From an uncultured delta proteobacterium (GTDB lineage: Bacteria > Desulfobacterota > Binatia > UBA9968), in the NCBI GenBank assembly GCA_963760795.1, contig CAVXEP010000001.1, positions 1 to 64,000 of the forward strand: a stretch of 64,000 nt of DNA, given 5' to 3'. Each line of letters begins with the position of its first letter. Within the stretch, counting starts at the first letter, position 1. A program made the translations under genes and the position numbers. Shown in pieces: positions 1 to 64,000 of this stretch. Under the pieces are notes generated by a model. That model did no database searches, was not told the origin of the DNA, and worked only from the letters and a program-made list of their open reading frames with translations.

Positions 1-759
1 GGCCTCGTGCTGGCATTCCAAGGTCCGCCCGTATTGTTCGCCGTTCATCTTGGCGAAGGCGCGTTTTATCGAGTCGTGCCATTCATCGCCATGACCGTGC
101 CGCCGTCGTTGATCGCGCTTTACGGTTTGGCGGTTTTCACGATTGGCGCGATTCGATTCTGGCGCGAGACCCAAGGGACCGTAGTCGAGCTTATAGATTT
201 TGCCGCGCTCTGGCGCGCTACCAAAGACGCCTTCGGCCTGGCCTACATGAAGGGCGGCGGCGCCGGCTGCAACTATCCGGGGGAGAGTTTCTCTCAGTCG
301 AGGTTGTGGTTGCACCATGCGGTTTTCTTCGGTTTTCTGCTCGACTTGGCAGCGACCACGATCGCCGCGTTCTACGATCATTTTCTCGGCTGGCAGGCAC
401 CCTATCCTTATTTCAGCGCGCCGGTGGTTCTCGGCACGGTTGGCGGGATCATGTTGGTTGTCGGCACGATCGGTCTGCTTTATTTGAAATGGCGAAGCGA
501 CCGCGGTCCGGCGCATGCGAGCATGCTCAGCATGGACGTGGCGTTTCTGGTCTTGTTGTTTCTGACCAGCTTCACGGGACTGCTGCTGCTCGGCTTTCGC
601 GAGACTGCTGCGATGGGCAGCTTGCTGGTTATTCACCTGGGAGTCGTCGCCGGTCTGTTCATCACGATGCCGTACGGCAAATTCGCCCACGTGGTTTACC
701 GTTATGCGGCCTTGGTGCGATTTTCCATCGAACAGCGCCGCGTCGAAGGCAACGGTTGA
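1..759 (+). CDS. tcuB: Tricarballylate utilization membrane Fe-S protein TcuB/CitB family, C-terminal part (5' end outside window)
   Basis: Multi-TM protein with GGGAGC, HHAVFFGF, APYPYFSAPVVLGTVGG and MPYGKFAH motifs typical of TcuB; frame is open from the window edge. Confidence 0.75.
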   Translation, partial: GLVLAFQGPPVLFAVHLGEGAFYRVVPFIAMTVPPSLIALYGLAVFTIGAIRFWRETQGTVVELIDFAALWRATKDAFGLAYMKGGGAGCNYPGESFSQSRLWLHHAVFFGFLLDLAATTIAAFYDHFLGWQAPYPYFSAPVVLGTVGGIMLVVGTIGLLYLKWRSDRGPAHASMLSMDVAFLVLLFLTSFTGLLLLGFRETAAMGSLLVIHLGVVAGLFITMPYGKFAHVVYRYAALVRFSIEQRRVEGNG

Positions 760-1457
760 AAGCGCTTCCTGAAATCGTCCGCATCCCTGAAGGAGTTTTT
801 CTGATGGGTTGTGAACAGGGTCAGGAGAACGAGCGGCCGGTTCATCGCGTCCGGCTGGATCGCTTTGGTTTGGCAAAGTTTCCAGTCACCAACTCGCAGT
901 ACTTGTTGTTTCTCGATGCCACCGGTGCCGCTCCGCCGCCATTTTGGTCCGAGCCAATGTTTGCCGATCCGCGCAAACCGGTGGTGGGCGTGACCTGGGA
1001 CGAAGCGGTTGCGTATTGCCGCTGGCTCGGTGGCCGCGAAGGGCTGCAGTATCGTCTACCGACGGAAGCTGAATGGGAGTATGCGGCGCGTGGCGGGCGA
1101 GACGGTGCGCTTTATCCTTGGGGTGATGAAGCGCCCAGCGTGCGCGCGGCTATTGGCTTCGACGCGGCCACCGGTGGCCCGGCACCAGTCGGCGTTAACC
1201 CGCCCAACGGCTTCGGGCTCTACGACATGAGCGAGGGTGTGCACGAGTGGTGCAGCGACTATTACGACTACAACTACTACCGCAATTCACCCGAACGTAA
1301 TCCGCCGGGCGCGGCGTCCGGTGAGCGGCGCGTTTCGCGCGGCGGCTCGTGGCGCCATCAGATCAAGTTCGCCCGCTGCGGGGCGCGCAGTTCGTTGCCG
1401 CCGGCGTTCCGTTACGCCGATTATGGTTTTCGCGTGGCGATGACAATTGCGCGATAG
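756..1457 (+). CDS. Formylglycine-generating enzyme (FGE-sulfatase/SUMF1) domain protein
   Basis: FLMG...ERPVHRV, PVVGVTWDEA, RLPTEAEWEYAARGG, NGFGLYDM, RGGSW and GFRVA motifs; TTG start overlaps the upstream stop (TTGA). Confidence 0.85.
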   Translation: MKALPEIVRIPEGVFLMGCEQGQENERPVHRVRLDRFGLAKFPVTNSQYLLFLDATGAAPPPFWSEPMFADPRKPVVGVTWDEAVAYCRWLGGREGLQYRLPTEAEWEYAARGGRDGALYPWGDEAPSVRAAIGFDAATGGPAPVGVNPPNGFGLYDMSEGVHEWCSDYYDYNYYRNSPERNPPGAASGERRVSRGGSWRHQIKFARCGARSSLPPAFRYADYGFRVAMTIAR

Positions 1458-1653
1458 CTTGCCGACGCGTTCGAAGAGTTCCCTCCATGCAAGCGCGGCT
1501 TGCCTGGCGAAGAGTCCGGCGCGGCTGGGCTGTTTTTTGCCGAAATGTTTTTGTTTGACCGCTGTCATCGATAGAGATAGATAGCGAAAACCGAAGCGCG
1601 TCGCGCGCGCCGAGAGCAACGCAAATTAACCTGGACGAGGAAGGAGCTTTAGC

Positions 1654-2640
1654 ATGACACGCTGGAAAATAACCTATGGGTTTTTCATTTGCTCGGTCGT
1701 TTCTCTCTTCATCGTCGCGCCGTCGCGCGCTATTGACAATATCCGGGTGGCTTGTCCTTCGCTGAGTAGTACTTCGGTATTTTCCCTGGTCATTGCGCAA
1801 AAGGAAGGTTACTTTCGAGAAGAAGGTCTTAACGTCGAGCTGCTCAGCATCCGCGGCGAGATCGCGATCCGCACGGTGCTGGCCGGGGACGTCGATTTTT
1901 TTACCAATGCCGGCAGCGCGTTGGCGGCGGGGGTCAGAGGCATTCCCGTCAGGCTTGTTACGGTTTTTCAGGATAAGCCCAGTTGGGATTTGATCGCGCA
2001 ACCCGAGGTCAAGTCGATAGCCCAGTTGCGCGGTAAGAACATCGCGGTGATGTCTCCGGAAGGGTCGCTTGCGGTGGTGGCGCGCGAAATGTTGCGTAAA
2101 AACGGCTTGGACCCAACGAAGGATGTCAATCTTGTGACGATGGGAGGTGACGAGGTCCGCTTTCCAGCGCTCCAGACCCGATCCATACAAGCGACGTTGT
2201 TCAACACGGCCATGAGCATCAAGGCGCAAAAGGATGGCTTTGTTAAGCTCGGAAACGCGAGCGAGTACGCCAACTTGATCGAAGGCGGATTGGCGACTTC
2301 GCAAGACAAGATCCAGCAACAGCCGGAAAAAATCCATCGCTTCGTCCGCGGCGCGCTGAAAGGGCTGATATTTTACGTCAGCAAACGGGAAGCGGCGGTC
2401 AAATACATGATGGAGACGTTGCGCATGAAGGACCAGGAGTTGGTCAGTTCGATCTATGACATTCTCACGCCGCTCGCGCTCCGGGCGGGATTCAGCGACG
2501 ACAAGGTGCTGCAAACCATGATCGACGAGATGAAACGAACTACCAAAGTACAGCGCGACATCAAAATCCCCGACATTTTCTATTTGAGCTTCGTGAAAAA
2601 AGCCAATGACGAGATCAAAGCGAGCGGCTGGAAGCCATGA
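1654..2640 (+). CDS. ABC transporter substrate-binding protein, NMT1/SsuA-like
   Basis: Signal peptide, KEGYFREEGLNVE, LRGKNIAV, GLDPTKDV; AGGAG RBS. Confidence 0.85.
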   Translation: MTRWKITYGFFICSVVSLFIVAPSRAIDNIRVACPSLSSTSVFSLVIAQKEGYFREEGLNVELLSIRGEIAIRTVLAGDVDFFTNAGSALAAGVRGIPVRLVTVFQDKPSWDLIAQPEVKSIAQLRGKNIAVMSPEGSLAVVAREMLRKNGLDPTKDVNLVTMGGDEVRFPALQTRSIQATLFNTAMSIKAQKDGFVKLGNASEYANLIEGGLATSQDKIQQQPEKIHRFVRGALKGLIFYVSKREAAVKYMMETLRMKDQELVSSIYDILTPLALRAGFSDDKVLQTMIDEMKRTTKVQRDIKIPDIFYLSFVKKANDEIKASGWKP

Positions 2641-2664
2641 CGCGGGGCCGCCGCTTCGCTTCGA

Positions 2665-2717
2665 TGTGATCGTGTTCGTGTCCGGCCACGAGCACGATCA
2701 CGTTTCACGAACACGAC
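2665..2717. repeat. Periodic palindromic element, 6-nt unit (CGTGWT ... CACGAN)
   Basis: tgtgat-cgtgtt-cgtgtc, then cacgag-cacgat-cacgtt-t-cacgaa-cacgac, between convergent genes. Confidence 0.6.
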
Positions 2718-2719
2718 TT

Positions 2720-3691
2720 TCATTTTGCCGCGACCGGGAGAAATCCCGCGTCGACGAATGTCTCCCAGGGTTTGCGTTCGGGGATTAGATTATCCATCGC
2801 GAGCAGGCGGATCATTTCGTTCAATCCAACCGGGTCGACCAGGCCCTCGCCGCGGAAGGAATGGTTTTCTGGGACCATGAATTTGAACGTGCGCGCGGCG
2901 ATGGTTTCGTCGATCTTCAGGCGGTCCATCATGATCCGCACCGCTTCTTTTTCGTTGGCTGGATCGTTCAACCAGCGCATCGACTGACCGATGGCGCGCA
3001 TGAAGCGCACCAGCACCGGACGCATCTGCGCCAGCGATTTGTTCGAGGCGAAGTAGGAACCGTACTGTATGCTCTTAATTTCGTCGGAATAGTTGAGCAG
3101 CACGCGTTTGCCAGAGTCGATGGAGCGAAAGTTATAGGGCGGCGCTTCGGCGAGTGAGGCGGCGACTTGGCCGGACGCCACCGCTTGAAATCTTTCCGCG
3201 CTGCCGCCGATGGATAGGATCGTGTACGCCGACGGTGGGATGCCCTGGCGCTGCATGACGTCTTTGAAGATCGTCGTAGTGATGCTGGCCACGCCGGCGC
3301 CGGCAATTTTCTGGCCTTTCAGATCGGCGAGAGTCTTGAACTGCGGCTGGCTGATGATTTGATAGGCGTAGCCGTAGGTCGAGCCGCCGATGACTTTCAA
3401 CTCGCCGCCCCGCGTCGCCGCGATCATGCCGAAGTGGGTGCCGGATTTCGCCAAGTCGACGGTGCCGGCAAGTAGCGCCTTGATCACCAGGTCGGGCTGC
3501 ATGTAGGTCGGCTCGAACTCTATGTTCTCTTTGGCGAAGAAACCTTTCGATAAAGCAACGATCTGATCGAGGTCGAAGGCCGTGATATTGGTCGAACTCA
3601 TGGTCACTTTGTCGGCGGCAGAAGCGGGCGCCGTCGGAGCGAAAAAGTTGAATATCGCGATTAAGATGAACTTGGCTATGGATCGTGTCAT
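2720..3691 (-). CDS. ABC transporter substrate-binding protein, NMT1/SsuA-like
   Basis: Signal peptide ending ASA, KGFFAKENIE, DLKGQKIA; GGAGG RBS before ATG 3691. Confidence 0.85.
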   Translation of the reverse strand: MTRSIAKFILIAIFNFFAPTAPASAADKVTMSSTNITAFDLDQIVALSKGFFAKENIEFEPTYMQPDLVIKALLAGTVDLAKSGTHFGMIAATRGGELKVIGGSTYGYAYQIISQPQFKTLADLKGQKIAGAGVASITTTIFKDVMQRQGIPPSAYTILSIGGSAERFQAVASGQVAASLAEAPPYNFRSIDSGKRVLLNYSDEIKSIQYGSYFASNKSLAQMRPVLVRFMRAIGQSMRWLNDPANEKEAVRIMMDRLKIDETIAARTFKFMVPENHSFRGEGLVDPVGLNEMIRLLAMDNLIPERKPWETFVDAGFLPVAAK

Positions 3692-3758
3692 CGTCCTGTC
3701 CTCCAATACGATTTTGGACTTTTCGATTTTGGTCCGCGGGGCGGCTTGTCGGACCTAC

Positions 3759-3857
3759 GTAGGGGCCGACCTGCGTGTCGGCCCTCCGAACGGGCGGACA
3801 TTGGAGCGCGGACATTCTTGTCCGCGGTTAATCGCGGGTTGGAAAACCCGCGCTCCC
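3759..3857. repeat. Composite REP cluster (GTAG-type REP plus GGAG-type REP doublet)
   Basis: GTAGGGGCCGACCTGCGTGTCGGCCCT hairpin; GGAGCGCGGACATTCTTGTCCGC ... GCGGGTTGGAAAACCCGCGCTCC; near-identical copy at 42007-42087. Confidence 0.75.
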
Positions 3858-3889
3858 TTATCCGCCCCTACCATTGCCTGATGTCTTTT

Positions 3890-4876
3890 TCATCGAATCA
3901 CCCGGTCCGCCCGCACCAGCACATTCGGCGGGATCGTCAGGCCGATCTGCTTAGCTGCTTTAAGATTGACGATGAACTCGAACTTGATCGGCTGCTCGAC
4001 GGGAAGATCGGCGGGCTTCCTTCCCTTTAGAATCTTGTCCACATACGTAGCGGCGCGCCGGTCCAGGTCGGGCAAGCTCGCGCTGTAGGTCATAAGCCCC
4101 CCGTCGACAACATATTCTGAATGGTTGTATATCGCCGGAAGCCGGCTCTTTACCGCTAGCTCGACTACCTGTGTTCGATGAGAATTGAGGATGGAGCTCC
4201 CCAGCGCGACGACTGCGTCGGCACGCCCCTTACCTGCGGCTCGGAATGCACTCTCAATATCCTTGGGACTTAGTACGGCTAGGTATTGAATCTTCACCTT
4301 TAACGCCCCGGCGGCGAGTTCCATCTCGCTTAGCCGTCGGGCGTTAGCGGGGTCAGTCGAAGCCGGCCCCAAAACCGCCACGCGGGAGAGCTTGGGAATG
4401 ATCTCTTTCAAAAGCTCCAGTTGTTTTCCGCTTATCTCCGGGGAAAGGTTGGACAGTCCCGTGATGTTTCCGCCAGGCCGTGCCAGACTGGCAACGAACC
4501 CGTTGGCAACCGGATCGGTATCCTGCGCCATGACAATAGGAATCGTGTTAGTCGCTTCTTTGGCAGCACGGGTGAGTGCGCCCCCGCTCGTAACGATCAC
4601 ATCGACCTTTAAACGCACTAGCTCGGCCGCCAGCACGGGGACGCGTTCCGGTTTTAACTCGGCAAATCGATACTCAATGACAATGTTTTTCCCCTCGACA
4701 TACCCAAGCTCGCGCAGACCCTGTCGGAATGCCTCGATGCGGGCCGCTTGACCCTCAGCCGTGGCGCCCGTTAAATAACCTATCCGCGGGATTTTTGTTG
4801 GCTGCTGCGCCTGGGCGACGGAAACATTTGCAACAAAGAAAATTACCAGTAGCCAGACGAGAATTTTTTTCGTCAT
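3890..4876 (-). CDS. ABC_sub_bind family (putative Trp/Tyr-type) substrate-binding protein
   Basis: AFRQGLRELGYVEGKNIVIEYR, GFVASLARPGGNITG, YVDKILKGRKPADLPVEQP, GLTIPPNVLVRAD. Confidence 0.9.
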   Translation of the reverse strand: MTKKILVWLLVIFFVANVSVAQAQQPTKIPRIGYLTGATAEGQAARIEAFRQGLRELGYVEGKNIVIEYRFAELKPERVPVLAAELVRLKVDVIVTSGGALTRAAKEATNTIPIVMAQDTDPVANGFVASLARPGGNITGLSNLSPEISGKQLELLKEIIPKLSRVAVLGPASTDPANARRLSEMELAAGALKVKIQYLAVLSPKDIESAFRAAGKGRADAVVALGSSILNSHRTQVVELAVKSRLPAIYNHSEYVVDGGLMTYSASLPDLDRRAATYVDKILKGRKPADLPVEQPIKFEFIVNLKAAKQIGLTIPPNVLVRADRVIR

Positions 4877-4918
4877 GTTTTTTCGCCGTGCACTATTGCC
4901 TAATGCCAGTTGCCTGCT

Positions 4919-6007
4919 TCACTTCTCTTCAAACTCATCGAGCGCATCGAAGCGCGGTTCGAGCCCCAGGCCCGGCGTCTCCGCCAAGGTCACCCAGCCG
5001 TTCACCGGCGCCGGCGGTTCTTGGTAGATCTTGTCGCCGACGCCCCACATCTCGAAGTGAAATTCGACGCGCCAGCCGTTGGCCATGGCGGCTTGCAGGT
5101 GCATGTTGTGATGCGGCCAGCCGCCGCCGTTGGCGATGGGCAGGTTAAACGCTTGCGCCAGCGCGGCGACTTTCACCGCTTCGGTGTAGCCGCCGACCGA
5201 GCAGACATTGGGCTGGGCGATGTCGACGGCGCGGTTGGCGATCAATTCTCTATGACGAAAGCGGTGGCCTTCGTTTTGGCCGGCGGCAATGGGAATCGAC
5301 GTGTGGCGGCGCAGATCGGCGAGCAGCAGGGCGTCGTTTTGATACACCGGCTCTTCGAACCAGGTGATGTTCAGGGGCTCGACCATCTTGCACAGCTCCA
5401 GAGCGCGATTGTACGAGAATAAATAATTGGCATCGATCATTATCTCGACGTCGTCGCCGACGGCTTTGCACACCGCTCTGACGCGCTCGGCGTCGACTTT
5501 GGGATTTTCCGGGTCGACGGCGACGACCATCTTCAAGCGCTTCTCGCCTTGGGCGACCAACTGCTTGGCGACCTCGACCAACTGCTCTTTCTTATATTGC
5601 TTGAGGCCAAAAGTGACATAAGCCTGCACCGGATTCTGCGCGCCTCCGAGCAGCCGCCACACCGGTTCCTTGTAGTGTTTGCCCTTGATGTCCCACAGCG
5701 CGATGTCGATGGTGCTCACCGCCGAGCTCCACATGCCGGTTTGCACGCGGGCGTTGAACTGTTTCAACAGGTCGTGCCAAACGCGCTCGGTTTCCAGCGG
5801 GTTCTTGCCTTTCAAGAACGGCGCGACTTCGCGGTTGATGAATTCCTTCATGCCGAACCGCTGTCCACCGCGTGTCAGGCCGTAGCCGGTGACGCCCATG
5901 TCGGTCTCGACGGTGGTGAAGACGATCGGCGTGACGATTTTTTCCTTGAGCAGCGGCACCTCCACCGGCACGCGGTGGATGGATGCTTTTACATTAGTGA
6001 TCTTCAA
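4919..6007 (-). CDS. Mandelate racemase/muconate lactonizing enzyme (enolase superfamily)
   Basis: DIALWDIKGK, MIDAN, WFEEP, PIAAGQ and PGLGLE motifs. Confidence 0.9.
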   Translation of the reverse strand: MKITNVKASIHRVPVEVPLLKEKIVTPIVFTTVETDMGVTGYGLTRGGQRFGMKEFINREVAPFLKGKNPLETERVWHDLLKQFNARVQTGMWSSAVSTIDIALWDIKGKHYKEPVWRLLGGAQNPVQAYVTFGLKQYKKEQLVEVAKQLVAQGEKRLKMVVAVDPENPKVDAERVRAVCKAVGDDVEIMIDANYLFSYNRALELCKMVEPLNITWFEEPVYQNDALLLADLRRHTSIPIAAGQNEGHRFRHRELIANRAVDIAQPNVCSVGGYTEAVKVAALAQAFNLPIANGGGWPHHNMHLQAAMANGWRVEFHFEMWGVGDKIYQEPPAPVNGWVTLAETPGLGLEPRFDALDEFEEK

Positions 6008-6108
6008 AGAATACCTCCAGGATTCGGCTGACAGTTAGCCTGGAACGGAACGGAACTGCAAGTAAAAAAGGGTTAGAAGTCAGGAGTAAATAGTCAGGAG
6101 TCAGGATA

Positions 6109-6290
6109 TGTCATTTCGAGCGACAGACTGTGTGAAAACTCTTCGGAGCCCTTCGACCGGTCTCAGGGCGAACGGATAAGTGTTGAATTTTGCTACTCGT
6201 GCTTTCCGTTCGTGCTGAGGTACTCGAAGCATGAACGGAGTTTTCACAGAAGGAGTGAGGATGTGTCATTTCGAGCGCAGCGAGAAATCT
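6109..6290. mobile_element. Nested non-autonomous element: MITE-like unit with 11-bp inverted ends containing REP hairpins, flanked by TGTCATTTCGAGCG repeats
   Basis: TGTGAAAACTC (6131-6141) and GAGTTTTCACA (6238-6248) form a perfect IR; internal CCCTTCGAC..CTCAGGGCGAACGG / CCGTTCGTGCTGAG..TCGAAG; TGTCATTTCGAGCG at 6109 and 6264. Confidence 0.55.
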
Positions 6291-6399
6291 GTCTTGTTCC
6301 AAGCACTGACCGAGATCAACATTGAGCCATTGGCAATTTGTTCTTGACGGCCGGTTGTATCCGCTTTAATGAGAACAAAGCATTGCTGGAGGAGAATCT

Positions 6400-7347
6400 A
6401 TGTGGCGAACGATAGTTACTTTACTGATCATGATCTCGGCAGTTTCGCCGTGGCGCACGGCCCAGCCGGTGCGCGGGGCGTTTCCATCGCCGAGCGTGCA
6501 GATCCTGCCGATGATGGTGGCGCAGGAACGCGGCTTTTTTAAGCGCGAAGGGTTGGATCTAGAGCTGATTTTTGTCCGCGGCGCGACGACGGCGGTGCAG
6601 GCGCTGATCGCCAATCAGATCCATTTTATTTTCTCCATCGGGCCGCAAATGCCGGCGGTGTGGGAGGGCAACGATATCATTCTGCTCGCCCAGCAGGTCG
6701 GCCGGCCGACGTTCTCGCTGGTGGTGACGCCGGATATTCAAAAGATCGCCGATCTCAAAGGCAAGAAGATCGGCGTGACCTTCGGCGGCTCGACGGCGGC
6801 GGGAACCAAGGCGTTGCTCGAACTCAACAAGATCAATCCCGACAAAGATGTTGAGTATATCGGCTTGCCGGGCAACGAGCCCAAGATCGCGGCGATGAAG
6901 CAGGGAATTATCTCGGCGGCGTTGCTGGCGCCGCCGGCGGATTATTTGGCGATGAAATCGGGGCTCAAGCGGCTGGTAAGCTTGGCGGATATTTTCAAGG
7001 ACACGGCGTTCACCGGCCTGGCGGCGAACAGAAAAACGATCATCGAAAATCCCCAGATGGTCAAGCGCATGGTGCGCGCCATCGTCCGCTCGGTGCTGCA
7101 CACCCGCGATAATCCGGAAGACGCGCTGCAAGTCTTGACCAAACGCCTCGGCCTGGAGCGCGACGCGGCACAGGATGCCTACCAGATGATCAAAGACGCG
7201 CTGGTGCCGGTGCCGACGGAAAAAGGCGTGGAGCTGATGGCGCAGTGGCAAGCGATCGCGTTGAACATCAAACCGAAGCGCAAGCCGGCGGAGTACATGG
7301 ACCTGCGCTTCGTCAACGAAGTGATGGCGGAGCTGGGGCAGAAGTGA
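6400..7347 (+). CDS. ABC transporter substrate-binding protein, NMT1/SsuA-like
   Basis: ERGFFKREGLDLE, DLKGKKIGV, INPDKDV; GGAGGAG RBS. Confidence 0.85.
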   Translation: MWRTIVTLLIMISAVSPWRTAQPVRGAFPSPSVQILPMMVAQERGFFKREGLDLELIFVRGATTAVQALIANQIHFIFSIGPQMPAVWEGNDIILLAQQVGRPTFSLVVTPDIQKIADLKGKKIGVTFGGSTAAGTKALLELNKINPDKDVEYIGLPGNEPKIAAMKQGIISAALLAPPADYLAMKSGLKRLVSLADIFKDTAFTGLAANRKTIIENPQMVKRMVRAIVRSVLHTRDNPEDALQVLTKRLGLERDAAQDAYQMIKDALVPVPTEKGVELMAQWQAIALNIKPKRKPAEYMDLRFVNEVMAELGQK

Positions 7348-7589
7348 GAGCGGAAATCGGAATTCTCCCGTCACGGCGCCCCTTCAACTTTCCAGGTAGA
7401 GGGATGAGGGATGGACCCTGTCTACCGGATTGACGATAAGGCGAATGACAAGAATGATCGTCGATTCCAGAGACGAACTCAGACCATACGGATTAGAGCC
7501 GAGGGCGTAACGGTCAACGATGCGCGTTGACATTCTTTTGCCGAGGCCTAGCCTTTTCTTGTATAAAGAGCCTCGCATGGGTCGGGTGA

Positions 7590-8210
7590 TTGTTCCTCGC
7601 CGGCTGCGCCGCTTACAACACCGCGGGCCAAGTTCAGTCCGGCCGGCGCGCGCTCCAGGTGAACGATCCCGAACTCGCTCTGCCTTACTTTCTCCAAGCG
7701 GCGCAGGACGATCCCAACTACGTCTATCAATCGGTTAATTTCCGCGAAGGTATCTGGACTTACGTCGGCCGTACGCAATACGCAACCAAGCGCTATGTCG
7801 AAGCGCGCCAGTCGCTGGAGCGCGCACTTACGGTCGATCCGAACGATCAACTGGCGCGGCTTTACTTCGGCCTTACGCTGGCGCGCAGCGGCGAAGCCGC
7901 GCGCGGTACCAAGGAGATACTGAGCGCCATGCGCGGGCTTCACGATTGGCTCGAATATATGAACCGGAGCCGGCCCTTCGAGGCTTATTGGGATCCGCTA
8001 CGGGAAATCCGCAAGGCCATCGAGATTCATGTGCCGGGCGGACCGGGCAACGACGCCGTTACTTCCGAGCAGCTCATCCCCGACGCCGAGTGGCTAGGCA
8101 ACAAGATGGAAGATGAAATCGAGCGCGTGCGCCAGGACGAGCGGCGCCAATACGAGCGCAACTTCGACCGGAGCCGGGGCACGTCGGTGGGCGTCGGCAT
8201 CGGCTTCTAA
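7590..8210 (+). CDS. TPR-repeat lipoprotein (true start probably further upstream)
   Basis: LAGC lipobox at the ORF start; TPR-like YVGRTQY...ARQSLERALTVDPND...LYFGLTLA; C-terminal SVGVGIGF. Confidence 0.65.
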   Translation: MFLAGCAAYNTAGQVQSGRRALQVNDPELALPYFLQAAQDDPNYVYQSVNFREGIWTYVGRTQYATKRYVEARQSLERALTVDPNDQLARLYFGLTLARSGEAARGTKEILSAMRGLHDWLEYMNRSRPFEAYWDPLREIRKAIEIHVPGGPGNDAVTSEQLIPDAEWLGNKMEDEIERVRQDERRQYERNFDRSRGTSVGVGIGF

Positions 8211-8262
8211 GTCAAAACGATTCGATGGGTATTTGTGTGGATTATGGAATTTTCGCCATCGG

Positions 8263-9417
8263 TCACCGTGCGGCGAGTTCGGCGCAGCGGTTGGATGGAT
8301 TGACATGCTGCTGGCAATCCTTGGCGAGGTCGGCCGAGGTTTTGCCGAATGTGCCTTTGAGATAAGCGATAGTTTCACGGTAACAATCGCTTTGATCGCG
8401 CTCCTCGCCGAAGGCGGCGCAAAACGGCATGGCGTAGCGGCCGTCCCATGTATTATCGATAAGCGCGTAGACCACGCCGCGGATACAGGCGCGCTTGGAG
8501 TCGCCGCCGGCGGCTTGGCATTTTTGCGCGGTGGGCTGGAGCTGGCCGAGGCGAACGTAGTTCGACAGGTCGCGTCCGGCCGACAGCGCACATTGAAAAC
8601 GATATTCGCCGCTCTTGTCGCATTCCTGAAAGATTTTTTCCGTCGTCAGTCCCATTTCGCTCATGCGCGAGGTTTGCATGACATAGCAGTCGCTGCGGTA
8701 CTTGGCGGCGAGTTTGTTGCAGGGGTAGTGGTAATCCGTCGGGCTCAAGTCGCGCAGCTCTGGGGTGGCGTTGGAGACGTTCTCCATGAAGACCCCGCCA
8801 TAGCAGGATGATTGGCTCCAGCCATTGGGCAGGGCGTCGCAGGCTTCCAGCGTGGAGACCAGCTGGTAGCGGTTAAAAAACAGCAGCGCATGACCCAGAC
8901 CATGCAGGCATTGAAAACGATAGCGGTCGGCAAGCTTGGGATCGCAGGCGAGGGCGGCTTTTTGCTTGAGTTCGGCGGCGCTCGGATGCTTGTCGGTCTG
9001 GGCGTAAATATCTTCACCGCGCAGAAAGCGCTCCACCGAACCGTGATAGCAACCGGAATGACAGGTCTGGTCGCAGGCGCTAAAGGATTCGTGAATCGTG
9101 CCTTTGACGCGATAGGTTTCCCGGCCGATGGCGTGGACCACTGGATGACAGTCGCGGCGCAGCTCGGCGTCGTCCTTTTCATAGCGCTGGATCAACTGAA
9201 GGGTTTCAAGGGTGGTGTGTTTCTTGAGCGCGTCGCGGAACAGATTGTCGAGACATTCCGCACTATTGGGCAGGCTATTGCAGGCCTTGATCGCTGCCAG
9301 GGAGGGCAAGCCGCCTTCAGTAGTGGCACTGGATTGGTTGACTTCCTGGCCGTACAGCACCGCGGCGCCGAGCAGGGAAGTAAAAATTCCGACCAGCAAC
9401 GATCTAAGCTTTTTCAT
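8263..9417 (-). CDS. Secreted Cys/His-rich repeat protein of unknown function
   Basis: Signal peptide; 20 Cys; CHPVVHAIGR, CDQTCHSGCYHG, CLHGLGHAL and CYGGVFMEN motifs. Confidence 0.75.
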   Translation of the reverse strand: MKKLRSLLVGIFTSLLGAAVLYGQEVNQSSATTEGGLPSLAAIKACNSLPNSAECLDNLFRDALKKHTTLETLQLIQRYEKDDAELRRDCHPVVHAIGRETYRVKGTIHESFSACDQTCHSGCYHGSVERFLRGEDIYAQTDKHPSAAELKQKAALACDPKLADRYRFQCLHGLGHALLFFNRYQLVSTLEACDALPNGWSQSSCYGGVFMENVSNATPELRDLSPTDYHYPCNKLAAKYRSDCYVMQTSRMSEMGLTTEKIFQECDKSGEYRFQCALSAGRDLSNYVRLGQLQPTAQKCQAAGGDSKRACIRGVVYALIDNTWDGRYAMPFCAAFGEERDQSDCYRETIAYLKGTFGKTSADLAKDCQQHVNPSNRCAELAAR

Positions 9418-9562
9418 CGGCGAGGAGATCCTTGATTCAGGTTGAATCTAGCCCAAGCGCAAGTCGCACTGCAATATTTTCAGCTATTTGGAGTGATGCT
9501 CGAGGCTTCGAGCCAACCCGGGTTCGGCGTGTCGGAACCCACGCCTTTATGATAACTTAGCG

Positions 9563-9591
9563 CTAAACTATTTTTGTTCCACTACGTCTAA
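9563..9591 (+). promoter_or_regulatory. ECF-sigma-type promoter
   Basis: CTAAAC-N16-CGTCTAA, ending 9 nt before ATG 9601; same motif and spacing at 11367. Confidence 0.6.
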
Positions 9592-9600
9592 AGGTCTGAC

Positions 9601-10461
9601 ATGGAAAAACCAAAACTCACTTTTCGGTTGGCGATCCTGATCGTGGTTGGATTGCTCGCCGGATCGGTCTCCCAGGCCGGTGAAGCGATGATCAAGCCGG
9701 AAAACCTGCCAACGTACAGTCCGAAATTCTATCCCTTTGAAAGAGGCGAGAAGGGACTTTACCGCGCCACCTGGAATGGTCTGTTCTCGGTGGCGACGGC
9801 GGAAGTGACGACGACATCGAGTATGGTCGACGGTAAGAAAGTCTATCAAGTGCGTGTCGATGCCAAGACGTCCAAGGCCCTCGATCTGATTTGGAAGATG
9901 CGCGACGTTATCAGCTCGACTTTCGACGGTAAATCATTGGCGCCGAGCCATTACCTGTTTAACCAACGGGAAAACTCTCGGATCATCGACACCGAAGCTA
10001 AACTCGACGTGAACACGAAACGTTGGGCGGTCAACCGCCAGCAAAACGGCAAGCGCACCAGGACCTACGAGTTCGACTCGCAGAATACCTTCGATCCGAT
10101 CACCGCGGTGTATTTGGCGCGCAGTCTCGACTTCAAGGTTGGCGATAAGCTTTATTTTAAAGTATTCGGTGGGCGCTATCAGTATTTGCTCGAATTGTTC
10201 GTCGAGAAAAAAGAACCTGTGGAGCTGCCGTCCGGCAAAACCGTCGAAGCCTACAAGGTCGTGCCGCGGGTGCAGAATCTCAAGAAGAGCGGCTACGCCA
10301 GCAGATTGACTGAAGCGGCGATCTGGATCTCGGCGGATGAGCGGCGCTTACCGGTAAAGCTCAGCAGCAAGATCGCCTTCGGCAGCGTGCAGCTCGATCT
10401 GATGGAAGACAAACGCGGCATGCAAGCGACCGCGATCAAAAACGATCAGCCTGGATCCTAA
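9601..10461 (+). CDS. DUF3108-like exported beta-rich protein
   Basis: Signal peptide; PFERGEKGLYRATW, FDPITAVYLAR, IWISADERRLPVKL. Confidence 0.7.
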   Translation: MEKPKLTFRLAILIVVGLLAGSVSQAGEAMIKPENLPTYSPKFYPFERGEKGLYRATWNGLFSVATAEVTTTSSMVDGKKVYQVRVDAKTSKALDLIWKMRDVISSTFDGKSLAPSHYLFNQRENSRIIDTEAKLDVNTKRWAVNRQQNGKRTRTYEFDSQNTFDPITAVYLARSLDFKVGDKLYFKVFGGRYQYLLELFVEKKEPVELPSGKTVEAYKVVPRVQNLKKSGYASRLTEAAIWISADERRLPVKLSSKIAFGSVQLDLMEDKRGMQATAIKNDQPGS

Positions 10462-10496
10462 GGACACGCGTGAAATCATACCTACAGGTGGAGACG

Positions 10497-11228
10497 ATGA
10501 CATTTTCCGTTGCCAATAGCCCGTTGCCAGCGAAATTCCGCCGCTCTCGCCGGGCGGTGCTGGCGATTTTTTTCTTGGCGCCGTTGGGACTCTCAGCGTG
10601 TTTCACCGCCGCGTCGCCGCCCAGCCGGCGCGCGCCGCAGGACTACTCGCAAACACGGACGCAAAGTTATGGCGTTCGCGGCTCCGATAGTAATGACTCC
10701 GAGCGTCTGCGCCGGGTCATGGTGCCTTTGATTCAGGCCATGGACCAGCCCTGCCGGCTCGATCAAACCAAGATCGGCATCATCAATCAGGACGAGATCA
10801 ACGCCGCCAACGCCGGCAACTGCCAATTCTACGTGACCATGGGTTTGTTGCGGCGCGCTTCGGATGACCAGTTGCGCGGCGTTCTAGCCCATGAGCTGGC
10901 GCACCAAGATTTGGGCCATGTCGCCAAAGCGCAGGTTCTTGGCGCGACGATCAATGTCTTGAGCGCGGGCTTGCAGCAATTGTCTCCCATCGCCGGCGCG
11001 GTGGCGCCGATTGCCGGCGCACTGGCGGCGCGCAGTTACGGCCGCAAAGAAGAATTCAGCGCCGACGCTCATGGCGTGGATATTCTGCGCCGCGCGGGCT
11101 ATCCCAAAGAGGTTATGGTCGACTCCCTCGCCTGGATTCGCCGGATATCCGGCGACAAAGGGGGCGGCTTTCTCTCCACTCATCCGGGGCTCGACGACCG
11201 AATCGCAACGATTCAGCGTCTGCGTTAG
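10497..11228 (+). CDS. M48 family zinc metalloprotease lipoprotein
   Basis: LSAC lipobox, INAA, LAHELAH (HExxH), EFSAD, FLSTHP. Confidence 0.85.
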   Translation: MTFSVANSPLPAKFRRSRRAVLAIFFLAPLGLSACFTAASPPSRRAPQDYSQTRTQSYGVRGSDSNDSERLRRVMVPLIQAMDQPCRLDQTKIGIINQDEINAANAGNCQFYVTMGLLRRASDDQLRGVLAHELAHQDLGHVAKAQVLGATINVLSAGLQQLSPIAGAVAPIAGALAARSYGRKEEFSADAHGVDILRRAGYPKEVMVDSLAWIRRISGDKGGGFLSTHPGLDDRIATIQRLR

Positions 11229-11366
11229 CACCAGACACACGAGCTTTTCAGGGTATTTCCGTACCTCCTCGTTGGTCATTGCAGTGCCCGCCGGCAGCTG
11301 ATTGGGGAGAGGTTGAAACCCGATCTGAGCCAGTCAAGTAATTCATCGGAGATCCCATTCCGGCCA

Positions 11367-11395
11367 GTAAACATTTTCTCAAAGCATCCGTCTAA
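11367..11395 (+). promoter_or_regulatory. ECF-sigma-type promoter
   Basis: GTAAAC-N16-CGTCTAA upstream of the AGGAGG RBS and ATG 11417. Confidence 0.6.
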
Positions 11396-11416
11396 ACCAG
11401 CAAGGAGGCGGAGACC

Positions 11417-11758
11417 ATGAAAAACACTTTCAAATCGATATTCGGTTTGGCGCTGGTGGCAACCTTGGCAGCGGGTTGCGCCGGGGGCGCGGTCACCACA
11501 CGCGAAAAGGGTATCGGCATTGGCGCCTTGGGTGGTGCGACTGCGGGTGGTTTGATCGGTACCGCCGTACGTAAACCGTTGGCAGGTGCGATGATCGGCG
11601 CGGTTCTCGGCGCCGGCGCCGGTGGCTTGATCGGCGACGGCTTGCAGGGCCGGGAGATTCAGGGCAATGAGCAGGACCAGTCGATCCAGCGCAACGAGCA
11701 GGAAATCCTGCGCCAGCGCCGCGAGCTCGAAGAACTGAAACAGCGCCGCGAATATTAA
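11417..11758 (+). CDS. Glycine-zipper outer-membrane lipoprotein
   Basis: AAGC lipobox; GxxxGxxxG zippers; C-terminal coiled coil. Confidence 0.8.
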   Translation: MKNTFKSIFGLALVATLAAGCAGGAVTTREKGIGIGALGGATAGGLIGTAVRKPLAGAMIGAVLGAGAGGLIGDGLQGREIQGNEQDQSIQRNEQEILRQRRELEELKQRREY

Positions 11759-11784
11759 TCGCGCAGACTTACTAGGATTGCAGA

Positions 11785-11808
11785 AACGGGGGGCACTGGC
11801 CCCCCGTT
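11785..11808 (+). terminator. GC-rich hairpin after the lipoprotein gene
   Basis: AACGGGGGGC-ACTG-GCCCCCCGTT with a weak U-tract. Confidence 0.4.
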
Positions 11809-11824
11809 CAATTTCTGGCACACG

Positions 11825-12817
11825 ATGATAATCAGCGACAAAGCTGGCGCGGGAGGGAAAAAAGCGGTGCGGACGATGTTCGTGCTGCTTCTGCTGCTTG
11901 TCTTAGTCGCACGGGAAGCTTGGGCGCTCTCCGCGTTGCTCAGTCCCGGCGATCATACGGTTACGCTACAATTTGGCGGGCGCGAGCGCAGCGCCATCGT
12001 TCATCTACCGCGGCGGGCGGCGGAGCGGCAGGTGTTGCCCGTTGTCCTGAATTTTCACGGCGGCGGCGGCCATGGCGCCAATCAAAAAGAATACTCGCTG
12101 CTCGACGCGGTGGCGGAGAGCGAAAATTTTATCACGGTCTATCCCAACGGCACTGGCCGATTGTCCGGGCGGTTGCTGACGTGGAATGGCGGCACTTGCT
12201 GCGCTTACTCGGTGCTCAACAAAATCGACGACGTCGGTTTTGTCCGGGCGCTGATTCACGAGCTAGCCGAGAAGTTTCCTGTCGATCGGCGCCGAGTCTA
12301 CGCCACCGGAATGTCCAACGGCGGCATGATGGCCCATCGTCTGGCGGCGGAAGCGAGCGATGTCATCGCCGCAATCGCGCCGGTGGCGGGCGGCATGGTG
12401 CTGCCGGCGATCAAATCAGACCGCGCCGTGCCGGTGATGCAAATTCATAGCGTCGACGATCCGCGCGCGCTTTATACCGGTGGCCTCGGGCCGCCATTCC
12501 CGATGACCAAGAGCCAGGTCTTCCATCCCAACGTCGACGAGATGATTAAACGCTGGGCCAGCCATAACGGCTGCGCTGCCGAACCGCCGGTCGCCGACCG
12601 GCGCGTCGATCGCAGCGCGCGCGGCCATAGCGCTAGTAAATTTGTTTATGGCAACTGCCGCGACGACGCGGAAGTCGTGCTCTGGAAGCTCACCGGTGCC
12701 GGCCATGTGTGGCCCGGCGGCAAGCAAAAAGTTCTCGAGCGCATCCTCGGTCCGTCGACGGATATCATCGACGCCAACCGGGAGATGTGGACGTTTTTTA
12801 AGCGCTACGCGCTGTAA
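11825..12817 (+). CDS. Exported alpha/beta-hydrolase, PHB depolymerase/LpqC-type esterase
   Basis: FHGGGG, VYPNG, WNGGTCC, DDVGF, GMSNGG nucleophile elbow, GHVWPGG. Confidence 0.85.
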   Translation: MIISDKAGAGGKKAVRTMFVLLLLLVLVAREAWALSALLSPGDHTVTLQFGGRERSAIVHLPRRAAERQVLPVVLNFHGGGGHGANQKEYSLLDAVAESENFITVYPNGTGRLSGRLLTWNGGTCCAYSVLNKIDDVGFVRALIHELAEKFPVDRRRVYATGMSNGGMMAHRLAAEASDVIAAIAPVAGGMVLPAIKSDRAVPVMQIHSVDDPRALYTGGLGPPFPMTKSQVFHPNVDEMIKRWASHNGCAAEPPVADRRVDRSARGHSASKFVYGNCRDDAEVVLWKLTGAGHVWPGGKQKVLERILGPSTDIIDANREMWTFFKRYAL

Positions 12818-12828
12818 AAACACGCCAA

Positions 12829-12859
12829 GGTTCCAATCGTTCCATCTGTTCCAGCGGTT
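12829..12859. repeat. GTTCCA/GTTCAA periodic repeat (9-nt spacing), single arm
   Basis: ggttccaatc-gttccatct-gttccagcg-gtt. Confidence 0.5.
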
Positions 12860-12920
12860 TTTACCCGACCATTTACGCATAACCCCTTGATGACTTTCCC
12901 GTCGCGTTTTAGAGTCGGCG

Positions 12921-13778
12921 GTGATGAAGATCTTGATCACTGGCGCTGCGGGATTAGTCGGCAGTCATTTAGCGCGCAGGTTAGCGCGAGAACATGACGT
13001 GCTTGCGCTCATGCATGGCGATCTCGATATTACCGATCGCGCTGCCGTGCGGCGTTGTCTACTTCATGAAAAACCGGCGTTGATCTTCAATTGTGCCGTG
13101 CTCCAGGTCGACGATTCGGAACAGCAGCCGGCGAAAGCTGAAGCGGTGAATGTCAATGGGCCGCATTGCTTAGCCGAAGCGGCGAGTGACGTTGGCGCTG
13201 AGATCGTTCACTTCAGCACGCAGTACGCGTTCGCCGGCGAGCCGGTGGGGCGCTTGCCTTACACTCTTCACGATGAGCCACGACCGGTTAACAATTACGG
13301 CCGGACAAAAGTTACCGGCGAGGCGGCAGTGCGCGCTGCGTGCGCGCGCAGTTTCATCGTGCGTACGTCGTGGGTCTACGGCAGCGGCAAGAAGAGTTTT
13401 CTTTGCACGGTTCACGACGATCTTCGATCCGGTAGAAAAGTGCGCGCTATCGATGACATCTGGTCGAGTACGACGTTTGTCGACGACTTGATCGAGCGCG
13501 TAATGACGATCCGTGCGACCGGCCGGTACGGTACCTATCATGTCGTCAACAACGGCATCTGCTCGTACTACGAATTTGCCCTCGAGGCGGGCCATGTGCT
13601 CGGACTCACGCGCGGGCAAATCGATCTGCTCATAGAAATCACTCACGAGCGCGACATGGAACGAGTCGCCGTGCGGCCGCGCTACACGCCGCTGCGCTGT
13701 TTGCTTTCGGAACAACTCGGTTTGCCGCCGATGCGTGATTGGCGCGCCGCGTTGGCAGAGTACGTCAGGACTGGCTGA
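12921..13778 (+). CDS. rfbD: dTDP-4-dehydrorhamnose reductase (RmlD/RfbD)-family extended SDR
   Basis: ILITGAAGLVG, DLDITD, HFSTQY, NNYGRTK (YxxxK), RTSWVYG, RPRY. Confidence 0.75.
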   Translation: MMKILITGAAGLVGSHLARRLAREHDVLALMHGDLDITDRAAVRRCLLHEKPALIFNCAVLQVDDSEQQPAKAEAVNVNGPHCLAEAASDVGAEIVHFSTQYAFAGEPVGRLPYTLHDEPRPVNNYGRTKVTGEAAVRAACARSFIVRTSWVYGSGKKSFLCTVHDDLRSGRKVRAIDDIWSSTTFVDDLIERVMTIRATGRYGTYHVVNNGICSYYEFALEAGHVLGLTRGQIDLLIEITHERDMERVAVRPRYTPLRCLLSEQLGLPPMRDWRAALAEYVRTG

Positions 13779-13779
13779 C

Positions 13780-13833
13780 TGGAGTAATGGAGTGATGGAG
13801 TGGTGGGTGTTTTCCCATCACTCCATTACTCCA
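13780..13833. repeat. Periodic palindromic element, 8-nt unit TGGAGTRR
   Basis: tggagtaa-tggagtga-tggagtgg-tgg ... cc-atcactcc-attactcca. Confidence 0.75.
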
Positions 13834-13921
13834 ATTCTCTCTCACCGCGCGCATTGACACCCTCCTTCACTCAGGACTAAAAGGGCGTAGAGTCTAAGTC
13901 GTCGCGACGGAGGATCCTCCC

Positions 13922-14965
13922 ATGTCGAACTTTCCAGTTATCGATACCGACGGTCATGTGCTCGAACGGCAATCGGACATCCGCAAATATCTCGAAGAGC
14001 CCTGGGTAAAACGGTCTACTGGTTTGTGGCCCGGCGATCAGCCCTGGGACAACGACATGATGGATGGCTTCGAGATGGCACGGACTTGGAAAGGGTTGAG
14101 CGCGGCGCAGCAGGTCGACAATTGGCACAAGATCATGGACGAGTACGGCATCGAGAAGGCGATCTGCTTTCCCACCGGCTCCGGCAACATCGCCAAAAAT
14201 CAGGAAGTGCCCTATCAAATCGCCGTGACCCGCGCCGCTAACACGCAGTTCGCCAAAGAGTACAACGCGCGTTCCGACCGGCTGTTTTGCGTCGGCTGCT
14301 TGCCGATGCGCTCGCCTAAAGCGGCCGCCGAAGAATTGCGCCGTGCAGTAACTGAGCTGGGGCTCAAAGGCTTTGAAATTTTACCTACCGGGCTGCCGCT
14401 GGCTCTCGGTGATCCATATTACGATCCGATCTACGAAGAGGCTGAGAAACTCAACGTCGTTCTCGGCATCCACGGCACGCGCAATACCTCGCGGGAACTC
14501 GGCACCTCCGGGCTTTCAACATTTTCCGAAGTTCATTCCTATGCCTTTCCCGTTGGTATCATGCTGCAGTTCACCAGTATCGTTTGCCAAGGTCTGCCGG
14601 TGCGCTTTCCGAAGCTAAAATTAGCGTTCCTGGAAATCGGCGCCACCTGGCTGCCCTATTATCTCGACCGGCTGGACGAGCATTGGGAAAAACGCGGCGA
14701 AATTGAAATGCCGCTGCTCAAGAAAAAGCCCAGCGAAATGGTGCGCGAGTCGAAGCTGTTTTTCAGCGTCGAGCCGGGCGAGTCGCAATTGACTCACACC
14801 GTCGACTACGTCGGCGCCGAGCATTTTCTCTACGCCTCAGACATTCCCCACTGGGACAACGAGTTTCCGCACAACCTACACGATTTACAGAATCATAGGC
14901 AGCTGTCGAGTGAGACCAAGGAAAAGATTCTATATAAAAATGCTAAGGAACTGTTCTCGTTGTAA
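13922..14965 (+). CDS. Amidohydrolase_2 family (LigW/ACMSD-like) metalloenzyme
   Basis: IDTDGHVLE, AEELRRAVTELGLKG, IHG, RFPKLKLAFLE, YASDIPHWD, ILYKNA. Confidence 0.85.
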   Translation: MSNFPVIDTDGHVLERQSDIRKYLEEPWVKRSTGLWPGDQPWDNDMMDGFEMARTWKGLSAAQQVDNWHKIMDEYGIEKAICFPTGSGNIAKNQEVPYQIAVTRAANTQFAKEYNARSDRLFCVGCLPMRSPKAAAEELRRAVTELGLKGFEILPTGLPLALGDPYYDPIYEEAEKLNVVLGIHGTRNTSRELGTSGLSTFSEVHSYAFPVGIMLQFTSIVCQGLPVRFPKLKLAFLEIGATWLPYYLDRLDEHWEKRGEIEMPLLKKKPSEMVRESKLFFSVEPGESQLTHTVDYVGAEHFLYASDIPHWDNEFPHNLHDLQNHRQLSSETKEKILYKNAKELFSL

Positions 14966-14984
14966 GTGGTTCGGATAGTTTTCC

Positions 14985-15007
14985 CGCGAAGGCGCAAAGA
15001 CGCAAAG
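14985..15007. repeat. 8-nt periodic repeat CGCAAAGR, single arm
   Basis: cgcgaagg-cgcaaaga-cgcaaag. Confidence 0.4.
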
Positions 15008-15021
15008 GAAAAAATTAATCG

Positions 15022-16008
15022 ATGACCAAGAAAATTACCCGAATCATTTCGCTATACCTACTTTGCGCGACCTGGGCCGGACTAGCTCACGGCGCCGACA
15101 CCATTCGCATTGCCTACAGCTCGGTCAATCCGCACGCGCTGCTGGTTTCATTGGCCGAGAAGCGCGGTCTTTACGCCAAGTACGGACTTTCTTCCGTGGT
15201 CGTTTACATTCCCGGCGGCAGCACGGTGATTCAAGGGATGGTCTCCGGGGATATCGACCTGGGGCAATTGACCGGGCCGCCAGGCGTGGCGGCGAATTTG
15301 CGCGGCGCCGATATTCTTTATGTTGCGATGACCGACGACCGCATGGGTTATCAGCTGGCGACCCGACCGGAGATCAGAATTGCCGCGGACCTAAAGGGGA
15401 AGCGCTTCGGTATCAGCCGTTTCGCGTCGTCGTCGGATTTCGGCCTGCGCACACTCCTGCGCCGGCTCGGCATCGATCCCAAGGATGTGACGATCTTGCA
15501 GATCGGTAATGAGTCCGAGCGGCTGGCCGCGCTTAAATCCGGTGGAATCGACGGTTCTATCTTCAACGCGCCGTTCGGTTCGATGGCGAAAAAATTTAAC
15601 TTCAATGTCCTGGCGGACGCCGGCGCGTTGGGAATTCCCTATTTCAACACCGGCATGTGCGGCAGCGCTAAATTGCTGCAGAAAAACGAAGGGAGGATCC
15701 TCAACTTCCTGCGCGCCTACGTCGAAGCGATCAAGATTTTCAAAACCGAGCCGGAATATACCTTGAAGGCGCTGGCGCAGTTCAGCCGGGTCAACGATCA
15801 GGAGCTTCTGAAGGAAGCCTACGAGTACAACAAGAATAAGATCCCCGACATTCCTTATCCGTCGGTGAGCGCTATGCAAGCCGTGGTCGATCCGCTGGTC
15901 GCCGCGGAACCGAAGCTTGGCAAGGTCGATGCGAAGAATTTCGTCACGGATCGGTATTTAAAGAAACTGGAAGAAGAGGGGTTCGTGCAGAAGTTGATGG
16001 GGCGGTAG
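15022..16008 (+). CDS. ABC transporter substrate-binding protein, NMT1/SsuA-like
   Basis: Signal peptide AHG, GLYAKYGL, DLKGKRFGISRF, C-terminal LEEEGFV. Confidence 0.85.
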   Translation: MTKKITRIISLYLLCATWAGLAHGADTIRIAYSSVNPHALLVSLAEKRGLYAKYGLSSVVVYIPGGSTVIQGMVSGDIDLGQLTGPPGVAANLRGADILYVAMTDDRMGYQLATRPEIRIAADLKGKRFGISRFASSSDFGLRTLLRRLGIDPKDVTILQIGNESERLAALKSGGIDGSIFNAPFGSMAKKFNFNVLADAGALGIPYFNTGMCGSAKLLQKNEGRILNFLRAYVEAIKIFKTEPEYTLKALAQFSRVNDQELLKEAYEYNKNKIPDIPYPSVSAMQAVVDPLVAAEPKLGKVDAKNFVTDRYLKKLEEEGFVQKLMGR

Positions 16009-16259
16009 GTATCGCTTCGACTGACCCCGCAGTCGTGGAGCCTAGGCCGCGCTGGATCTCTATGTCGGCAGTATACCAGCAACGGCATCTGAAACGATTG
16101 TTTCTTCAAGTTGGGCGCTAGCTGGCGGCTCTACCTTCTGTCCAGAAGTTCGGCTAGCGGTCTTTAATATCGGCTAGCCATGCGATAGATAAAAGCTCAG
16201 GTTGTTTGCTGTGCTTTGGCGGAAAGCCGAAGGGCGCGGGTCAATTGACGGGGCCGCAC

Positions 16260-17201
16260 ATGAAGAGAGTTACGCTTTACAGTTCCAGCCGTTCATCGAT
16301 CACCGGTCGGTCAGCGTCGACGGCCAATCCGCATCGCCCCACGAGTGCGGATCAACCCGACGACGGTTCTTCGGCGAAAGTTCCGAGTCAAAAACCCCGC
16401 GCGCGCTGGCGCAATCTATGCGCGCGTTACGAACGTCCGCTTTGGCTGGCAGCCGCCGTGCTGCTCTCGTTACTGGTGGTTTTTGCCCACGGGTTATTTG
16501 CGCCGGCGCCGCGTCCGGTCACTCAGGAAGATATTAGCGCCGCAGTGCTGCACACGCTCGAGACGAATGTTCTGCCGTCCGCGGCGGCGAAAGCGTACGA
16601 GATCATTCGACCGTCGGTCGTCCGGGTGCGTCGAATGGAACCGAACAAGAACGGCGAAGAGAGCGAAAAGGGCGTCGGCACCGGGGTCGTGATCGTCGAC
16701 AAGGGCGTGATCTTGACCAATCTTCATGTGGTATTCGGCGCCAAGCGGGTGCAAGTCGTGTTCGCTGACGGGCTCGAATCCGACGCCACGGTGACCGGTA
16801 TGCAGCCTGAGCATGATTTGGCCGTGCTTCAGGCGCATAAGATTCCCGACGATTTGGTCGCGGCCACCATGCGCTCCACCGCGGACCTTGCCATAGGCGA
16901 TCAGGTTGTCGCCGTCGGCTATCCTTTTGGTATAGGTCCTTCGGCGAGTGCTGGAGTAGTCTCCGGATTGCGCCGCGAGTTCTACTCCCCGAATGGAAAA
17001 CGCTTGCTGACCAATCTCATCCAGTTCGATGCTGCGGCAAATCCCGGCAGCTCCGGCGGGCCGCTGGTAACCGCCCGGGGCGAGGTTGTCGGCATCGTCA
17101 CCGCGATTCTTAATCCGACCGCCGAGCGTTTTTTTGTCGGCATTGGCTTTGCGGTGCCAATTGAAAACGCCGCAACCGCTGCCGGTATGCCGCCGTTCTA
17201 G
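16260..17201 (+). CDS. Trypsin-like (S1C/HtrA-type, no PDZ) membrane-anchored serine protease
   Basis: GTGVVI, TNLHVV (His), DLAV (Asp), ANPGSSGGPL (Ser), GIGFAVP; one TM segment. Confidence 0.85.
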   Translation: MKRVTLYSSSRSSITGRSASTANPHRPTSADQPDDGSSAKVPSQKPRARWRNLCARYERPLWLAAAVLLSLLVVFAHGLFAPAPRPVTQEDISAAVLHTLETNVLPSAAAKAYEIIRPSVVRVRRMEPNKNGEESEKGVGTGVVIVDKGVILTNLHVVFGAKRVQVVFADGLESDATVTGMQPEHDLAVLQAHKIPDDLVAATMRSTADLAIGDQVVAVGYPFGIGPSASAGVVSGLRREFYSPNGKRLLTNLIQFDAAANPGSSGGPLVTARGEVVGIVTAILNPTAERFFVGIGFAVPIENAATAAGMPPF

Positions 17202-17232
17202 CGTAATCGCGATCACCACCGAAAAGGGGCTT

Positions 17233-18246
17233 ATGGATAGAGAAACAAACCACAAAGAAGTTGCTTCGCTCATGGAGCGCATCCTCTACGAGGTGAAGAA
17301 GGTTATCGTCGGCCAGGATCGGTTTCTCGAGCGCGTGCTGGTGGCGGTACTGGCGCAGGGGCATCTGCTCGTCGAGGGCGTGCCGGGTCTCGCCAAGACG
17401 CTGACCGTCAAGACACTCGCCAGAACCATTCGCGGCTCGTTCAAACGAATTCAATTCACCCCGGATCTCGTGCCGGCGGATCTGGTGGGCACGCGCATCT
17501 ACAATCAGAAGACCGGCGAATTTACCACTTCATTGGGACCGGTTTTTACAAATCTGCTGCTCGCCGATGAGATCAACCGAGCGCCGGCGAAGGTGCAAAG
17601 CGCGCTGCTCGAAGTGATGCAAGAACGCCAGGTCACCATCGCCGGTGAGAGCCATCGTGTGGCCGAACCGTTCTTGGTGATGGCGACGCAGAACCCCATC
17701 GAAACCGAAGGAACCTATCCGCTGCCCGAGGCGCAGGTGGACCGGTTCATGATGAAGGTGCTCGTCGGCTATCCCACCGAAGAAGAAGAGTTCGTCATCG
17801 TCGACCGAGTGACCGGCACTCCAAACGACGTCGTGCCGCTGGCCACCACTGAGCAACTGAGCGCGCTACAGCGCGAGTGTCAGCGCGTCTATGTCGATCC
17901 GGCGCTCAAGCAGTATGCGGTGCGGCTCGCCTCGGCGACGCGCGACCCCGATCGCTTTGGAGTTGCCGAAGTGGCCAAGTACATATCTTTCGGCGTCAGC
18001 CCGCGCGCCTCGATTAATCTTATCGAGGGCGCGCGGGCGCTGGCGTTTCTGCGCGGGCGCACCTATGTTTTGTCAGAAGACGTCACGGATCTAGTTCTCG
18101 ATGTATTTCGCCATCGGCTAGTGCTGACCTATGAAGCGCTGGCCGAAGGCATGACGCCGGATCACTTGATCCGCCGTATCATGGAGCACATACCGGCTCC
18201 CGAAAAGCCGTTGGAGAGCCATGTTAGACTTGGCGCAAGCTTGTAA
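17233..18246 (+). CDS. moxR: MoxR family AAA+ ATPase
   Basis: GVPGLAKT Walker A, RIQFTPDL, LLADEINRAPAKVQSALLE, ATQNPIE, LPEAQVDRF. Confidence 0.92.
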   Translation: MDRETNHKEVASLMERILYEVKKVIVGQDRFLERVLVAVLAQGHLLVEGVPGLAKTLTVKTLARTIRGSFKRIQFTPDLVPADLVGTRIYNQKTGEFTTSLGPVFTNLLLADEINRAPAKVQSALLEVMQERQVTIAGESHRVAEPFLVMATQNPIETEGTYPLPEAQVDRFMMKVLVGYPTEEEEFVIVDRVTGTPNDVVPLATTEQLSALQRECQRVYVDPALKQYAVRLASATRDPDRFGVAEVAKYISFGVSPRASINLIEGARALAFLRGRTYVLSEDVTDLVLDVFRHRLVLTYEALAEGMTPDHLIRRIMEHIPAPEKPLESHVRLGASL

Positions 18247-18410
18247 AATTGGAGAATTGAAATGCTGGAATACTGCCGGCGTGGGTTCCATTATCTCACT
18301 CGGCAACTAACAGTAAGCCAATGAGCGGTCTTGGGCCAACGGAGATGCAGTTCAACGGCTGGAATTTTTGAATGGTGTGAGCCTTTTGTCATGCTTGGAG
18401 CAATCAGCCT

Positions 18411-19373
18411 ATGAGTCCCGTGCAAGATTCCATTCATACGGCCGGCGCTGAGAACATACTGCGCCGTCTCGAGTGGACGGTGCTCCGACGCCTGGACGGG
18501 CTGCTGCACGGCAACTATCAGACTCTGTTTCGCGGTTTCGGGCTCGATCTCGCCGATCTGCGCGAGTATCAGTATTACGACGATGTTCGCTACATCGATT
18601 GGAACGTCACCGCTCGTCTCCAGACGCCTTACGTGAGGGTCTACAACGAAGACCGGGAAGTGATGGCCTGGTTCCTGCTCGACTTGAGCCCGTCCGTGGA
18701 CTTTGGCGCCCGCGTGAAGAAGCGTTCCGTCTCGACTGAATTCGTCACCGTGCTGGCGCGGCTCCTGACTCGTCACGGCAATCGCGTCGGCGCGCTCTTC
18801 TACGGCGACAGCGTGGATACGGTGATTCCGGCGCGCAGCGGCCGGCGCCACGCGCTGCATATTTTGCATAGAATCCTTTCCCGGCCCGAGCCGTCGCGCT
18901 CGGCGCCGACCAACCTGGGCGATTTTCTCCAGACCGCTCTGCGCGTCATGCAAAGACGCTCGCTGGTTTTCGTCGTCTCCGATTTCATCAGCACGCCCGG
19001 CTGGGCCAAGCCGCTCGCGCATCTCGCGCGACGCCACGAGATCATCGCCGTGCGGCTCTACGACCCATTGGAGATGGAGTTGCCCGACCTTGGAATGATC
19101 ATGATGCGCGACGCCGAGACCGGCGAACAATTATTCGTCGACACCCACGATCGCACTTTCCGCAAGCGCTTCGCGGTTTTGGCCGAGCGCCGCGAGCAGG
19201 AGCTGCGTTCGGCGTTCACCCAGGCCGGCGTCGACGCGCTGGAGTTATCGACCAACGATGATTTGGCAAATGCGATTCTCCGCTTCGCCGATTTGCGCAA
19301 GCGGCGCAGCCAGTTGGCCGGCGGCGGACTGCCGCAGCATTTGAGAGGGAGCCATGACGTTTCTCTGGCCTGA
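18411..19373 (+). CDS. DUF58 domain protein
   Basis: REYQYYDDVRYIDWNVTAR, DLSPS, VVSDF; follows moxR. Confidence 0.88.
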   Translation: MSPVQDSIHTAGAENILRRLEWTVLRRLDGLLHGNYQTLFRGFGLDLADLREYQYYDDVRYIDWNVTARLQTPYVRVYNEDREVMAWFLLDLSPSVDFGARVKKRSVSTEFVTVLARLLTRHGNRVGALFYGDSVDTVIPARSGRRHALHILHRILSRPEPSRSAPTNLGDFLQTALRVMQRRSLVFVVSDFISTPGWAKPLAHLARRHEIIAVRLYDPLEMELPDLGMIMMRDAETGEQLFVDTHDRTFRKRFAVLAERREQELRSAFTQAGVDALELSTNDDLANAILRFADLRKRRSQLAGGGLPQHLRGSHDVSLA

Positions 19374-20397
19374 GATGCTCTGGCTGCTGCTGGTCGTGCC
19401 GGCAGTCGTGGCCGGCTATTTCTATCTATTGCGCCGCAAGCAGCAGAGCGCGCTCAAATATGCGAGTTTGAGCATGGTGAAGGACGCGATGGGCGCGGGC
19501 CAGAGATTTCGCCGCCACATCCCGCCGCTGCTGTTTTTGCTGGCACTGATCGCAATGCTCGTCGCCGTCGCCCGTCCCGCCGCCGTGATCACCTTGCCGT
19601 CGCAACACCAAACCATCATCCTCGCCATGGACGTCTCCGGCAGCATGCGCGCCGTCGACGTGCAGCCCAATCGCATTAGCGCGTCCCAGGCCGCGGCCAA
19701 AGCCTTCGTCGCCGAGCAACCATCCAACGTACGCATCGGCGTGGTGTCCTTCGCCGGAACGGCGGCGGTCGTGCAGGTACCCACGCATAATCGCGAAGAC
19801 ATCATCGGCGCCATCGATCGCTTCCAACTGCAACGCGGCACCGCCATCGGCAGCGGCATCATCGTTTCTCTCGCGACCATTTTCCCCGATGCTGGCATTG
19901 ACGTGAGCTCGTTGATCTACGGGCGTTACCCGCCACGCGGCATGCCGCTCGACCAGACCGGCAAAGCGGAAAAGAAAGAGTTCAAACCGGTAGCGCCCGG
20001 CTCCTACGCCTCTGCCGCGATCATTTTGCTTACCGATGGCCAGCGGACCACAGGCCCCGACTCCATGGAAGCGGCGCGGATGGCCGCCGACCGCGGCGTG
20101 CGCGTCTTCACCGTCGGATTCGGCACCAAAGGCGGCGAGACCATCGGCTATGAAGGCTGGTCCATGCGCGTGCGCCTCGACGAGGACACGCTCAAAGCGA
20201 TCGCCGACTTGACCCGCGGCCAATATTTTTACGCCGGCACAGCTACCGATCTAAAAAAAGTCTACGAGTCCCTCAACTCCAAATTCTTGCTCGAAAAGAA
20301 GAATATGGAAATCTCCGCCCTCTTCGCCGCCGCAGCGGCAGTCACCGCGCTGGTCTCCGCGCTGCTCTCGTTGCTATGGTTCAACCGCACCCTGTAG
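19354..20397 (+). CDS. BatA-like VWA domain membrane protein
   Basis: MTFLWPEMLWLL BatA start, DVSGSM MIDAS motif, GTAIG, LLTDG, C-terminal TM. Confidence 0.88.
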   Translation: MTFLWPEMLWLLLVVPAVVAGYFYLLRRKQQSALKYASLSMVKDAMGAGQRFRRHIPPLLFLLALIAMLVAVARPAAVITLPSQHQTIILAMDVSGSMRAVDVQPNRISASQAAAKAFVAEQPSNVRIGVVSFAGTAAVVQVPTHNREDIIGAIDRFQLQRGTAIGSGIIVSLATIFPDAGIDVSSLIYGRYPPRGMPLDQTGKAEKKEFKPVAPGSYASAAIILLTDGQRTTGPDSMEAARMAADRGVRVFTVGFGTKGGETIGYEGWSMRVRLDEDTLKAIADLTRGQYFYAGTATDLKKVYESLNSKFLLEKKNMEISALFAAAAAVTALVSALLSLLWFNRTL

Positions 20398-20401
20398 GCC
20401 G

Positions 20402-20482
20402 CCGCGAAAAGAAGTTATCGACGACCGTTTCTTAAAAAAGCTGGATGAAGAGGGGTTCGTGCAGTAGTTGATGAGGCGGTAA
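20402..20482 (+). pseudogene. 3'-end remnant of an NMT1-type SBP gene
   Basis: Reads KEVIDDRFLKKLDEEGFVQ*LMRR*; 20441-20481 matches 15967-16007 at 38/41 nt. Confidence 0.7.
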
Positions 20483-20538
20483 GGTGGACGATGTCAGAGC
20501 ACGCCGTCCCATGTCGTAGCGCATCACCTGTGGAAGGT

Positions 20539-21564
20539 ATGACTATGTTGCACAGCAGAATTTTTGCTTATGCGGTCTTTCTCTGGTTGATTTCAGCCGT
20601 TCATGCCTGGTCGGCCACCGCGCCGACCAGAGTCGTGGTCGGCTACGCGGCGATGAATGGCCGGGTGGCGCCATTGTGGATTGCCGATGAGCAGGGCTTT
20701 CTTGCCAGAAACGGCCTCCAGGCCGACCAAGTTTATATCCGCGGCGCGCCGCTGCTCGTCGCGGGTATGGCATCCGGGGACATTCAATTCGGCCGCAGCG
20801 GCGGCAGCGCGACGCTGGCGGCGGTGGGCGCCGGCCATGATTTCAAAATCGTCGCGACCTTTTCCAGCCGCAATAGCTATGACTTCATCGCCCGGCCCAA
20901 CATCAAGCGCCCGGAAGATTTGCGCGGTAAAAAAATCGCGCTCAACAGCATCGGCGGCACCGGTTGGATGGGTGTGCTCTTTTGGCTCGAACATTTGGGC
21001 CTCGATCAAACCCGCGATCAGATCAGCATGCAGGTGCTCGGCGATCAACCGATCATGATGCAAGCCGTCGAGACCGGCATCGCCGACGCCGCCGCGCTCG
21101 ACGGCGTGTTTAGCAAAATCCTGAGGCAGAAAGGCTTCACGGTCCTCGGCGAATCCGCCAACCTCGCTCAACGGACCGTCGGCCAGGCGATGGTCGTGCC
21201 GCAAGCCTTTCTCAGCCAACGCCCCGACATCGTAGAAAACTATCTCAAGGCGGAAATCGAAGCGTTAGCCTTTGCCGTCGCACCGAAGAACAAGGCCACG
21301 GTGATAAAAACTATCATGAAAAGGCTCAAGGCCAACGCCAACGACGCCGAGGAAGGCTATCAAGACCTGCTGAAAGGCGTCGACCGCAAACCGTTCCCGT
21401 CGCTGGACGGCTTGCGCAATGTGCAGCGAATGCTGAAAACGCGCAATCCAAAGATCGGCGAGATCAAGACCGAGGATGTGATCGACGCGCGCATCATGCG
21501 CAAGCTGGATGAGTCCGGCTTCATCGACCGGGCTTACGCGGCGCAGGGGGTGAGTCTGAAATGA
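20539..21564 (+). CDS. ABC transporter substrate-binding protein, NMT1/SsuA-like
   Basis: Signal peptide, APLWIADEQGFL, DLRGKKIA, RKPFPS, LDESGFID. Confidence 0.85.
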   Translation: MTMLHSRIFAYAVFLWLISAVHAWSATAPTRVVVGYAAMNGRVAPLWIADEQGFLARNGLQADQVYIRGAPLLVAGMASGDIQFGRSGGSATLAAVGAGHDFKIVATFSSRNSYDFIARPNIKRPEDLRGKKIALNSIGGTGWMGVLFWLEHLGLDQTRDQISMQVLGDQPIMMQAVETGIADAAALDGVFSKILRQKGFTVLGESANLAQRTVGQAMVVPQAFLSQRPDIVENYLKAEIEALAFAVAPKNKATVIKTIMKRLKANANDAEEGYQDLLKGVDRKPFPSLDGLRNVQRMLKTRNPKIGEIKTEDVIDARIMRKLDESGFIDRAYAAQGVSLK

Positions 21565-21691
21565 CCTATTGTGGGTCTTTGAGCGCCGGATAGGAGATCA
21601 GTCAAAATGTCCCCGCCTATTCTTGAGGTGTTACCCCTGTGTAGATGCCCGGCTACCTTAAAATCTCGCCTGGCCTTATACGAGGCGGATT

Positions 21692-23104
21692 ATGCATAGC
21701 ACGCTTAATTTGCTTGGGTTTCTGCCAAGGTCTTCAATTGGAATCCTCCGCCGGTTTAGACAGCAAAAACACACAAAATATTTGCTCGTCTTATTTATGG
21801 CGGCGTGTGGTTACCCAGAACGTCCCACGGTCATATCCATCTCTAATCTAGGGACTTTTCGGCCTGCTAGCCCTCGGGATATAAAATCGGTTGAGCAGGC
21901 GCTGGCAGCGATAATCACGGTTTGTCGCGATGATTTAAAGTTTCCGCCGGTGCAGACCTTCGAGGCTAATCTTTATAAGAATTCCCAGTCGTTTGCGTCC
22001 TATGGCGTTGACTGGCGCATGTTTCCGACGGATGTCGCGCGTATGACGGCATTTGCTCGTGGGTCGAAGATCCATGTCGATTTACAGAAGGTCAATGATG
22101 ATACGGGATGGGCCGCTTTCACATGGTTACTTGCTCACGAAATTGGTCACACAATTCACCACGAAGTTAGCGGTGTCATTCCGCTGAGCGATCCTTGGTT
22201 CAATGAAGGATTTGCGGAATGGGTGGCTGCCAAAGTTTTTGACGCACTAGCTTGGCAAGATTATAGTTACTCAATATCTAAAGTCACAAACGAGTCAGCC
22301 AGACATCTTAATATTTTGCCGCATTTACCCACACTGCGTGATCGTAATGCGTGGAACCGAATTTTGACAGGTAATTACGGAACGCTTCGAACTTATTCGC
22401 TGGGTTTGGTGGCTGTTGATCGGCTGTTGCAAAGAAAGAAACTTGATTCCGCAATACCATTATTGAGTGCCAACACGTTTAATGAGGCATTGGGTGGTTC
22501 CTATGAAGAATTTGATCAAGACCTGAGGAGGCACTTGTCCGGTCAACAAAAACAATCAAACACATTCGAAGTTGTTCATTCGCCCCGCTGGAATGTCGGC
22601 GATCGTTGGACTCACGAACTGCGGCGCCCGGGGCATATTGCTCTCGCAGACAGAGAACTCGTCCGTCTGGATTCCTTCGTTGGAATTCCTTCTTATGTGG
22701 TCAAAAGCGGTGACGAAGAATCTTACTTCTCGACAGAAGCATTGTCTTTGGTGGCAAGGAAACAAAGTGGAGAATACACTTACCGAATTTCCAACATGAA
22801 CCGATTAATATCGTGGCCTTTGCAATCAAATAAAGAATGGCCGAGCCGTTTTACATATAAGGACGCTGAGGTTCGGGCTGCGCGCTCGGTGAACGTGTTG
22901 ATGCGAGTAGTTGGTGCCGAGAATGTTACTGTCAAAGCTGGCCAATTAAAAGCGGTGAAGATTGAAGCATATGGCTACAACAGCGGGCGGCTGAGCGCGG
23001 AATTTTGGTATTCTCCCGAATCCAAGTGGTTTGCGAGATCCCGGATTAATTCTCGTGATTTCGGTCTGATCGAAGAAGAACTCGTGAGATTCAAATTCCG
23101 GTAG
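21692..23104 (+). CDS. AT-rich putative gluzincin metallopeptidase lipoprotein with C-terminal beta domain
   Basis: AHEIGH plus WFNEGFAEW (HExxH...E); FMAAC lipobox-like; C-terminal WNVGDRW...VTVKAG...FWYSPE; visibly AT-richer than flanks. Confidence 0.65.
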   Translation: MHSTLNLLGFLPRSSIGILRRFRQQKHTKYLLVLFMAACGYPERPTVISISNLGTFRPASPRDIKSVEQALAAIITVCRDDLKFPPVQTFEANLYKNSQSFASYGVDWRMFPTDVARMTAFARGSKIHVDLQKVNDDTGWAAFTWLLAHEIGHTIHHEVSGVIPLSDPWFNEGFAEWVAAKVFDALAWQDYSYSISKVTNESARHLNILPHLPTLRDRNAWNRILTGNYGTLRTYSLGLVAVDRLLQRKKLDSAIPLLSANTFNEALGGSYEEFDQDLRRHLSGQQKQSNTFEVVHSPRWNVGDRWTHELRRPGHIALADRELVRLDSFVGIPSYVVKSGDEESYFSTEALSLVARKQSGEYTYRISNMNRLISWPLQSNKEWPSRFTYKDAEVRAARSVNVLMRVVGAENVTVKAGQLKAVKIEAYGYNSGRLSAEFWYSPESKWFARSRINSRDFGLIEEELVRFKFR

Positions 23105-23269
23105 TTCCTTTGGACAGGTGATCGGACAAAGAACGCTGTTACGGCGGCTTGGGCATTGGGCTTACTCACCACGCGCAGAATCGTTGAGCTTCACCATGAT
23201 CGTACCGAGTATAACGGATAATCGTCACTTACATTACGACAACGACAGTCATTTACCACCTTTAGACCT

Positions 23270-24970
23270 TCAAGAGTTATTCGCACTGGATTGTTCGTTG
23301 TCACAGCGCTCGCCCGTGATCATGTCACGATTGGCCCCGCCCGGCGGCACCATGGGGTAAACATTTTCATCGCTGGCGATCGGCACGTTGATGAGGCAAG
23401 GGCCGGGATGGCGCAGCGCTTCGGCGATGGCCGCGGCCGGGTTCTCTGTTTGTCCGATGTCCACGGCGCTCACGCCAAAACCGCGGGCGATCGCGACGAA
23501 GTCCGTATGGCTTTTGAGGTGAGAAGCATGATAGCGGCCGCCATAGAAGAGTTGTTGCTGCTGGCGCACCATTCCCAAGTGAGAGTTGTTGAGCAGGATA
23601 ATTTTGACCTCGACGCCTTCTTCCGCGGCGGTGGCAAGCTCGTGCAGGTTCATGAGCAAGCTGCCGTCGCCGCTGAAACAAGCGACCGTGCGGCCAGGAC
23701 ATGCGAGTGCCGCGCCGATGGCGGCGGGGAGGCCAAAGCCCATGGTGCCCAGGCCCCCCGAAGTAAGCCATTGGCGTGGCCGCTTGAATGGATAGGCTTG
23801 CGCCACCCACATCTGGTGCTGCCCCACGTCAGTCGTGACGATGCTGTCGTCGGGCAACAAAGAGGCGACGGTGCGGACAATGCCATAAGGCCGCAGAGGA
23901 TCGTCCGCGCCGGGCATCGCCAACGGATAGCACGCGCGAACCCTGTCGATATGTTGCGTCCACTGGCAACGCCTATTCGCCGCGATCATCGGTATCAGAG
24001 CGGCCAGCGCATCACCGACATCGGCCACCAGCCCCAAGCTCGGCTGCTTGATCTTGCCCAGCTCGCTTGGATCGATGTCGATGTGGAGGATCTTGGCGCG
24101 AGGACAGAACTCCGCAGCTTTGCCAGTAGCTCGGTCGTCGAAGCGTACTCCGAGGCCGACCAGCAGATCGCATTCGTCGAGCAACATGTTGGTAAAGCGC
24201 GCCGCATGCATGCCAACCATGCCAAGGAAGAGGGGATGGTCATGAGGCAACGCGCCCAGAGCGAGCAAAGTGGCGGCCGCTGGAATGGAAGCCTTTTCCA
24301 TCAAGCGACGCAGATCTTTCGATGCGCCCGCCGCGATGATTCCGGCGCCGATCAACAGCAGCGGTTTTTGCGCCGCATTGATCATGGCGGCAGCGCGAAG
24401 CAGATCGTCGGCGGCGCACAGCGGCGGCGGTTCGGCTCGTCCGGGCTCGGGAAGCAAATCCACGTCGACCAGTTCGGTCTGCACGTCCTTCGGAACGTCC
24501 ACCAGCACGGGCCCCGGTCGGCCGGACGCCGCGATACGAAAGGCATCGGGAATGACGTCGCGCAATTCCAGGGCGGAACGGACCAAAACATTATGTTTGG
24601 TAATCGGCAAGCTGAGCCCAAAGGTGTCGACCTCTTGGAAGGCGTCGGTGCCGATCATGTTGCGGGGAACCTGGCCGGTAATCGCCACGAGCGGAATCGA
24701 ATCCAACTTGGCATCGGCGATGGCTGTGAGCAGGTTGGTGGCGCCGGGCCCCGAGGTGGCAAGGCACACCGCCGGCCGGCCGGTGACCCGTGCCATTCCC
24801 TGTGCGATGAATCCCGCGCCTTGTTCGTGACGCGCCAATATATGGCGAATCGAACTGGCTTGCAGCGCATCGTACAGGGGTAGGTTCGCGCCGCCGGGGA
24901 TGCCGGCAATTGTTGAGACGCCTTGGCGCTCCAGGAGCGCGGTAATGAGTTGGGCACCTGTTAGTTGCAT
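23270..24970 (-). CDS. ilvB: Acetolactate synthase large subunit
   Basis: GIPGGANLPLYD, RHEQGAGF, ATSGPGATN, GTDAFQE, DVGQHQMW, GGLGTMGFG, GDGS..NN, VYPMVPPG. Confidence 0.93.
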   Translation of the reverse strand: MQLTGAQLITALLERQGVSTIAGIPGGANLPLYDALQASSIRHILARHEQGAGFIAQGMARVTGRPAVCLATSGPGATNLLTAIADAKLDSIPLVAITGQVPRNMIGTDAFQEVDTFGLSLPITKHNVLVRSALELRDVIPDAFRIAASGRPGPVLVDVPKDVQTELVDVDLLPEPGRAEPPPLCAADDLLRAAAMINAAQKPLLLIGAGIIAAGASKDLRRLMEKASIPAAATLLALGALPHDHPLFLGMVGMHAARFTNMLLDECDLLVGLGVRFDDRATGKAAEFCPRAKILHIDIDPSELGKIKQPSLGLVADVGDALAALIPMIAANRRCQWTQHIDRVRACYPLAMPGADDPLRPYGIVRTVASLLPDDSIVTTDVGQHQMWVAQAYPFKRPRQWLTSGGLGTMGFGLPAAIGAALACPGRTVACFSGDGSLLMNLHELATAAEEGVEVKIILLNNSHLGMVRQQQQLFYGGRYHASHLKSHTDFVAIARGFGVSAVDIGQTENPAAAIAEALRHPGPCLINVPIASDENVYPMVPPGGANRDMITGERCDNEQSSANNS

Positions 24971-25028
24971 GGGAGCTCTCCTATGTGGATTTGCTCCCTG
25001 CGCGGCTTGCGGAGACGGTGGGTGGGCC

Positions 25029-25071
25029 AAAAAAACAAAACCCCCGTCGGCCATCGCGCCGGCAGGGGTTT
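25029..25071 (-). terminator. Attenuator terminator upstream of ilvB
   Basis: Minus strand AAACCCCTGCCGGC-GCGATG-GCCGACGGGGGTTT followed by TGTTTTTTT. Confidence 0.8.
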
Positions 25072-25095
25072 AAAAAATTGTTTACAATTTTCCCG

Positions 25096-25194
25096 CTACG
25101 ACGCGAAAGCCTCGTTTACTAAGACGACTACGACTACGAAATGCAAAGGCCGCGCCTTTAACGCAAGCGGCTTGTAAGTCTCAGCGGTGAACAT
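25096..25194 (-). CDS. ilvB leader (attenuator) peptide, 32 aa
   Basis: Hand translation gives MFTAETYKPLALKARPLHFVVVVVLVNEAFAS*; Val/Leu run just before the terminator. Confidence 0.8.
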   Translation of the reverse strand: MFTAETYKPLALKARPLHFVVVVVLVNEAFAS

Positions 25195-25553
25195 GATTGG
25201 AAACTAGCATCAAATCGATCGCGCCGCAAATCGGAGTGATTTATTCGGGCTCAGCTCTTGCCCGGTAGTGTAAGTTCGAGACGGAACCAAGCTCGACGAT
25301 CTCTATTGCCACCATGAAAAATAAAGGAGACGGCGGCAGTGCAACGCTAATTCAATCTGTCTTGGCGATTCGCGCAGTTGCCAAAGTCCGAGCTTGTTCA
25401 ATTGATACGGTCCACATGAGACGTGGAGTGAGTAAGCGACTGCGACTCGTTCCGCCGCCGGAACAGAGCTTTGATTGCTGCGGGCTCGTGAGTATATGCT
25501 CCTATCTAAGCAATCCGCTTGGAATCATCGGCACGCTAGTTCTGGCCAGCGAA

Positions 25554-26629
25554 TCAACTTCCTTTCGCCTTGCGTGCCGCCGCGATGTCGCCTTCGCTCA
25601 AGCGATAGAACCTTACCGGGTTGTCGCAGAGCATTTTCTTTTTGAATTCATCGGTCAGGTCTTTGCGCGCCTTTAGCGTCGGCAGGTCGCCGCCGAACTG
25701 GTCGCGTTCGCGCTCGTGGGGGAAGTCGGAGGCCCACATGATGACGTCATCGCGCAGCAGTTTGACGACGTAAGGCGCGGTGCGTTCTTCGACTTCCATG
25801 GTGACAAAGATATTGCCGCTTTCAAAAAAATGGCTCGGTGGATGTTTCAAGCTGCGGCGCCAGGCGGGCGGCGAACTTTTCGTAGTCCTCTTCCATGCGA
25901 TCCATCATGAACGGCACCCAGCCGGCGCCGGCTTCCAAGTAGGCGACGCGCAGCTTGGGAAATTCCTGGAACACGCCTTGAAACATCATGTTGGTGATGT
26001 GGAGAAACAGGCCGACGGGATGTTCCAACATGTGGGCTTCGAGAAAGCTGCCGACGCGGTCGAGGCCGAGAGTTTTGGCTGACGCCGCCGTGGATCGTCA
26101 GCGGCACGTCGAGTCTTTGCGCTTCATCATAGATTTCGTGAAACAGCGGCGAACCGTACAGCGGCGTGCGGTTGTTGGTGGCCGACGGCAACAGGCCGGC
26201 GACAAAGCCAAGTTCTTTGACGCAGCGGCGCAGTTCCAGCGCGGCGGCTTTGGGATCTTGCGGCGCGAGCAGGGCGACGCCTTTCAAGCGCGGCGATTGA
26301 CTCATGAAGCGATCGTAGAGCCAGTCGTTGTAACCCTGCGCCAGCGCGGAAGCCCAGGCGGGTAGTTGAATCATGCCCAACGCCAGCGCCGAAGTGGGGT
26401 AGAGCACCGCCATGTCGATGCCATGCTCGTCTTGAAATTTTATCCAGCGCTCGGCGTCGGGATCTTCGCGCTTGCCTTTGCGCGCCAAGCCGCGCTGCCA
26501 GCCGTCGGCGTCAAACATCGGCCAAGTCGAGTGCCAGTTCATCTCGGCGAAGTTGCCTTTGATGTGGGCAAAGATATCTTTGTGGTCTTCCATGATGTGG
26601 CCGTCGGCGTCGATGATAAATTCTGCCAT
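25554..26629 (-). CDS. Amidohydrolase_2 family enzyme, split by two +1 frameshifts
   Basis: IIDADGHIME...ELRRCVKELGF...IHG / FPKLRVAYLEAGAGW / WASDFPHE...DNPVRFY across three frames; extra bases near 26071 and 25851. Confidence 0.8.
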
Positions 26630-26684
26630 AGTCCCTATCTCCTAGCGTTTTCTATTATGTCGGTGTAAAGCGAAGATTCTATTT

Positions 26685-26770
26685 ACCACGAAGGCACGAA
26701 GGACACGAAGCTCGGAGAACTTTTTCCTGGTTCTTTATCTTACCTTCGCGATCTTCGTGCCTTCGTGGTG
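26685..26770. repeat. Periodic palindromic element, 8-9-nt unit CACGAAGG
   Basis: accacgaagg-cacgaagga-cacgaag ... cttcgcgat-cttcgtgc-cttcgtggt. Confidence 0.75.
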
Positions 26771-26801
26771 AGATGTCCCTATTCCAAGTCCGTGGTTGAA
26801 C

Positions 26802-27809
26802 TCACTGCATGAAGATTTTCTGATATTCTTTCTTCTTGGTTTCGAAGTCTTCTTTGGTGAACTGGTACATCTGCACGAACTTGATCTTGTCGGCGTCTTG
26901 GAGTGGCGGATAGACGCCCTTGCGGTTGACGAACTCGCCGGTGTCGGCCTGAATTTTCATGCTCTCCTCGTCGAGGAAGAAATCGATAAAGGCTTTGCCG
27001 GCGTTGGGCCGCGGCGCTTTGGCGGCGATGTTGATGTACTGCCCGTCGCCGAGCATGTTGTAGTCGCGGATGTAGTCGAGATTGGCGCCTTGTTTGTTAT
27101 AGGTCAAAACGAAGCGCGCGAAGGTGATGCCGATGGGAACCTCGCCGCTGCCCACCTTGTCGGCCGCCGGCACGATCGACTCGGCGAACAACGGTTTGGC
27201 CGCGGCGAGGTCGCGGACAAATTTCTCGACGCGTTGCTTGGGCATGATTTTGTCCAAACTGGCGAGCCACTGGGTGGTCAGCGTATGGGCGACGGGGTGG
27301 GGCATGACCAGTTTGCCGCGGAACTCCGGTTTGACGATGTCTTCGAGAGTCTTGGGATACTCGCCGGCCTTGAGTTGGTTTTTATTGTAGATCACGCCGT
27401 ACATGATGTTGCGGTAGCGGGCGCCCAAGAGCGGGTCGATGGCTTCTTTGGCGAATGCTTTGAGCGAGGGCGAGTCATATTTGCCGATGGCGCCTTCGTT
27501 CGCCATCAACCGCATGTGGTCGCCGGTGATCGCGACCACGTCGAATCCCGGTCTGCCGACGCGGTGTTCGCTGAGGACGCGATCGAGCACTTCCGTCGAG
27601 CCGCCGCGCCAATATTCCATTTGCAGTCCGGTCTTTTTCTCGAAGGCGGCTTTAATGGCGTCGGCGGTGAAGGTTTCCATGGAGGTGTAAAGAATGATCT
27701 TGCCGCCTTCTTTCTTCGCCGCGGCGATTGACTGCGCCGATTGACCGAAGGCGGATGGCCCGTTTGCCAGGACTAAGCAACCGATAATTAGCGCTGCAAT
27801 TGTTCGCAT
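26802..27809 (-). CDS. Extracellular solute-binding protein (Fe3+/polyamine/thiamine-type)
   Basis: AAKKEGGKIILYTS, AFEKKTG, YNKN, PKTLED, GEVPIG, APRPNAGKAFIDFFL. Confidence 0.85.
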   Translation of the reverse strand: MRTIAALIIGCLVLANGPSAFGQSAQSIAAAKKEGGKIILYTSMETFTADAIKAAFEKKTGLQMEYWRGGSTEVLDRVLSEHRVGRPGFDVVAITGDHMRLMANEGAIGKYDSPSLKAFAKEAIDPLLGARYRNIMYGVIYNKNQLKAGEYPKTLEDIVKPEFRGKLVMPHPVAHTLTTQWLASLDKIMPKQRVEKFVRDLAAAKPLFAESIVPAADKVGSGEVPIGITFARFVLTYNKQGANLDYIRDYNMLGDGQYINIAAKAPRPNAGKAFIDFFLDEESMKIQADTGEFVNRKGVYPPLQDADKIKFVQMYQFTKEDFETKKKEYQKIFMQ

Positions 27810-27923
27810 CGGAAATTCCTTTCACATGACACAATCACTGCTCGACAGCGAGATTTATATGGTCCGGTCGCGGTGGAGTCAAGGTCGGGTAGTGGTTCAA
27901 TTTGGATTCGACGACGCGTCGCC

Positions 27924-27983
27924 GTAGGGGCAGATCTGGGTGTCTGCCCTCTCGGACGGGCGACCACACAGGGTCGCCCCTAC
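27924..27983. repeat. GTAG-type REP doublet (REPIN-like)
   Basis: GTAGGGGCAGATCTGGGTGTCTGCCC ... GGGCGACCACACAGGGTCGCCCCTAC inverted pair. Confidence 0.75.
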
Positions 27984-27998
27984 AGGAATGCGACGGAA

Positions 27999-28982
27999 TT
28001 ATTTGCCCGCTATGCGTTTGAAGAAGCCTTCGCGTTCGAGTTCGTCGATGATGCTTTCGTCGAGGTAGCGGCTAATGGTCATGTCGACTTTGACACTGGG
28101 GTTGCGCTGGGCGGTGATTTCCAGAGTGTTGCGTAAGCCTTCGTGGGAGACCCGGGTGGGAAAGGCGAAGCTCTTGCCGAAGTATTGATAGGTTTCTTCG
28201 ATGGCTTTGGGGTTTTTGAAGCGAAGCCACTTGGTGAGCACGGCGACGGCTTTCTCCTTGCTGTTCATGAACTGGTAGACGCCTTCGGCGTAGGCCTGTT
28301 GAAAACGCTTGACGGCGTCGCGATTTTTTTCGACCCAGCTGCGGCGCGCGACCATGACGTTCATCGGAAACGACGAGCCTTTGACATCGCTCATCTTGGC
28401 GAATTCATGCATGCCGTGGCGGAATGCTTCGTTGATGTCAGGGTAGGAGAGCATGGTGCCGTCGATCGCTTTGGCGGTGAGCGAAATGATCCGCGAGGCC
28501 GAATCGCCGGCGGGGAAGATGGTCACCGCTTGGCGCGGGATGTTCCAGGCTCGCAGCGCCAGGAAGGTCGCCGTCTCGGTGGCGCCGCCGACGGCGAGGA
28601 CGCCGATCTTCTTGCCGACCAAGTCCTCCGCTTTACGGATCTCTTTCTGGGTGATGAAACTGTAGGGAAACGAATTGAGCGTGCCCGAGATCATCACCAG
28701 ATCGGCGCCTTGATTGATCGCATTGACCGCCGTGGCGGCGTCGACCTGGGCGAGCTGAATGCTGTTGCCTAATAAGGCCTGAAGCTGGCGCACCGAGCCG
28801 GAGAGAAAAACCAGATCGCCGTTGAAGCCATATTTGGTAAACAAGCCGAAGTCTTTCGGCGCCCAGACCGGCGCTTGAAAGCCGGCAAAGCCGGCGTAGG
28901 CTACCAGATGAGTTTCTTGGGCGCGCGCGGAAAACGGCAAGAGCAGGAAAATAAATAACCACGGCAACAGTTTGCTTGTCAT
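27999..28982 (-). CDS. ABC transporter substrate-binding protein, NMT1/SsuA-like
   Basis: Signal peptide ARA after MTSK, GLFTKYG, DLVGKKIGV, ELEREGFF; GGAG RBS. Confidence 0.85.
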   Translation of the reverse strand: MTSKLLPWLFIFLLLPFSARAQETHLVAYAGFAGFQAPVWAPKDFGLFTKYGFNGDLVFLSGSVRQLQALLGNSIQLAQVDAATAVNAINQGADLVMISGTLNSFPYSFITQKEIRKAEDLVGKKIGVLAVGGATETATFLALRAWNIPRQAVTIFPAGDSASRIISLTAKAIDGTMLSYPDINEAFRHGMHEFAKMSDVKGSSFPMNVMVARRSWVEKNRDAVKRFQQAYAEGVYQFMNSKEKAVAVLTKWLRFKNPKAIEETYQYFGKSFAFPTRVSHEGLRNTLEITAQRNPSVKVDMTISRYLDESIIDELEREGFFKRIAGK

Positions 28983-29005
28983 TTCTGGCTCCTTGCGAAA
29001 TAATT

Positions 29006-29749
29006 TTACGTCCAGCCGCGCGTCCAACGCTCGCCTTTCTTGATCTTGTCGGCGAAATAGTTCCACTCGGCCGAGTGATACATCTCGTCGCGCGGCCGGC
29101 GAAAAAGTTTTTCTCTGCTGCCGGTGAGAGTTTGAATCGACTCCTGGGTTGGCCCTTGATAGCCATGCAGGCCGGCGATAGCGACGATTTTCGCTGTGCG
29201 CTCCATATAAAGTGCGTTGATGCAGGCCTCGTCGATACTTTCGCCCACCGTCACGATGCCGTGGCCGTAAATCATCATGGCTGAAGCGTTCCCCAAAGTC
29301 TTAGCGAGTTCCGCGCCTTCGGATTCATCGAGAATGTAAATCGGCCGCGGAAAGATCGGCGTGCCGCCTTTGAAGCGCGAGGACTGCATGTGGACCCAGT
29401 CGATGGGTTTTCCCGCCAAGCTCAAGGCGATGCACATGGACGCGTGGCAATGGACCGCGGCGTTGACGTCGGGCCGCGCCTTGAAAATCTCGCTGTAGAT
29501 GACCGCTTCGCGCGGGATCGTGCCGACACCGCGCAGTTTCTTGAGAGAATAGTCAAAGTGAACTAACCAGTCCTTTTTCACTCCCTCGGCGCGGCGAAAC
29601 ATCTGCACAGCGATACCCTTGTCATCTGGCAGACGGACGCCCACATGGCCCCAAATGTCGCCTATCTCCCATTCCAATATCGTCGCGGCGATGCGCAATT
29701 CTTCTTCGGCGGTTTTGATCACGGCGCGAGTCGGTGTTTTCTGTTTCAT
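29006..29749 (-). CDS. Class II aldolase/adducin family protein
   Basis: WGHVGVR, EIFKARPDVNAAVHCHA (HxH), GHGIVTVG, LYMERTA. Confidence 0.85.
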   Translation of the reverse strand: MKQKTPTRAVIKTAEEELRIAATILEWEIGDIWGHVGVRLPDDKGIAVQMFRRAEGVKKDWLVHFDYSLKKLRGVGTIPREAVIYSEIFKARPDVNAAVHCHASMCIALSLAGKPIDWVHMQSSRFKGGTPIFPRPIYILDESEGAELAKTLGNASAMMIYGHGIVTVGESIDEACINALYMERTAKIVAIAGLHGYQGPTQESIQTLTGSREKLFRRPRDEMYHSAEWNYFADKIKKGERWTRGWT

Positions 29750-29781
29750 TGAATATTCCTAGCTGTCGATCGAGTTGGCAA

Positions 29782-31067
29782 TCACGACGCGGCTTTCTTG
29801 CGCGCGGCGTAGGACATCGGGTTTTCTTTTTGCGCCGTTTCGGTCAAAAACTCAAACTTCTTTTGCCAAGGCAGATGGCGCGGCACCAAATGGGCGAAGC
29901 AGTCGATATGCGGGAACCAGTTGCTGCGCGGGATCGCGCAGCAGATGAGGCGGCTCTTTGCCGGTCTGAAGCTCTTTGGCGGTGGTGAGCAGGAATCTGC
30001 GCACGGCGATGACCGCCTTGTCGCTGACGCCGAGATGTTCTTTGGTGCGGTCGAAAATCGCGCCCATGCTCTCGGTGGCGCAGCCATCGTGATTTAAGAA
30101 ATCGTCGATGCCGGTAAAGCTCGAGGTTTTCTGCTTGTGCCGGTCTTGCAAATAATTGTTTCGTGGCGTTGCGCACTTTCGTGTAATCCGGATTGATCTG
30201 TTTGCGCCGGTGCACTTCGTCGTCGCGCACCGCACGGCCGCGGTGAAAGCCGATATCGTAGCGCCAGCAGTGGGTATCGTCGGCCGGCACATAGGTGTGA
30301 ATCTCGTAACCTTCGAGCTCGTTGGTCTTGCGGCCGGCCGGGACGCAGCCGTAAACCGGCATGACGAAAGCCGAGAAGCGCACGTAGTGCTGGTCGTCGA
30401 AATTGCGCGTGGCGATCAAGCGCACGCCAAAGTCGGTGTCTTGGGTATCATAGACCGGCGCGGGATCGCCTTTGTAGACCGGCTGGTTGCTCTCGTTGGT
30501 AAAGTTGCGGTGTAGAAACGACAGATGCGATGAATCGCATTCGCCTTCCAGACCCTGGAGATAGTTGCATTCCAACAAACATTTGGTCACGTAGGAATTT
30601 TCCAGCGGCACCTGGGTCCATTCGTAATTCGGAAACAACGGCAGCTTTTCGCGCGGGCCGAGATAGGCGTAGATGACGCCGTTCGCTTCATGGGTCGGAT
30701 AAGCCGTGTGATGGAGTTTTTTGCCGAAGTCACTGCCGCCGGGCTCCGCCGGCGTGTCCAAGACGTTGCCGTCAACGTCGTACTTCCAGCCGTGATAAAT
30801 GCAGCGCAGGCCGCACTCTTCGTTCCTGCCGAAAAATAGCGAAGTGCCGCGATGGGCGCAGTGCTCGCCGATCAGGCCGATGCGGCCCTGGCTGTCGCGG
30901 AAGGCGACCAGCTCCTCGCCCATTAATTTTACCCGCACCGGCGGGCAGTCGTTTTGCGGAATCTCTTCGGACAACAGGGCGGGCACCCAATAGCGCCGGA
31001 TCAGATTGCCCATCGGCGTGCCGGGGTTGGTTTGGGTGATTAATTCATTATCCTCTCGCGATAGCAT
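29782..31067 (-). CDS. Rieske non-heme iron oxygenase alpha subunit (phthalate 4,5-dioxygenase/LigXa-like), two +1 frameshifts
   Basis: PGTPMG..RRYW, CAHR...CIYHGWKYD Rieske motif, EGECDSSHLSFLH; ESMGAIFDRTKEHLGVSD and the C-terminus lie in shifted frames (near 30160 and 29925). Confidence 0.85.
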
Positions 31068-31087
31068 TCTTAGCTCCTCGGGGATTC

Positions 31088-31171
31088 GTTCAAGGGTTCA
31101 AGGTTCAAAAGTTCAATCACTCGAATAGATTCCCGGTGTTCCAAGGGTTCCATTAGTTCCAATGGTTCAAA
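31088..31171. repeat. GTTCAA/GTTCCA periodic repeat array
   Basis: gttcaagg-gttcaag-gttcaaaa-gttcaa ... gttccaagg-gttccatta-gttccaatg-gttcaa. Confidence 0.7.
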
Positions 31172-31177
31172 TCGTGA

Positions 31178-32152
31178 TCATGTGTTGAGCGTGCCCGCGG
31201 CGAAGATGTCGGCAGAGGTCGGCGCTTTGCGAATCATGCCTTGCTCGACGTTATACTTGATAAAGGCGTCGATGGTCGTCTGGTTGGCTTTGATGCCGTG
31301 CTTCCACGGATCGCCCCATTTGGCCATTTGCTCTTTGAGTTGTTCGCGCAGGTAGACGACCGAAAAGCCGCCGCGGTCGCTCAAGATATCGTCGTAGGCC
31401 AAGGCCTTGGCCTTTTCAAAAGCGGCGTAGAATTTGGCTGCAAGCTCCGGGCGCTCGCGGTCGAGTTTGCGGCTCATGACGATCATATGTACCGGGGTGT
31501 AAATGCCGGTGTCGTTGTAGAGATCGAGATCTTCCTGGACGTAGTCGGGAAAAAGCCGCTTGATCTTTGGATTGGTTTCGAGATTTTCGAACATCTTGGT
31601 GTCGGATATGTCGGTGATCAACGCGTCGAGCTCGCCGGCGATGAGGCGCTGCGACATGTTTTGGCTTTCATCGACGTAGTCGATCTTCGCACTGGTATCG
31701 TAGACTGGAAACACTTCCTTGGCTTGGAGTACCCACTGGACATGGGAGAAGTCCACGCCATAACGTTCGCGCAACAGTCCTCTCGCCCAGACGGTCAGTG
31801 CGGTGCGATAGGTGCGCGAGCCGATGCGTTTGCCGGCAAGATCTTTGGGCGTTCGGATGGCGGCATCGGCGTGACAGAAAATCAGTTGAAAAGCCGGCTT
31901 GCGCTTTGAGAAAACCGGCAAGCCGACGATTTCCCAGCCCGCTTCGATGGCCGGCAGGAAATAGCCGATGTTCAAATCCATCAGGCCGAAGTCGCCGGCT
32001 TTGAGCTTGGGATCTTCTTTGTTGATCATCGACGAGGACTTGACCGGGTTGAGGGTGACACCGTCGATGGGTACGCGGCCTTCGAGCAACGGCAGGGTGA
32101 TGTCGTAGCGCATCACGGGAAAGTCGATTGTGATTGGTGACTGGCTTGTCAT
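31178..32152 (-). CDS. 4,5-dihydroxyphthalate decarboxylase-like protein (periplasmic-binding fold, no signal peptide)
   Basis: YDITLPLLEGRVPIDG, LPVF, DLAGKRIG, TALTVWARGLL, GIYTPVHM, GDPWKHGIKAN, EQGMI. Confidence 0.7.
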   Translation of the reverse strand: MTSQSPITIDFPVMRYDITLPLLEGRVPIDGVTLNPVKSSSMINKEDPKLKAGDFGLMDLNIGYFLPAIEAGWEIVGLPVFSKRKPAFQLIFCHADAAIRTPKDLAGKRIGSRTYRTALTVWARGLLRERYGVDFSHVQWVLQAKEVFPVYDTSAKIDYVDESQNMSQRLIAGELDALITDISDTKMFENLETNPKIKRLFPDYVQEDLDLYNDTGIYTPVHMIVMSRKLDRERPELAAKFYAAFEKAKALAYDDILSDRGGFSVVYLREQLKEQMAKWGDPWKHGIKANQTTIDAFIKYNVEQGMIRKAPTSADIFAAGTLNT

Positions 32153-32290
32153 GATTTTTTCATCCATGACGCGAAGCCGGTGGCCTGTCAAGGGCGCGTG
32201 AGTCCACTGCGCGCCTCGCCCTCCAGCTTCGTGCTTATCCTATCCTTCGTGGTGAAGAATTCTTTGCCATTGGGTTGCCGCTGTGCAGGG

Positions 32291-33439
32291 CTAGGCGCCG
32301 TGCCGTGGCGTGAGGGTTTCGAGCTTCGCTCTCAAGAGCTCCGGCTGGCCATGCTGCTTCGAGAACAACCGGTTTAGTTCCGTGGCATTGACTTCAGCCA
32401 AGGTGGGCGGATTCCAGCGCGGTTGTTGATCTTTGTCGATCAAGCGCGCGCGCACACCTTCGCGGAAGTCCGAGCGGGTGCAGAAATTGAGCGCCATGTC
32501 CCATTCGCGCAGGAAGACATCTTTCAATGGCAATCCTCGGCCGCCGGTGATCTGTTCGAAGATTGCCCATGCTGAGGTCGGCGAGCCGGCGCGGTAGCCG
32601 TGAATCGCGGCGCTCATCCATTCGTCGTCGCCCTGCCATCGGCGCATGGCGGCGTCGATGGCTACGATGTCCGGCTGCAGGGCTATTTCTTTGATGACGG
32701 AATGGCGCTTCATGACCTCGGATTGGTCTGGCTCGACAGCGTCCGCGAACTGCCGCAAATAGTCGCCCAATATTTCGCGGTCCTTTGCCATCTGCCGCGT
32801 CCATGGCAAATGAACTAGGCCGTCGAGAACTGCGCGCTTGTGCTCGGCGCGGATGAGCAGGTCGGCCATGCCGATGCTGACGGCGTCGGCGCCGTTGAAG
32901 CGAGCCGAGGTCAGACCCAAGAACATGCCCACTCCCTCCGGCATGCGATTCAAAAAATAACTGCCGCCGACATCGGGAAACAGGCCGATGGCGATCTCCG
33001 GCATCGCCATCTGGGTGCGCTCGGTGACGACGCGGCAAGTGGCGCCGTTCATGACGCCGATACCGCCGCCCATGGTGATACCGTCGGCCCAACAGAGCAG
33101 CGGTTTCGGGTAGCTGTGAATTAGATAATCGACGAAATACTCATGGGAGAAAAAATCGGCGCCGATTCGGATATCGGCACTGGCGTTCAGTTGCGTCACC
33201 AACGCCTTGACATCGCCGCCGGCGCAAAAGGCTTTTTCCGAATCTGCGTGCAGTACGACACAGACGATATCGGCGCGTTCGCGCCATTCCAGGAGTTTGC
33301 GCTCCAACTCCTGGAACATCTCCAACGTCAAGGCATTGAGCGCCCGTGGGTTGTTTGGCGATAGCAGGCCAATGGTGCCGGTTGCGGTTTGCTGCTCGGT
33401 GCTCGATACGGCGGCGGTCTGCGGGGCTTGCTCGGTCAT
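32291..33439 (-). CDS. Enoyl-CoA hydratase/isomerase family, 3-hydroxyisobutyryl-CoA hydrolase-like
   Basis: [51 protein letters not shown]. Confidence 0.88.
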
Positions 33440-33554
33440 GGCGGTCTACTCTCAAGTCAGCTGGAACAAAATTGTTTGACAATGGCCAGGGCTTCATCTT
33501 TTGTGTCCGGTCGGCGCCTGGGCGGTTTTGACACGGTATCTTAATTCGGTGGAA

Positions 33555-33567
33555 ATTCAACGACTTG
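33555..33567 (+). promoter_or_regulatory. IHF-like site
   Basis: ATTCAACGACTTG, one mismatch to WATCAANNNNTTR, about 30 nt upstream of a sigma54 motif. Confidence 0.4.
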
Positions 33568-33593
33568 CCTTAGCCACAAGCCGTTCAAGCGGC

Positions 33594-33609
33594 TGGCATA
33601 TTGATTGCT
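33594..33609 (+). promoter_or_regulatory. Sigma54 (-24/-12) promoter
   Basis: TGGCATATTGATTGCT: GG-N10-GC with TGGCA and TTGC cores. Confidence 0.65.
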
Positions 33610-33653
33610 GTACAGTGCAATCGAGCCGTAATTCTAGGACAGAGAGGGACAAC

Positions 33654-33890
33654 ATGGAAGCTATGGAAGCTGTGGAAGTATTGGAACCTGTCGTCACCAA
33701 CGAAGTCAGCGCAGTTTACGACATTCATTACGAAAACGCGACTTACCAGGCGGCGGTGTGCCACCGTTGCAACGCTAAGATGTTCCCGGCGGAACTGCTC
33801 GAAGCGCATATGGATCGCCACCAACTTAAAGATATGTTCCTCGAGAGCGAACTCAAGAAACTCCAGTACGCAATGAATCGAATGCGATAG
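33654..33890 (+). CDS. 78-aa protein with a classical C2H2 zinc-finger signature
   Basis: GAGGG RBS; CHRC-NAKMFPAELLEA-H-MDR-H equals C-x2-C-x12-H-x3-H; C-terminal amphipathic helix. Confidence 0.7.
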   Translation: MEAMEAVEVLEPVVTNEVSAVYDIHYENATYQAAVCHRCNAKMFPAELLEAHMDRHQLKDMFLESELKKLQYAMNRMR

Positions 33891-33902
33891 GCTGACGATT
33901 TC

Positions 33903-34007
33903 GCCGGCTCCGGCCGGCAACCTGTGTTCCCAGGCGCAGGCGTGGATTCCTCCTCGGTTCACGTTTGCGGTATCATCCCCAGGGTGTCCCCAATAGGGGG
34001 ACACCCT
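33903..34007 (+). ncRNA. Candidate 3'UTR structured RNA with an anti-SD loop
   Basis: Consecutive hairpins; 33936-33968 is a 13-bp stem (with G-U pairs) around loop CCTCCTC; 33981-34007 is an 11-bp perfect stem. Confidence 0.4.
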
Positions 34008-34167
34008 TCCCCCTAAAAAATCTCCCACATCTCAAGTTCGTTGCAATTGCGCCACTGCGTTGACTGATGCGCCGTTGGTTCGTTGATGCGTGTGCCGGCG
34101 TCTGTGGCCAGGCAAATTGACTTCAAAGTTTCGCCTTGTTAACCAATGATGTCCTGGGAGAATAGAA

Positions 34168-35205
34168 TTGAAAGCCGTTCGCATGCATGGTTACGGCGGC
34201 ACGGAGCAACTGTTTTACGAAAGCTGCGAGCCGCCGAAGCTAACCGAACCCAACGAAGTCATCGTTAAGCTCAAGGCCGCTGCGCTCAATCACATCGATA
34301 TCTGGAATCGTATGGGCGCGACGGGGATCGATATCGCGATGCCGCATATTCTCGGCGCCGATGGCGCCGGCGTCGTCGCCGAGACCGGCGCCAAAGTTGA
34401 AAACGTCAAGGTGGGCGACGCTGTCTGTCTCTATCCGGCCACCGGCTGCGGCCAGTGTGAGTTTTGCCGCACCGAGCGGGATTTTATGTGTATCCGGTTG
34501 CGCGTGCTCGGCGAGCGCTTCGAAGGCACCTACGCCCAGTATGTGAAGCTGCCGGGGCAAAACTGTTTTCCGATCCCCAACAGTTATTCATTCCATGAAG
34601 CCGCGGCGTTTCCGCTGGTGTTCATCACGTTGTGGCGCATGGCGATTACCAACGCGGCGCTTCAACCGGGCGAGACCATGCTGATTATCGGCATCGGCGG
34701 TGGAGTGGCGAGCGCAACTCTGCAAGTGGCCAAACAGATCGGCGCCCGGGTGATCGTCACCTCGGGCAGCGATGCCAAGCTCGAGCGCGCCAAGAGTCTC
34801 GGCGCCGATCACGGCGTCAATCATCACCGAGAGAACTTCGCCACGGCGGTGCAATCGCTAACCGATCGGCGCGGCGTCGATGTCGTGCTCGATTGCGTCG
34901 GCGGTGAAGTGTGGCGGCAGAGTCTGGCCTCGCTGGCGCGCGGCGGCAGGTTGGTCACCTGCGGCGCCACGGCGGGCGGCCAGCCGCAAGATGACATCGC
35001 GGCGATCGTTGCCAAGCAGTTGAAGATTTACGGCTCGACACTGGGCAGCCGCCGGGAATTTTATCAACTCATCAGTTTTCTCAATGCGACTAAGATCAAA
35101 CCGATAGTCGACAGCGTATTCCCGCTCCGTGAGGCGGCCAGCGCGCAACGCTATCTCGAAGCGGCGAAGCAGTTCGGTAAGGTGGTGTTGGAGATGCCGG
35201 ACTGA
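34168..35205 (+). CDS. Zinc-binding MDR dehydrogenase/quinone oxidoreductase
   Basis: AALNHID, PHILGADGAG, CGQCEFC..C, GIGGGVA, RGVDVV, FGKVVL. Confidence 0.88.
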   Translation: MKAVRMHGYGGTEQLFYESCEPPKLTEPNEVIVKLKAAALNHIDIWNRMGATGIDIAMPHILGADGAGVVAETGAKVENVKVGDAVCLYPATGCGQCEFCRTERDFMCIRLRVLGERFEGTYAQYVKLPGQNCFPIPNSYSFHEAAAFPLVFITLWRMAITNAALQPGETMLIIGIGGGVASATLQVAKQIGARVIVTSGSDAKLERAKSLGADHGVNHHRENFATAVQSLTDRRGVDVVLDCVGGEVWRQSLASLARGGRLVTCGATAGGQPQDDIAAIVAKQLKIYGSTLGSRREFYQLISFLNATKIKPIVDSVFPLREAASAQRYLEAAKQFGKVVLEMPD

Positions 35206-35286
35206 TAATTGGCGCGGCGCGGCGTATCGATTGGTCCCCTGCTTCTAATCGATTGACGGCGCCGTGGATCGGCGCCGATCCCCATT

Positions 35287-35598
35287 TCAATCAGTCTCGC
35301 CGTCAAAGCGGTTGCGGAAGCGCCGGTAGTCCTCGCGCTGGCGCAGGACCTCCGCTTTTCCCAAAGGGTCATAATTACACGGTCCATAGAAGTCGATGAT
35401 ATCGCCCTCGCTTGGGTCCTTGAGCTGGGGACGGTCAAAATGAAGGGTATTTTCACGGATCGCCGGGAACTTGAGATGGCAAGATTGTCCCGAAGCATCG
35501 GGGCTCCGCGAGATGACGCCGTCGGCTGCCCAGAGCACCGAACTGGATAGCAGCATTGTGCCAGCGAGAAATTGGATGGATCGAATTCGACTGTTCAT
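35287..35598 (-). CDS. Small secreted protein with two Cys, unknown function
   Basis: AGGAG RBS; signal peptide ending LWA; CHLKFPAIRE...DIIDFYGPCNYDPLG. Confidence 0.65.
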   Translation of the reverse strand: MNSRIRSIQFLAGTMLLSSSVLWAADGVISRSPDASGQSCHLKFPAIRENTLHFDRPQLKDPSEGDIIDFYGPCNYDPLGKAEVLRQREDYRRFRNRFDGETD

Positions 35599-35694
35599 AA
35601 ACCGCTCCTTTCAGACAGCGGGACGTTTGACGACGATGTCAAATATCCTACATCAGGATTCGCCCAGGTGATAGAGCCCCCGGTGCGCTTACGA

Positions 35695-36657
35695 TCAGCG
35701 CGCAAACAAGCCGCGGCGCTTGAGCGCTTCGGCGCAAGCTTCGAGAGTGCGTAGTTGGTCGTTGGCGGCGAAGCGCAAGACCACAGTGCGGGCGCCGGCC
35801 TCGACATATTTCTCGGTCCAATCGATCACTTCATCCCAGGAGCCGGTGACGCAAAGCATGGCATTGGCCACCGCTTCATAGGACCGATTATAATATAGCG
35901 CCAAGAACTGTTGCCCCTCGACCACCGCGTCTTTGCCGCCTGCCGCCAGGGTGAAATAAATTGCCGGATGGATCGACTCGGGATTGCGCCCGGCGGCGCC
36001 GGCGTACTCTTGAATCTTTCGCCAACACTCGCCGAATAGTTCGGGGCTTTTGATGTTGTTGAGCCAGCCGTCGGCGAGCCGGGCGACGCGCTTCAGGCCG
36101 GGCTCGACGGCGTTCGACGCCAGCCAGATCGGCACGCCGCCAGCCTGAGTCGGCTTGGGTTCGAGGGTCACGTGATCGAAGCGGCTGAACTTGCCGGCAT
36201 GGGTTACGTCGTTTTCGCGCCAGAGCCGGCGCATGACTTGGACTAGCTCTTCGCTCATCTTCATGCGCGCGCTGGGATCGAGGCCGAGGATTTCAAATTC
36301 ATGCTCCGCCGCGGGTTCCTTGGGCCGGCCGTAACCGACGCCGAGATCGACGCGCCCGCCAGTCATCCAGTCGAGGCTGGCGAGCTGGTAAGCGAGCAGG
36401 ATCGGATTGCGCAGCGCGGCGAGAAATATCGCCGTACCTAAACGAACCTGCTGCGTGCGCGCGCCGATGGCGGCCAAGGTGGTCAGCGCATCGATGCGCG
36501 GCCGCGCCGTCAAACTATCGCCGACCCACACCGAGTGAAAGCCCAATGCCTCGGCGCGCTCGGCAATTTGAAACAGAGCCGACGGATCCGCGCGTCCAGC
36601 CATGATCGCTTCGCGGGTGGGTAATAACACGCCGAAGTTGATTTTTGCGTTCTGCAT
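35695..36657 (-). CDS. LLM class (luciferase-like) flavin-dependent oxidoreductase
   Basis: FGVLLP, AEALGFHSVWVGD, VRLGT, GRVDLGVG, PKP, PIWL, ARLADGW. Confidence 0.88.
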   Translation of the reverse strand: MQNAKINFGVLLPTREAIMAGRADPSALFQIAERAEALGFHSVWVGDSLTARPRIDALTTLAAIGARTQQVRLGTAIFLAALRNPILLAYQLASLDWMTGGRVDLGVGYGRPKEPAAEHEFEILGLDPSARMKMSEELVQVMRRLWRENDVTHAGKFSRFDHVTLEPKPTQAGGVPIWLASNAVEPGLKRVARLADGWLNNIKSPELFGECWRKIQEYAGAAGRNPESIHPAIYFTLAAGGKDAVVEGQQFLALYYNRSYEAVANAMLCVTGSWDEVIDWTEKYVEAGARTVVLRFAANDQLRTLEACAEALKRRGLFAR

Positions 36658-36696
36658 TGGATCGCTCTCTGTATTTTCCTTTAAGTATATTGAACT

Positions 36697-36760
36697 CGTA
36701 AAGGGTGAAGGAAGGCGTCGGGATCGGAAACGCCTAACCCTTTGCCCCTCACGCCTTACG
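36697..36760. repeat. Periodic palindromic element, 7-nt unit (GGGTRAR / YYYACGCC-like)
   Basis: cgtaaag-ggtgaag ... acgccta-acccttt-gcccctc-acgcctt-acg; overlaps the MaoC stop codon; similar to 59281. Confidence 0.55.
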
Positions 36761-37211
36761 AGTTCTCCGCGCCGCGGATCAATCGCGCGACATCGTACTC
36801 CATGATCGTTTCGCCGCGCTGATTCTTGACCCACTGGCGGTAGCGGACGATGCCGCCGCCGCGGGCCGGGACGGGCTTAGTATCCAACACTTCGATTTCC
36901 ACCTGGATCGTGTCGTTGACTTTGACCGGGCTGAACAGTCGCATCTTGTCGAGACCGGCGAAGGCCATGCCGGTGCCGTGAATTAGACCTGTCTGCACGG
37001 TGAGCCCTTCGGCCATGCCGAAGGTGAGACTGCCCGGCGCGATGCGCTCGCCGAAGAGACTTTCCTTGCGAATGTATTCCATGTCCAAAAACAGCGGCTC
37101 GGTGAGGCCGACCAAGTTCACAAAGGTCAGGATGTCGTGCTCGGTAATCGTCCGCCGGCCGGTGCTGTAGCGGTCGCCGGCATGAAACTCTTCAAAGGTT
37201 TTGCCGTTCAT
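36756..37211 (-). CDS. MaoC/PaaZ-type hotdog-fold dehydratase
   Basis: FEEFHAG, RRTITEHD, FGERIAPG, PVKVNDTI, NQRGE. Confidence 0.85.
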   Translation of the reverse strand: MNGKTFEEFHAGDRYSTGRRTITEHDILTFVNLVGLTEPLFLDMEYIRKESLFGERIAPGSLTFGMAEGLTVQTGLIHGTGMAFAGLDKMRLFSPVKVNDTIQVEIEVLDTKPVPARGGGIVRYRQWVKNQRGETIMEYDVARLIRGAENS

Positions 37212-38410
37212 AGGACGCTCTTTCGCTTTAGTTGTTCGATCTCCTCGATACTCATTCCGAGCCAGGATGACAAGACATCCGCGCAATGCTCGCCCAGCAG
37301 TGGCGGTGGTAGCCGCACCGACGCCGGGGTGGCGGAAAACTTAACCGGAATGCCGGCGAGCTTCACTTTGCCGGCGGTGGGATGGTCGACTTCGATGAGC
37401 ATATTGCGGTGCAGCACTTGCGGCGCGGCAAAAACTTGATCGATGGTTTGCACCGGCGCGCAGGGGACGTCGGCGGCGGTGAGCGCGGCGACCCAGTCAT
37501 TTGTCGTGCGGGTCAGAAAAATTGTTGAGAGCCTGGCGATCAATTCTATTCGATTCTCGACACGGTCGGCGTTCTTAGCGAAGCGCGGATCGTCGGCGAG
37601 TTCGGCCCGTCCCAGCGCCGGGCAGAGGCGCTGCCAGATTGTTTCGCTGGCGGCGCCGAGCACCAAAAAACTGTCGGCGGTCTGAAAGCTTTGGTAGGGC
37701 ACGATAGTCGGATGGGCGTTGCCCCAGCGGCCGGGAACTTGGCCGCCGATGAGATAGTTGCTGCCGGCGTTGATCAGCGCGGCGACTTCGGCTTCCAAAA
37801 GCGAAGTATCGAGCTTTTGGCCGACGCCGATTTTTTCTCTGGCATAAAGCGCGGCGACGATCGACTTGCCGAGCATCAAACCCGCGACCAGGTCGATGAT
37901 CGCGACGCCGACCTTGAGCGGTCCGCTCTCGGCGCTGCCGGTGACGCTCATCAAGCCGCCCCAGGCCTGCACGATCAAATCATAGCCCGGTATGTCCGCC
38001 ATAGGGCCGTCAGCGCCGAAACCCGACAGCGAAGCGTAAACCAGCCGCGGATTTTTTTCGCGCAACAGTTTTTCGCCCAAGCCCAAACGCTCCATGGCGC
38101 CGGGGCGAAAGTTTTCGATCAGCACGTCGGCGCGCTCGGCGAGTTGGCAGACAAGCGCGATGCCATCGGCCGACTTGAAGTCGACGGTGAGGCTTTTTTT
38201 GTTGCGATTGGTGCAGAGAAAATAAGCGCTCTCGCCGCCGGCGAAGGGCGGCCCCCAGCCGCGGGTGTCGTCGCCGACGCCGGGCTGCTCGACTTTCACC
38301 ACTTCGGCGCCAAGATCGCCCAAGAACATGGTGCAGTAAGGTCCGGCGAGGACGCGGGTGAGATCGAGGACGCGGATGCCGTGCAATGCGCCGTTATTCG
38401 CTTCGCTCAT
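37208..38410 (-). CDS. CoA-transferase family III (CaiB/BaiF)
   Basis: LHGIRVLDLTRVLAGP, NRNKKS, ENFRPG, GYDLIVQA, PPLLGEH. Confidence 0.92.
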   Translation of the reverse strand: MSEANNGALHGIRVLDLTRVLAGPYCTMFLGDLGAEVVKVEQPGVGDDTRGWGPPFAGGESAYFLCTNRNKKSLTVDFKSADGIALVCQLAERADVLIENFRPGAMERLGLGEKLLREKNPRLVYASLSGFGADGPMADIPGYDLIVQAWGGLMSVTGSAESGPLKVGVAIIDLVAGLMLGKSIVAALYAREKIGVGQKLDTSLLEAEVAALINAGSNYLIGGQVPGRWGNAHPTIVPYQSFQTADSFLVLGAASETIWQRLCPALGRAELADDPRFAKNADRVENRIELIARLSTIFLTRTTNDWVAALTAADVPCAPVQTIDQVFAAPQVLHRNMLIEVDHPTAGKVKLAGIPVKFSATPASVRLPPPLLGEHCADVLSSWLGMSIEEIEQLKRKSVL

Positions 38411-38423
38411 AGGAATGGGACTC

Positions 38424-38498
38424 GTTCAAAAGGTTCAACCGTTGTGCTCGGTGCAAGCCGTTCGCGCCATACGTACGGTTGAATGTTCAAGGTTCAAC
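38424..38498. repeat. GTTCAA periodic repeat element
   Basis: gttcaaaag-gttcaacc ... ttgaat-gttcaag-gttcaac. Confidence 0.55.
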
Positions 38499-38523
38499 AG
38501 GCGATTCATGAATCGCTCCTACG

Positions 38524-38898
38524 CTATTTAAATTCGATGCCTTTGGCTTTGAGAATGTCGTTCAACGTTTCGACGCCGAGCCAGAGGCCGGGCATGCCGC
38601 CGGGGATGGCCGCGACTTCGACGGCTTCCAAGACTTCGCGGGGCGCCGCGCCTAATGTCAGCGCGCGTTCGCTGTGCAGTTTTACACCGCGCGGGCGGTT
38701 GAGCGCGCAGCAGATGCCGACCATGATCAGTTCCTTGGTCTTACGCGGCAGCGCGCCTTCGCGCCCAAAGGTGCCATCGACATATATGCCTTTGAGCTTC
38801 TCGAAATACTCCGGGTCCATTTGCGCGATCAGTTCATAGGCCTTGTTCTGCGCGCCCAACGCGGTTTTTTCAAAAGCGTCTTTTGCATCTTGAGCCAT
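38524..38898 (-). CDS. Carboxymuconolactone decarboxylase (CMD/AhpD-like) family protein
   Basis: GALPRKTKELI, LHSERALTLGA..EVLEA, GGMPG. Confidence 0.82.
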   Translation of the reverse strand: MAQDAKDAFEKTALGAQNKAYELIAQMDPEYFEKLKGIYVDGTFGREGALPRKTKELIMVGICCALNRPRGVKLHSERALTLGAAPREVLEAVEVAAIPGGMPGLWLGVETLNDILKAKGIEFK

Positions 38899-38944
38899 CG
38901 TTGCCTCCTAGGTTTCGGCGTGGAATTGAGTAAGAGTGTTTTTT

Positions 38945-39025
38945 ACCACGAAGGGCACGAAGATCACGAAGCTCGGAATCATGATTAACTGAAACCTAAG
39001 TGTTCTTCGTGCAACTCCGCGGTGA
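38945..39025. repeat. Periodic palindromic element, 9-nt unit CACGAAGRN
   Basis: accacgaaggg-cacgaagat-cacgaag ... cttcgtgcaactccgcggt (degenerate right arm). Confidence 0.65.
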
Positions 39026-39066
39026 ATACTTTTCTTGCATCTCCGATCACTGTCGTGTCGCTTCGG

Positions 39067-40749
39067 CTAATCTTTCCGGGTGTTCTGGCTGATCACGACA
39101 TCGACCAGCGCTGGGCCGTTTTGATCCAAGGCGCGTTTGAGCGCCGCTTCGATGGCCTCGGGATGTTCGACGCGCTCTCCATGGATGCCGAAGGTTTCGG
39201 CGAGCCTGGCGAAGTTGATTTCCGGACCGGTGATCTCGGCGCCCATGTCGGCGGCGATGCGAATGCGCTCCTCGGTACCGCGGAACTGATTTTTGACCGC
39301 CATGTAAGCGCGATTGTTGAAGACGATGACGACCAGAGGAATGCGGTACCTGGCCAGCGTCCATAAACCTTGCAGGCCGAACATCGTGCTGCCGTCGCCC
39401 AGGCAGGCGACAACACGCCGTTTCGGCGCGGCGAGCTTGGCGCCGATGGCGGCGCCCAAGCCCCAACCTAAGTAGCCGCCGGAGGAATTGGAAAAATAAT
39501 CCCGCCCCAGTGAAAACTGAAAGTTCGACATCAAGAGATCCTTGCTGGTGGGGCTCTCGTTGACGATCAAGGTATCTTTCTCGACGAGCCGGTCCATGGT
39601 GCGGGCGACCCGCGCGGCGTTGATCGGTGTGGCGTCCCAACCTTTGCTGACACGGCTATCGATTTCGCCGGTGGCTTGGTCCTTGGCTTTGCGTAGACAT
39701 TCCAGACGCTCGGATTTCACTCCCGCTGCCGGCTCGACTTTCGCGTAGCTTTCGATCAGCGACTTGAGCGCGCTCTTGGCGTCGGCAACGATACCGATGT
39801 CGACGGGAAAAACCTTGCCGATCTCCCAGGGGTCTTCTTCGATGTGGACGATTTTTGTCGACGGTTTGATGACCGGTTCGGGGATATAGCGATATTCGCG
39901 GATCAAGCGGCAGCCGATTGCGATGATGACGTCGGGTTCGCCCCATACCGGTAGATCGAAGGAGGGTTGGCGCTCGGCGATTTGAAAACTCTGCAGATGC
40001 GTCGTTGGAAAAGACAAGAACGAATAGCGCGGTTCCATCACCACCGGGGCGGCGACCATCTCGGCGAATTTGATCAAATCTTCGGTGGCGTGCGCCTTGG
40101 CGATGGCGCTGCCGGCGACGATCAGTGGCCGCTTGGCGTGGGCGAGCATTTTAGCGGCGTCGGCAAATGCTTCGGGGTCGCCGGCGATGCGCGGCGAGAC
40201 CCGCGAACGCTCGGCGTCGGGGTTCTCTACATTGATGGATTCGCCGAGGAGATTACTCGGCAGCGCGAGATACACCGGCCCCGTGGGCGCCGACGATGCG
40301 ACTTTGAATGCGCGGTTCAAATATTCTGGAATCCGGTCGGCGCGATGAACTTCGGCGCTCCACTTGGTGAACTGCTTGGTCATCTCGACCAAGTTTTTGC
40401 CTTCCGTGTGTGAGTCGCGGCCGTCGATACGGGTGTCGACGTTTGTCGAGGTCACGATCACCGGCGAGCGATCGCGGTAGGCGTCATAAAGCGCTCCGAC
40501 GGAATTCGCCGAACCCGGCAATGTGCTTACCTGCGCCAGTTGCGGCCGCCCGGTGACGCGGGCGTGACCGTCGGCCATGGAGACGACGCAGGTCTCGTGC
40601 ATCGCCAGGATGAAGCGGATTTTCTCCTGGTCGGCGATAGTGCCGATGAATTCCTGACCGCTGGTGCCGGGCAGACCGAAAATATATTCGACGCCGTGGG
40701 CGGCGGCGACTTCTAGATAGGCTTGGGAGGCGATTTTTTCTGCGGACAT
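39067..40749 (-). CDS. Thiamine diphosphate-dependent enzyme, benzoylformate decarboxylase-like
   Basis: YIFGLPGT, MHE...MADG, GYLGWGLGAAIG, GDGS-x-NN ThDP motif. Confidence 0.85.
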   Translation of the reverse strand: MSAEKIASQAYLEVAAAHGVEYIFGLPGTSGQEFIGTIADQEKIRFILAMHETCVVSMADGHARVTGRPQLAQVSTLPGSANSVGALYDAYRDRSPVIVTSTNVDTRIDGRDSHTEGKNLVEMTKQFTKWSAEVHRADRIPEYLNRAFKVASSAPTGPVYLALPSNLLGESINVENPDAERSRVSPRIAGDPEAFADAAKMLAHAKRPLIVAGSAIAKAHATEDLIKFAEMVAAPVVMEPRYSFLSFPTTHLQSFQIAERQPSFDLPVWGEPDVIIAIGCRLIREYRYIPEPVIKPSTKIVHIEEDPWEIGKVFPVDIGIVADAKSALKSLIESYAKVEPAAGVKSERLECLRKAKDQATGEIDSRVSKGWDATPINAARVARTMDRLVEKDTLIVNESPTSKDLLMSNFQFSLGRDYFSNSSGGYLGWGLGAAIGAKLAAPKRRVVACLGDGSTMFGLQGLWTLARYRIPLVVIVFNNRAYMAVKNQFRGTEERIRIAADMGAEITGPEINFARLAETFGIHGERVEHPEAIEAALKRALDQNGPALVDVVISQNTRKD

Positions 40750-40775
40750 TATTTTCTCAGCTCCTCTTGAATAAG

Positions 40776-40884
40776 GTTCAAAGGTTCAAGGGTTCAAAGT
40801 TCAAGCGCTCGGATGGAACCAATAGAACTTTTGGAACGACCGTAACCGTATTCCGATTGAACCTTGAACCCTTGAACCTTGAAC
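40776..40884. repeat. Periodic palindromic element GTTCAA ... TTGAAC
   Basis: Four gttcaa units, spacer with ggaacc/agaac/ggaac, then four ttgaac units (inverted arm). Confidence 0.8.
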
Positions 40885-40895
40885 AAAGTATTTAG

Positions 40896-41906
40896 TCATC
40901 GATACAAGCCGTCGATGAAACCGCTGTCGTCCAACTCTTTTAGCAGAGTTGCGTTAATAAAGCGCTCCGGTGCCGCTTTGGCAGCCTCGGGGCGTTCCTT
41001 GGCGGCGAGGTCGAGGAGCGCTTTGACGCCTTTCACCGACGGATAGGGTTTGCGCGGCACAATTTTCGCCGCGAAGTATTCCCAGGTGGCGCCGACAGCT
41101 TCCATGTTGTCCGTGCGCATGTAGCGGGCGATGATCTTTTCGCTTTCTCGGCGCTGGGTTTTGAAATAGTGAATGCCTTCGACGAAAGCGCGCATTAGTC
41201 GAATTGCGGATGGTTTGTTCTGCGTCAAGAACTTCTGGCTACCCGCCATGCCGGTGATCAGGAACTCGCCGCCCAACTCGGACATGTCGAGTAAGACGTT
41301 CATGCCATCTTTCTGCGCTATGGTAGTGATCGGCGGCAAGAGAATCGCGCCGTCGAGCTGGCCGGCTTTCATGGCTTCCAACCGGGTCGACTGTTCGCCC
41401 AGCTGCAAGATCGTCACCTCGCGCGGATCGATCTTGAGATGATTGAGCGCATAGCGCGCCGCAACATCCGGCGCTGCGCCAAAACGATTGACGCCGATGC
41501 GTTTGCCCTTGAGCTGGTTAGCTGACGTGATGCTTTTGATCGTGACTAACTGGAAAGCAAAGGTGTTGACGATTCCAGCCGTCATCACCAGATCCGAACC
41601 GGCAAGATTGCTGCTGACAATCGCCGGTCCGGCCATCGCCATCGCTTGCACTTCATTCGCGACCATTGCCGCCGCCGCCGTCGGGCCGCCGGGAATGAAA
41701 ACGAGATTGACATCCAAGCCGTTTTTTCTAAACAGCCCGGCTTCTTTTGTGATCCAGATCGGCGCGTAAGCGCCGGCCTGGGCGCTGTAGCCGACGATCA
41801 TTTTTTCTTGCGCTGTCTGCGCCAGAACCGGCTGAGCGGAGAAGATCGTCGTCAAGATGATCAACCTGAAAGTGAAATGACCTGCTATGTAGCGACCGCG
41901 CTTCAT
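40896..41906 (-). CDS. ABC transporter substrate-binding protein, NMT1/SsuA-like
   Basis: APIWITKEAGLFRKNGLDV, LKGKRIGVNRFG, RKPYPS, ELDDSGFIDGLY. Confidence 0.85.
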   Translation of the reverse strand: MKRGRYIAGHFTFRLIILTTIFSAQPVLAQTAQEKMIVGYSAQAGAYAPIWITKEAGLFRKNGLDVNLVFIPGGPTAAAAMVANEVQAMAMAGPAIVSSNLAGSDLVMTAGIVNTFAFQLVTIKSITSANQLKGKRIGVNRFGAAPDVAARYALNHLKIDPREVTILQLGEQSTRLEAMKAGQLDGAILLPPITTIAQKDGMNVLLDMSELGGEFLITGMAGSQKFLTQNKPSAIRLMRAFVEGIHYFKTQRRESEKIIARYMRTDNMEAVGATWEYFAAKIVPRKPYPSVKGVKALLDLAAKERPEAAKAAPERFINATLLKELDDSGFIDGLYR

Positions 41907-42006
41907 TTTTAGTTCCTTCAGTCTGCTCACGCCTCAGTCAGCTTTTCGCTTCACCGAATCACCCGGCATGCCGATTTTGGTCTGCCGGGCCGCGTGCTGG
42001 ACTGAT

Positions 42007-42087
42007 GTAGGGGCCGACCTGCGTGTCGGCCCTCCGAACTTGGCCGCGGCTAATCGCGGGTTGGAAAACCCGCGCTCCCTTATCCGC
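42007..42087. repeat. Composite REP cluster, copy 2
   Basis: 33-nt and 37-nt blocks identical to 3759-3791 and 3829-3865. Confidence 0.75.
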
Positions 42088-42111
42088 TCCTATTCTTGCA
42101 TGTTGCCTTTT

Positions 42112-43164
42112 TCATCGAATCACCTTATCCGCCCTTACCAACACATTCGGCGGAATCGTCAGGCCGATCTGCTTTGCCGCTTTCAAATTGACGATGAACT
42201 CGAACTTGATCGGCTGCTCGACCGGGAGGTCGACAGGCTTTCGACCTTTTAGAATCTTGTCGACATATGTCGCAGCGCGGCGGAACAGGTCGTTAATGTT
42301 AACACCGTAGGTCATGAGCCCGCCGTCCTCGACGTTTTCCGGCCAAGGATATACTGCCGGAAGCCGGCTCTTTACCGCGACATCGGCAGTCTGCATTCGC
42401 TGAGCAAGAAAGGCGGGGCTCCTCAGTACGAGGACTGCGCCAGCACGCCCCTTGCTCGCGGCTAGAAATGCAGTCTCAATATTCTTAGGATCAGGTACGT
42501 CTAGGTATTGAAGCTGCACCTTGAGGGCCTCTGCGGCGAGTTCCGTCTCTTTTAACATTTGGCCGTTGCCCGCTCTGGTCGAATTACCCATGACAGCCAC
42601 ACGCGCGAGTTTCGGTACGATCTCCTTTAGCAGCTCAAGTTGTTTTCCACTTATTTCCGGCGAAAGGGCCGACAATCCGGTAATGTTCGCGCCCGGCTGC
42701 GCAAGGCTGGCGACGAATCCCGAGCCCACGGGGTCATCGTCAACGGCCATCACAATTGGAATGGAAGAAGTTGCTTCCTTGGCGGGACGGGTTACCGTCG
42801 GACCGGCCGAAACGATGACATCGACTTTGAGGCGTGCTAGCTCGACTGCGAGCGCTGGGAGGCGATCTAGTTTTCCATCTGCATATCGCCACTCAATGAC
42901 AATGTTGTTTGCCCCTTCATGATATCCAAGCTCGCGCAACCCCTGCCTGAACGCCTCGACGCGGGCCGAGATCGTGGATGGGGAGACGGCACTCAAGAAC
43001 CCTATTCGGGGGATTTTCGCTGGCTGTTGCGCCTCAACCAACGCCCCCCAGACTACGAGCATGACCACGGTGGTAATAAACCTCACCCATTTTGGATTTT
43101 GGATTTTAGATTTTCGATTATCGGATCGAAAATTCGGGAAGTGCATCCAGATTCTTTTGTGCAT
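42112..43164 (-). CDS. ABC_sub_bind family substrate-binding protein
   Basis: Paralog of 3890-4876 (AFRQGLRELGY, YVDKILKGRKPVDLPVEQP); probable start MHKRIW, with the n-region encoded by a repeat element. Confidence 0.88.
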   Translation of the reverse strand: MHKRIWMHFPNFRSDNRKSKIQNPKWVRFITTVVMLVVWGALVEAQQPAKIPRIGFLSAVSPSTISARVEAFRQGLRELGYHEGANNIVIEWRYADGKLDRLPALAVELARLKVDVIVSAGPTVTRPAKEATSSIPIVMAVDDDPVGSGFVASLAQPGANITGLSALSPEISGKQLELLKEIVPKLARVAVMGNSTRAGNGQMLKETELAAEALKVQLQYLDVPDPKNIETAFLAASKGRAGAVLVLRSPAFLAQRMQTADVAVKSRLPAVYPWPENVEDGGLMTYGVNINDLFRRAATYVDKILKGRKPVDLPVEQPIKFEFIVNLKAAKQIGLTIPPNVLVRADKVIR

Positions 43165-43211
43165 TTGTCTTTCTATCTTAATCGAAAATCGGCAATCTAA
43201 AATCCAAAATC
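43089..43211. repeat. Periodic palindromic element, 7-nt unit ATTTTGG / CCAAAAT
   Basis: attttgg-attttgg-attttag-attttcg-att ... aatcgaa-aatcggc-aatctaa-aatccaa-aatc. Confidence 0.8.
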
Positions 43212-43213
43212 GG

Positions 43214-44206
43214 TCACGGCCATACCGTCTTGATGAATCCGGTCGACTCCAGCTCATCCATGAAGCTCGGGTCCATGAATTCTTCGGCTTTACGGCCCTT
43301 GGCTTTGGGGTTGTTCTCGGCGATCAGACTCAATGAATTCTCGACGCCTTTGGGATTGATCTTGGGAATTTTCTTTATGTAGCGCGAGGCGAACAGGTCG
43401 TGGGTCGTCGCCAACATGTCGCGGTCGGTGACGCCGCCGTATTTTCTAAGTGCGCGGATGCCGAGCTCACGGTCGGTCAAAAGTCGCTTGGTGCCTTCGA
43501 TATAAGCCTTGAGAAAGCGTAGCACGGTGTCGCGGTTGGCGTTGGCGTAGCGGCGGCTCACGACCACGGTTGACGCTGGGCTTTCGAATCCCGACTCGGA
43601 GAAGTCGAGCAGAGTTTTCAAATTAAACTTTTCCGCGTGGACGGAAGTTGGAAACGACACCATGCCGCCGTCGACGGTTTTTTGCGCGATCGCGATGGCG
43701 ATGTCGGGCATGCGGCCGATCTGCACTATCTTCACGTCTTTTTGCGGCTCCAAGCCCCAATTTTTCAGCGCCGGCCGCAGCAACAAGTCGGTCAGCGAAC
43801 CGAAGCCTGTGACCGCGAGGGTTTTGCCTCTGAGATCCTGTGGTTTGGCGATGCTCGGGCTGACCATCAGCTTCATGATTTGGTTGTCGATGGAGCTAGC
43901 GACTTGAATCAAGTCGGCGCCGCCCACGGAGGCTTGCAGATAGACGACGGATGAAATCGTTGAGATATCGAGCTGGCCGGAGACATGAACCTGCACCAGT
44001 TTCACGCCTTGGACGTAAACCATCTCGCTGTCGAAGCCGTATTTCTCCAAGAGCCCGGCTTCTTTGGTGGCGAACAGCGGATAGAACGCCGCGCTCGGCG
44101 AGGGATAGCCGACGCGCAACTTTGATAGCGTGGCGCCGTCGGCAGCCAACGAATTAAAGATTGAAAATGCAAAATTGAAAATTAAAAGAACTATCCACGG
44201 TTTCAT
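43214..44206 (-). CDS. ABC transporter substrate-binding protein, NMT1/SsuA-like
   Basis: KEAGLLEKYG, DLRGKTLAVTGFGS, NPKAK, ELESTGFI. Confidence 0.85.
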   Translation of the reverse strand: MKPWIVLLIFNFAFSIFNSLAADGATLSKLRVGYPSPSAAFYPLFATKEAGLLEKYGFDSEMVYVQGVKLVQVHVSGQLDISTISSVVYLQASVGGADLIQVASSIDNQIMKLMVSPSIAKPQDLRGKTLAVTGFGSLTDLLLRPALKNWGLEPQKDVKIVQIGRMPDIAIAIAQKTVDGGMVSFPTSVHAEKFNLKTLLDFSESGFESPASTVVVSRRYANANRDTVLRFLKAYIEGTKRLLTDRELGIRALRKYGGVTDRDMLATTHDLFASRYIKKIPKINPKGVENSLSLIAENNPKAKGRKAEEFMDPSFMDELESTGFIKTVWP

Positions 44207-44265
44207 TGCTTAACCTCTATCGCAATGGCTCGCAATGCAGCCAGTCAGACGCGCACCGACTGCGG

Positions 44266-45099
44266 TTAACAGCTAAATAGTTGCTGTGCGTTGGCGAACA
44301 AGAGTTTGTCCTTCACCGCCGGTTTGAAGTTCATCTTGTCAAAGCTCGTCAGGGCTTTTTCCAAATCGACGTAAGGGAAATCCGTCCCGAAGAGCGCTTT
44401 GTCTTGCAGCCGGCCGCCGATGGCCTTTTGAAATAGTTCGGGAAGCTGTTCCGCGAGATACCCAGAGGTGTCGACGAAGAGATTCTTTTTGTGCGTAACC
44501 ACGCCGATGAGCTCTTGCTCCCAGGGCCAGCCGGGATGGGCCGCGATGATTTTCATCTTGGGAAAGTCGCGGGCGAGAGTGTCCAGGTAAATCGGCCGGC
44601 CATAATCGAGGGCGATGCCGCTGCCGCCGTCGGTGTTGGCACCGAGCACCGTGAAGCCGACATGGAACAATGCCGGCTTGCCGCTTGCCTGGATAATTTC
44701 CCAAATGTCGTAGAAGCGCTTGTCGTTGGGATAAAAGCCTTGATCGGGCGGATGAAATTTGAAGCCTTTGACCTTGGGGTTTTTCACCAGCTCCTCGGCG
44801 TAGCGGGCGACGACGGTCAAATCCGCCGCTCTGGTGTCGAGGGCGGCGAGGATGCCGGGAAAGGTCTCGGGAAACTGATTGGCCAGATCGAGCACATGTT
44901 CGTTGCTGTTGCGCGCGCCTTCGTTGACCGTCGACGGGTGCCAGCCGATCAATAGCGCTTGCACATCGTTCTTGGCATAGAGCGCGGCGAAGCCCTCAGG
45001 GGTCTGCGGGATGTCGTTCAAGTTTCTGCGAAAATAGCCGCAGGCGTGATGGTCGAGGCCGCGGGTGCTTGGATGGACGTGAACGTCAAAGGCTTTCAT
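44266..45099 (-). CDS. Amidohydrolase_2 family enzyme
   Basis: FDVHVH, GFKFHP, LFHVG, DFPKMKIIAAHPGWPW, LFGTDFP, NA. Confidence 0.88.
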   Translation of the reverse strand: MKAFDVHVHPSTRGLDHHACGYFRRNLNDIPQTPEGFAALYAKNDVQALLIGWHPSTVNEGARNSNEHVLDLANQFPETFPGILAALDTRAADLTVVARYAEELVKNPKVKGFKFHPPDQGFYPNDKRFYDIWEIIQASGKPALFHVGFTVLGANTDGGSGIALDYGRPIYLDTLARDFPKMKIIAAHPGWPWEQELIGVVTHKKNLFVDTSGYLAEQLPELFQKAIGGRLQDKALFGTDFPYVDLEKALTSFDKMNFKPAVKDKLLFANAQQLFSC

Positions 45100-45117
45100 G
45101 GAAGGTCGCTTATGATC

Positions 45118-46270
45118 TCAGAAGCGTGGGTAAAAAGTCTTGTTGCCGCCGGATCTCTCAGCGAGAATTGCTGGAATTGCCAATGGGTTCAAGCCGAGCA
45201 TTCGATTGGTTTTCTCCAGCTCCTCTCGCAGCGCCGCCGCGCCGGTGGCATCGATCTGTTTCAATGGCGGCTGCGGCATCTTGATGCCCTCGGTGGCGAC
45301 AAGATCGACGGTGGCGGGAGTCTCACCGAGCTCGGCAACGCGGGCGGCGGCGACCAACATCGACGTCATGAGCGCGCGCTTGACGTTTTCGTCGTCGAGA
45401 GATTTACCCTGGGCATCGGCCAATTCGATAAATCGTCGGATTGGGTTTCTGATCGACGTAGAATCTCGGGTTGTCCTTGGCGAGGCGGCTAAGCAACGGT
45501 GAAGAGCGCAGGAAGGTGTCGCCGCGCAGTTCCGCCATGATGCGCGTGACATCTTCGACGATGGCCGGCTTCCAACTGTCGAAGCTCACGAACGGCGGGA
45601 GCAGTTTTAACTCCTTCGCCGCTTGGTCGACCTGGTCGATACGCGCGCCCAGTTCAAGTAAACGCACCGCCATGACGGCATAGATCATCAGGATGCCGTT
45701 GGAGACGAAGCCGGAGATGTCTTGCACCGGCACCGGATCGCGGCCGAGAGTTGTAAGAAAAGATAGGATCGATTCCCGGTTCGGCGCCGTCATGTCACCG
45801 CTGACGAATTCGACCATCTGCGTGTAGAGCACGGGATTGAAAAAGTGCGTCAGGGAAAAATTCTCGCGGTTGACGATCCCATCGCGCAATAGAGTCGCGC
45901 GGGTGACCGACGATGTGTTGGTCGTCAGCAGGCCGGCGAAGCCGGCGTCGCGGAGAGCTTTGTAGACCGCGAGCTTGACCTGAGTTTTTTCGGAAACCGC
46001 TTCGGTGACCAGGTTGGCTTGCGCCAGCGCCGCTACGCCGTCGGCAGGCACGAGCAGTCTTCGCAGATTGTCGATCTCGCCACCCGAAATGCGATTGCGC
46101 TTTTGCAAGCGGTCGATGGTTTGCTCGCGCCGGTCGGCCAGCGAATCCATTGCCGCCTTCGCGGCGTCATAGGCCAGCGTGCGAAAGCCCTTCATGGCGT
46201 AGAGAAAGGCGATGTCGAAGCCCATGACGCCGAGGCCGATGACGCCGACGGTTTTGATTTGAGTTTCCAT
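45118..46270 (-). CDS. 3-hydroxyacyl-CoA dehydrogenase family protein, +1 frameshift near 45428
   Basis: VGVIGLGVMG, EAVSE, TNTSS, HFFNP, GFVSN; C-terminus (ELADAQG...VDLVATEGIKMPQPPLKQIDATG) lies in the next frame. Confidence 0.8.
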
Positions 46271-46373
46271 GTGAACGTTGTTGGAGCGAGTTGGACTCGA
46301 CCGGAAATATCATAGGCGCTGGGGCAACACAATGTGAGATGAGTGGGTTGCGCGTCGGTTCAGTGGTCCGGAG

Positions 46374-46400
46374 AGATTTCTCGCTGCGCTCGAAAGGACA
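46374..46400 (-). repeat. TGTCATTTCGAGCGCAGCGAGAAATCT-family REP
   Basis: Reverse complement matches 6264-6290 at 26/27 nt. Confidence 0.7.
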
Positions 46401-46455
46401 GTTGCGCGGCAGTTAGAACCCAATGCCGGTGACACGCCTTGGATGAAATCTTGCC

Positions 46456-46484
46456 TTGACTTGGTTTCACCCCTTCTCTAAGTT
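46456..46484 (+). promoter_or_regulatory. Sigma70-like promoter
   Basis: TTGACT-N17-TAAGTT upstream of the GGAGG RBS and ATG 46525. Confidence 0.45.
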
Positions 46485-46524
46485 CAGCCTCGGCACGCTG
46501 CGACGCGGCAATAACGGAGGTTCG

Positions 46525-47526
46525 ATGAAGTTTGTGGGATTCTTCCTCTTGCTCGCCTTGGAATTTTGGCTCGGGCTAACCTCTGTCCAGGCGGCGCAGG
46601 TGGCGGAGTTGGAGAAGCTCAACGTCTGCTATTCGTCCATCGCCGCCACGTCGATCACCACTTGGGTGCCGCAGGAGGCTGGCATTTACAAAAAATACGG
46701 GCTCGACGTGAGCGTTATTTATGTCGCCGGTGCGCAGGCGATTACGACCTTGCTTTCGGGCGACGCGCATATCGTCCAAGGTTCGGGCGCGGCGGCGGCG
46801 TTGTCGCGGCTGGCCGGTTCGGATGCGATCACCATCGGCACGACCATCAACGTCATTCCCATGAGCCTGGTGACCACGCCGGATATCGCGACGGCGCAGG
46901 ATTTGAAGGGCAAGACTTTTGGCGTCAGCCGCTTCGGTTCTTTGACCGATCTCGGATTGCGCAAGGCGGTCGCCGAGTTCGGTCTCGACCCAAACAAAGA
47001 CATCAAGATGATTCAAACCGGCGGCGTGCCGGAAATATTGCTGTTCATGCAGCAGGGTGTGATCAAGGGCGGGTTGATTTCGTCGCCGACCTTGGAGAAG
47101 GCCAAGGAAGCTGGCTACAGGGAATTCTTGAATTTAAGCGAAGTGAAGTTTCGCTACCCTGGCACCGCTCTGGTAACCACCGATGCGTTCATACGCAATC
47201 GGCCGCAGACGCTCAACCGCTTTCTGAAAGCCACTCTCGAAGGAATCAAGTTCGCCAAGGCCAACCCCGATTTTACCGTGCGCATCCTCGGCAAATACAC
47301 GCGCAATACGGACACCAAGCTATTGATGAGCGCGTTTAAGAGTTACGTGCTCGGTTACATCCGCAACATCCCGACCGTGACCCTGCCGGAAATGGAAGCG
47401 GTGATGGAAGACTTGGCCGAGCGCAATCCCAAAGCCAAGGGCGCCGACGCGCGGCGGTTCTACGATCCGGCGCCGCTCGAGCAGTTGGCGAAGGAAGGGT
47501 TCATCAAAGAATTGTATCCGCGTTAA
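46525..47526 (+). CDS. ABC transporter substrate-binding protein, NMT1/SsuA-like
   Basis: Signal peptide VQA, EAGIYKKYGLDV, DLKGKTFGVSRFGS, NPKAK, KEGFIKELY. Confidence 0.85.
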   Translation: MKFVGFFLLLALEFWLGLTSVQAAQVAELEKLNVCYSSIAATSITTWVPQEAGIYKKYGLDVSVIYVAGAQAITTLLSGDAHIVQGSGAAAALSRLAGSDAITIGTTINVIPMSLVTTPDIATAQDLKGKTFGVSRFGSLTDLGLRKAVAEFGLDPNKDIKMIQTGGVPEILLFMQQGVIKGGLISSPTLEKAKEAGYREFLNLSEVKFRYPGTALVTTDAFIRNRPQTLNRFLKATLEGIKFAKANPDFTVRILGKYTRNTDTKLLMSAFKSYVLGYIRNIPTVTLPEMEAVMEDLAERNPKAKGADARRFYDPAPLEQLAKEGFIKELYPR

Positions 47527-47541
47527 TAATCACGGGAACGC

Positions 47542-47575
47542 GTTCAAGCCGTTCAAGTAGTTCAAATCGTTCAAG
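47542..47575. repeat. GTTCAA 9-nt periodic repeat, single arm
   Basis: gttcaagcc-gttcaagta-gttcaaatc-gttcaag. Confidence 0.6.
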
Positions 47576-47628
47576 CTGTTTTGCACCTGCAATGCACGTA
47601 TGGTTGGAAGTTAGGAGGGAATGTCGTG

Positions 47629-48361
47629 ATGATTAATGCTTCTTTGCGCACTCCAAACTTGTTACCCCTTATCTTAGCGCTGTCCATTCTCCCACTAGCA
47701 GCTTTCGCTCAAGCTCCTGCCGAGACTTCGCCGATGAAGATTGGCATCATCGGCTCCGGTAATATCGGCAGTACGGTGGGCACGCTGTGGGTGAAGGCTG
47801 GACATCAGGTGATGTTTTCCTCGCGCAATCCCGGTAATCTTAAACAACTGGTCGATGGCCTTGGACCGCTCGCTCGCGCCGGCACGGTTGCGGAGGCTTT
47901 AGCGTACGGCGACGCGATCTTTGTCGGCGTACCCTACGGCGCCATGCCGCAACTTGGAAAAGACTACGCGAAAGAGTTTTCCGGCAAGATCGTCCTCGAT
48001 GCCGGTAACGCCGTGGTGGCTCGGGATGGTGAGATTGGCAAAGCGGCGCGGGAAGCCGGAGTTGCTCTGACATCGGCGAAACTGTTGGCCGGGGCACGCA
48101 TCGTGCGGGCGTTCAATACGATCAATTTTCGCCGGCTCGCAAATCTTTCCAACCGAGCCGAGGGGCGAATCGCGAATTCCCATGGCCGGCGACGATCAAG
48201 AAGCGCTGAAGATCGCCTCCATGCTCGTGCGCGACGCCGGATTCGATCCGGTCGTGCTTGGCGGGCTCGAACGCTCGAAGCTGTTCGAGCAGGGCGGACC
48301 GCTGTACGGACAAGAAATTTCCGCGCAGGAGATGCGCGAACGGGTAAAAGCGCTGAAGTGA
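47629..48361 (+). CDS. NADPH-dependent F420 reductase-like (F420_oxidored) protein with signal peptide, +1 frameshift near 48175
   Basis: MKIGIIGSGNIG, FSSRNP, GKIVLDAGN, VRAFNT; continues IPMAGDD...DAGFDPV in the shifted frame. Confidence 0.78.
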
Positions 48362-48488
48362 AACCTGGATAATCGTTCATCCCTTGACGCTGTGCGTTCT
48401 GCTGGCGTAATTAGATTCTGATTAGATCGTCGGGGCAAGCCGCTGTGCTTGCCCTTTCTGTTGTCACGGAACGTGAAAAGGAGCCGCT

Positions 48489-49544
48489 ATGAAAGCTGCC
48501 GTTCTCTACGAAGTGCGCCAACCCTTGAAGATCGAAGATCTCGAAATGCCCGAAGTGCACGACGAAGACGTGTTGATCAAAGTCGCGTCCTGCGGCGTGT
48601 GCCATACGGATTTAAAGGTCATCGAGGGGCGTAACCGGTTCACACCGCCGACGATTCTCGGCCATGAAGTGGCCGGCACCGTCGAAGCCATTGGCGCTCA
48701 GTGCAGAGACTTCAAGGTCGGCGACCGGGTGATCATCGGCATGCGCTACAAGTGCGGGCGCTGTCGTTACTGCTTGAGCGCCCACGAGAATCTCTGCGAG
48801 CGCCGCCCGGCGCCGCCTAATTTAAAAAAGCAAGATGGCACGGTGGTGACCCGCTGGAACGTCGGCGGTTTTGCCCAGTATGTGGCCGTGCCGGCTTATA
48901 TGACTTTCAAGATTCCCGATGGCATTTCGATGGAAGAGGCGAGCGTAGTCGGCTGCCGCGTGACCACCGCGTACAACGCCGTGAAGCATCGCGGCAAACT
49001 GCAGCCTAACGAGTCGGCGCTGGTGATCGGCTGCGGCGGCATCGGACTCAACACGATTCAGTTTCTCAAATGCTTCGGCGCTTATCCAATCATCGCCGTC
49101 GATATCGCCGAGGACAAATTAGCCGCGGCGAAAAACTTCGGCGCGACGCATACGATCAATGCCAGCGCGGAAGATCCGGTGAAAGCCGTGATCAAGCTCA
49201 CCGACGGCGGCGTCGACAAGTCTTTCGAAGCCATCGGTAACACCAAGACTTCCGATCAGATCATTCAAGCGACCCGGCCGGGCGGCACGGCGACGATCAT
49301 CGGCGGCTTGGGCAGCGGGCCGTTCACGATCAGCAGCGGCAACTTCGTCACCAAGGAAATCACCATCACCGGGGTGTCGAGCCGGCAAGCCAACGATGTC
49401 GATGAAGTATTTCAAATGGCCCAGCAGGGGCGCATCGAGCTCAAGAGCTTGATCACCCAAAGCTACCGCTATGAGCAGATCAATGAGGCGCTGCATGATT
49501 TGGAACATGGCAAGCTGCGAATGGGGATTTCGCTTTGGAACTAA
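48489..49544 (+). CDS. Zinc-dependent alcohol dehydrogenase (MDR)
   Basis: GVCHTD, LGHE, CGRCRYC..C, GCGGIG, FGATHTIN. Confidence 0.9.
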   Translation: MKAAVLYEVRQPLKIEDLEMPEVHDEDVLIKVASCGVCHTDLKVIEGRNRFTPPTILGHEVAGTVEAIGAQCRDFKVGDRVIIGMRYKCGRCRYCLSAHENLCERRPAPPNLKKQDGTVVTRWNVGGFAQYVAVPAYMTFKIPDGISMEEASVVGCRVTTAYNAVKHRGKLQPNESALVIGCGGIGLNTIQFLKCFGAYPIIAVDIAEDKLAAAKNFGATHTINASAEDPVKAVIKLTDGGVDKSFEAIGNTKTSDQIIQATRPGGTATIIGGLGSGPFTISSGNFVTKEITITGVSSRQANDVDEVFQMAQQGRIELKSLITQSYRYEQINEALHDLEHGKLRMGISLWN

Positions 49545-49558
49545 AGCGCTTCGCGCTT

Positions 49559-49646
49559 GTTCAAAGTTCAAGCGTTCAAAGGTTCAAGGTCGGATGACTC
49601 CATGGGAAGGTTCCAGTCGTTGCAAATGTTCCAGGGATTCCAATGG
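49559..49646. repeat. GTTCAA/GTTCCA periodic repeat array
   Basis: gttcaaa-gttcaagc-gttcaaag-gttcaag ... gttccagtc-gttgcaaat-gttccaggg-attccaa. Confidence 0.65.
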
Positions 49647-49672
49647 TCTTCGGATTGTTTCGGAGTGCCGCG

Positions 49673-50621
49673 ATGAATATTAATAAGTCGCTCATGGTGG
49701 TTCTACTTGCTGGTTGGATTCTCAGTTCGGGAGCGCCGGGGTTTGCCCAGATGACCAATCTGCGTATCGCCTTTAACGGCTACGGTGGAACCATGCCGTT
49801 ATTTCTCGGCCAAGACGCGGGGATATTCAAGAAGCAGAATTTGCAATTGGAGATGATTTTTATCCCAGGCGGCTCGTTGTCGTTGCAGGCGTTGATCGGC
49901 AAGAGTCTGGAGTTGCTGTTGACCGGCGGTCCGCCGGTGGTGAATGCCGTATTTGCAGGGTGCGAAAATCAAAATCATCGGCGGCATGACCAATCTTTTA
50001 CCGTACACCTTCGTCGCCGTCGGCGGCATTCGCGGTCCTGAACAGTTGAAAGGTAAGAGGATCGGCATCAGCCGCTTCGGCAGCAACACTGATTACGTGG
50101 TGCGCTTAGCGCTCAATCAATTCGCCCTTGGGTTAAATGACGTGCAGATCATCCAGATCGGCGGCTCCCAGGCGCGCTTATTGGCGATGAAATCCGGTGC
50201 GATCCAGGCGACGGTGTTGAGCCCGGAAGAAGGTTTGGTTGCCCAAAAGATGGGTTACGGCGTGCTGCTCGATTTCATCGAGAAGGGCATCGAGTTTCCC
50301 CATGTGAATATCGTCGCACGGGACGAATATCTGGAAGGCCAGGGGGCGGTGGTGCGCGCATTCATGCGGGCTTACGTTGAGTCGGTGCGCTACTACAAAG
50401 CCAGCCGCAACGACGCGGTCAAAAAGATCATGGCAGTGACTAAGCTGCCGGAGCGGCAAATGGCCGAGACGGTTTACGACGGCTCTTTGCGAGCTACGCC
50501 GGACGACGGCAAGCCGACGCTTAAGGGGATGGAAGTGGTGCTCGATGCCGCCGCCAAGGAAAATCCCAAAGCGAAGGCTCTGACGGTTCAACAACTGGTC
50601 GATTTGCGCTACTTTCAATGA
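49673..50621 (+). CDS. ABC transporter substrate-binding protein, NMT1/SsuA-like, +1 frameshift near 49948
   Basis: DAGIFKKQNL..IPGGS / LKGKRIGISRFGS...NPKAK across two frames. Confidence 0.8.
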
Positions 50622-50657
50622 GCAATAATTGTAATCGAGGGATCGATGACGGAATAA

Positions 50658-51497
50658 ATGGTTTGCCGGCGTATGGCTGTCGGCGGCCGGTGGTTAGTCG
50701 GCGGCGGCGCGTACGCGGCGGATCAGAAGCCCATCGACGTGATCGAAGACGATAGTTTTCTGATAGAGGAGGCTTACAACCAGGAGACCGGTGTGGTGCA
50801 GCATATCTTCACCGCTGCTTACACGAAGTCGGGCAGGACCCATGGTTGGGGATTCAACTTCACGCAGGAGTGGCCGGTGTTTTCCCAGGACCACCAGTTT
50901 TCCTACACGATCCCGTCATTTCATCAGGTTGAAGACGGATCGCGGGTATCGGGGGTGGGCGACATTTTGCTCAACTATCGCTACCAGTTGCTTTACGAAG
51001 GCGATTGCAAGCCGGCGGTGGCGCCGCGTTTCAGTTTGATCCTGCCCACCGGCAATCGCAAAAAGGGCACGGGCAATAACGTGGTCGGTTATCAGCTGAA
51101 CTTGCCAGTCAGTAAAAAAATAACCGATACGGTTGCGCTTCACGCCAACGCCGGCGCGACTATTTTACCGCATGTCAAAGCGCCGGTGGATATTAACGGC
51201 AACTCGGCAAAAAAATCACTGACCTCCGCCAATATCGGCGGCAGCGCGATTTACGCGTTGTTTCCGCGCTTTAATCTGATGCTTGAGTGGGAAGGTAACT
51301 CCGACCAGAGTTTTAGTGATTCCGGCAAGCGCCAACGATCGTTCTTGTCGACGTTGTCGCCGGGTTTTAGGACGGCGATCGTCAACGAGGACAAGTTGCA
51401 GATCGTTACCGGCGCGGCGATGCCGATCGGTCTCAATCGCAGGACCGATAATTTCGGAGCGTTTCTTTATCTGGCCATCGAGCATCATTTGTTTTAG
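50658..51497 (+). CDS. Putative outer-membrane beta-barrel transporter (MetA/phenol-degradation-like)
   Basis: DDSFLIEEAYNQE, GVGDILLNYRYQ, LILPTG, alternating beta strands, C-terminal F; N-terminal signal region looks disturbed. Confidence 0.65.
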   Translation: MVCRRMAVGGRWLVGGGAYAADQKPIDVIEDDSFLIEEAYNQETGVVQHIFTAAYTKSGRTHGWGFNFTQEWPVFSQDHQFSYTIPSFHQVEDGSRVSGVGDILLNYRYQLLYEGDCKPAVAPRFSLILPTGNRKKGTGNNVVGYQLNLPVSKKITDTVALHANAGATILPHVKAPVDINGNSAKKSLTSANIGGSAIYALFPRFNLMLEWEGNSDQSFSDSGKRQRSFLSTLSPGFRTAIVNEDKLQIVTGAAMPIGLNRRTDNFGAFLYLAIEHHLF

Positions 51498-51513
51498 TGA
51501 GACCTCATGATTA

Positions 51514-51574
51514 CACCACGAAGAGCACGAAGGTTTCGAATAGTAAAATTCCAAACTTCGTGCTCTTCGTGGTG
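51514..51574. repeat. Periodic palindromic element, 9-nt unit, perfect 19-bp arms
   Basis: CACCACGAAGAGCACGAAG ... CTTCGTGCTCTTCGTGGTG. Confidence 0.85.
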
Positions 51575-51656
51575 AATAGACTCTTCGCATCATTGCTTTT
51601 GTTAGCCTGAGGACTGGCAGGTCATTCCGGCAGTAAAATTTATCTGGGGGTGAAAC

Positions 51657-52748
51657 ATGAAGGGAATAATCGACGCCGACACGCATATTTCTGAGGGGGC
51701 GGCAATGTGGGCGCTGATGGATCAGGCGATGCAGCCGCGCCGGCCGATTCTGATGCAGGTGCCGGACGATACTTGGTACGGCAACCGCGACGCATTCTGG
51801 CTGATCGACGGCGAGATCTATCCCAAGCCGGCGGGTAAGGGGAGTTTTGCGTTGGTCACGCCGTCGGAACAAAAGGTTCAAGCGGGGCGCAAAGACTCGA
51901 CGCCGGCGACGCGCGAGATGACCGACATTAAGGGCCGGCTGGCCGACATGGTCAAGCTCAACACGGCGATGCAGATCGTCTACCCGACGTTGTTTCTGGT
52001 CTACAATACCAAGGACAAAGAACTGGAAGTGGCGCTATGCCGCGCTTACAATCGCTTTCTCGCACAGGCCTGCGCGCAATCCGGCGGCCTGATGAAGTGG
52101 GTGGTCGTGTTGCCGCTGCAATCGATGAATGCCGCCGTCGATGAAATCCGCTTTGCCAAAGAGAACGGCGCGGTGGGGGTTTTCTTCCGCGGCATCGAAG
52201 GCGAGTACACCCTCGATAGTCCGTATCTGTTTCCGGTCTACGCAGAAGCGCAAAAGCTTAACCTGTCGATTTGCGTGCACACCGGCTGCGGCGTGAAGCA
52301 GGTGCTCGAGATGTTCGATCTGGCGCGCAACCATACGTTTGGCCACACCCGCGTCATGCCGCTGTTGGCGTTTCGCGATCTGGTTGCCAACAGGATTCCC
52401 GAACAGTTTCCTAGCCTACGCTTTGGCTTCATCGAAGCGGCCGCGGGTTGGGCGCCGTTTTTGATTCACATCATTCGCCGCCTGCTCAAAGAACGCTTCA
52501 AATATGGCAGCAGCGCCGAGATGTTCCGTGAGTACCGGCTTTATATCGCCTGCGAGGCGGACGAAGATATTCCCTATATCGCCATGCACACGGGCGAAGA
52601 TCACCTACTGATCGGTTCGGACTATCCGCATAACGATCCGTCCCGCGAAGACCAGTTCGTCAACGCGCTCAATGTCCGCGAAGATATCTCGCCGCAATTG
52701 CGGCAGAAGATCTTATACGACAATCCGCGCGCGTTTTATGCGCTCTAG
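51657..52748 (+). CDS. Amidohydrolase_2 family enzyme
   Basis: IIDADTHISE, YPT, RAYN, VHTG, FPSLRFGFIEA, IGSDYPH, ILYDNP. Confidence 0.85.
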   Translation: MKGIIDADTHISEGAAMWALMDQAMQPRRPILMQVPDDTWYGNRDAFWLIDGEIYPKPAGKGSFALVTPSEQKVQAGRKDSTPATREMTDIKGRLADMVKLNTAMQIVYPTLFLVYNTKDKELEVALCRAYNRFLAQACAQSGGLMKWVVVLPLQSMNAAVDEIRFAKENGAVGVFFRGIEGEYTLDSPYLFPVYAEAQKLNLSICVHTGCGVKQVLEMFDLARNHTFGHTRVMPLLAFRDLVANRIPEQFPSLRFGFIEAAAGWAPFLIHIIRRLLKERFKYGSSAEMFREYRLYIACEADEDIPYIAMHTGEDHLLIGSDYPHNDPSREDQFVNALNVREDISPQLRQKILYDNPRAFYAL

Positions 52749-52754
52749 AAGAAA

Positions 52755-52832
52755 TGGAGTGTTGGAGTAATGGAGGGGTGGAGTGATGGGGTTCCGACCT
52801 AATACTCCAATATTCCAGTACTCCATCACTCC
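52755..52832. repeat. Periodic palindromic element, 8-nt unit TGGAGTRN
   Basis: Four tggag units, then four act/attcca units in inverted orientation. Confidence 0.8.
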
Positions 52833-52856
52833 GGGTGGCGGGCGGGAAAAACGACA

Positions 52857-53816
52857 ATGAAATTGCGGCGCGTCGTTAAATTTGGTTTTGTCATGCTCGC
52901 TCTGCTGTGGGGTTCTCCGGGGTGGGGGCAGGAAGTTTTCATCGGCAATCCCGGCAAGAGCCTTAACTTTTTTCATTTCGATCTGGCGATCGAGCGCGGC
53001 TATTTCCGCGAGCTCGGCCTCGACGTCAAATTGCTCCATACCAAGTGCGATGTCGCGGTGACGGCGTTGCTCACCGGCGACTTGCAGGCGAGCGGCTGCG
53101 TCGGCACGGCGTCGCGGGTGATCGCCAGCCAAAACGTGCCGGTGCGCACGGTGATCTGGCTATTCAAGAAGCCAACCTTTTACGTCGTCGCCAGGCCGGA
53201 GATCAAAAGCGCCGCCGACCTGCGCGGCAAGACCATCGGCATCAGCTCCTTCGGCAGCGACACCGATCTGGCGATGAAAGTATTCGCCCAGAGCGGCAAG
53301 CTCGACCCGGACAAAGATATCAAGCGGATCGTCGCCGGCTCGACGGCAACCCGCTTGCAGGGATTGAAAGCGGGATCGATGGACGCGACGACCTTGTCGC
53401 CGCCGTTTAACATCTACGCCGAGCAGATGGGGCTGCGCGTGCTGGCCTACACGGGGGATTATCTGGAATTTCCTCAGAGCGGTTTCACCGTCGCCGACGC
53501 CACGCTCAAGAACAAGCGCGACTTGATCAAGCGCTTACTGCGCGGCACCCTGCGCGGTTTGCAGTTCACGCTGAAAAATCGCGCCGACACGGTGCGCTTC
53601 ATCGCCAAGGACTACAAGCTGCAAGAAGCGGTAGCTGATAAAGTATATACATCGCTTTTGCCGGCGATGAGCGAGAACGGTTTTGCGACTGACAAGGGAC
53701 TCAGGAACATGATCGAAACCCTCGGCACGGCGGTGGGCAAGAACGTCGACTTTCCGCCGGAGCGTTTGGTCGACTACAATTTACTGAGAGAAGTGCAAAA
53801 AGAGTTGGGCATGTAA
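52857..53816 (+). CDS. ABC transporter substrate-binding protein, NMT1/SsuA-like
   Basis: ERGYFRELGLDV, DLRGKTIGISSFGS, LREVQKELG. Confidence 0.85.
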   Translation: MKLRRVVKFGFVMLALLWGSPGWGQEVFIGNPGKSLNFFHFDLAIERGYFRELGLDVKLLHTKCDVAVTALLTGDLQASGCVGTASRVIASQNVPVRTVIWLFKKPTFYVVARPEIKSAADLRGKTIGISSFGSDTDLAMKVFAQSGKLDPDKDIKRIVAGSTATRLQGLKAGSMDATTLSPPFNIYAEQMGLRVLAYTGDYLEFPQSGFTVADATLKNKRDLIKRLLRGTLRGLQFTLKNRADTVRFIAKDYKLQEAVADKVYTSLLPAMSENGFATDKGLRNMIETLGTAVGKNVDFPPERLVDYNLLREVQKELGM

Positions 53817-53832
53817 CGAAAGGACAGAGGCG

Positions 53833-54786
53833 ATGAATTTGATTTTTCTGAAGCCGTTCTTAGGATTGTTGGGACTCGCGCTGGTTGCCAGCGGCGCATT
53901 CGCCGCCGACGCGCCGCAGAAAATTCGCATCGTTTACGCTAGCCGCAGCAGCTCGGCGCTACCGCAATACATGGCTGTGCAAAAAGGTTACTTCAAAGAG
54001 CAGGCCCTCGATGTCGAAATCATTCAGATGAACCCGCGCCTGGGTGCCGCAGCTATCACCAGCGGCGAGGTCGCCTTCGCGACGCCGTTCACCAGCACTT
54101 TTCGCGGTGCTCTTCAGGGCCTGCCGATTAAGCTTGTTTTCGTCCACATTAAGAAAGGTCCCTACTATGTGATGGTGCGCCCCGAGATCAAAGACGTTCA
54201 ACAACTCCGAGGTAAGAAGATCGGTGTCGCGACGATCAAGGGCACGGACCAGTTGGTCGCCGAGGAGATGCTACAAGCTAAAGGATTCAACATCAGCCAG
54301 ATTCAAGCCGTTGCCATCGGCGATGGGCCGGTGCGCATGCAGGCGCTAGTTAGCGGCGCAGTCGAAGCGGTGTGCCTGGCGCCGCCTCATGATTTCATGC
54401 TGCGCAAGATGGGCTACAACGCGCTCCTCGGTCCGCCGGACGTCGGTCTGCCTTCCGCCGGAATGCTGACGTCAGACAAGCTGATCAAAGAAAATCCCCA
54501 ACTGGTGCGGCGCACGCTAAAGGCGCTGCTGCGCTCGCACCATCATATTATCGAGAATCGCCAAGATGCGATCCAGACGCTGATCAAATGGCTGCCGCAA
54601 CCGATCGACATCGCCGAGCACTCTTACGACGCCGAGCTAAGGACGGGGCTCAACCGCGACGGCACCATGACCGACGCCGAGATCGAAGCGATCATCGAGC
54701 GGGTTGGCGAAAAGAAGCGGCCGCTGGATGAAGTGCGAGATTTCTCTTTCGCGCGCGCGGCGCTGAAGGAGCTGGGGCGACAATAG
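53833..54786 (+). CDS. ABC transporter substrate-binding protein, NMT1/SsuA-like (paralog of 57304 and 58312)
   Basis: IQMNPRL, FTSTFRG, KKGPY, KKRPLDEVRDF. Confidence 0.85.
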   Translation: MNLIFLKPFLGLLGLALVASGAFAADAPQKIRIVYASRSSSALPQYMAVQKGYFKEQALDVEIIQMNPRLGAAAITSGEVAFATPFTSTFRGALQGLPIKLVFVHIKKGPYYVMVRPEIKDVQQLRGKKIGVATIKGTDQLVAEEMLQAKGFNISQIQAVAIGDGPVRMQALVSGAVEAVCLAPPHDFMLRKMGYNALLGPPDVGLPSAGMLTSDKLIKENPQLVRRTLKALLRSHHHIIENRQDAIQTLIKWLPQPIDIAEHSYDAELRTGLNRDGTMTDAEIEAIIERVGEKKRPLDEVRDFSFARAALKELGRQ

Positions 54787-54902
54787 CCCGGAGTAAGGCA
54801 ATAGCCCGGAGTAATGGAGTGGTGGAGTACTGGAGGGTTGGGCCGGAATTCCGAAAACCCATCACTCCACCACTCCACCACTCCAGTACTCCATCACTCC
54901 AA
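54781..54902. repeat. 8-nt periodic palindromic element with a duplicated junction
   Basis: caatagcccggagtaa twice (18-nt period), ggagt units, then five cactcca/tactcca units; between convergent genes. Confidence 0.8.
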
Positions 54903-54907
54903 TCCTC

Positions 54908-56047
54908 TCAGTGGTTTCTATTCGTGTCGTAGTCTTCGCCTAACTCCGACGCTCCGACAATCTGCGCGGCAATGTCGTGGCGGCCATGCATCATGTGCAG
55001 GTGCATGTCGCGGTAAAAACGTTCCAGCGGATGTTTGACGAATAGCGCCGTCGAGCCGCAGATCTCCGCGCTGCTCCAGATGATTTTTTCCAGAGTCTCT
55101 TTGGCCATCCACTTGGCTTCGTGAGCGGCGACCATCGCTTCGTTGGGACGGTTCTTGAACATGCGCACGGCGGTGTAGAGGATTAGCCGCGCGGCGTCGA
55201 GCATGCTTTTGAGCTCGCCGAAACGTAGTTGCCGGTAACTGTCCCTGGCGCCGTTTCTTTCGCGAATATAGGCGAGCGCCCAGTCGTACATGGCGCGCGC
55301 TGAGCCGAGATAGTTCGCCGTGAACGCGAAGTTGATCTTGCCCATCCAGTTTTCGCCGAGAAATTGCCCCGGCTGTCCGAGCAGATTTTCTTCCGGCACG
55401 AAGCAGTTATCTAAGTATAGCCATGGGCTGACGCAGGCGCGCATGCCGGTGGGGCGCCACGCCTCGGTGTCGATTTTCAAGCCCGGCGTGTCTTTGTGCA
55501 GCATGAACATGATTGGCTTGGGATGGGAATCCGACGCGACCCGGCCGATCCAAAGCCACTCGGCCATGCTCGCATTGGTGGCGTAGTGCTTGGTGCCGCT
55601 GACGAGATAACCGCCGCTCACTTTTTTCGCGCCGGTAGGCGCCACACCGTAGGGCTCGGCACCGGCGCCGGGGAGCAGCGCGCCGCGGTCGATGGTCGGC
55701 GCGAGCCATTTTTTCACCTGCTCATCGCGCGCCATGGCGTCGATCATCATCAGGCCGTTGTTGTGCACCTGAAAGCAGTGCGCCGTGGACGGATTGCCGT
55801 AGGCGAGGTGCTCGTCGATCAAGAAAAAACTCAACGGATCATCGCCATACAGACCGAAGCCCAAGCCGCCGCGCTTCTTGTCGAGATTGGCGAGTAGCCA
55901 GCCTTGGCGATGGAGATCTAGAATATCTTCCACCGGCATGGCGAACTCGGCGTCATAGCTAGCCGCGCGCGGCGCGATGCGTTCCTTGACGAGTGCGTTA
56001 ACGCGCTCGATCAGGTGTTGCTGTTCTGGGGTGAAGCCGAAGTCCAA
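54908..56047 (-). CDS. Acyl-CoA dehydrogenase family protein
   Basis: MDFGFTPEQ, IAPRAASYD, GTKHYATN, WRPTGMRA, PLERFYRD. Confidence 0.88.
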   Translation of the reverse strand: MDFGFTPEQQHLIERVNALVKERIAPRAASYDAEFAMPVEDILDLHRQGWLLANLDKKRGGLGFGLYGDDPLSFFLIDEHLAYGNPSTAHCFQVHNNGLMMIDAMARDEQVKKWLAPTIDRGALLPGAGAEPYGVAPTGAKKVSGGYLVSGTKHYATNASMAEWLWIGRVASDSHPKPIMFMLHKDTPGLKIDTEAWRPTGMRACVSPWLYLDNCFVPEENLLGQPGQFLGENWMGKINFAFTANYLGSARAMYDWALAYIRERNGARDSYRQLRFGELKSMLDAARLILYTAVRMFKNRPNEAMVAAHEAKWMAKETLEKIIWSSAEICGSTALFVKHPLERFYRDMHLHMMHGRHDIAAQIVGASELGEDYDTNRNH

Positions 56048-56085
56048 TGGGCGCCTTCCTGGTTGCTAACCTGAAGGGATCTGTT

Positions 56086-56147
56086 CATCACGAAGGGCAC
56101 GAAGTTCGGAAGATTATTTCTTTACCTCCTTCGTTCTCTTCGTGGTG
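56086..56147. repeat. Periodic palindromic element, 9-nt unit CACGAAG
   Basis: catcacgaaggg-cacgaag ... cttcgttct-cttcgtggtg. Confidence 0.7.
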
Positions 56148-56166
56148 GAAGAGGATTTGTTCCCGG

Positions 56167-57155
56167 TTATTTGTAAATTTCCTTGATGAAGCCGGACTTT
56201 TCCAGGTCGGCGACAAACGAGTTGTCGATGAACTGTTCCGGTTTGGCGGTTTTGCCGGCGGGATTGACCGAGTAATTAAGCATCGTCTGCATGCCGGCGG
56301 CGGAAACGTACGGGGCTTGCTCCCAAAATTTCACATAGGTGTTGTAGGTTTCGTCGAGGTCTTCCTTGTTATCAGTCTTGGTGTATTTGGCGATGACCTG
56401 TTTGGCCGCCTCGGGATCGGTGCGAGCGATTTTTGTGCCTTCAATATAGGCCTGTACATAGCGCCGCACTTTGTCGGGATTGGCCTTGATGAAGTCGCGC
56501 GTGGTCGCCAATCCGGCGTGGATCAGCGGGACATTTTTCGCGCCGATGTCGACCAATTCCTTGAGCCCGGCTTGACGCAGCTTCAACGTTGAGGGCGCGG
56601 AAACCACCGCGGCGTCGATGCGTCCCGCTCCGAGGGCGGTAATGATATCGGGCATGCCTTGCAAGTGAGTGATCTGCACGTCTTTGCCGCGTCACCATGC
56701 CGGCCTGCTGAAACAGGATCTTCGCGGTCACGTCGGTGGTCGAGCCGGGTAAGGTCACACCGAAGACCTTGCCGCGCAGGTCGGTGAGCTGTTTGAACTC
56801 CGGTTTGCTGTAGATTGAGAGCACGGCGCGATTCAATATGCCGATGATGAAGGCGACTCGCGCGCCGCCCAGACCCGCTTCGATGATTTCCGTCGCCGGG
56901 TTGACGATGTCGACGCTGCCGGATAGCAGCGCTTGGGTGCCGGTGGCCGAAAGCAAGTATTTCATGTCGACCGCCAGGCCATATTTCGCGAACAGCCCTT
57001 TGTCGAGGGCGAGCCAAAGCGGGGCAAAGGCGCCACCGATGGAGGAGTAGGTCGCCCGCAGCGGCATCAGCTCGGCGCCGCGAACCACGGTGTTTGCCGA
57101 TAGGGCAGCAATCAGTAACGGCTAAGAAAAGGTAACGGCTACGACCAGAGCGCAT
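56167..57155 (-). CDS. ABC transporter substrate-binding protein, NMT1/SsuA-like, two +1 frameshifts (near 57119 and 56690)
   Basis: MRSGRSRYLFLA / LLIAALSANTVVRGAE...DKGLFAKYGL...DLRGKVFG / GKDVQI...LEKSGFIKEIY. Confidence 0.78.
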
Positions 57156-57303
57156 CGGACTTCCCCCTGAGAAAAAGTTTAGGCAGATATATTAAAAAAT
57201 GACGCGTTGCGCTAGGGGCACCGATAACCTGGGTTTAGCGCTATCTCTTGCGGGGCTGCTTATGTTAGGAAGGAATCGCTAATCGAACCCAGGGAGGAAA
57301 TCC

Positions 57304-58260
57304 ATGGCCGGTAAATTTTTATGGGTTTTAAGCGTAATCCTGACGGGGTCGATCTTTGCGGGCACGCCGGTGCGAGCTGCGGATGCCCCGCAGAAAATTC
57401 GCTTTGCCTACGCCAGCCGGAGCAACATCGTCACGCCGAAGCATCTCGCCCAGTCGCGCGGGTTCTTTCGCGCCGAAGGGCTGGAAGTCGAGATGATCCA
57501 GATGAACCCTCGTCTGAGCGCGACGGCGATCATCAACGGCGACGTCACCTACGCCGATGCATTTACCAGCACGTTTCGCGGCATCATGCAGGGGTTTCCG
57601 ATCAAATTGGTTCTGGTGCACCAAAAGAAGGGGCCGTATTTCCTGATTGCCCGTCCGGAGCTCAAAGACATTCAACAGCTGAAGGGCAAAAGGCTCGGTG
57701 TCGCGACATTGCGCGGCTCGGATCACCTGGTGGCCGACGAGTTGATGCTGGCAAAAGGGTTCAATCCAGCGACCGTGCAGCCGATCGTGATCGGCGACGC
57801 GTCCATGCGCTATCAGGCGATGATCGGCGGTATCATCGATGTCGTGGCGGTGGCGACCCCCCAGGACTTGATGTTACGCCAGAAGGGTTTCACCGTCTTC
57901 GCCGGGCCGCCGGAAGTCGGCGTGCCGGGTTCAGGGGTGTTCACCTCGGAAAAGTTTCTCCGGGAAAATTCCGCGGCGGTGAAAAAAACCTTGCGCGCGC
58001 TGCTGCGGGCGCACCATTACATTCTCGACAACCGAAGCGAAACGATTCAAGCGATGATGCAGTGGCTGCCGCAATCGTTGGAGGTGGCCAGCCACTCCTA
58101 TGATATCGAGATGAAGGCGTTGACGCTGGACGGCTTGATGACCGACGGCGAGATCGACACGCTGGTCGCCAAGCTCGGCGAGAAAAAGCGGCCGATGGAC
58201 GAGGTTCGAGACTTTACGCTGCTTAGGCAAGCGCTGAAGGAATTGGAGAGTGGTAAATAG
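57304..58260 (+). CDS. ABC transporter substrate-binding protein, NMT1/SsuA-like
   Basis: GFFRAEGLEVE, LKGKRLGV, KKRPMDEVRDF; GGAGG RBS. Confidence 0.85.
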   Translation: MAGKFLWVLSVILTGSIFAGTPVRAADAPQKIRFAYASRSNIVTPKHLAQSRGFFRAEGLEVEMIQMNPRLSATAIINGDVTYADAFTSTFRGIMQGFPIKLVLVHQKKGPYFLIARPELKDIQQLKGKRLGVATLRGSDHLVADELMLAKGFNPATVQPIVIGDASMRYQAMIGGIIDVVAVATPQDLMLRQKGFTVFAGPPEVGVPGSGVFTSEKFLRENSAAVKKTLRALLRAHHYILDNRSETIQAMMQWLPQSLEVASHSYDIEMKALTLDGLMTDGEIDTLVAKLGEKKRPMDEVRDFTLLRQALKELESGK

Positions 58261-58311
58261 GCAAGAGACGGCGGGCACCGTCTTCTCGAGCGCAGCGAAG
58301 GATCGGCGACA

Positions 58312-59262
58312 ATGGGAAAAATCGCAGCGATTGGATTGACGATCGCCACGCTAGCTTCGGCGCCGGGCGAGGCTCACGCCGCTGAAGCTCCGCAAAAAGT
58401 TCGCTTTGTTCACGCCAGCCGAAGCAACTCGATGGCGCCCAAGCTGATCGCCCAGTCCAAAGGTTTCTTTAGAGCCGAAGGTCTCGAGACCGAGATGATT
58501 CAGATGAATCCGCGCTTGGCCGCTACCGCGCTCCTGAGCGGCGAAGCGGCGTTTTCGGACGCTTTTACCAGTGTCTTTCGCGGCATTCTGCAGGGTTTCC
58601 CAATCAAGACCGTCTTCGTGCACCAGAAAAAGGGGCCGTATTTTTTACTGGCGCGGCCGGAGTTCAAAGAGGTCCAGCAGTTGAAGGGCAAGAAGCTCGG
58701 TGTGGCGACGCTGCGTGGTTCGGATCACCTGGTGGCGGAGGAGTTACTACAATCGAAAGGCTTCAACCCAAGCTTGATTCAGGTTCTCGCCGTCGGCGAT
58801 GCGGCGACGCGCTTTCAATCCCTCAGCAGCGGCGCCGTCGATGTGATCGCGGTGGGCACGCCCCATGATCTGATGCTGCGGCAAAAAGGATTCTCCGTGC
58901 TCGCCGGGCCGCCGGAAGTCGGTTTGCCCGGCGCCTGTGTATTCACGCCGGAACGGTTTCTGCGTGAACATCCGCAGACGGTGCGAAAAACTTTGAAAGC
59001 GCTGTTGCGCGCCCATCAATACATTCTCGACAACCGCCAGGAGACCATTCAAGCGCTGCTGCAATGGCTGCCTCAGACTCCGGAAGTGGCGGCCCATTCC
59101 TACGATTTCGAACTGAAAACGATGACCAAAGACGGTTTGATGAGCGATGCCGAACTCGAGGCTGTGATGGTCAAGTTGGGCGATAAGAAGCGGCCCCTCG
59201 ACGAGGTGCGGGATTTCTCGCTGGCGCGCCAGGCGATGAAAGAATTGGAAGCGGGGAAATAG
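58312..59262 (+). CDS. ABC transporter substrate-binding protein, tandem paralog of 57304
   Basis: Long shared blocks (IQMNPRL, VHQKKGPYF, LGVATLRGSDHLVA, LLRAHxYILDNR). Confidence 0.85.
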   Translation: MGKIAAIGLTIATLASAPGEAHAAEAPQKVRFVHASRSNSMAPKLIAQSKGFFRAEGLETEMIQMNPRLAATALLSGEAAFSDAFTSVFRGILQGFPIKTVFVHQKKGPYFLLARPEFKEVQQLKGKKLGVATLRGSDHLVAEELLQSKGFNPSLIQVLAVGDAATRFQSLSSGAVDVIAVGTPHDLMLRQKGFSVLAGPPEVGLPGACVFTPERFLREHPQTVRKTLKALLRAHQYILDNRQETIQALLQWLPQTPEVAAHSYDFELKTMTKDGLMSDAELEAVMVKLGDKKRPLDEVRDFSLARQAMKELEAGK

Positions 59263-59280
59263 CCGCGCTACCGCGCGGTG

Positions 59281-59357
59281 GTTAGGGGTGAGGGGGTAAA
59301 GGGTAAGGGGTTCGGAGTCGGGGTGGACGCCTAACGCCTCACCCCTGACGCCTTACG
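59281..59357. repeat. Periodic palindromic element, 7-nt unit GGTRARG / CCTYACG
   Basis: gttaggg-gtgaggg-ggtaaag-ggtaagg ... acgccta-acgcctc-acccctg-acgcctt-acg; between convergent genes. Confidence 0.75.
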
Positions 59358-59366
59358 TTCTTTTGA

Positions 59367-59774
59367 CTATTGTCGCGCGCCGAAAGTGTTCTGCTGAATC
59401 ATCCAATCTTTTTGCGGCGACAGGTCGACGCGCTTGTTGTCGATGTTCTGGTCCTTGGCGGTGACGCGGAGTACTTCCAGCGTTTCGCTCGAGGCGCTTT
59501 CGAACCAGTACTTAAAGCCGCGCGGCACCAAGACGCCTTCGCCTTTTTGATACTCGCCGATGACCTTGTCGCCTTCGCCGTAGAAGCGTACCGCGCCGCT
59601 GACGACGTACCAGAAGGCATCTTCGCCGGTATGGGTATGCAGATTATTCTCGCCGCCGTCTTTGACAACCTGGACTTGCACCTTCATCAAGTCGCTATTG
59701 CAAACCTGCCAGGTTTTTTTTGGGCCCTCGAACTCGGGGGTTTTATGTCGAAATTCTTTTAAGTCCTGTGCCAT
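59367..59774 (-). CDS. Cupin domain protein
   Basis: GGENNLHTHTGED (HxH), WYVVSG, GVLVPRGFKYWF. Confidence 0.82.
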   Translation of the reverse strand: MAQDLKEFRHKTPEFEGPKKTWQVCNSDLMKVQVQVVKDGGENNLHTHTGEDAFWYVVSGAVRFYGEGDKVIGEYQKGEGVLVPRGFKYWFESASSETLEVLRVTAKDQNIDNKRVDLSPQKDWMIQQNTFGARQ

Positions 59775-59916
59775 GGGTCACCTCGTTTTGAAGATTTGCC
59801 TCCACCATAATCCCGATTGGGGACGGCGGTCAAGCCGGGCAGCGATTGAAAATAATCGCGAGCCGTTGACGGTGTATTGTCGGTATATTACTTATGCCGT
59901 CACTGAGGTGAATCCG

Positions 59917-60901
59917 ATGAGTCGATGCAAAGTTTCGCTGCTGGCGATTTATCTGTTCTGGCTGTGGCCGGCCTTAGCCGCGGCGCAGAATTTGCCGCTG
60001 CTTAACATGGGTTACAGCGGCGCCGGCATCGGCTCGGATCTATTGAAAGTCATCGAGCGCGCCGGCTTGTGGCGCAGACATGGCATCGAGGTGCGGACGA
60101 TCTACCTGTCGAGCGGTTCTTTGATGGCGCAGACGATGTCGTCGGGCGATATCGGCGTCGCCGGCTTCGATACTCCGGCGATGCTCAACCTGGCGGTGGC
60201 CGGTTCCAACCTCAAGGTGGTCGCCGTGCCGATCAATCGTATCGAGCCGATGTTCGTCGTGCGCAGCAATATTAAAGTGCCCAGGCGATTTGAAGGGCAA
60301 GCGCGTGACCATCAGCCGCTTCGGTTCGGGGTCCGACATCATGACTCGCGTCGCGCTGCGCCATTGGAAGCTCGATCCGGAGAAGGATGTGAGCTTTCTT
60401 CAGACCGGCAATACGCCAACGCGCATCGCCGCCCTGGTGGCCGGGCAGGTGGACGCGGCGTTGGTGAGTTCCACCGGCGTGGCGAAGATTGTCGCCACCG
60501 GCTGTTGCCGGGTGCTGGCCGATCTTGCCGAGCTGCCTCTCGAGTTCGCCAACTACGGGGTTATCGTCTCCGGCTCGCTGCTCAAGAATCAGCGCGATCC
60601 TATCAAGCGTTTCCTCATGGCGCTGATCGATGGCATTCATGTGTTCAAGACCAGGCCGGAGATCGCGCGCGGGGTATTACGCGAGAGTAACAGCGATGCC
60701 GAGGCGATCGGCCCGCTCTACGAACGGCTGAGCAAATCCTTTCGTGACTTTCCCGCCCCCGAGCCGCGCGGCATTCAGAATGTCCTCGATTCGTTGATGG
60801 TGCCCAAGGCAAAGGGCGCGCGCGCCGAGGATTTCATGGATACGACCCTGATGGACGAGATCCGCAAGAGCGGCTTTGTCGAGCGGCTGACGGGGAAGTG
60901 A
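59917..60901 (+). CDS. ABC transporter substrate-binding protein, NMT1/SsuA-like, +1 frameshift near 60282
   Basis: Signal peptide AAA, GLWRRHGIEV / DLKGKRVTISRFGS...EIRKSGFVE. Confidence 0.8.
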
Positions 60902-60916
60902 GACAGAGACAGAAGG

Positions 60917-62300
60917 ATGGGGAATCTGATTATTACTAATGCGCTCATCATCGCGATGACCGAGCGCGTCTCGTTCTACGGCTATGTGCGCGTGCGTGAC
61001 GGCGCGATTGCCGAGGTTGGTGCCGGCGCGCCACCGGAAACGGCCAAGAACGAGGAGATGCTCGACGGCTCGGGTTGCGTGCTCATGCCGGGACTGGTGA
61101 ACGCTCACACCCATCTCTATCAAGTCTTACTGCGGGCTTAATACCCATCTCTATCAAGTCTTGCTGCGCGCGGTGTGGGAAGACTTGGAGTTGATGCCAT
61201 GGCTGAAGCGCATCTACGGCTGCGCCCGGGTGCTGACTCCGGAGCATTTCTACGCGGGAAGTCTGCTCGGTTGTTTGGAATCGATCCGCGGCGGCGTGAC
61301 CACGGTGTGCGAGCATAATTTTCTCAATCCCAGTCCCGAGTGTGCGCTGGAAACAATCCGGGCGATGCAGGATGCCGGCTTACGTTCGGTGTTTGCCCGC
61401 ACGATTATGGATACCGGGGAGATCGTGCCGGAGTGTACCAAGGAGAAGCCGGAACAGGCGTTTCGTCTCATCGAAGCGCTGCTCGCACGGCATAAAAATT
61501 CTCAGCAGCTCACTTTCATGACCGGGCCGAACACGCCGCCGATCAATACGACGCCCGATCTGCTTCGTGAAGTGCGCCGATTTGCCGATGCCCATTCCCT
61601 CGGCATCAGCGCCCATGTCGCCGAGTCGAAGTCGGTGGTCGAAGCGGTGCGCCGGCAGCATGGCAAGAACGGCGTTGTCGAATTTTTGCATCAGTTCGGC
61701 ATCCCCGCCAAGAATTCGATCTTCGCCCACTCGGTGCATGTTTCGCAGGATGAAATTGTCATTCTCAAAGAAACCGGCTCGTCGGTGTCGCATAATCCGG
61801 TGAGCAACATGATGTTAGGCGATGGCGTAGCGCCGGTGGTGGAAATGTTGCGCCAAGGCGTCAACGTCGCGCTCGGCACCGACGGCGCGGCGAGCAACCA
61901 TTCGCAGGATCTGTTCGATACCATGAAGGCGGCGTCGCTGTTGCAGAAGGTCCAGCACCAAGATGCCGGCGTGATCAAACCGTACGATGTTCTCCGCATG
62001 GCGACCATCGGCGGCGCCAGGGCGTTAGGTTTAAATTCGCTCTGCGGCACCATCGAGGTCGGCAAGCGCGCGGATCTGATTCTCGTCGACATCGACACCG
62101 CGCATAACCAGCCGATCAACGATATCTTCAGCCAGATCGTCCACTGCGCCAAAGCCAGCGATGTTCGGACGGTGATGATCGACGGCGCGATCGTCATGCG
62201 CGACCGCGAGCTCGCGGGCCTCGATGATAAGAAGATATTGGCCGACGCCAAACTCGCCAACCGCGATTTGCTCGAGCGGGTGAGCGGCTTGGCGTTCTAA
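60917..62300 (+). pseudogene. Amidohydrolase (MTA/SAH-deaminase/AtzA-like) disrupted by an internal 34-nt duplication with a stop
   Basis: MPGLVNAHTH, then a repeat and TAA; downstream GGVTT, HVAE, HSVH, HNPVSNM, LGTDG, GKRADL. Confidence 0.75.
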
Positions 62301-62366
62301 CCTGTGCGACTGGATTGCGGCTATCCGCGTCGCAGTCATCGCTGGCCACGGAAGGACGGAGCGGAG

Positions 62367-62441
62367 AGATTTCTCGGTCGCTTCGTTTCTGCGAAATAAC
62401 AGGCGACCCGCGGCTGTCATTTCGACCCCTGGGAGAAATCT
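62367..62441. repeat. AGATTTCTC...TGTCATTTCG...GAGAAATCT REP doublet
   Basis: Same family as 6264 and 46374, in an inverted pair. Confidence 0.6.
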
Positions 62442-62478
62442 TTCTGCAATTGGTTCAAACGGTAAATCGCCAGCGCCG

Positions 62479-63345
62479 ATGATCTACTTGCTCCTCGCCA
62501 TCCTCGGCTCCGGCGTCATCCCGGTGATCTTTCGCGCTTTCGCAGGTTGGCGCGTCAATTTATTCTGGGCGATCCCGATCAATTATGTGACCTGTGTGGT
62601 GATCGGCAGTTTGTTGGCCGGGGCTGGCCTCGACCTTCGGAACCTAGTCGGCCAACCCTGGATCTGGCTCGCTGGAGTACAGGGCTTCTTGCTCGCGGTG
62701 AACTTCTTCCTGCTCGCCCACACGGCGCAGCGCGCCGGTGTCGCTATCGCCGCCCTGGCGAGCCGCTTGTCGGTGGCGATCCCGTCGGTGCTGGCGTTCA
62801 TCCTTTATGGCGATTCGCTGACACCGGTAAAGATTGCCGGATTGACGGCGGCGCTGGTGGCGCTTTTCCTCTGCACCGCGCCGGACAGAAATAGCGGCAA
62901 GCTCAGTTCCAAGCTGTTTCATCTATTACCGCTGCTCGTTTTTGCCACCTTCGGTTGCTACTTCACGATTCTAAAATACTTGCAGACCCACTATCTCGAT
63001 GGTTCGAATTATCATTCCTACGTGATGTCGGGATTTCTGTTCGCTTTGCTATCGAGCCTCGCCATCGGCTTCGCTAAAGGCGTCATAGTCGCAGCGGAAT
63101 TCCGCGCTCTTCATGTTGTCGCCGGACTTGGGCTCGGACTGGTCAATTACCTGGCGGTCTACTCGCTGCTGCGGGTGCTTGCGCTGAAGGGCTGGGAAAG
63201 CTCGCAGCTCTATCCGATCTACAGTGTCGGCGTCGTCGCGGTGAGCACTGTGCTGGCGTTTTTCTGTTTTCGCGAGCGCCTGTCGCGGCAGAAAATACTC
63301 GGGCTGGCGGTCGGGTTGGTGGCGGTGGCGCTGTTGAATCGGTGA
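62479..63345 (+). CDS. EamA/DMT family membrane transporter
   Basis: About 10 TM helices, AIPINY, RLSVAIP, YGDSL, YPIYSVGVV, FRERLS. Confidence 0.82.
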   Translation: MIYLLLAILGSGVIPVIFRAFAGWRVNLFWAIPINYVTCVVIGSLLAGAGLDLRNLVGQPWIWLAGVQGFLLAVNFFLLAHTAQRAGVAIAALASRLSVAIPSVLAFILYGDSLTPVKIAGLTAALVALFLCTAPDRNSGKLSSKLFHLLPLLVFATFGCYFTILKYLQTHYLDGSNYHSYVMSGFLFALLSSLAIGFAKGVIVAAEFRALHVVAGLGLGLVNYLAVYSLLRVLALKGWESSQLYPIYSVGVVAVSTVLAFFCFRERLSRQKILGLAVGLVAVALLNR

Positions 63346-63506
63346 GACCCAACAGCGCCACCAGTTGCAACGAGTCGAGATTGGAACTGCGCCTACCGTC
63401 TTGGGCGATAGGTCGCTTCAACACAGGCTCTATCAGCCGTTTAACTCATCGTTCGGCTGGAAGCCGCCGCACCTAACTTTCGAGGACCAGGCCGCGCCAG
63501 TACAAT

Positions 63507-64000
63507 TTATTTATCGCTCACGTCAATGAAATTTCCATCCGGGTCGGACAACTGGTGCCGCCGTAACGGCAGGCTTGGAGCAATCGCAACACGACATTGT
63601 GTTCACCGGTGGCATTGGGAGCCTTCGGCGCCATCCATCGGGTCCACGGTGGTCAAGATCTCAAAATCTTTTTAAACGTCTCGACACTTTCGACTTTGAA
63701 CCCGACATGGTCGAGTCCCGGACCCCGGTGTTCGGCATCGTGATAGTCTTCGATCTTCCACGGCGTCAGGACCAAAGTGACCTTGCCGTCGGTCAAATAA
63801 AATTGGGATCTTCCAGGGCTTCCTTTTTGAACTCGAATACGTCGACGTAAAAGCGCGCTAACGCGGGCGGATAGCGCGTATGGTCAGGTGCTTGACGTAG
63901 CGATTTTGCTCCCGTTCGGACTCGGCCCATACGCCTCGAACATTATTCAATCCCGGCTGGCTCAGGTCGAAGATGGCCCTCCGGATCATGAGAGCTGAAA
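63507..64000 (-). pseudogene. VOC/glyoxalase family gene with multiple small deletions (5' end outside window)
   Basis: Hand translation across frames: HDPEG/IFDLSQ...KHLTIRA/ALARFYVDVFEF/LTDGKVTLVLTPW...PGLDHVGFKVES/.../LSDPDGNFIDVSDK*. Confidence 0.7.

What the first reader, a model, noticed from the sequence alone, without database searches (positions are those of the whole stretch)
33891..34030. Candidate 3'UTR-derived sRNA with an exposed anti-Shine-Dalgarno loop behind the zinc-finger gene
Seen: right after the stop are hairpin GCCGGC-TCCG-GCCGGC (33903-33918); hairpin GCAGGCGTGGATT-CCTCCTC-GGTTCACGTTTGC (33936-33968), whose G-U pairs only work on the + strand; C-rich linkers; and an 11-bp perfect hairpin (33981-34007). 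Established: CCUCCU-loop stem-loops define the cuckoo/CcsR sRNAs, which in Rhodobacter are processed from the 3'UTR of a small DUF1127 RNA-binding protein gene. Inference: an analogous but unrelated system, in which a sigma54-driven small zinc-finger protein and an anti-SD sRNA could repress many GGAGG-led transporter or catabolic mRNAs. This is the best candidate for a new system in the window.
Basis: partly seen in the sequence, partly recalled or inferred. Interest (0 to 1): 0.72.

Follow-up and report, generated by a model that had tools for sequence, protein, structure and literature searches.

The report
Conserved anti-Shine-Dalgarno RNA behind zinc-finger gene
Directly behind a small zinc-finger gene lies a conserved, folded RNA that displays a ribosome-binding-site mimic in a loop, most likely a new regulatory RNA made together with its partner protein in an uncultured group of soil bacteria.

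Summary
The three hairpins are at the stated coordinates and fold far better than shuffles on the + strand (z -5.0).

The element is a conserved, single-copy structured RNA of about 130 nt (33891-34020). It always lies directly 3' of a 66-78 aa C2H2 zinc-finger gene. That held in 38 of 38 strong model hits in 90 genomes of one family, and in 77 of 78 informative metagenome loci. The stems of hairpins 1 and 2 covary. The CCUCCUC loop is kept in 33 of 37 orthologues and is predicted unpaired.

A sigma54 -24/-12 promoter is conserved upstream. A paralogous zinc-finger gene carries a different, also covarying, C-rich 3' RNA. In one genome that RNA sits alone behind a sigma54 promoter with no protein gene.

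No Rfam, Pfam or NCBIfam family fits. The genus has no detectable Hfq.

Best reading (about 0.5): a sigma54-induced transcript encodes the zinc-finger protein and carries a trans-acting anti-Shine-Dalgarno RNA. This is analogous to CcaF1-CcsR but unrelated to it.

Not shown: a discrete short RNA, its targets, and protein-RNA binding.

Verdict: a new variant of a known kind, of moderate to high interest.

The parts
33465..33485 (.). Conserved upstream element (ACAAAAnTGT...TGACA-like), about 110-130 nt upstream of the -24 box. Candidate enhancer site for a sigma54 activator, or the promoter/operator of the divergent enoyl-CoA hydratase gene.
   Evidence: Seen as a conserved block in the promoter-anchored upstream sequences of orthologues. 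Its function is inferred only.
33594..33609 (+). Sigma54-type promoter, -24 TGGCAT / -12 TTGCT with 5-nt spacer. The transcription start is predicted near 33620.
   Evidence: Sequence. The same motif lies upstream of 39 of 46 orthologue and 18 of 20 paralogue loci. The strict motif occurs 45 times in the genome, against roughly 3 expected by my own uniform-composition estimate. The genome holds 26 strong sigma54-activator domains.
33638..33653 (+). Nearly invariant translation-initiation region GACAGAGAGGGACAAC just before the ATG.
   Evidence: Conserved across genera. The 10-mer GAGAGGGACA occurs only 3 times in the genome.
33654..33890 (+). Gene of a 78-aa C2H2-type zinc-finger protein (C36, C39, H52, H56; variable acidic N-terminus; conserved basic C-terminal helix).
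   Evidence: Translation. 135 homologues were found. The four ligand residues are invariant in the alignment. Third-codon-position variability is 0.41 against 0.13 and 0.08. AlphaFold gives a beta-hairpin plus a long helix, pLDDT 79.5. No Pfam or NCBIfam family fits.
33903..33918 (+). HP1: 6-bp G+C hairpin with a UCCG loop, 12 nt after the stop codon. It is optional, being absent in some genera.
   Evidence: Fold. Compensatory changes occur in 4 of 6 pairs in A1 and 5 of 6 in A5. It is missing in, for example, L030-L036.
33919..33935 (+). Linker 1, with the conserved single-stranded GUGUUCCC (33924-33931). Candidate processing site or second pairing seed.
   Evidence: Nearly invariant columns in A1. 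It resembles the U-rich RNase E sites reported at CcsR 5' ends (PMC8034643 passage). This is inference only.
33936..33968 (+). HP2: 13-bp stem with several G-U pairs, presenting the anti-Shine-Dalgarno heptamer CCUCCUC (33949-33955) in its loop.
   Evidence: Fold. Covariation at 5 of 12 pairs in A1 and 7 of 12 in A5. CCTCCTC is in the loop in 33 of 37. Mean unpaired probability is 0.96 over the 34 sequences that carry the heptamer; in one of them (L034) it lies in HP3, not HP2.
33969..33980 (+). Linker 2, C-rich (..AUCAUCCCC).
   Evidence: Conserved CCCC columns in A1.
33981..34007 (+). HP3: 11-bp hairpin (GGGUGUCCCC / GGGGACACCC) with a variable loop of about 3-10 nt. The stem sequence is almost invariant. 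Probable 3'-end or terminator hairpin and possible protein-binding site.
   Evidence: Fold. 4 of its 11 pairs vary on neither side, and rare compensatory and G-U changes occur. In some orthologues it is followed by a U-tract (L016, L039, L044).
34008..34020 (+). Pyrimidine-rich tail UCCCCCU followed by an A-run. This is the end of the covariance-model match.
   Evidence: The R1 match spans 33891-34020. The tail is conserved as CCCUUCCCC/CCCCUCCCC + AAAA.

Best explanation
A sigma54-dependent promoter (33594-33609) drives a transcript of about 400 nt. It encodes a small C2H2 zinc-finger protein (33654-33890) and carries in its 3' part a conserved structured RNA of about 100-130 nt (33891-34020).

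The RNA holds the heptamer CCUCCUC, the same sequence as the anti-Shine-Dalgarno end of 16S rRNA, unpaired in the loop of a covarying hairpin. C-rich linkers flank it, and a very stable hairpin closes the 3' end.

The most likely mechanism is this. When a sigma54 activator fires, the cell makes both products. The RNA, as the mRNA's 3' part or after cleavage in the conserved GUGUUCCC linker, pairs its loop with GAGGAGG-type ribosome-binding sites of other mRNAs and lowers their translation. The co-encoded zinc-finger protein may bind or mature the RNA in a lineage that has no detectable Hfq.

Shown: the structure, its conservation and covariation, the strand, the strict linkage to the gene, the conserved promoter, the coding nature of the gene, and a parallel module in a paralogue.

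Inferred: trans action, anti-SD targeting, processing, and a role for the protein.
For: Structure and conservation:
- Fold on + has z -5.0, with 0 of 200 shuffles as good.
- In 37 orthologue 3' regions from 9 genera, 93.4% of cells are paired against 88.1% shuffled (0 of 500 shuffles reach it) and 37-52% when slid. Twelve pairs show double changes.
- An independent set of 72 distinct metagenome sequences gives 95.4% against 91.0% shuffled and 13 such pairs.
- G-U pairs fix the strand as +.

The loop motif:
- CCTCCTC is in the HP2 loop in 33 of 37, with mean unpaired probability 0.96.
- The three loci of one genus that lack it there have a C/U-rich HP3 loop; in one of them (L034) the loop junction spells CCTCCTC.

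Selection and linkage:
- RNA columns are more conserved (0.22 non-majority) than synonymous sites of the gene (0.41).
- There is one copy per genome. All 38 strong R1 hits in 90 family genomes abut the gene, as do 77 of 78 informative metagenome loci.
- R1 hits 0 of 142 genomes of other families of the class.
- The sigma54 motif is conserved.

Transcription:
- Contigs from RNA libraries of three studies bridge the stop codon into the RNA: X1 33688-33978, X2 33777-33950, X4 33675-34016.

The paralogue module:
- The paralogous finger gene carries a different C-rich RNA with 11 covarying pairs. It is found in 24 of 30 genomes of the genus, next to that gene.
- In G053 that RNA stands 17 nt behind a sigma54 motif with no finger ORF. 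So at least that RNA is kept for its own sake.

Context:
- C-motif density is 4.66 per 120 nt against 0.46 (sd 0.95) downstream of 3685 long ORFs.
- Hfq is found in 0 of 31 genomes of the genus.
Against: - No discrete short RNA, 5' end or 3' end has been seen. The laid runs are contigs at depth 2-5, and DNA carry-over in RNA libraries is not excluded.
- No target was identified. A 7-nt seed matches 464 genomic GAGGAGG sites and 119 candidate start regions, so it is not specific.
- The type-A RNA, the one in the window, was never found without the gene. This also fits a purely cis-acting 3'UTR.
- HP3's stem is conserved in sequence, not just in pairing. That points to a protein or alternative-pairing role the model does not explain.
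- The tail after HP3 is C-rich, not U-rich, so the 3'-end mechanism is unclear.
- Related genomes are kin, so the counts overstate independence.
- The metagenome set was selected with a pattern that fixes CCTCCTC and HP3.
Confidence: 0.5

Rival explanations
1. A purely cis-acting 3'UTR. The hairpins stabilise and terminate the zinc-finger mRNA. The C-rich or anti-SD motifs fold back on the mRNA's own ribosome-binding region to tune its translation, as described for icaR of Staphylococcus aureus (recalled, not read here).
For: The type-A RNA is never separated from the gene. The gene's initiation region is itself nearly invariant and purine-rich (GACAGAGAGGGACAA). It shares GGGACA with the 3' arm of HP3, so the 5' arm of HP3 could pair with it over 6 bp (sequence). 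In some orthologues HP3 is followed by a U-tract like a terminator.
Against: Predicted 5'UTR-3'RNA duplex energies are within about 1 sd of shuffled RNAs in 8 of the 9 orthologues that gave a value, and 2 sd in the ninth (L008). A tenth had no recognisable UTR. The own SD (GAGAGGGA) is not the complement of CCUCCUC. HP3 is far more stable than a 6-bp alternative. The paralogue's RNA survives in G053 without any finger gene. A terminator or stabiliser does not need a conserved loop sequence.
Confidence: 0.2
2. A protein-binding RNA. The 3' RNA is the ligand, sponge or assembly platform of the zinc-finger protein itself, or of another C-rich-RNA-binding protein. It gives autoregulation or titration rather than base-pairing with mRNAs.
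For: Each module has one hairpin whose stem is conserved in sequence rather than merely in pairing: HP3 GGGUGUCCCC in type A, and CUUCCCC/GGGGAAG in type B. This is what a sequence-specific binding site would look like. The RNA types follow the protein paralogues. The protein has a C2H2 finger plus a basic helix. There is no Hfq in the genus.
Against: No binding test was possible. The protein has no recognised RNA-binding family. G053 keeps RNA B without protein B. The exposed CCUCCUC is explained better by base-pairing.
Confidence: 0.2
3. A DNA-level or termination-only feature. HP3 is a palindromic operator for a dimeric DNA-binding protein, or the C-rich unpaired stretches are simply a Rho-loading (rut) region ahead of the downstream dehydrogenase gene.
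For: HP3 is a perfect palindrome with a conserved sequence. C-rich, G-poor RNA is what Rho prefers (general knowledge). A dehydrogenase gene follows in the same direction in 17 of 29 loci.
Against: The loop length of HP3 varies from about 3 to 10 nt, and G-U pairs occur that would be A-C mismatches on the other strand. HP1 and HP2 covary as RNA. The RNA is kept where no dehydrogenase follows, for example L010, L014, L015 and L030-L033. The exact HP3 pattern also occurs in at least 120 unrelated genome loci, so it is not a specific operator.
Confidence: 0.05

Closest known systems
CcsR ('cuckoo', Rfam ar14 RF02344) sRNAs with the DUF1127 protein CcaF1 of Rhodobacter sphaeroides (PMC8034643, passages read)
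   Same: A small protein gene is followed on the same transcript by structured RNA whose hairpin loop shows a CCUCCUC-type anti-Shine-Dalgarno sequence. The unit is driven by an alternative sigma factor. Processing from the 3'UTR and binding by the co-encoded protein are shown there and only proposed here.
   Different: There is no sequence or model similarity: ar14 scores 14.5 bits against a gathering score of 58.8, and the hit is not reproducible. Here there is one RNA with one motif-bearing loop, not four RNAs with two CCUCCUCCC loops each. The protein is a C2H2 finger, not DUF1127. The promoter is sigma54, not RpoHI/HII. The lineage is Candidatus Binatia/Binatota by the names of homologues, not Alphaproteobacteria.
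RsaE/RoxS-type C-rich sRNAs of Firmicutes
   Same: Several unpaired C-rich motifs in loops and linkers of a short multi-hairpin RNA are thought to pair with G-rich ribosome-binding sites. They work without Hfq.
   Different: Those are stand-alone genes with their own promoter and are in Rfam. Nothing in Rfam matches here at gathering score. This RNA is fused to a protein gene.
icaR mRNA 5'UTR-3'UTR pairing in Staphylococcus aureus (recalled, not read here)
   Same: An anti-SD-like C-rich motif lies in the 3'UTR of a regulator's mRNA.
   Different: No support was found here for pairing with the gene's own 5'UTR. The conserved multi-hairpin structure and the gene-less copy of the sister RNA go beyond that model.
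Sigma54-dependent sRNAs such as Qrr and GlmY (recalled)
   Same: A regulatory RNA is placed under an enhancer-dependent sigma54 promoter. The G053 type-B locus has exactly this layout.
   Different: There is no sequence or structure relation: no Rfam hit. In the window the promoter first reads through a protein gene.

Membership tests
Rfam ar14 / cuckoo (CcsR) RNAs | Match to covariance model RF02344 at or above its gathering score (58.8 bits) | tested here: not met
   No gathering-level hit in the window or in 20 orthologue/paralogue loci. The best was 14.5 bits, E 2.2, and it was absent in a second run.
Rfam ar14 / cuckoo (CcsR) RNAs | Two hairpins per RNA, each loop carrying CCUCCUCCC (PMC8034643 passage) | tested here: not met
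   Only HP2 carries the motif, and it is the heptamer CCUCCUC. HP1 and HP3 loops differ.
Rfam ar14 / cuckoo (CcsR) RNAs, CIN1 subgroup | Adjacent ORF with a DUF1127 domain | tested here: not met
   The Pfam scan of the adjacent protein gives no family above cut-off and no DUF1127.
3'UTR-derived sRNA (processed from an mRNA) | Lies in the 3'UTR on the same strand and is transcribed with the upstream gene | tested here: inconclusive
   Same strand by the G-U pairs. Contigs of RNA libraries from three studies bridge the stop codon. But contigs cannot prove RNA origin or a single transcript.
3'UTR-derived sRNA (processed from an mRNA) | A discrete short RNA species accumulates | not testable with these tools
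   Only assembled contigs were available for the holder runs. No raw 5'/3' ends.
Trans-acting anti-Shine-Dalgarno sRNA | Exposed, conserved motif complementary to ribosome-binding sites | tested here: met
   CCTCCTC is in the HP2 loop in 33 of 37. Unpaired probability 0.96.
Trans-acting anti-Shine-Dalgarno sRNA | Identified target mRNAs whose translation changes | not tested
   Only a count of 119 candidate GAGGAGG-led start regions. No annotation, no conservation test, no experiment.
Sigma54-dependent promoter | -24 GG and -12 GC elements (TGGCAC-N5-TTGCW-like) at the right distance from the gene, conserved in relatives | tested here: met
   TGGCAT-N5-TTGCT at 33594-33609. Conserved in 39 of 46 orthologue and 18 of 20 paralogue loci. 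45 such motifs and 26 activator domains in the genome. rpoN itself was not searched.
C2H2 zinc finger | C-x2-C-x12-H-x3-H ligands on a beta-beta-alpha fold | tested here: met
   C36, C39, H52 and H56 are invariant. The model has a beta-hairpin and then a helix carrying both His. The weak top Foldseek rows are C2H2 fingers.
C2H2 zinc finger | Match to a Pfam zf-C2H2 model | tested here: not met
   No zf-C2H2 family in the Pfam scan at E up to 0.1. Only language-model neighbours carry such domains (a lead).
Intrinsic (Rho-independent) terminator | G+C-rich hairpin directly followed by a U-tract | tested here: not met
   HP3 in the window is followed by UUCCCCCUAAAAAA and is not called by the scan. 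Some orthologues do have a U-tract (L016, L039, L044).

The most novel reading that the evidence does not exclude
A lineage-specific, Hfq-independent riboregulatory module. One sigma54-activated transcript delivers both a dedicated C2H2 zinc-finger RNA-binding protein and its anti-Shine-Dalgarno sRNA. The protein recognises the sequence-invariant hairpin and helps mature or deploy the RNA. The module has duplicated into two orthogonal protein-RNA pairs (types A and B), one of which can shed its protein gene and persist as a stand-alone sigma54 sRNA.
Probability: 0.3. Interest if true: 0.78.

Novelty: new variant of a known kind. Interest (0 to 1): 0.64.

Why it matters
Regulatory RNAs of uncultured soil phyla are almost unknown. 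A full-text search for 'Binatia' with 'small RNA' found no paper, and Rfam, Pfam and NCBIfam have no family for either partner.

Here comparative data alone define two new RNA families with covariation support, a new family of tiny bacterial C2H2 zinc-finger proteins, and their shared sigma54 control.

If the protein works with the RNA, this would be a second, independently evolved case of the CcaF1-CcsR principle: a small RNA-binding protein encoded with its anti-SD sRNA. It would also be a possible answer to how an Hfq-less lineage runs sRNA regulation.

Parts of the locus turn up in assemblies of soil and rhizosphere RNA libraries from four studies. Public raw reads could therefore test it directly.

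Tried and rejected
- **Repeat element.** Rejected. The 145-nt stretch and its hairpins are single-copy in the genome.
- **Known RNA family.** Rejected at gathering score. The ar14, blv_FSE and pRNA rows are sub-threshold noise.
- **HP3 as a specific signature.** Rejected. The exact HP3 pattern hits at least 120 loci in unrelated genomes, many of them Actinobacteria.
- **Leader of the downstream dehydrogenase.** Rejected. The RNA is kept where that gene is not within the locus.
- **Pairing of the 3' RNA with its own 5'UTR.** Duplex energies were within about 1 sd of shuffles in 8 of 9 orthologues and 2 sd in one.
- **Complement of linker 1 in the genome.** 13 other sites with up to 2 mismatches, none obviously at a start codon. 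Not followed.
- **Structure of the protein.** Foldseek gave no match at E 0.001 or better, and VIA-align gave best Z 3.9. No fold assignment beyond a C2H2-like finger.
- **Sigma54 activator next to the locus.** None; the nearest lies at about 89.5 kb on the same contig.
- **Read laying.** No contig of the four runs covers 34017-34350, and the contig ends differ between runs. This is no evidence for a 3' end. One X2 contig starting at 33600 is chimeric.
- **C-rich 3' regions in other finger relatives.** Those without R1 or R2 have only 1.1 motifs per 120 nt against 0.46 background. Not convincing.
- **U-tract terminators in this region.** Not enriched (30 against 27, sd 4.5), so the local terminator style could not be judged.
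- **Literature search on 'ZifS'.** Returned only unrelated chemistry papers.
- **Earlier findings of this scan.** Nothing to show.
Full report
**1. The observation**

- After the TAG stop (33888-33890) comes HP1, GCCGGC-UCCG-GCCGGC, at 33903-33918.
- HP2 has a 13-bp stem rich in G-U pairs (33936-33948 with 33956-33968) and the loop CCUCCUC at 33949-33955.
- C-rich linkers separate the hairpins.
- HP3 is a perfect 11-bp hairpin at 33981-34007, followed by UCCCCCU and an A-run.

Folded as RNA, the + strand gives all three hairpins at -64.1 kcal/mol. Shuffles average -45.7 (sd 3.7), so z is -5.03 and 0 of 200 fold as well. The - strand loses HP2 and reaches only z -2.41. The stretch is single-copy in its 6.58-Mb, 35-contig genome.

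**2. The gene in front**

The ORF is 33654-33890, a 78-aa protein with C-x2-C-x12-H-x3-H.
- It has 135 homologues in the large protein collection. Most are 66 aa, and sources call them hypothetical or, wrongly, 'ribosomal protein S27AE'. Those with an organism name are Candidatus Binatia. The protein atlas says Candidatus Binatota.
- In an alignment of 32 homologues, the two Cys, the two His and the C-terminal ELKKLQ..M.RMR helix are invariant or nearly so.
- Across 37 orthologues the third codon position varies 0.41, against 0.13 and 0.08 for the first two. It is therefore a real coding gene.
- AlphaFold2 (pLDDT 79.5) gives a disordered N-terminus, a beta-hairpin, and a 30-residue helix carrying both His.
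- Foldseek finds nothing at E 0.001 or better; its weak top rows are classical C2H2 fingers. A Foldseek-independent search gives best Z 3.9.
- Pfam and NCBIfam have no family.
- A profile search of 1.84 billion representatives finds only 87 proteins at E 0.001 or better, nearly all 50-130 aa.
- In a sample of the class the protein was found only in the window's own family: 11 of 25 genomes, and 0 of 275 genomes of 19 other families.

**3. Conservation of the RNA**

*The sample.* In 90 genomes of the family, 58 have a finger gene. This tally includes two unpublished genomes, G041 and G022. No claim here depends on them, and L018 from G041 was left out of all alignments.

I extracted the region after the stop codon from 45 orthologue loci.
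- 38 have the HP3 arms.
- 7 do not (L037, L043, L046-L050). These are divergent genera with 44-71% protein identity.
- One divergent variant (L044) and one contig-end locus (L027) were left out, giving alignment A1 of 37 sequences from 9 genera.

*Covariation.* RNAalifold recovers HP2 and HP3. With HP1 added by hand:
- 93.4% of cells form standard pairs, against 88.1% after shuffling (0 of 500 shuffles reach it) and 37-52% when the 3' partners are slid.
- 12 pairs show changes on both sides.
- The clearest pairs are in HP2: one has UA 12, GC 11, AU 3, CG 1; another has UA 22, CG 12.
- G-U pairs sit consistently with G on the 5' side, which fixes the strand.
- HP3 is different. Its stem is nearly invariant in sequence, with only three sequences showing compensatory changes, while its loop varies from about 3 to 10 nt.

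*The loop motif.*
- CCTCCTC lies in the HP2 loop in 33 of 37.
- It is predicted unpaired, mean 0.96 over the 34 sequences that carry the heptamer; in one of these (L034) it lies in HP3.
- The three loci of one genus that lack it in HP2 have a C/U-rich HP3 loop instead, and in L034 the stem-loop junction spells CCUCCUC. That is one evolutionary event, but a suggestive one.

*Selection.* RNA columns are more conserved (0.22 non-majority) than synonymous sites of the gene (0.41). Conservation stops after the tail.

**4. Linkage to the gene**

A covariance model R1 was built from A1.
- It finds one full-length hit in the own genome.
- In the family it finds 38 strong full-length hits in 90 genomes (37 of 88 without the unpublished two) and one weak hit. 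Every one of the 38 starts within a few bases of the stop codon of the finger gene listed. The extra 'second' hits are only the HP3 palindrome read on the other strand.
- It finds nothing in 142 genomes of other families of the class.

A metagenome scan with a composite pattern (CCTCCTC, gap, both HP3 arms) returned 83 stretches, of which 80 were fetched.
- 79 are R1 matches.
- 77 have the finger gene upstream on the same strand.
- Two are cut by the contig end.
- One (L232) is an unrelated chance match with no R1 hit.

On these 72 distinct sequences, HP1 (5 of 6 pairs) and HP2 (7 of 12 pairs) again covary. Pairing is 95.4% against 91.0% shuffled. Note that this alignment is fitted to the model, and that CCTCCTC and HP3 were fixed by the search pattern.

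**5. Promoter and transcript**

TGGCAT-N5-TTGCT lies at 33594-33609, ending 44 nt before the ATG.
- The same motif is upstream of 39 of 46 orthologue loci and 18 of 20 paralogue loci.
- The strict motif occurs 45 times in the genome, against roughly 3 expected by my own uniform-composition estimate.
- The genome encodes 26 strong sigma54-activator domains, none adjacent.
- The last 16 nt of the 5'UTR (GACAGAGAGGGACAAC) are nearly invariant across genera and almost unique in the genome.

Parts of the locus are held by contigs of soil, rhizosphere and other RNA libraries. Laid on the window, contigs of three studies bridge the stop codon into the RNA:
- X1 33688-33978
- X2 33777-33950
- X4 33675-34016, that is, to 9 nt past HP3

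X5's contig reaches only 7 nt past the stop, so it does not bridge. This is compatible with co-transcription. But these are low-depth contigs, they carry no strand or end information, and DNA carry-over cannot be excluded.

**6. A sister module**

Many genomes carry a second finger gene of about 40% identity. The window's own genome has none.
- In the genus of the window, that gene is followed by a different RNA, type B. It has a hairpin CUUCCCC/GGGGAAG, a linker CUC(C)UCCCC, a 13-14-bp hairpin whose loop holds CCCCC, and a tail CCCCUCCC.
- Its long stem covaries strongly: 94.1% paired against 84.7% shuffled, with 11 pairs showing double changes.
- A model R2 hits 24 of 30 genomes of the genus and 0 of 59 genomes of other genera. 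23 of its 25 hits lie next to the paralogue listed. One further hit is at a contig end.
- R1 and R2 do not find each other's loci.

The remaining hit is the most informative. In G053 (96% complete, no paralogue found) the type-B RNA begins 17 nt after a TGGCAC-N5-TTGCT motif. No finger ORF lies in the 500 nt upstream. This is a natural case of the RNA kept as a stand-alone sigma54 gene. It argues that these RNAs have a function of their own, not merely a role as the tail of the finger mRNA.

**7. Context**

- Hfq (PF17209) was not found in any of 31 genomes of the genus, ten of them of high quality (the tally includes the unpublished G041).
- An RNase E/G gene is present.
- The locus is syntenic. 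A divergent ECH_2 enoyl-CoA hydratase-type gene lies upstream in 23 of 29 loci, and a zinc-type dehydrogenase lies downstream in 17 of 29. The RNA is retained where the dehydrogenase is missing.
- C-rich motif density in the 120 nt after the gene is 4.66, against 0.46 (sd 0.95) after 3685 long ORFs of the genome.

**8. What it most likely is**

*Shown:*
- a conserved, + strand, single-copy structured RNA fused to a sigma54-driven zinc-finger gene;
- an exposed, conserved CCUCCUC;
- a parallel C-rich RNA behind the paralogue, which can stand alone.

*Inferred:*
- The RNA acts in trans by pairing with GAGGAGG-type ribosome-binding sites.
- It may be cut out in the conserved GUGUUCCC linker. RNase E sites at CcsR 5' ends are similarly U-rich, according to a passage of PMC8034643.
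- The finger protein binds it, perhaps at the sequence-invariant HP3.

I put about 0.5 on this reading, and 0.9 or more on the narrower claim that this is a functional RNA element.

*Rivals:*
- A purely cis-acting 3'UTR (0.2). The type-A RNA is never found without the gene. But duplex predictions with its own 5'UTR are within about 1 sd of shuffles in 8 of 9 orthologues and 2 sd in one.
- A protein-binding or sponge RNA (0.2).
- A DNA operator or Rho-loading site (0.05). The variable HP3 spacing, the G-U pairs and the covariation in HP1 and HP2 speak against it.

**9. Comparison with the known**

Functionally the closest system is CcaF1-CcsR of Rhodobacter. There, a small protein gene and anti-SD 'cuckoo' RNAs share one stress-sigma-driven transcript, RNase E processes it, and the protein binds the RNAs (PMC8034643, passages read).

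Membership fails on every defining feature tested:
- no ar14 model match;
- one CCUCCUC loop instead of two CCUCCUCCC loops;
- no DUF1127;
- another phylum.

It is therefore an analogue, not a member. RsaE/RoxS-type C-rich sRNAs, the icaR 3'UTR and sigma54 sRNAs such as Qrr are further partial analogues; these are recalled, not read here.

No paper combining 'Binatia' with 'small RNA' exists in the searched library. A search for anti-Shine-Dalgarno, sRNA, zinc finger and sigma-54 listed five of six papers, none of which by title or abstract concerns such a module (listing only).

**10. Verdict**

This is a real and previously undescribed RNA family. It has a sister family, and both are tied to a new family of tiny bacterial C2H2 proteins under sigma54 control in an uncultured soil lineage. 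The design is a new variant of a known kind: an anti-SD regulatory RNA co-encoded with a small protein. The mechanism beyond structure and linkage is inference. The discriminating data would be raw strand-specific reads, binding assays and reporter assays.

Noticed in passing
L222 (G053:C103:4924-5523), RNA at about L222 503-590, promoter motif at L222 471-486: A type-B C-rich RNA (the sister of the window's RNA) sits alone, 17 nt behind a TGGCAC-N5-TTGCT motif, with no zinc-finger ORF upstream. It is effectively a stand-alone sigma54-driven sRNA gene.
   Followed up: partly
Own genome, contig C15, about 145199-145412 (outside the window): A third sigma54-type motif (TGGCACCATGGTTGCT) is followed by a 43-aa ORF with the same C-x2-C...H-x3-H finger. 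It lacks the C-terminal helix and has no C-rich RNA behind it. It is a truncated or divergent relative of the finger gene.
   Followed up: partly
Loci L051-L070 and L198-L217 (paralogue loci in related genomes): In one other genus the paralogous finger gene is followed by a plain G+C hairpin (GAACTGCGGCA...TGCCGCAGTTC) instead of the type-B RNA. The C-rich RNA is therefore a genus-level acquisition or loss.
   Followed up: partly
window 32291-33439 (-) and 34168-35205 (+): The finger gene is embedded in a conserved neighbourhood. A divergent ECH_2-type enoyl-CoA hydratase/hydrolase gene lies upstream in 23 of 29 loci, and a zinc-type alcohol dehydrogenase/quinone reductase-like gene lies downstream in 17 of 29. 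This hints at a link to acyl-CoA or branched-chain catabolism.
   Followed up: partly
Whole genome G000 and 30 genomes of its genus: No Hfq domain was found in any of 31 genomes. An RNase E/G gene is present in G000, together with 26 strong sigma54-activator domains and 45 strict sigma54 promoter motifs. The lineage is rich in sigma54 regulation and lacks Hfq.
   Followed up: partly
Loci L078-L157 (genome-contig scan): The exact HP3 palindrome (GGGTGTCCCC, 3-12 nt, GGGGACACCC) occurs in at least 120 loci of unrelated genomes, many of them Streptomyces and Micromonospora. These are probably ordinary G+C-rich hairpins, but the number was not compared with a proper null.
   Followed up: no
L232 (metagenome contig, oriented positions about 450-540): An unrelated, AT-richer contig carries several copies of GGGTGTCCC/GGGACACCC within 90 nt next to a gene start. 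It may be a repeat element of another organism.
   Followed up: no
window 33995-34021: The G-run of HP3's 3' arm can alternatively pair with the CCCCC of the tail (GGGGGAC..CCCCCU). A sub-threshold Rfam row (blv_FSE, 18.6 bits) picked this up. It may be an alternative 3'-end conformation.
   Followed up: no
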